Shown: in pieces, positions 1-17,141 of the stretch
How positions within the stretch are numbered: position 1 is the first letter of the stretch
Layout of the letters: every line of letters starts with the position of its first letter
Assembly (NCBI GenBank): GCA_037441705.1
Contig: JBBIRR010000062.1
Coordinates: forward strand, 1 to 17,141
From: Ignavibacteriales bacterium
GTDB taxonomy: Bacteria; Bacteroidota; Ignavibacteria; UBA10030; UBA6906
Direction of reading: 5' to 3'
DNA length: 17,141 bases
The notes under the pieces: generated by a model
Seen by the model: the letters and a program-made list of their open reading frames with translations, nothing else
What the model was told of the DNA's origin: nothing
The model's database searches: none
Program-made: the position numbers and the translations under genes

Positions 1-81
1 TTGTTTGCATCTCCACAGGGGTCTTCAACTTCATCATCATAGCGAAAGGAATGAGCTATCAGACCGATCACCATTCGTCCT

Positions 82-1179
82 GTGCGGTCGAAGCGTGAGG
101 AGATGGTCTTCATCAAATTTCAGTGGCGCATCTATGAAGGCAACCCGTACTGGGTTCCTCCGCTGCTGCTGGACCGAAAGAAGCTGATCGATCGCAAGAA
201 CAATCCTTTCTACCGCCATGCCGAGATGGAGATGTTCCTTGCGGAACGAGACGGTACACCGCTCGGCCGCATCGCGGCAATCATTAACCACAACCACAAC
301 AAAGAACATCACGAGAACATCGGCTTCTTCGGATTCTTTGAGTGCGTGAACGATCAGGAGATCGCAAACGCGCTGTTCGATGCGGCGCAGCAGTGGCTGA
401 AGACGAAAGGCGTAACGGCAATGCGCGGTCCGGCCAGCCCGTCGGTCAACGATGAGTACGGCCTGCTGGTGGATGGCTTCGAGCTTTCGCCCGCGATTCT
501 GATGCCGTACAATCCCCCCTACTATCAGGAGCTGATCGAGCGGTACGGGTTCGTCAAGGCGAAAGACCTCTACGCCTACCACGTACATAAGGACAGGGTG
601 TTCACCGACAAGCTGCAGCGGGTCTCCGAGCTTGTGAAGCAGCGCGAAGGCGTGGTCTTTCGTTCGCTGAACATGAAGCGGTTCTGGGACGAAGTCCGGA
701 CGATTCGTGACCTCTACAACCGCGGCTGGTCAAGAAATTGGGGCGAAGTGCCGATGACCGAAGAGGAGTTTGCCTACGTGGCAAAGGACCTGAAGGCCAT
801 CGTTGATCCCGAGCTTGTCATCATTGCCGAGGTGCGAGGCAAGCCCGTCGGGTTCGGCATGTCCCTGCCCGACTATAACATGATCCTGAAACACAACAAG
901 CGAGGCTGGCTGTTGCCGGCGCTTGTGCGAATGCTGCTCTTCAAGAAGAGAATCAACTTCATCAGGATTGTTATTCTGGGTGTGCTTCCGGAGTATCTCA
1001 ATTCAGGAATTGGCGGCGTGTTGTTTTATGAGACCGCCGTGCGCGCTGTACGGAACGGCTACGATCACGGAGAGGCAAGCTGGGTATTGGAAGATAATGT
1101 GATGATGAACCGCGGGGCAGAACTGCTCCGCGGCGAACGATGGAAAACGTACCGCATCTACCAGTATCAATGGGCGTAG
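82..1179 (+). CDS. GNAT-fold acyltransferase of the YghO / bacterial ceramide synthase (bCerS)-like family
   Basis: 365-aa ORF with family-typical FIKFQW.IY..NPYWVPPL, NPFY.H, FLAERDG..LGRIAA, GFFGFFE, RGP.SPSVNDEYGLLVDGF, MPYNPPYY, ILGVLPEY...GIG and EASWVLEDN..M. The true start is uncertain: the ATG preceded by an SD-like AAAGGA is at 51 and out of frame (see findings). Confidence 0.8.
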   Translation: MRSKREEMVFIKFQWRIYEGNPYWVPPLLLDRKKLIDRKNNPFYRHAEMEMFLAERDGTPLGRIAAIINHNHNKEHHENIGFFGFFECVNDQEIANALFDAAQQWLKTKGVTAMRGPASPSVNDEYGLLVDGFELSPAILMPYNPPYYQELIERYGFVKAKDLYAYHVHKDRVFTDKLQRVSELVKQREGVVFRSLNMKRFWDEVRTIRDLYNRGWSRNWGEVPMTEEEFAYVAKDLKAIVDPELVIIAEVRGKPVGFGMSLPDYNMILKHNKRGWLLPALVRMLLFKKRINFIRIVILGVLPEYLNSGIGGVLFYETAVRAVRNGYDHGEASWVLEDNVMMNRGAELLRGERWKTYRIYQYQWA

Positions 1180-1290
1180 CCGTACCGGACCCGAGCCTGT
1201 TGTCTTCAGGCCGGGGCCATCGAGGAACAGCGGCGCGTTGCTTTACCCCGACAACCAAATCGATCACTGACCAACGAACGAGGACACGCC

Positions 1291-2217
1291 ATGCCTGTCA
1301 AAGAAGTTGAAAAAATCTGGATGAACGGAAAACTCGTGAACTGGCACGACGCCAGGATTCACATTCTCTCACACGTCATTCACTACGGCTCCAGCTGGTT
1401 CGAGGGAATCCGCTGCTACAAGACGGCCCGGGGCGCGGCCATCTTTCGGCTTGATCGCCACCTGCGACGGCTGCTCGACTCGGCCAAGATCTACAAAACA
1501 GAGGTTCCCTACACCGAAGCGGAAATCGAAGAAGCAATTCTGCAAACCATCCGCGTCAACAAGATGCAGGCGTGCTACATTCGCCCCATCATCTACCGCG
1601 GCTACGGCGATGTGGGCGTCAATCCGCTTCCGTGTCCCGTTGATGTAGCGATTGCCGTGTGGGAGTGGGGAAGTTACCTCGGCCCCGAAGCGCTCGAGCA
1701 GGGTATTGACGTGTGCGTCTCCACGTGGACGCGGCCTGCGCCCAACACGTTTCCGACCATGGCGAAGGCCGGCGGCAACTATGCCCTCTCACAGATCATG
1801 AAAGTGGAGGCGATTCAGGCGGGATTCAAAGAAGCGATTGCGCTCGACGTGTTCGGGTATGTGAGTGAAGGCAGCGGCGAAAATGTGTTTGCGGTGAAAG
1901 ATAACATCATCTACACGCCGCCCGTTTCGTCCTCGATCCTGCCCGGCGTTACGCGGGCCTCGGTTATTCAACTGGCGCGAGAAGCCGGCTACGAAGTGCG
2001 CGAAGCACTCATCCCGCGCGAGATGCTCTACATTGCGGACGAACTGTTCTTCACCGGCACCGCCGCCGAGATCACGCCCATCCGTTCGGTCGACAAACTC
2101 CCGGTCGCCAACGGAAAGCCCGGACGCATCACACGGGAACTCCAGAAGATGTTCTTTGATATTGTTCAGAAAGGCATTGACACACACGACTGGCTGAAGT
2201 TTGTGTATAATGACTGA
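1291..2217 (+). CDS. ilvE: Branched-chain amino acid aminotransferase (PLP fold type IV)
   Basis: [33 protein letters not shown], catalytic Lys in [33 protein letters not shown]; GAGGA SD upstream of the ATG. Confidence 0.95.
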
Positions 2218-2297
2218 CGTATAACCCGACTCCCTCTCCCCCCTCGTGAAGGAAGGAGGCAGTTTCAACGTTCATCGCGTTCTTCGCGGAGGCAGCC

Positions 2298-2840
2298 ATG
2301 AAAAGGACTTCATCAAGAAAAACGGAAAAGAAAAGAACGACGCCGGCGCGAAAACGAAAGATCGTCACGCGCGCCACACGACAACCCTTCACCCCGGCGT
2401 CGCTGCCGATTCGGCACATCCTTGTGCCCATTGACTTCTCCGGATATTCAAAGAATGCTCTGCGCTACGCCGTGCCGATGGCGGAGCAATTCAACGCAAC
2501 GCTTCACCTCGTCTATGTCATCGAGCCGACGATCTATCCTGCCGATCTCGGTTTCGGCCAGGTGGTAATGCCCGGCGTTGAGGAAGAACTGCGCAGCAAG
2601 AGTAAAGCACAGCTGGAGAATTTGATCGTCGAGGAGATCGGGTCACGGGTGAAAGCCGAAGCGGTGGTCCGAACCGGAAAGCCTCACCAGGAAATCCTGC
2701 GCGAGGCGGAAGAGAAGGACGTCGACCTGATCATCGTCGCCACACACGGGCATACGGGCGTGGAACAGATTCTCTTCGGCAGCACGGCCATGCGCATCGT
2801 ACGACTGGCAAAGTGCCCGGTGCTTACTGTACGACCTTGA
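2298..2840 (+). CDS. Universal stress protein (UspA family) with Lys/Arg-rich N-terminal extension
   Basis: ILVPIDFS..S..AL..A, G.PHQEIL..AEE..VDLIIVATHGHTG....LFGSTA.RIVR.AKCPVLTVR; GGAGG SD upstream of the ATG at 2298. Confidence 0.92.
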   Translation: MKRTSSRKTEKKRTTPARKRKIVTRATRQPFTPASLPIRHILVPIDFSGYSKNALRYAVPMAEQFNATLHLVYVIEPTIYPADLGFGQVVMPGVEEELRSKSKAQLENLIVEEIGSRVKAEAVVRTGKPHQEILREAEEKDVDLIIVATHGHTGVEQILFGSTAMRIVRLAKCPVLTVRP

Positions 2841-2860
2841 GACTCGCAGCAGCATTGGCG

Positions 2861-3046
2861 ATGGAAATTGAAGCGACATTCGTGTGCATGTATTGCCTGC
2901 AGGTCAACACCATCATGGTTGATAGCACGGCAGGTCTGGAGCAGGAGTACGTCGAAGACTGTCAGGTCTGCTGCAAACCGAACAAAATCGTCGTCGTCAT
3001 TGACGAAGAGTTGCAGAGCGCAGAAGTGTACACCGAAATGTCGTAG
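2861..3046 (+). CDS. CPXCG-motif family cysteine-rich small protein (61 aa)
   Basis: MEIEATFVCMYCLQVNTIMVDSTAGLEQEYVEDCQVCCKPNKI... has CxxC plus the characteristic QxYVEDCQVCCxP. The ATG at 2861 is preferred over the ORF-track GTG at 2813, which overlaps the usp gene. Confidence 0.85.
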   Translation: MEIEATFVCMYCLQVNTIMVDSTAGLEQEYVEDCQVCCKPNKIVVVIDEELQSAEVYTEMS

Positions 3047-3073
3047 GCGTTTTCCGTAATCAATCTCGACCAA

Positions 3074-3118
3074 GAAAAATCCCGCCTCCTCCCAACATGC
3101 AGAGCAGGCGGGATTTCC
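3074..3118. terminator. Probable intrinsic terminator between convergent transcription units
   Basis: Perfect 11-bp inverted repeat AAATCCCGCCT (3077-3087) / AGGCGGGATTT (3106-3116). The A-run on the left gives a U-tail on the - strand. It lies between the stop at 3046 (+) and the stop at 3127 (-). Confidence 0.75.
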
Positions 3119-3126
3119 TCCGTGCA

Positions 3127-5880
3127 TCACTTCGTCAGCAACAACTTGATGATTCGGGTAAGCTTCACACTCCCCGTTGCGTCGATCGCTGTAAAGCGAG
3201 CGAGATAGACACCGCTGGCGACGTGCGACGCATTCCACTCCACCTGGTGGTAGCCCGCGTTCATCCTGCCATTGACCAACTCGGCGACAGTTCTTCCCAA
3301 TACATCGTACACGACGAACGATACCGTGCTGTTTTCCGGCAGATCGAACCGTATTGTCGTCACCGGATTGAATGGGTTCGGATAATTCTGATGAACGGCA
3401 AACTCTGTCGGTACCCCATCAGATTGACTCACACCGGTTGTCACCAGACGATAGTCGAACGTATCCGGGCTTGCCACGACAAACTCGCTATCGCTCGCAC
3501 TCACCGTCCATGAATACCATCCCGCTGCCATGGCACTCGTGTTCAGGACTGCACTTGTATCCGAACGCACGGTGATGGTCGAGTCGAATCCTGACCGCCA
3601 CATTCTCAGGCGATACGTGAGCGTATCATCGTTCGCATCGAAAGCGCGGCGCCAGACGAACGTGATGGGGCCGGAGACCGTGCTTGAATCCGCCGGGAGG
3701 CTCAAGCGGAACGGGAGTGGACGATAGTTGAACAGTGGCCGTCTGATCCGGAAGTCGTATTCGCTTGTGACGTACAACTCGCGCCCCTCCTCGGACACCG
3801 TCAGATGATTGGTAAACCGATTGAGAGAAACTCCCTTGTTCACCGGCATATTGGGGTTGCTGACATCGAACACCTGAATGTTCGAGTTGGATGTGCCCTG
3901 AACGTTCAAGACATAGAGGAGATTATTGGCGATAGCAACAACGCGCGCCTCCCCGCTGAGACTGATGTTCGTCAGCGGCTGGGCGACGTTGTTGGAGATG
4001 TCGAAAATCCATACGCCGCCTGCGCCATCCGCCACGTACGCGTAGTTGCCCTGCAAAGCGACATCCCACGAAACACCCGGTGTATCGAACGCCGACCACA
4101 GGAACATGCCTGACGGGTTTGTTACATTGAAGATCAAGAACCCGCCGACACTTGTGCCGCCGCCTGCAGCGAGATACGCAAATAAGGATGTACCGATACG
4201 CCGTACCTGTATGCCCAGCAACGGGTTCGCGTTCGGTACTCCACCACTGCCAAGCAACGTCACGGTAAAATCCGGATTCACACGATACACACTGAGCGAT
4301 TGCTTGTCGAGCACATACAGGCGATCTTCAAAAAATCTTACGACCGACGGGGCGGTGGAGACGAGCGAGCTCGGAGTAAGCACGATGTCCTGCGTCTGGA
4401 GAGGAGCAGCAAGGTTGGCGATAGCGAACACATGCATCCGCTGGTCAAAGTTTGGGATCTGACCCGGCAGCCACACTCGCACAACCGCGATGCTGTCTTT
4501 CGAAGCAACGGCTATCGGTGTTCCGCTGAAATCGGTCGTGGAAATCATCGTGGGGTTGTGCGGATCGGTCACATCGACGATGCGCAGCAAACCGCCGTAC
4601 GTCCAGCTGCCGGAGTAACTTCGCCGCGAATTATTCTGCACCACGAGTGCATACTTCCGATTGCCACGTTGCAGAATACAGTGCGCAACGCCGTAGCCTT
4701 CGCTGGGCGACTGTGCGATGCCGACGACTTGAGCATTCATCGGGTTGAGAACGTCAATAATCCTTACACTCCATCCCTTATCGACGTTCGTGCGGCCTTC
4801 GTTGGCAAGGTAAAGATAGCGACCCTGCACAGTGCTAATGCCGAAATCCACGCCGAAAGTATCGGGCGATTGATAACTCCGCAGCACGCGAGGGTTCAGC
4901 GAGTCTGCCACCGAACTGACCCACCACCCGCGCTGCCAGTGCGTATGATAGTAGAACGTGTCCTGCATCGCCGCGGAATACATCGACTGCGATCCCGAGG
5001 GAAGGATAGAATAGACGAACGCGGGTTGTGCCGGAGTGCTTATATTGAACGCAACAAGCCGCAGCGTGTGTGCAACATACAACCTGTTTCCCTCCACCAT
5101 CGGTGGGCTATACACCGTACCCCCGCCGGGCAGATCCTGCGTTGCGGTAATTTGCATGGCGGACGGGTTGGCAACATTCACAACATAGAGTGTTCGTGAA
5201 CTCGTGTTCGCCGCACAATAGAGAATGGGCAACGCAGGATGTTTCTGTATATGAATGCCCAGACTCGCCGAATCGAGGAAGAGGCTCGAGAGATACGATG
5301 GACTCGTCGGGTTGGAGACATCATACGCCTCGATCGTGGAGGTTGTCGCTAGAAAGGCGACGTTGTTCCGCAGCACGATATCGCCGACAACTCTGCCGAT
5401 GGGCGTGAAGTTCACCACGGTGGGTGCTGTCGGCGAGGTGAAGTTGACCACACTCAAGCCGAAGCGTTCGGCGACATACACGTACGGGCTATCGACCGCC
5501 AGTCGCAAGGCTACGCCCGGCGTACGCACGCGACCAAGAAGTTGCGGCAGCGCGGGATTCGAGATATCAACGATGTTCACGCCGTACATGTCCACCTTGT
5601 ACATTCTATTGTTCCTCACTTCGGCCGTACGGATCGAGGTATAAATAGGAGTCTGGCCTGTTGTCAACGGCTCCGAGTATGTCGGCAGCATCTGTTCGCC
5701 CCAGTATGTTGGCTGCGAGAACACAGTATCGGGCAACAGGCATAGCCCGACGATAAACACACCGCTCATGCAGAGCTTTGCCTCAACGCGAATCGTCCTC
5801 AACCTCATGAACAACGTTTGCATAATCAATCCCTTTCGAAATGTTGAGAAAAGATGATCCATCGCAGAGCGCCCCTTCAT
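3127..5880 (-). CDS. Secreted LVIVD-repeat beta-propeller protein with Fn3/Ig-like domain and T9SS type A C-terminal sorting domain
   Basis: About a dozen (D/N)(V/I)SNPxxP-type repeats, YAYVADG.GGV.IFDIS, and a C-terminal FAVHQNYPNPFNPVTTIRFDLP...VYDVLGRTV..LV.G...AGYH.V.WNAS..ASGVY...KLLLTK. The ATG at 5880 overlaps the upstream stop (ATGA). Alternative starts are 5823 (SD-like AAAGGG) or 5769, which are closer to the hydrophobic signal segment. Confidence 0.85.
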   Translation of the reverse strand: MKGRSAMDHLFSTFRKGLIMQTLFMRLRTIRVEAKLCMSGVFIVGLCLLPDTVFSQPTYWGEQMLPTYSEPLTTGQTPIYTSIRTAEVRNNRMYKVDMYGVNIVDISNPALPQLLGRVRTPGVALRLAVDSPYVYVAERFGLSVVNFTSPTAPTVVNFTPIGRVVGDIVLRNNVAFLATTSTIEAYDVSNPTSPSYLSSLFLDSASLGIHIQKHPALPILYCAANTSSRTLYVVNVANPSAMQITATQDLPGGGTVYSPPMVEGNRLYVAHTLRLVAFNISTPAQPAFVYSILPSGSQSMYSAAMQDTFYYHTHWQRGWWVSSVADSLNPRVLRSYQSPDTFGVDFGISTVQGRYLYLANEGRTNVDKGWSVRIIDVLNPMNAQVVGIAQSPSEGYGVAHCILQRGNRKYALVVQNNSRRSYSGSWTYGGLLRIVDVTDPHNPTMISTTDFSGTPIAVASKDSIAVVRVWLPGQIPNFDQRMHVFAIANLAAPLQTQDIVLTPSSLVSTAPSVVRFFEDRLYVLDKQSLSVYRVNPDFTVTLLGSGGVPNANPLLGIQVRRIGTSLFAYLAAGGGTSVGGFLIFNVTNPSGMFLWSAFDTPGVSWDVALQGNYAYVADGAGGVWIFDISNNVAQPLTNISLSGEARVVAIANNLLYVLNVQGTSNSNIQVFDVSNPNMPVNKGVSLNRFTNHLTVSEEGRELYVTSEYDFRIRRPLFNYRPLPFRLSLPADSSTVSGPITFVWRRAFDANDDTLTYRLRMWRSGFDSTITVRSDTSAVLNTSAMAAGWYSWTVSASDSEFVVASPDTFDYRLVTTGVSQSDGVPTEFAVHQNYPNPFNPVTTIRFDLPENSTVSFVVYDVLGRTVAELVNGRMNAGYHQVEWNASHVASGVYLARFTAIDATGSVKLTRIIKLLLTK

Positions 5881-7913
5881 CGAATGAGGAGTAATTTTTG
5901 TAGGCGGTCTCCTGGACGAGAGCTTTCAAGCCCCGGACCTTCCATGACCACGAAATAAACACCAGACACCACCTGCCTGCCAGAAGCGTCGGCTCCATCC
6001 CAGCGTAAAGAAATGCGGCCAGCTGGTGCACGGTGATGGAAAAGCTCCCGCACTTCTCTTCCCAGCACATCATAGATCCTCACCCGGACGTTGCTGCTCA
6101 GAGGAAGTTCGAATGTTATCTGGGCGGCGGTGGTGCTTCGCATCGGGGAGAAGGGATTCGGGAAAATGTCGAGTAAGCGAAACCGCTGCGGTGTTTCTTG
6201 CGGCGATGGAACGTCGTTCGATCCCGGACGATACTGAAATCGTCGTTCATCCCAACTCCTTCGCACACCTGTACCGTCGGACGCGAGAACACTCCAGCGC
6301 ACCTCTGCCGGCAACGAGATAAACGAACGAACGTTCACCGTGCGCACAGTATCCTGAACAAGCCCGATCAGCGTATCAACGCCTGTGCTTTGTATTCTGA
6401 GCGTATAGACAATCGGACGATTGCTATCCGGGTCGGAGGATGCATTCCAGACAAACCGCACCGAGTCCCCCACAACCGTCGAATCAGGCAGGGGCAGCAG
6501 CAACCGGAACGGACGCGGCGGCACATTGCCTGTCTGCACAACTTCAAGCGTCTGATTGGCAGGAATGGCTGCTACACGCTGCACTAATCCGCTGGGCCAA
6601 CGAATGACGAGACTGTCAACAACACTCAGCGTGTCAAGTCCGAAGTGCACAATCTGCTCATCGTGTCCTGTGCTTCCCGCTCCTGCATCAATCTCTCGAA
6701 CAGAATGTCTTCCGCGAGCGAACAGATCGAGACGCGCACCGACACCCATTCTATTATCGAACACGCCGTGTAACGCCACGCGCAGCCAGTGTCGGGAGTT
6801 TCCGCCGTTGTTGCGCAGGATATTGATGCGCCGCGCGTCGTGCCCAACGATGACCACGTCAAGATCGCCATCGCGATCGAAATCCGCCCAGCTGACGCCG
6901 AAGCCGTCCTGCGGCGAAGCAATCCCTGCACTCGGGGCGATGTTCGTAAACGTCCCGTTACCGTTGTTCCGAAAAAGCCTGTTGGGGTTGACGTGATTGG
7001 TTGCAAAGATGTCGAGCAACCCGTCGTTGTTCACATCGAGAAAGGTTGCCGTGCGAGCATCGCCCACATCGCCGACACCTGCTGAAAGCGTCACGTCGGT
7101 AAACGTGTAATCCCCGTTGTTTCTGAAAAGCGCATTACGATTGCTGGAGATATTGGCGGAGTAGATGTCGAGATCGCCATCGTTATCGTAATCGCCCCAG
7201 GCGGCGGACACCGAAGTCCTCGGATCGCCGAACCCGTTCAAGGTGGGCTGATTCTCGAAATCTCTCGCAGCGATGTTTCTCAACAACTGATTGATGCCGG
7301 CGCGACCAGTGTACACGTCCGTGAAGCCATCGTTGTCAAAGTCGCCCGCAGCACACGTGAATGCGTAGTCCGACGGAGGAAGAGTCATCTGCGCGGTGAC
7401 GTCGACGAACGAGTCGTTGCCAAGGTTTCTGAACACAACCGGCGTCCCGTAGCCGCGTACGCCGAAGATATCCAGCCGTCCATCACCATCATAATCGATC
7501 CAGATCGTGCGCGCAAACGAACCCGGAGCGGTAAACGTCCCCTGGAACGATTGACCCTGGAAATTCTTGAACACGCGTGCGCCGAGCAGGAGGTCTGCGA
7601 AGCCGTCGTTATTATAATCCCCGACGGAAATCGAACTGGTCAACACTCCGGCAAGGCCGCTGCTTGCAGTAACATTCGCAAACGTCGCGGCGTTGTTGTT
7701 CCTGAACAAGAACACACTCACATCGTCTTCGCCGATGATGTCCGGAAAACCATCGTTGTTGTAATCGAACCATGCGCCCTGGTAGCCCAGCCCGTTGATC
7801 AACGGAAGCTGCACACTATCGGACACGTCGCTGAAGGTTTGCGCTGCAGCTCGCAGCGGCGCGAGAAGCATCAGCCAGACAAGGATAGTCGAACGATGAG
7901 AGCAACGAATCAT
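5877..7913 (-). CDS. Secreted FG-GAP/VCBS-repeat ASPIC/UnbV (CRTAC1-like) protein with FlgD-Ig/T9SS-type C-terminal domain
   Basis: Signal peptide (..LLAPLRAAA|QTF); seven DxDxDGxxD Ca-binding blades (DYNNDGFPD, DYNNDGFAD, DYDGDGRLD, DFDNDGFTD, DYDNDGDLD, DVNNDGLLD, DFDRDGDLD); ASPIC motif VHFGL...IRWPSG..Q; tail FPNPFS...IYDVLGREVR...WDGADASGRQVVSGVY. ATGA overlap with the upstream gene. Confidence 0.9.
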   Translation of the reverse strand: MIRCSHRSTILVWLMLLAPLRAAAQTFSDVSDSVQLPLINGLGYQGAWFDYNNDGFPDIIGEDDVSVFLFRNNNAATFANVTASSGLAGVLTSSISVGDYNNDGFADLLLGARVFKNFQGQSFQGTFTAPGSFARTIWIDYDGDGRLDIFGVRGYGTPVVFRNLGNDSFVDVTAQMTLPPSDYAFTCAAGDFDNDGFTDVYTGRAGINQLLRNIAARDFENQPTLNGFGDPRTSVSAAWGDYDNDGDLDIYSANISSNRNALFRNNGDYTFTDVTLSAGVGDVGDARTATFLDVNNDGLLDIFATNHVNPNRLFRNNGNGTFTNIAPSAGIASPQDGFGVSWADFDRDGDLDVVIVGHDARRINILRNNGGNSRHWLRVALHGVFDNRMGVGARLDLFARGRHSVREIDAGAGSTGHDEQIVHFGLDTLSVVDSLVIRWPSGLVQRVAAIPANQTLEVVQTGNVPPRPFRLLLPLPDSTVVGDSVRFVWNASSDPDSNRPIVYTLRIQSTGVDTLIGLVQDTVRTVNVRSFISLPAEVRWSVLASDGTGVRRSWDERRFQYRPGSNDVPSPQETPQRFRLLDIFPNPFSPMRSTTAAQITFELPLSSNVRVRIYDVLGREVRELFHHRAPAGRISLRWDGADASGRQVVSGVYFVVMEGPGLESSRPGDRLQKLLLIR

Positions 7914-8287
7914 GATCCTGCCGTTCTGCGTGGAACACGTTGCGTTACCGATCGTACGATCTCCCGTAGCTCTGGCAGACGCTCTTTGGGCACAAACCCC
8001 GCAGCGCCGATCGCCGACGTTGCTGCGCGGAACGAGGGTGTATCATAGTCGCTCACGACAATGATGCAGGCATCTGGAAAGTCGCGTTTGATTTCCCGTG
8101 TGGCGGCGATGCCGTCCTTCCCGGGCAGTTGGATATCCATGATCACGATATGGGGCTTCACCCTGCGGTACACCTCAAGTGCCTCCTCACCCGTTGCACA
8201 CTCGGCAACGATATCGTTGCTCGAGCAGAGCAATTGACGCAGGATGGTTCGAATGTTCGGGTTGTCTTCAACGATGAGATAGTCCAT
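7910..8287 (-). CDS. Single-domain response regulator (receiver only, NarL-type REC)
   Basis: LIVEDN, phosphoacceptor VIMDIQLPGKDGI, VVS, and conserved Lys in GAAGFVPKE; 125 aa with no output domain. Confidence 0.9.
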   Translation of the reverse strand: MDYLIVEDNPNIRTILRQLLCSSNDIVAECATGEEALEVYRRVKPHIVIMDIQLPGKDGIAATREIKRDFPDACIIVVSDYDTPSFRAATSAIGAAGFVPKERLPELREIVRSVTQRVPRRTAGS

Positions 8288-8317
8288 CCTTCGGCATCTT
8301 CGAGGGGCATCGCTCCC

Positions 8318-8385
8318 AAGCTACGAAGCTTGCACCCGTGCTGCCATCACCGCTCCTACGGATTTTTCTCCGTACCGGTACGGAG
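8318..8385 (-). promoter_or_regulatory. Putative activator-dependent promoter with palindromic operator
   Basis: On the - strand TGGCAG (8346-8341)-N17-TAGCTT (8323-8318). Upstream are TACGGA-N6-TCCGTA (8357-8374) and an overlapping perfect 18-bp palindrome CTCCGTACCGGTACGGAG (8368-8385). Confidence 0.55.
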
Positions 8386-8389
8386 GAGG

Positions 8390-9043
8390 TCAGAGAAGGG
8401 ATTTGTTGTCGAGGGCGAAACGGAGCAGGGCGTTGGTGCCATGCAAGCCGAGCTTCTGGCAAATGTTTGCACGATGCGTCTCGACCGTTCGTTCGCTGAC
8501 AAACATTTCGTTGGCGATGTCTTTTGTGGTGAGATTCCGCGCGATCATCCTCAGGACCTTCCGTTCGGTCGGCGTCAGCTTCGAGAGTCCGGAGAACTGT
8601 TCTGACACGTCGGCGGCGCACAGCGTCCTTTTCACGAGGTGACCCGCGACGCTGGGACTGATGTAATACTTCCCGTCGAGAACATCCTCGATGCACTTCA
8701 CGATTTCCGTCACCACCGCATCCTTAATCACGTAGCCCTGAACGCCCAGCTCCATTGCTCGATCAAAGATCGTCTCCTTGTCGTACATCGTCAACACGAT
8801 GGTTTTGACCGGCAGATGTTCCTGCTGAATGATTTTTCCCACCTCGAGGCCGTTGAGTTTTGGCATGTCGATGTCGATCACGAGAACCCTCGGCTTGAGT
8901 AAGCGTAACAAGCGGATTGCTTCTTCGCCGTTCCCCGCTTCTCCCACCACCTTCCAGGCGGTGTGCTCTTCGATGATATCACGGATTCCTTTCCGCATCA
9001 GCGGATGATCATCGGCCACGAGTATGGTAACGTGTTCACGCAT
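8390..9043 (-). CDS. NarL/FixJ-family DNA-binding response regulator (REC + LuxR HTH)
   Basis: ILVADDHPLMRKGI, VIDIDMPKLNGLE, VLTMY, GYVIKD; LuxR HTH LTPTERKVLRMIA....KDIANEMFVSERTVETHRANICQKL. Confidence 0.95.
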   Translation of the reverse strand: MREHVTILVADDHPLMRKGIRDIIEEHTAWKVVGEAGNGEEAIRLLRLLKPRVLVIDIDMPKLNGLEVGKIIQQEHLPVKTIVLTMYDKETIFDRAMELGVQGYVIKDAVVTEIVKCIEDVLDGKYYISPSVAGHLVKRTLCAADVSEQFSGLSKLTPTERKVLRMIARNLTTKDIANEMFVSERTVETHRANICQKLGLHGTNALLRFALDNKSLL

Positions 9044-9067
9044 AGTCGCAGGATGATGATGGTGTAC

Positions 9068-12000
9068 TCATCGGGCGGGCTCCGATTGCCCGTTGGCGAT
9101 CGGGATGGCAATGCGAAGCACGCTTCCCTTGCCGGGCTCGGAGTCGATCGTCATTGTACCGTTCAGCATTCGCACCCGTTCGAGCATACCGGTGATGCCC
9201 AACCCGCCCGAATGCTCGCTGCTCATTTCACTAAGATTGGGCTTGAATCCCCTGCCGTTGTCTTCGATGCGAACAAGGACCTGCCCCCCCTCTCTTACAA
9301 TGTGCACGCGACAGACGGTCGCGTGTGCATGTTTGAGCACGTTGCTGATCGCCTCCTGCACAATGCGCACAACATTGATCTCGAGGTCACGATCAAGAAG
9401 CCCGTCGATCGTCTCCAGTTCGCCGGTCACAGTCAGCGTCGTCGATTCGCGAACCTTCATCAACAGAGCGCGCAAGGTTTCGGTAAGACCTAACCGATCG
9501 AGTTCCGGCGGACGAAGATTGTGGGAGATCTCACGGACACTCTTGAGCACCTTCGACGCCGTCTCGGAAATCTGGGTGAGATCCTCTCGCAGCGTTCGCC
9601 CGGGATGTTTCCGCTGCATCGTCAAGAGTACTTTGTTCTTGATGAACAGGAGTTCCTGTCCGATGCTGTCGTGCAATTCTTGAGCGATGCGCTTTCGCTC
9701 TTCTTCCATCTTTTCGAGAATCTTGCTCGAGAGTTCCTGTTGATAACGCTTCTGCTTTTCGAGTGCGGAGACTTTTCTCACATAGACCAGGCTCACGACC
9801 GACAGCAGAACAAGAACACCCGCACCTTTGAACCACCACGTGAGATAGAACGGCGGCGTGATGACAATGGCAATCCAGGTACCTTCGTCATTCCAGCGCC
9901 CGTCGTTGTTGGACGCCTTCACGCGAAGCGTATACCGTCCGGGATCGAGATTGGTGTAGCCGCCGTGCCGTTGCGTGGCGGGAACGATGGTCCACTCATT
10001 ATCGAATCCTTCGAGTTTATACCCGTACCAATTCTTTTCCGGCGATGTGTAATTCAACGCAACGATCGAGAACGAGAAGAAGTTCTGGGCATACGACAAT
10101 TCGATCGTAGTTCCCGGCGGGATCGGGTTCGGCAAGGAGAGCGGCTTGTTGAAGACTCTGAAGTCCGTCAGATACACCGGCGGCACGTAATGATTCTCCT
10201 CAACCTGTTCGGGATAGAATGCGTTAAAACCGTTGACGCCGCCGAAGAAAAGCTCGCCTCTCGCACTTGCAAAGTACGCCCCCTGATTGAACTCATTGGA
10301 CTGTATCCCGTCATGCACATCGAATGTCTTCGCTTCCCCCGTCGCAGGGTTGAAGCGGACCAGCCCCTTATTGGTGCTCATCCACAACCGACCCTGTGCA
10401 TCCCGCAGAATCCCGTAGATGACATCAGGCACGCCGCTGCTGTGCCCGTTGAAGACACGCAAAGACGAGTCTTTTCTGCTGAACCGGTAAAGCCCGTCTC
10501 CGTAGGTCCCGAACCAGAGGAGACTATCACCTTGCTCGAGCACAGCATACACGGCGCGTCTCGCCGCCTTGTTGACTTCGAGTGAGGGGGTGAACGTCGT
10601 AAAGCGTTTTGCCCCGCGTGCTTTCACGTAAAGTTCCCCTCTGAAATTCGCCACCCAGATTTCACCCTGGGTCGTCTGATAAAGTGCGGTGATGGGACTC
10701 CCCCAGAGCGGATCGCCCGCTGCATCAGTTGACGTGTAGTGCGTCCAAGCATGCGTGGAAAGGTCAACGCCGCTGACACCGCCGTTGAAGTAGCCGAGAA
10801 AGAGCGTGTTGTGCTTTGCGTCGTAGCAAAGTGTCGAAATTTGGTTGAACAGAGGGGCTTGGTCCGACCGGGCATTCGCGACGAACCGTTGAAAGTGTTT
10901 CGTGCGCTTGCTGTAGCGATTCAATCCTCCTCCGTTGGTCGCAATCCACACACTTCCATCCTTCGACTGACATATAGCCGTGACCCGATCGTTGCTGAGG
11001 CCGTACCGGTTGGCAGGTTGTGCGCGATATGTCGCGATGCGTACACGCCGGACATCGAGATGATTCAAGCCTTCCCCGTACGTCCCTATCCAGAACTCTC
11101 CATCAGCATCCTCGAAGATTGCCGAGATGAGGTTTCCGCGTATGGTGGTTGAGTCGGATTTGTCCTCCATGTAACGCTGAAAGAGATTCTTGCGCCTATT
11201 CCATACCCTGACGCCGTCGGAAAACGTGCCGATCCAGAGGATGCCCGTTTCATCTCGATACAGGGAGACGATGAAGTCGGAAAGATATTTCCGCACAGCT
11301 TGCCGTCGGTGGTCGAACCGAACGAGGCCTGCGTCATACGTTCCGATCCATAGGCGCCCTTCCGGGTCGTTCGCCACCACTTTGATGGTATTGCTCGGCA
11401 AACTCGAAGCGTCGTTCGGCCGCTGGGGGTAACGCACAAATGTCCCTGTCGAATCATCGTATCGATGAAGGCCCCCACCCCAGGTTCCGACCCACACGGC
11501 TCCCGCATGATCGACGTGCACTGTCCAGACGTTATTGGAAGCCAGGCTCTGCCGATTGTTGGGTATGCTCCGATAGTTGATGAACACCGGGCGAGCGCTT
11601 CGTGTGCGCGCGGAGGCAAGGTCGAGTCTCGACACGCCGTTCGATGTTGCGATCCAGAGACGGTGGCGATGATCTTCGGCAATTGCCCGAATGGCATTTC
11701 CAGCAATGCTTGTCATGTCGGCCCGGTCGTGGAGGAACCGAATGAAGCGACCAGCCTCTGCATCATAGAGATTGAGACCATTGCCTTGCGTGCCGACCCA
11801 AAGATTGCCATCGGTATCCTGGAAGAGCGCGGTGACGAAATCGTCGCTGAGCGTCGTGGGATCGTCCTTCTTCGATCTGAAATGATAGAATCGTTTCTCA
11901 TGCGAGACGAACTTGTTCAAGCCTCCACGCTCGGTGCCGATCCACACATTCCCGTCGCGATCGCTCAGCAAACTCCACACGACATTGTCGGAGAGTGAGT

Positions 12001-12259
12001 TCGAATCCGCTGCATTGTGTTTGAACACCGTCATCGTGTAGCCGTCGAAGCGATTGAGACCATCCTGGGTGCCGAACCAGAGGAATCCCAACCGATCCTT
12101 GACGATCGCGTACACCGTGGATTGCGAAAGTCCGTGTTCTAATCCTATCCGATCGAAGCCGCCGATCTGCTGCGCCGTCACCGCGGCAGGAAGCAGCCAC
12201 AGGAGTGCCACTGCGCGCCGTAGGAAGGCACGTGTCCACATCCCTGCGCCGGTTGTCAT
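9068..12259 (-). CDS. Sensor histidine kinase: periplasmic two-component-regulator beta-propellers + Y_Y_Y domain + TM + HisKA_3 + HATPase_c
   Basis: GLSQSTVYAIVKDRLGFLWFGTQDGLNRFDG and many D.DG.LW(I/V)GT..GL repeats; YKLEGFDNEW...YTNLDPGRYTLRVKASNNDGRWN; PPFYLTWWF + TM; ERKRIAQELHDSIGQ; RIVQEAISNVLKHA, IEDNGRGF, GLGITGMLERV. The start is placed at ATG 12259 (12298 or 12241 are alternatives) because of the signal peptide. The ORF-track start at 12496 is probably too long. Confidence 0.92.
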   Translation of the reverse strand: MTTGAGMWTRAFLRRAVALLWLLPAAVTAQQIGGFDRIGLEHGLSQSTVYAIVKDRLGFLWFGTQDGLNRFDGYTMTVFKHNAADSNSLSDNVVWSLLSDRDGNVWIGTERGGLNKFVSHEKRFYHFRSKKDDPTTLSDDFVTALFQDTDGNLWVGTQGNGLNLYDAEAGRFIRFLHDRADMTSIAGNAIRAIAEDHRHRLWIATSNGVSRLDLASARTRSARPVFINYRSIPNNRQSLASNNVWTVHVDHAGAVWVGTWGGGLHRYDDSTGTFVRYPQRPNDASSLPSNTIKVVANDPEGRLWIGTYDAGLVRFDHRRQAVRKYLSDFIVSLYRDETGILWIGTFSDGVRVWNRRKNLFQRYMEDKSDSTTIRGNLISAIFEDADGEFWIGTYGEGLNHLDVRRVRIATYRAQPANRYGLSNDRVTAICQSKDGSVWIATNGGGLNRYSKRTKHFQRFVANARSDQAPLFNQISTLCYDAKHNTLFLGYFNGGVSGVDLSTHAWTHYTSTDAAGDPLWGSPITALYQTTQGEIWVANFRGELYVKARGAKRFTTFTPSLEVNKAARRAVYAVLEQGDSLLWFGTYGDGLYRFSRKDSSLRVFNGHSSGVPDVIYGILRDAQGRLWMSTNKGLVRFNPATGEAKTFDVHDGIQSNEFNQGAYFASARGELFFGGVNGFNAFYPEQVEENHYVPPVYLTDFRVFNKPLSLPNPIPPGTTIELSYAQNFFSFSIVALNYTSPEKNWYGYKLEGFDNEWTIVPATQRHGGYTNLDPGRYTLRVKASNNDGRWNDEGTWIAIVITPPFYLTWWFKGAGVLVLLSVVSLVYVRKVSALEKQKRYQQELSSKILEKMEEERKRIAQELHDSIGQELLFIKNKVLLTMQRKHPGRTLREDLTQISETASKVLKSVREISHNLRPPELDRLGLTETLRALLMKVRESTTLTVTGELETIDGLLDRDLEINVVRIVQEAISNVLKHAHATVCRVHIVREGGQVLVRIEDNGRGFKPNLSEMSSEHSGGLGITGMLERVRMLNGTMTIDSEPGKGSVLRIAIPIANGQSEPAR

Positions 12260-12308
12260 AAGGGCACCATTACTGACGAAAGCTCTTGTTGTTCGCATCT
12301 CACTGCAG

Positions 12309-12337
12309 AAAATACAGAACTTCGTCGGGTGCTGCAA
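12309..12337 (-). promoter_or_regulatory. Putative sigma70-type promoter for the sensor kinase operon
   Basis: On the - strand TTGCAG (12337-12332)-N17-TATTTT (12314-12309), just upstream of the candidate ATGs. Confidence 0.45.
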
Positions 12338-12563
12338 GCGTGGTGTATGCGACACACTCACGTCGAGAATGATGAAGCGATGCAGACTGCCGATGTGGGT
12401 GCGGAGATGAGCTGAGACGAGCGCGCTGGGCAAGTGAACGACGGGCCACCGGATTACCTTCGACGCAATCGCTAAGAAACAAAAGTGACCGTACAAATCC
12501 CTCGCAAACTCTCACATCCTTACGATGGGCTTGCCCGTCAGTCTATGCGTTGAGGGACGATCG

Positions 12564-12653
12564 CTACACCTTCACCAGCTTCACCTTCGTATCGTAGAAC
12601 GACACGCTTCCGCCAACGGAATCGAGCAGGTAGGTGTTTTCCCGTCGTATCAT
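12564..12653 (-). pseudogene. Remnant resembling the extreme C-terminus of a molybdopterin oxidoreductase catalytic subunit (TtrA-like)
   Basis: Manual translation MIRRENTYLLDSVGGSVSFYDTKVKLVKV*. The D.(V/I)GGS.SFYDTKVK.VKV* ending resembles, from memory, molybdopterin dinucleotide-binding domain termini. The frame is open up to an ATG at 12737 (57 aa), but the upstream part shows no recognisable similarity. Confidence 0.55.
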
Positions 12654-12678
12654 CTTGGAAGCATGCGAAATGCGACTT

Positions 12679-12707
12679 TTGAAAATCCCTGAGAAATGCT
12701 CTATATT
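12679..12707 (+). promoter_or_regulatory. Putative sigma70-type promoter for the restriction-modification locus
   Basis: TTGAAA (12679-12684)-N17-TATATT (12702-12707), each 5/6 to consensus, about 150 nt upstream of the ATG at 12861. Confidence 0.55.
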
Positions 12708-12860
12708 GTTCGAGATTGCGAGAGCAAAATCTGACATGGAATATTACAAGAGACCTCACGCAGCAATGCCTGACCATACCGACCTTCACCGCGGCGGCGC
12801 GGGATCCGCAACAGGTAACGCAATAGCGAGCCGAAATAAACGATAAAAGGTCATTGAAGC

Positions 12861-13285
12861 ATGCCCCTCAGCGAAGCCGACACCCGCGCCAAACTAATTG
12901 ACCCAGCGCTTCACGCCCGCGGCTGGACTGAGAATCTGATTCGCCGCGAGGAGACCGCAGGAGCCATTGAGGTCATAGACGGTAAGCCACGGAAGCGCGC
13001 CCGCGGCCGTGTGGACTACCTGTTGCGCATAGCCGTCAATGCCGAAAGCCAGCCGGTGGCCGTCGCGCTGATCGAAGCCAAGACCGAACACCTGCCGCCC
13101 GATCACGGACTTGAGCAGGCCAAGCTTTACGCCTCCTGTAAACGGCTCAATGTGCCTTTCTCTTTGCCAGCAACGGGCATATGTTCGTAGAGTTCGAGGC
13201 ATTAACTGGCAAGAGAGGTAAGTCTAGATGGCTGAATGAGTTTTTGAAACCAGATTGTTTTCAAGGATATGGCTTAAGCAAATGA
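12861..13285 (+). pseudogene. hsdR: Frameshifted, truncated type I restriction enzyme R subunit (EcoEI/EcoAI-like HsdR N-terminal nuclease domain)
   Basis: SEADTRAKLIDPAL..RGW, GRVDYLL, ALIEAK (PD-(D/E)xK), GLEQAKLYA. After ...LNVPF at 13160 the homologous-looking sequence continues in a shifted frame (FASNGHMFVEFEALTG...LNEF) to TGA at 13283-13285. No helicase domains follow. Confidence 0.8.
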
Positions 13286-13941
13286 AAGGCCAGATTAAAT
13301 CCAAACAGCGCGTTGCCGAATACGGCGAGGTTTTCACCAAGTCGGAAATCGTGAAGGCCATGCTCGACCTGGTGAAGCACGAGACCGAGCGGATTGATTC
13401 GCGCTTTCTAGAGCCGGCCTGCGGGACGGGGAATTTTCTGACGGAAATCCTTCGCCGCAAACTTGACCGGGTAGAAAAAACCTACCGCCGCAGCCAGTTG
13501 GACTTCGAGCGCTATCTGGTGCTGGCAGTATCGTCTATTTACGGCATCGATATTCTGGAGGACAATGTCATCGCCTGCCGGGAGCGGCTCTTTCAAATGG
13601 CCAACGAGCGTTATACCGCTTTGTTCAAGAAAGAGGCCAAAGAGGCCTGCCGCCTCTCCCTGCGCTACATCCTCCAAAAAAATATTATTTGGGGCGACGC
13701 GCTATCCCTTCAAACGGTTGGGAAGAATCCTGTTCCGATTGTCTTTTCTGAATGGACGCTGGTGAATGGAAGCAAAATCAAACGACGGGACTTTGTCTAT
13801 AAAGAATTAATTGAGCAATCGAGTCTGCGTGAATTGCCGTTGTTTTCCGATGTTGGGGAACATGTTTTCATTCCTTCACCGATCGCAGATTACCCACCGG
13901 TGCATTTTTTGGAGATTTCCCATGCCTATGGCGACAACTAA
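13282..13941 (+). CDS. DNA methyltransferase-like protein, SAM-binding portion only (219 aa)
   Basis: [14 protein letters not shown] (motif X), [12 protein letters not shown] (I), [11 protein letters not shown] (II), NIIWGDAL (III); no NPPY/DPPY/SPPY catalytic motif IV. ATG 13282 is preferred over TTG 13255. Confidence 0.85.
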
Positions 13942-15472
13942 TTACAACCCCGACGTCCTCTCCTGTCTGGCGAATTTGAGCAGTGATGAAGTCTTCACCC
14001 CGCCCAACATCGTCAACCAGATGTTGGACCTGCTGCCGGCGAACCTCTGGCACGACCCGAACGTGACCTTTCTGGACCCGGCGTGCAAGACTGGCGTCTT
14101 TCTGCGCGAAATCGCCAAACGGCTGCTCGCCGGGCTGGAAGAAGCCATTCCCGACCGGCAGGAGCGCATCAACCATATCTTTACCAGGCAACTCTTTGGC
14201 ATCGCCATCACCGAAATCACGGGCCTGCTCTCGCGCCGCAGCGTCTACTGCTCCAAGACCGCCAACGGCAGATACTCAGTCGTGGAAGGATTTGGCGACG
14301 AACAGGGCAATATCCGCTTCCGGCGCATCGAACACACTTGGGAAGACGGCCGCTGCGCTTGGTGCGGCGCCAGCCGCAGCGAATACGACCGCGGCCCGGA
14401 CCTGGAAAGCCACGCCTATGAATTTATTCACACCGATAAACCGGAGGAGATTTTTAACATGCAGTTCGATGTCATTGTCGGCAATCCGCCATATCAGTTG
14501 AGTGATGGGGGTGGGGCAGGATCAAGTGCAATACCTATTTACAATTTGTTCGTGACCCAAGCAAAGAAATTACGTCCAAGACATTTGACGATGATTATAC
14601 CTTCTCGTTGGTTTTCAGGTGGCAAAGGCTTGGATCAGTTTAGACATGAAATGTTGAATGATAGGAGAATCCGACATCTTGTGGATTTCTCTGACTCTAT
14701 CGATTGCTTTCCAGGAGTTGATATTGCTGGTGGAGTTTGTTACTTCTTATGGGATAGAGACAATCCAGGTGATTGTAGAGTGGTCAATATTCATAAGGGC
14801 AAGTCAACTATTTCTGTTAGACCTTTGAATGAATTTGAAACCTTTATTAGAGACAGTATTGCTGTAGCAATAATAAAGAAAGTGAAGGCTAAAGGAGAAG
14901 CGTCTCTATCTGAGATTGTTTCAAGCAGGAAGCCTTTTGGTCTTGAATCGAAGCAAAGGTCATACTCAAAAGGGGATTTAAGATTGGTTTGGAGCGGTGG
15001 AGAGGGAGTAATACCGTCGTCTAAAGTGCCATCTGGTAAAAACCTAATAGACAAATGGAAAGTATTGCTATCCAAAACATCACATGACCATGCAGGGCAA
15101 CCAGATAAGGATGGAAAGAGAAGAGTTCTTTCTCGTATTGAAGTATTGCCTCCAAACACAGTCTGTACAGAATCATATTTAATAGTTGGACCGTTTGCCA
15201 ATAAAAAACAAGCGCAAAATATGGAGATATATTTAAAAACAAAGTTTTGTCGCTTTCTTATTTCAACAATTCTGCTAACTCAGAATATTGCAAGAGACAA
15301 GTTTAGCTTCGTACCGTTACCAGATTTGAGTGTAGCATGGACGGATGCTCTATTATATAAAAAATATGGCTTATCACCTGAAGAAATTGAGTTTATCGAA
15401 TCACGCATTCGCCCGATGGAAAACGGTGAGGAGGTTCTCAAAATAGAAAACGAAGAGGACGACGATGCCTAA
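13922..15472 (+). CDS. Eco57I-domain N6-adenine DNA methyltransferase (gamma-class order) with C-terminal target-recognition region
   Basis: [63 protein letters not shown]-terminal [22 protein letters not shown]. Start at 13922 (GGAG SD at 13911) or 13928; the ORF-track TTG 13811 is too long. Confidence 0.9.
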
Positions 15473-17141
15473 CGACTTTTTCCCACCCCGGCCGTCTGCT
15501 GCGCCCAAAATCTATGCCTACGAGGACACCCATCCGCAGTACGCGGGGTTGCTCAAGATCGGCTATACCACCAAGGACGTGCGCGAACGCGTGGCGGCGC
15601 AATATCCCACCACCCGCCCAGGTGATCCGCCTTACCGTATCGTGCTGGAAGAATCGGCCATGCGCAATGACGGCACGACCTTTACCGACCGCGACGTGCA
15701 CCGCTACTTGCGCGAGCGCGGGATCCCCAACCCGGAAGGCGAGTGGTTTCAGTGTACCGTGGAAGACGTGCGCGCCGCCATCCTGGCCATACAACGGGGA
15801 GAATTGAACGAAGAGCAGCGCACCCTCGTTTTCTCTATGCGGCCGGAACAACAGCAGGCCGTTGAACGAACCGCTGCTTACTTTCGGCAGTTCCACCCCA
15901 AAACCACCGCCAAGCCTTCGCATTTCCTCTGGAACGCCAAGATGCGCTTCGGCAAGACCTTCGCCGCCTACCAACTGGCCAAGAAAATGGGCTGGAAAAA
16001 GATTCTAGTACTGACCTTCAAGCCCGCTGTGCAAAGCGCCTGGGAATCAGACCTCAAAAGCCATGTAGATTTCACCGGTTGGCAGTTCATCTCCAGCAGG
16101 GATCTGCCCGTCCAAGGCGACCCGGTCTACGACAAGAGCCGCCCGGTGGTGTGCTTTGGCTCCTTTCAGGATTACCTGGGAAAGAATCCCAGCACCGGCG
16201 GCATCAAGACCAAGAACGAATGGGTGCACGCCACCCACTGGGACTGCGTCATCCTGGACGAATACCACTACGGCGCCTGGCGTGAAAAAGCCAAAGACCT
16301 TTTCGAGGGCGAGGAGGCAGATGAGATCCGCTTTGCTCTGGGCGAGGCAGCGGAATTCCTGAAAGAGGCCGACGAGGAACTGGAGAATTTCCTCCCCATC
16401 ACCAGCGACCACTACCTGTATCTTTCCGGCACGCCCTTTCGTGCCATCGCCTCGGGAGAGTTCATCGAAGAACAGATTTTCAACTGGACCTATTCGGACG
16501 AACAGCAGGCCAAAGAGTCGTGGCAAGGCCCGGATAACCCCTACGCTATGCTGCCGCGTATGGTGCTCCTTACCTATCAACTGCCGGATGAGATCCGCGA
16601 AATCGCCCTTCAGGGCGAGTTCGATGAGTTCGACCTGAACACCTTCTTTTCCGCCACCGGTCATGGGCATTTCGCTCAATTCAGATACGAGGACGAGGTT
16701 CAAAAATGGCTGGATCTAATCCGCGGCGCCTTCTTGCCCGCCGCGGTGGATGACCTCAAGCTCGGCAAAGAGCGGCGGCCGCCTCTGCCCTTTTCCGACC
16801 GGCGGCTGCTCAACGTCCTTTCGCATACGCTGTGGTTCTTGCCCAGCGTTGCCGCCTGTCATGCTATGGCTAACCTGTTGGCCGAGCGGCAAAACCGCTT
16901 TTACCGCGATTACGAGGTCATCGTGGCCGCAGGCGCAGAGGCGGGCATCGGTGTGGATGCCCTAAAACCGGTGCTACGGGCAATGGGCGACCCCCTCCAA
17001 ACCAAGACCATTACCTTGACGTGCGGCAAGCTGACCACCGGCGTCACGGTGCGGCCCTGGACGGGCATCTTCATGCTGCGCAACTCCTCCAGCCCAGAAA
17101 CCTACTTCCAGGCCGCTTTCCGCGTGCAATCGCCGTGGACC
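15465..17141 (+). CDS. T5orf172 (GIY-YIG superfamily) nuclease-SF2 DExH helicase fusion, putative restriction subunit; partial, open at window end
   Basis: Not in the ORF track because there is no stop. Manual translation: [46 protein letters not shown]...DRDVHRYL...GEWF; MRPEQQQAV; [11 protein letters not shown] (Walker A); ILDEYHYG (DEYH at 16257-16268); YLSGTPF; LTTGVTV; [12 protein letters not shown]. 559 codons; overlaps the MTase stop by 8 nt. Confidence 0.9.

Follow-up and report, generated by a model that had tools for sequence, protein, structure and literature searches.

Complementary motif loss in the two methylase chains of a DrdVI-like restriction-modification operon from an Ignavibacteriales bacterium

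Introduction

A complete gamma-class N6-adenine methylase carries its SAM-binding and catalytic motifs in one chain. Near the end of the window analysed here (the whole stretch of 17,141 nt from an Ignavibacteriales bacterium), two adjacent genes appear to divide these motifs between them. The question that this locus raises is whether their products work as one enzyme, with one chain binding SAM and the other providing catalysis and recognition, as the original prediction proposed, or whether the large chain acts by itself and the small one does something else.

Results

The two genes are followed by a third in a series of separate, co-oriented ORFs (small M1, large M2 and nuclease-translocase; Table 1). 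The small and large genes share 20 nt, a GGAG sequence lying ~8 nt 5' of the large-gene ATG, and the nuclease-helicase gene in turn overlaps the large gene by 8 nt. The T5orf172 domain encoded by the latter (15513–15788, residues 17–108; Pfam, 7.9e-12) is followed by a ResIII helicase that begins at 15834 (residues 124–279; Pfam, 1.3e-05). The contig ends at residue 559 of this gene, whose relatives are ~835–890 aa long, and the C-terminal ~280 residues are missing here. The missing end was found nowhere else in the assembly, the window being the whole contig. The arrangement is best explained as a three-gene ATP-dependent operon, in which the pair would form the modification half and the third gene would encode a GIY-YIG/T5orf172 nuclease with a helicase-type translocase. 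An HsdR N-terminal fragment lies upstream of the small gene (12861–13190) and was found in 0 of 80 related loci.

Table 1. Positions of the features of the locus in the window.
Feature	Position	Residues	Strand	Basis or conservation
Small ORF, M1-type small subunit, 219 aa	13282..13941		+	Translation
Small subunit, canonical motif I EPACGTGNF	13411..13437	44-52	+	E44, P45, A46, C47, G48, T49, G50, N51, F52: all nine invariant, 40/40 sequences
Small subunit, motif II YGIDI, acidic D90	13540..13554	87-91	+	Y87, G88, D90 invariant
Small subunit, motif III WGDAL	13690..13704	137-141	+	G138, L141 invariant; D139, A140 >=90%
Large ORF, M2-type large subunit, 516 aa	13922..15472		+	Translation
Large subunit, atypical motif I DPACKTGVF, K56 at Gly position	14075..14101	52-60	+	
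Large subunit, atypical motif II FGIAIT, A95 at acidic position	14195..14212	92-97	+	
Large subunit, Cys/His cluster C110, H138, C145, C148	14249..14365		+	Four residues invariant, 49/49
Large subunit, catalytic motif IV NPPY	14483..14494	188-191	+	Invariant, 49/49
Large subunit, variable C-terminal region, presumed target-recognition domain	14822..15469	301-516	+	
Restriction subunit, T5orf172 (GIY-YIG-like) nuclease and SF2/ResIII helicase	15465..17141		+	

The small protein corresponds to the cofactor-binding front half of a gamma-class N6-adenine methylase, with motifs X, I, II and III followed by a conserved C-terminal β-hairpin and tail of ~75 aa. In the family alignment (n = 40) the invariant positions include not only G88, D90 and G138 but also F155, E157, W158, K167, R168 and F171 in the C-terminal 75 residues. 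The pattern [NDS]PP[YFW] occurs nowhere along the 219 aa, motif IV being absent. The Pfam MmeI_Mtase model matches residues 38–143 only (27 bits), and scans with PADLOC, NCBIfam and Pfam returned no specific name for the protein. Its AF2 model (pLDDT 81.8) contains strands at residues 42–45, 86–90 and 135–139, the hairpin at residues 154–175 and a further strand at residues 196–203. Foldseek gave zero matches to this model at E ≤ 0.001; the best matches were DNA methylase front halves only, all at E > 0.04, with LlaGI (5ffj) among these weak fold matches. At least 8000 homologous proteins of ~218 aa were retrieved at E ≤ 0.001, from Bacteroidota, Chloroflexota, Cyanobacteria, Deinococcota, archaeal MAGs and others, and the best 120 of these show 66–86% identity across many phyla.

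The large protein consists of an atypical front half, a Cys/His insert, an NPPY catalytic core and a variable C-terminal region, and scores 129 bits with Pfam Eco57I (residues 90–263) against 16 bits with MmeI_Mtase. In its family alignment (n = 49) K56, G58, F60, G93, T97 and N188, P189, P190 and Y191 are invariant and the consensus of motif II is GIAITE. The Cys/His cluster, invariant in the same alignment, occupies the position of motif III and is putatively zinc-binding; it is found in the M2 protein of pDrdVI and is missing from a fused Bacillus enzyme. The M2 protein of pDrdVI and two fused giant enzymes also carry the K-S-G signature. In a comparison with 48 relatives, median identity reaches 72% over residues 1–110, against 67% over the catalytic core (67–72% for residues 1–110 and 166–300) and 37–40% over residues 301–516. 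Residues 1–110 are the most conserved segment, and the front half is not decaying.

The AF2 model of the large protein (pLDDT 80.2, with residues 108–165 of low confidence) gave CamA as the best Foldseek match (E 3e-17), followed by PglX, M.BseCI, BpuSI, MmeI and M.TaqI. As modelled, the large protein alone would be a complete gamma-class methylase of the CamA/PglX/TaqI-like kind with a normally placed front half, and the fold match to CamA/TaqI-type enzymes suggests a recognition role for its C-terminal region.

The original prediction took the related N-terminal segments of the two chains to be consistent with paralogy. Indeed, profile–profile comparison of the two families aligned residues 14–104 of the small protein with 21–109 of the large one (probability 97.8%, E 7.7e-13, 88 columns, 36% identity), which shows true homology of the segment common to both. 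In this register small-protein G48 stands opposite large-protein K56, and D90 opposite A95. Searches of solved-structure sequences with the single proteins gave nothing useful; the large-family profile reached PglX/BrxX alone, at a weak whole-protein E of 0.0063 and with a clear motif register, in which the K lies opposite the Gly of LDPACGSG and the A opposite the Asp of FGLDID. Neither chain holds all the motifs of a complete gamma-class methylase: motif IV and all that follows it are missing from the small chain, and the large chain has no motif III, nor the Gly of motif I or the acid of motif II. The full set is found only across the pair. The motif losses that had been read from these two proteins recur throughout both families. 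In the small chain the SAM motifs have invariant residues and NPPY is found in 0 of 40 sequences; in the large chain the CKTG-type Lys and NPPY are invariant, the GIAIT-type motif II is conserved, and no GDxL follows it (n = 49). Mean column identity is 69% in the small family and 59% in the large family (alignments of 40 and 49 sequences). Complex prediction from the two family alignments, run without controls, scored 0.00 both times and gave no answer.

The trio of small, large and nuclease genes recurs across many phyla, in 77 of 80 loci seeded with the small protein and 72 of 79 seeded with the large one. In the former set the large gene lies downstream except in three loci that run out of DNA; 72 of the 77 pairs are within 200 bp, five carry inserts of 0.6–1.2 kb, and the median spacing of –22 bp corresponds to overlapping genes. 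In the latter set the small gene lies upstream in 72 loci, five lack the room for it, and it is absent from two. One of these two has a different small partner in its place, a distant small-family homologue (hhalign 92.5%) that keeps the motif II and III acids; the other, L113, has the large and nuclease genes and no small-type gene within 3.5 kb upstream (1 of 74 loci with room). A contig end truncates the small ORF in one of 80 loci; in the other 79 it is intact. Frequent pseudogenisation of the small gene, which the original prediction had named as a finding that would count against it, was not seen, and the partnering of an intact small gene with a large gene in almost all related loci lends support to its two-subunit idea.

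By sequence comparison, the small and large genes belong to an already catalogued family, as M1 and M2 of a DrdVI-type 'split methylase', and the type is not new. The plasmid pDrdVI (CP031164, Deinococcus wulumuqiensis NEB 479) carries three genes in the same order, the first encoding 212 aa. In tblastn searches against pDrdVI the small protein showed 44% identity (query residues 5–216, E 5e-50), the large protein 48% (residues 9–504, E 1e-160) and the nuclease-helicase 56% (residues 4–559, E 0). M1.DrdVI shares the small-chain pattern (PACGSGNF, GIEL and GDAL, without NPPY), M2.DrdVI shares the large-chain pattern (DPCTKSGVF, GIGITQ, the Cys cluster and NPPY), and a GIY-YIG-type nuclease fused to a translocase is common to DrdVI and the restriction subunit here; DrdVI is described as a translocase–REase fusion containing a GIY-YIG domain (PMC4996451). 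However, the recognition domains differ, so the target site here is not predictable from DrdVI. Moreover, DrdVI is encoded on a plasmid, whereas the present genes lie on a chromosomal contig beside a type I hsdR remnant and the nuclease gene is cut.

In the NEB/REBASE listing M1-2.DrdVI is a Type IIG m6A methylase with GCAGCC as its site, and M1 and M2 of DrdVI cloned together without the nuclease gene gave site-specific m6A in E. coli (PMC6430315). According to the accessible text, the same holds for M1 and M2 of MaeIV from Methanococcus aeolicus (PMC10113651); each pair methylates one adenine of its short asymmetric site, which for MaeIV is GCACY. No account of M1 or M2 expressed alone was found in the accessible DrdVI and MaeIV literature. 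By analogy with these two enzymes, as far as that literature describes them, M1 and M2 here would together methylate a short asymmetric site.

In 69 of 110 longer relatives of the small protein, a front half of the small type runs straight into an NPPY/recognition half of the large type, and the front half of the large protein itself is absent; 66 of the 69 have the canonical C-G-x-G. These single-chain relatives, newly described here, indicate that a small-type front half and a large-type catalytic half make one ordinary methylase fold. Two of the single-chain genes, in two Flavobacteriaceae MAGs, are orphans within a conserved housekeeping neighbourhood, and some of the proteins (for example P0191, P0166 and P0158) have dropped the hairpin and carry NPPY at residue 146–168. 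A FastTree phylogeny (145 columns, low resolution) places the split form inside single-chain diversity. A distant two-gene form pairs a 253-aa small protein containing FLEPAAGEGAF and YGVEL with a 1454-aa helicase-methylase that contains DLYTKSGLY and lacks the motif-II acid. Nine of the 110 longer relatives are small + helicase fusions; most of these keep only part of each protein and resemble deletion products, and for this reason they were not used as Rosetta-stone evidence of a link to the nuclease. A Niastella hybrid is likewise followed by a truncated 111-aa nuclease fragment.

Discussion

The conserved motifs and the single-chain relatives fit a division of labour in which the small protein would bind SAM and the large one would catalyse. 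We put at about an even chance the reading that the pair is M1 and M2 of a DrdVI-type split methylase in which M1 supplies the SAM half-site to M2; both the requirement for M1 and its binding of SAM are points that we infer. In such an enzyme M2 would recognise the site by its variable C-terminal domain and hold the flipped adenine in its NPPY pocket, and M1 would contribute a canonical SAM-binding half-site in place of that lost by the M2 front half. The M2 front half, in which K-S-G and the Cys/His insert are invariant, would then have another conserved role, such as M1 docking or motor–nuclease coupling, and the nuclease-translocase would cut unmethylated sites, as in Type I/ISP-like systems. 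An elaboration that we consider unlikely is a composite, switchable active site, in which M1 with SAM would dock in trans, the M2 pseudo-half would gate docking, and M1–SAM engagement would set methylation against restriction. If so, this would be a methyltransferase fold that is naturally complemented in trans and carries its own decoy half. Several helicase-linked restriction families would share it, among them 'single-polypeptide' giants that actually possess a second subunit.

It is possible, if somewhat doubtful, that M2 is instead self-sufficient and binds SAM in a non-canonical pocket, the lost contacts being replaced by K56, T97/E98 and the Cys/His insert. M1 would then be an accessory subunit that binds SAM, whether to sense the cofactor, to assist assembly or to switch between methylation and restriction by acting on or with the nuclease-helicase. 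A SAM-sensing regulator of the nuclease was the second reading offered by the original prediction and is the same proposal. The conservation of the M2 front half, the recurrence of K-S-G in three divergent architectures and locus L113 all agree with it. So does the model of M2 alone, whose apparently complete fold leaves no obvious room for M1 and counts against the split reading, as does the invariant Lys, which could serve a non-canonical pocket. M.TaqI is active, yet lacks the first motif-I Gly, and in Type I and III enzymes SAM is established as an allosteric cofactor for restriction. However, DrdVI M2, which is active by experiment, does not retain E98 (GIGITQ), an acid is wholly absent from this site in the fused Bacillus enzyme, and the single-chain relatives use the small-type rather than the M2-type front half. 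NEB, moreover, cloned the methylase as M1-2 and gave it that name rather than M2 (PMC6430315). The nine small + helicase fusions bear only weakly on the matter.

It is very improbable that M1 is an independent enzyme with its own substrate and non-canonical catalysis in the PIVFSEW/KRRDF hairpin: its C-terminal 75 residues are conserved, but a recognisable catalytic motif and a DNA- or RNA-binding domain are absent, its best structural matches are to methylase front halves only, and some single-chain relatives have dropped the hairpin. That the small ORF is the decayed remnant of another methylase, a chance neighbour of an intact one, might be suggested by the loss of motif IV and everything beyond and by the precedent of the truncated hsdR just upstream, but this reading is almost certainly wrong and was rejected on conservation, given the number, identity and intactness of the homologues, a column identity above that of the large family, and the absence of the HsdR fragment from related loci.

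Among the restriction-modification architectures of uncultured bacteria the split methylase ranks with the commonest, and its literature amounts to a REBASE label and two methylome notes. The window itself contributes one more copy of the system, nothing beyond. If M1 carries the M2 cofactor, this would be the first demonstrated case of an N6-adenine DNA methylase with cofactor binding on one chain and catalysis on another; half-methylase 'stubs' should then not be annotated as pseudogenes, nor M2-type genes as stand-alone methylases.

In the literature, combinations of T5orf172/GIY-YIG domains were found in YeeA/DnmA papers only. The accessible text on DnmA(YeeA)-YeeB-YeeC/OspHL35III-type systems describes an SF2 helicase, a GIY-YIG/T5orf172 nuclease and a methylase with a single recognition domain, all shared with the present locus (PMC2731913, PMC4752239, PMC9973331), and by analogy single-strand m6A at an asymmetric site would be expected here. 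As described there, however, a single MmeI-family chain with canonical motifs serves as the methylase, and the helicase and the nuclease are distinct proteins, whereas the present locus has a two-chain Eco57I-family methylase (129 against 16 bits for MmeI_Mtase), an extra M1 gene and a fused nuclease-helicase; it does not belong to that type.

The Type ISP enzymes LlaGI and LlaBIII likewise combine nuclease, translocase, gamma-class methylase and recognition domain in an ATP-dependent unit, but as a single polypeptide for which a separate cofactor-binding subunit is not described, whereas three separate ORFs are found here. The Type ISP nuclease, of the Mrr type, also differs from the one here. 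Natural split C5 methylases, M.AquI alpha/beta and M.EcoHK31I, consist of two polypeptides encoded side by side. These are simple splits of one fold, and unlike them the catalytic chain here keeps a second, altered and highly conserved front half.

Complementary motif sets in the small and large proteins

Three overlapping genes on the same strand lie at the right end of the window, which is a complete contig of 17,141 bp from a 3.8 Mb assembly (92 contigs, completeness score 100%). The ATG of the large (M2-type) gene lies 20 nt within the small (M1-type) gene and is preceded by GGAG, and the large and nuclease-helicase genes overlap by 8 nt (ATGCCTAA). NCBIfam and PADLOC offered no more than generic methylase and Type IIG entries for these genes.

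Features of the locus and of related loci (positions refer to the window unless a related locus, L, is named)
Feature	Location	Strand	Description
HsdR fragment	12861-13190	+	109 aa; matches residues 1-96 of 768-aa EcoAI-type type I HsdR (NCBIfam, E 7.4e-16)
Small gene (M1-type)	13282-13941	+	219-aa ORF; Pfam MmeI_Mtase marginal (27 bits, residues 38-143 only)
Large gene (M2-type)	13922-15472	+	516-aa ORF; Pfam Eco57I (129 bits)
Nuclease-helicase gene	from 15465	+	runs off contig end at residue 559; Pfam T5orf172 plus ResIII
Single-chain methylases	L238 6001-7512, L239 6001-7527		two Flavobacteriaceae MAGs
Single-chain hybrid methylase	L160 4980-6882		Niastella populi
Two-gene fused form	L303 1956-7023
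Second-class small partners	L277 2024-3040, L266 2041-3051, L257 274-1233, L097 3102-3944		280-338 aa

The original prediction had assigned canonical SAM-binding motifs without NPPY to the small protein, and NPPY with degenerate SAM-binding motifs to the large one. Every motif that it quoted is present where it was placed, and the N-terminal segments of the two proteins, which it took to be related, are homologous (profile-profile comparison, probability 97.8%, E 7.7e-13, 88 columns). In the alignment of the two families, G48 of the small protein lies opposite K56 of the large, and D90 opposite A95. The same register is seen when the large-family profile is compared with the solved PglX/BrxX (ldPacKsG with LDPACGSG, fGiAit with FGLDID), at a weak whole-protein E of 0.0063.

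Alignment of 40 small and 49 large proteins established that the motif pattern is a family property. The 40 small proteins share, without variation, the entire EPACGTGNF, the Asp of YGIDI and the Gly of WGDAL, and none of them contains NPPY. Invariant in the 49 large proteins are K56, G58, F60, G93, T97 and NPPY, and motif III was not found in any of them. The motif III stretch, between motifs II and IV, is filled instead by a segment with invariant C110, H138, C145 and C148 (14249-14365), which is probably a zinc-binding insert; the cluster is kept in M2.DrdVI and missing from a fused Bacillus enzyme. The complementary-motif feature is real and conserved, and was correctly described.

Relationship to DrdVI and MaeIV

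The best plasmid match of the small protein is on pDrdVI, from Deinococcus wulumuqiensis NEB 479. Gene order on this plasmid is as in the window, with a 212-aa 'DNA methyltransferase', a 539-aa Eco57I-domain protein and an 851-aa helicase, to which the window's three proteins are 44%, 48% and 56% identical, respectively. M1.DrdVI resembles the small protein in carrying PACGSGNF, GIEL and GDAL without NPPY, and M2.DrdVI resembles the large protein in carrying DPCTKSGVF, GIGITQ, the Cys cluster and NPPY. The same complementary pattern is thus present in a pair of demonstrated activity.

[quoted passage not shown] The available text of PMC10113651 records that the M1-M2.MaeIV locus, once cloned, yielded m6A at GCACY. 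M1 and M2 are reported to suffice for site-specific m6A in the system to which the window's pair belongs. The window locus is one more copy of this DrdVI-type split-methylase restriction-modification family, already catalogued in REBASE. Among the texts available, only PMC10113651 was found to use the term 'split methylase', and the literature gave no match for 'split methyltransferase' together with 'restriction-modification'. The available portions of the DrdVI and MaeIV literature, whose supplements might hold more, contained no account of M1 or M2 tested alone, of SAM binding or of a structure.

Single-chain relatives

The 110 longer proteins found using the small protein were sorted by architecture. 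In 69, a small-type front half (the cofactor-side half of the methylase) is joined straight to a large-type NPPY/recognition half without a second front half, and 66 of these 69 have a canonical C-G-x-G. Fifteen others are whole or partial fusions of small and large proteins (e.g. P0129, 743 aa), nine join the small protein to part of the helicase, and 17 consist of the small module only. The single-chain junctions vary: in some proteins the small-type part ends just after motif III (NPPY at residues 146-168), and in others the entire small protein is retained. Joining a small-type front half to the large catalytic half therefore gives one ordinary methylase.

A low-resolution FastTree phylogeny of the front half, built from 59 single-chain, 40 small and 3 fusion rows once 10 single-chain and 6 fusion rows of insufficient coverage had been removed, placed most single-chain forms outside the group holding all small proteins, with at least four forced state changes. 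The two Flavobacteriaceae single-chain methylases are 60% identical to one another and are both flanked by the same housekeeping-type genes (for a BNR-repeat protein, a polyketide-cyclase-like protein and FtsX). Neither has a helicase gene nearby, and they look like stable orphan methylases. Downstream of the Niastella populi gene there is a truncated T5orf172 fragment (111 aa) and no helicase; this looks like a decayed copy of the system, or a deletion product, that kept the fused methylase.

Conservation and composition of the large protein

Compared with 48 relatives, the large protein is best conserved over residues 1-110 (median identity 72%), followed by the NPPY core (median 67%) and the C-terminal recognition region (37-40%). 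Judged from these alignments, its atypical front half is not decaying. The GC content breaks sharply within the large gene near 14417 (residue 165), being 0.59-0.64 for residues 1-165 vs 0.38-0.41 for residues 166-516, and returns to 0.59 in the helicase gene, downstream of the low-GC stretch. The breakpoint coincides with the domain boundary at the single-chain relatives' junction. Moreover, the helicases of the window and of related locus L003 are 91% identical, and their recognition regions just 31-32%. The catalytic and recognition half of the large gene looks like a swapped-in cassette.

How the pair may work

As in the split two-subunit methyltransferase originally proposed, M2 would read the site and hold the target adenine at its NPPY motif, with the canonical SAM site supplied by M1. 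We infer this arrangement with about an even chance of being right. It is favoured because single-chain relatives exist, and because M1 conserves every SAM contact and M2 is without them, the active DrdVI included. The main rival, in which a non-canonical pocket of M2 binds SAM and M1 serves as a subunit for cofactor sensing or assembly, is possible rather than probable; it would accommodate the extreme conservation of the M2 front half, the one locus without M1, and the complete methylase fold adopted by M2 in silico. Modelled alone, the large protein forms a complete gamma-class methylase with a recognition domain (pLDDT 80.2; the model is uncertain over the Cys/His stretch), with CamA, PglX, M.BseCI, BpuSI, MmeI and M.TaqI as best fold matches. 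In the small-protein model (pLDDT 81.8), the protein's own hairpin caps three Rossmann strands, and the fold matches are weak and confined to the front halves of CamA, BsaXI, LlaGI and BrxX.

Co-inheritance of the small and large genes

A search with the small protein returned at least 8000 proteins at E <= 0.001, the best 120 of which are 215-271 aa long, 66-86% identical and drawn from many phyla. The ORF is intact in 79 of 80 loci seeded with the small gene and interrupted by a contig end in one. The large gene lies downstream in 77, at a spacing of <200 bp in 72 (median -22 bp) and with inserts of 0.6-1.2 kb in five; the remaining three loci run out of DNA. These counts exclude the small ORF being a fragment or pseudogene. 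When the large gene was the seed, the small gene was found upstream in 72 of 79 loci, five being without room for it and two without the gene. At L097 the place of the usual small gene is taken by another, encoding 280 aa, whose product shares 47% identity with the small partner of a giant fused helicase-methylase, and at L113 an unrelated NOV_C-domain gene stands where the small gene is expected. The small and large genes are co-inherited almost without exception.

The nuclease-helicase gene lies downstream in 55 of the 71 loci in which the back half of the large gene is visible, and the other 16 have <1.5 kb left. The large and nuclease genes are 0.8-2.4 kb apart in 18 of the 50 complete trios, the space mostly holding one or two unrelated passenger ORFs. 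Such passengers between the large and helicase genes (L012, L015, L023, L025, L034, L043, L048, L052, L053, L056, L060, L072, L078 and others) are, by eye, presumably akin to DUF1016/YhcG-type nucleases, Bro-N/RhuM-like proteins and AbiEii-type nucleotidyltransferases.

Fused enzymes and a second class of small partner

Motif I also takes the Lys-Ser-Gly form in distant fused enzymes: it reads DLYTKSGLY in a Bacillus protein of 1454 aa, which has a small-type partner of its own encoded upstream, and EINSKSGLY in one of 1312 aa. In the two-gene form of L303 and L313, a small-type protein of 253 aa, its motifs canonical, precedes a 1454-aa T5orf172-like/helicase/methylase fusion that has DLYTKSGLY as its own motif I; at the level of motifs, the complementary pattern is repeated in a fused architecture. 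The small partner of the 1312-aa protein belongs to a second class, which is a distant homologue of the small family (hhalign 92.5%). Members of this class carry EVFTPSW and LEI(S/T)CGEAPY, have no Pfam match, and are followed downstream by helicase-methylase fusions of 1310-1345 aa.

Genomic surroundings

The ORF directly upstream of the small gene is a truncated HsdR remnant. None of the 80 related loci has it, so that it is part of the insertion site and not of the system; the DrdVI-type cassette seems to have inserted into a type I system or taken its place. The remainder of the contig (3127-12496, minus strand) encodes large secreted-type proteins, with LVIVD repeats and Por_Secre_tail (a T9SS sorting domain) and FG-GAP/ASPIC, and a 1142-aa sensor kinase that carries Reg_prop propellers and a Y_Y_Y domain. 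This content is typically Bacteroidota-like and bears no relation to the methylase finding.
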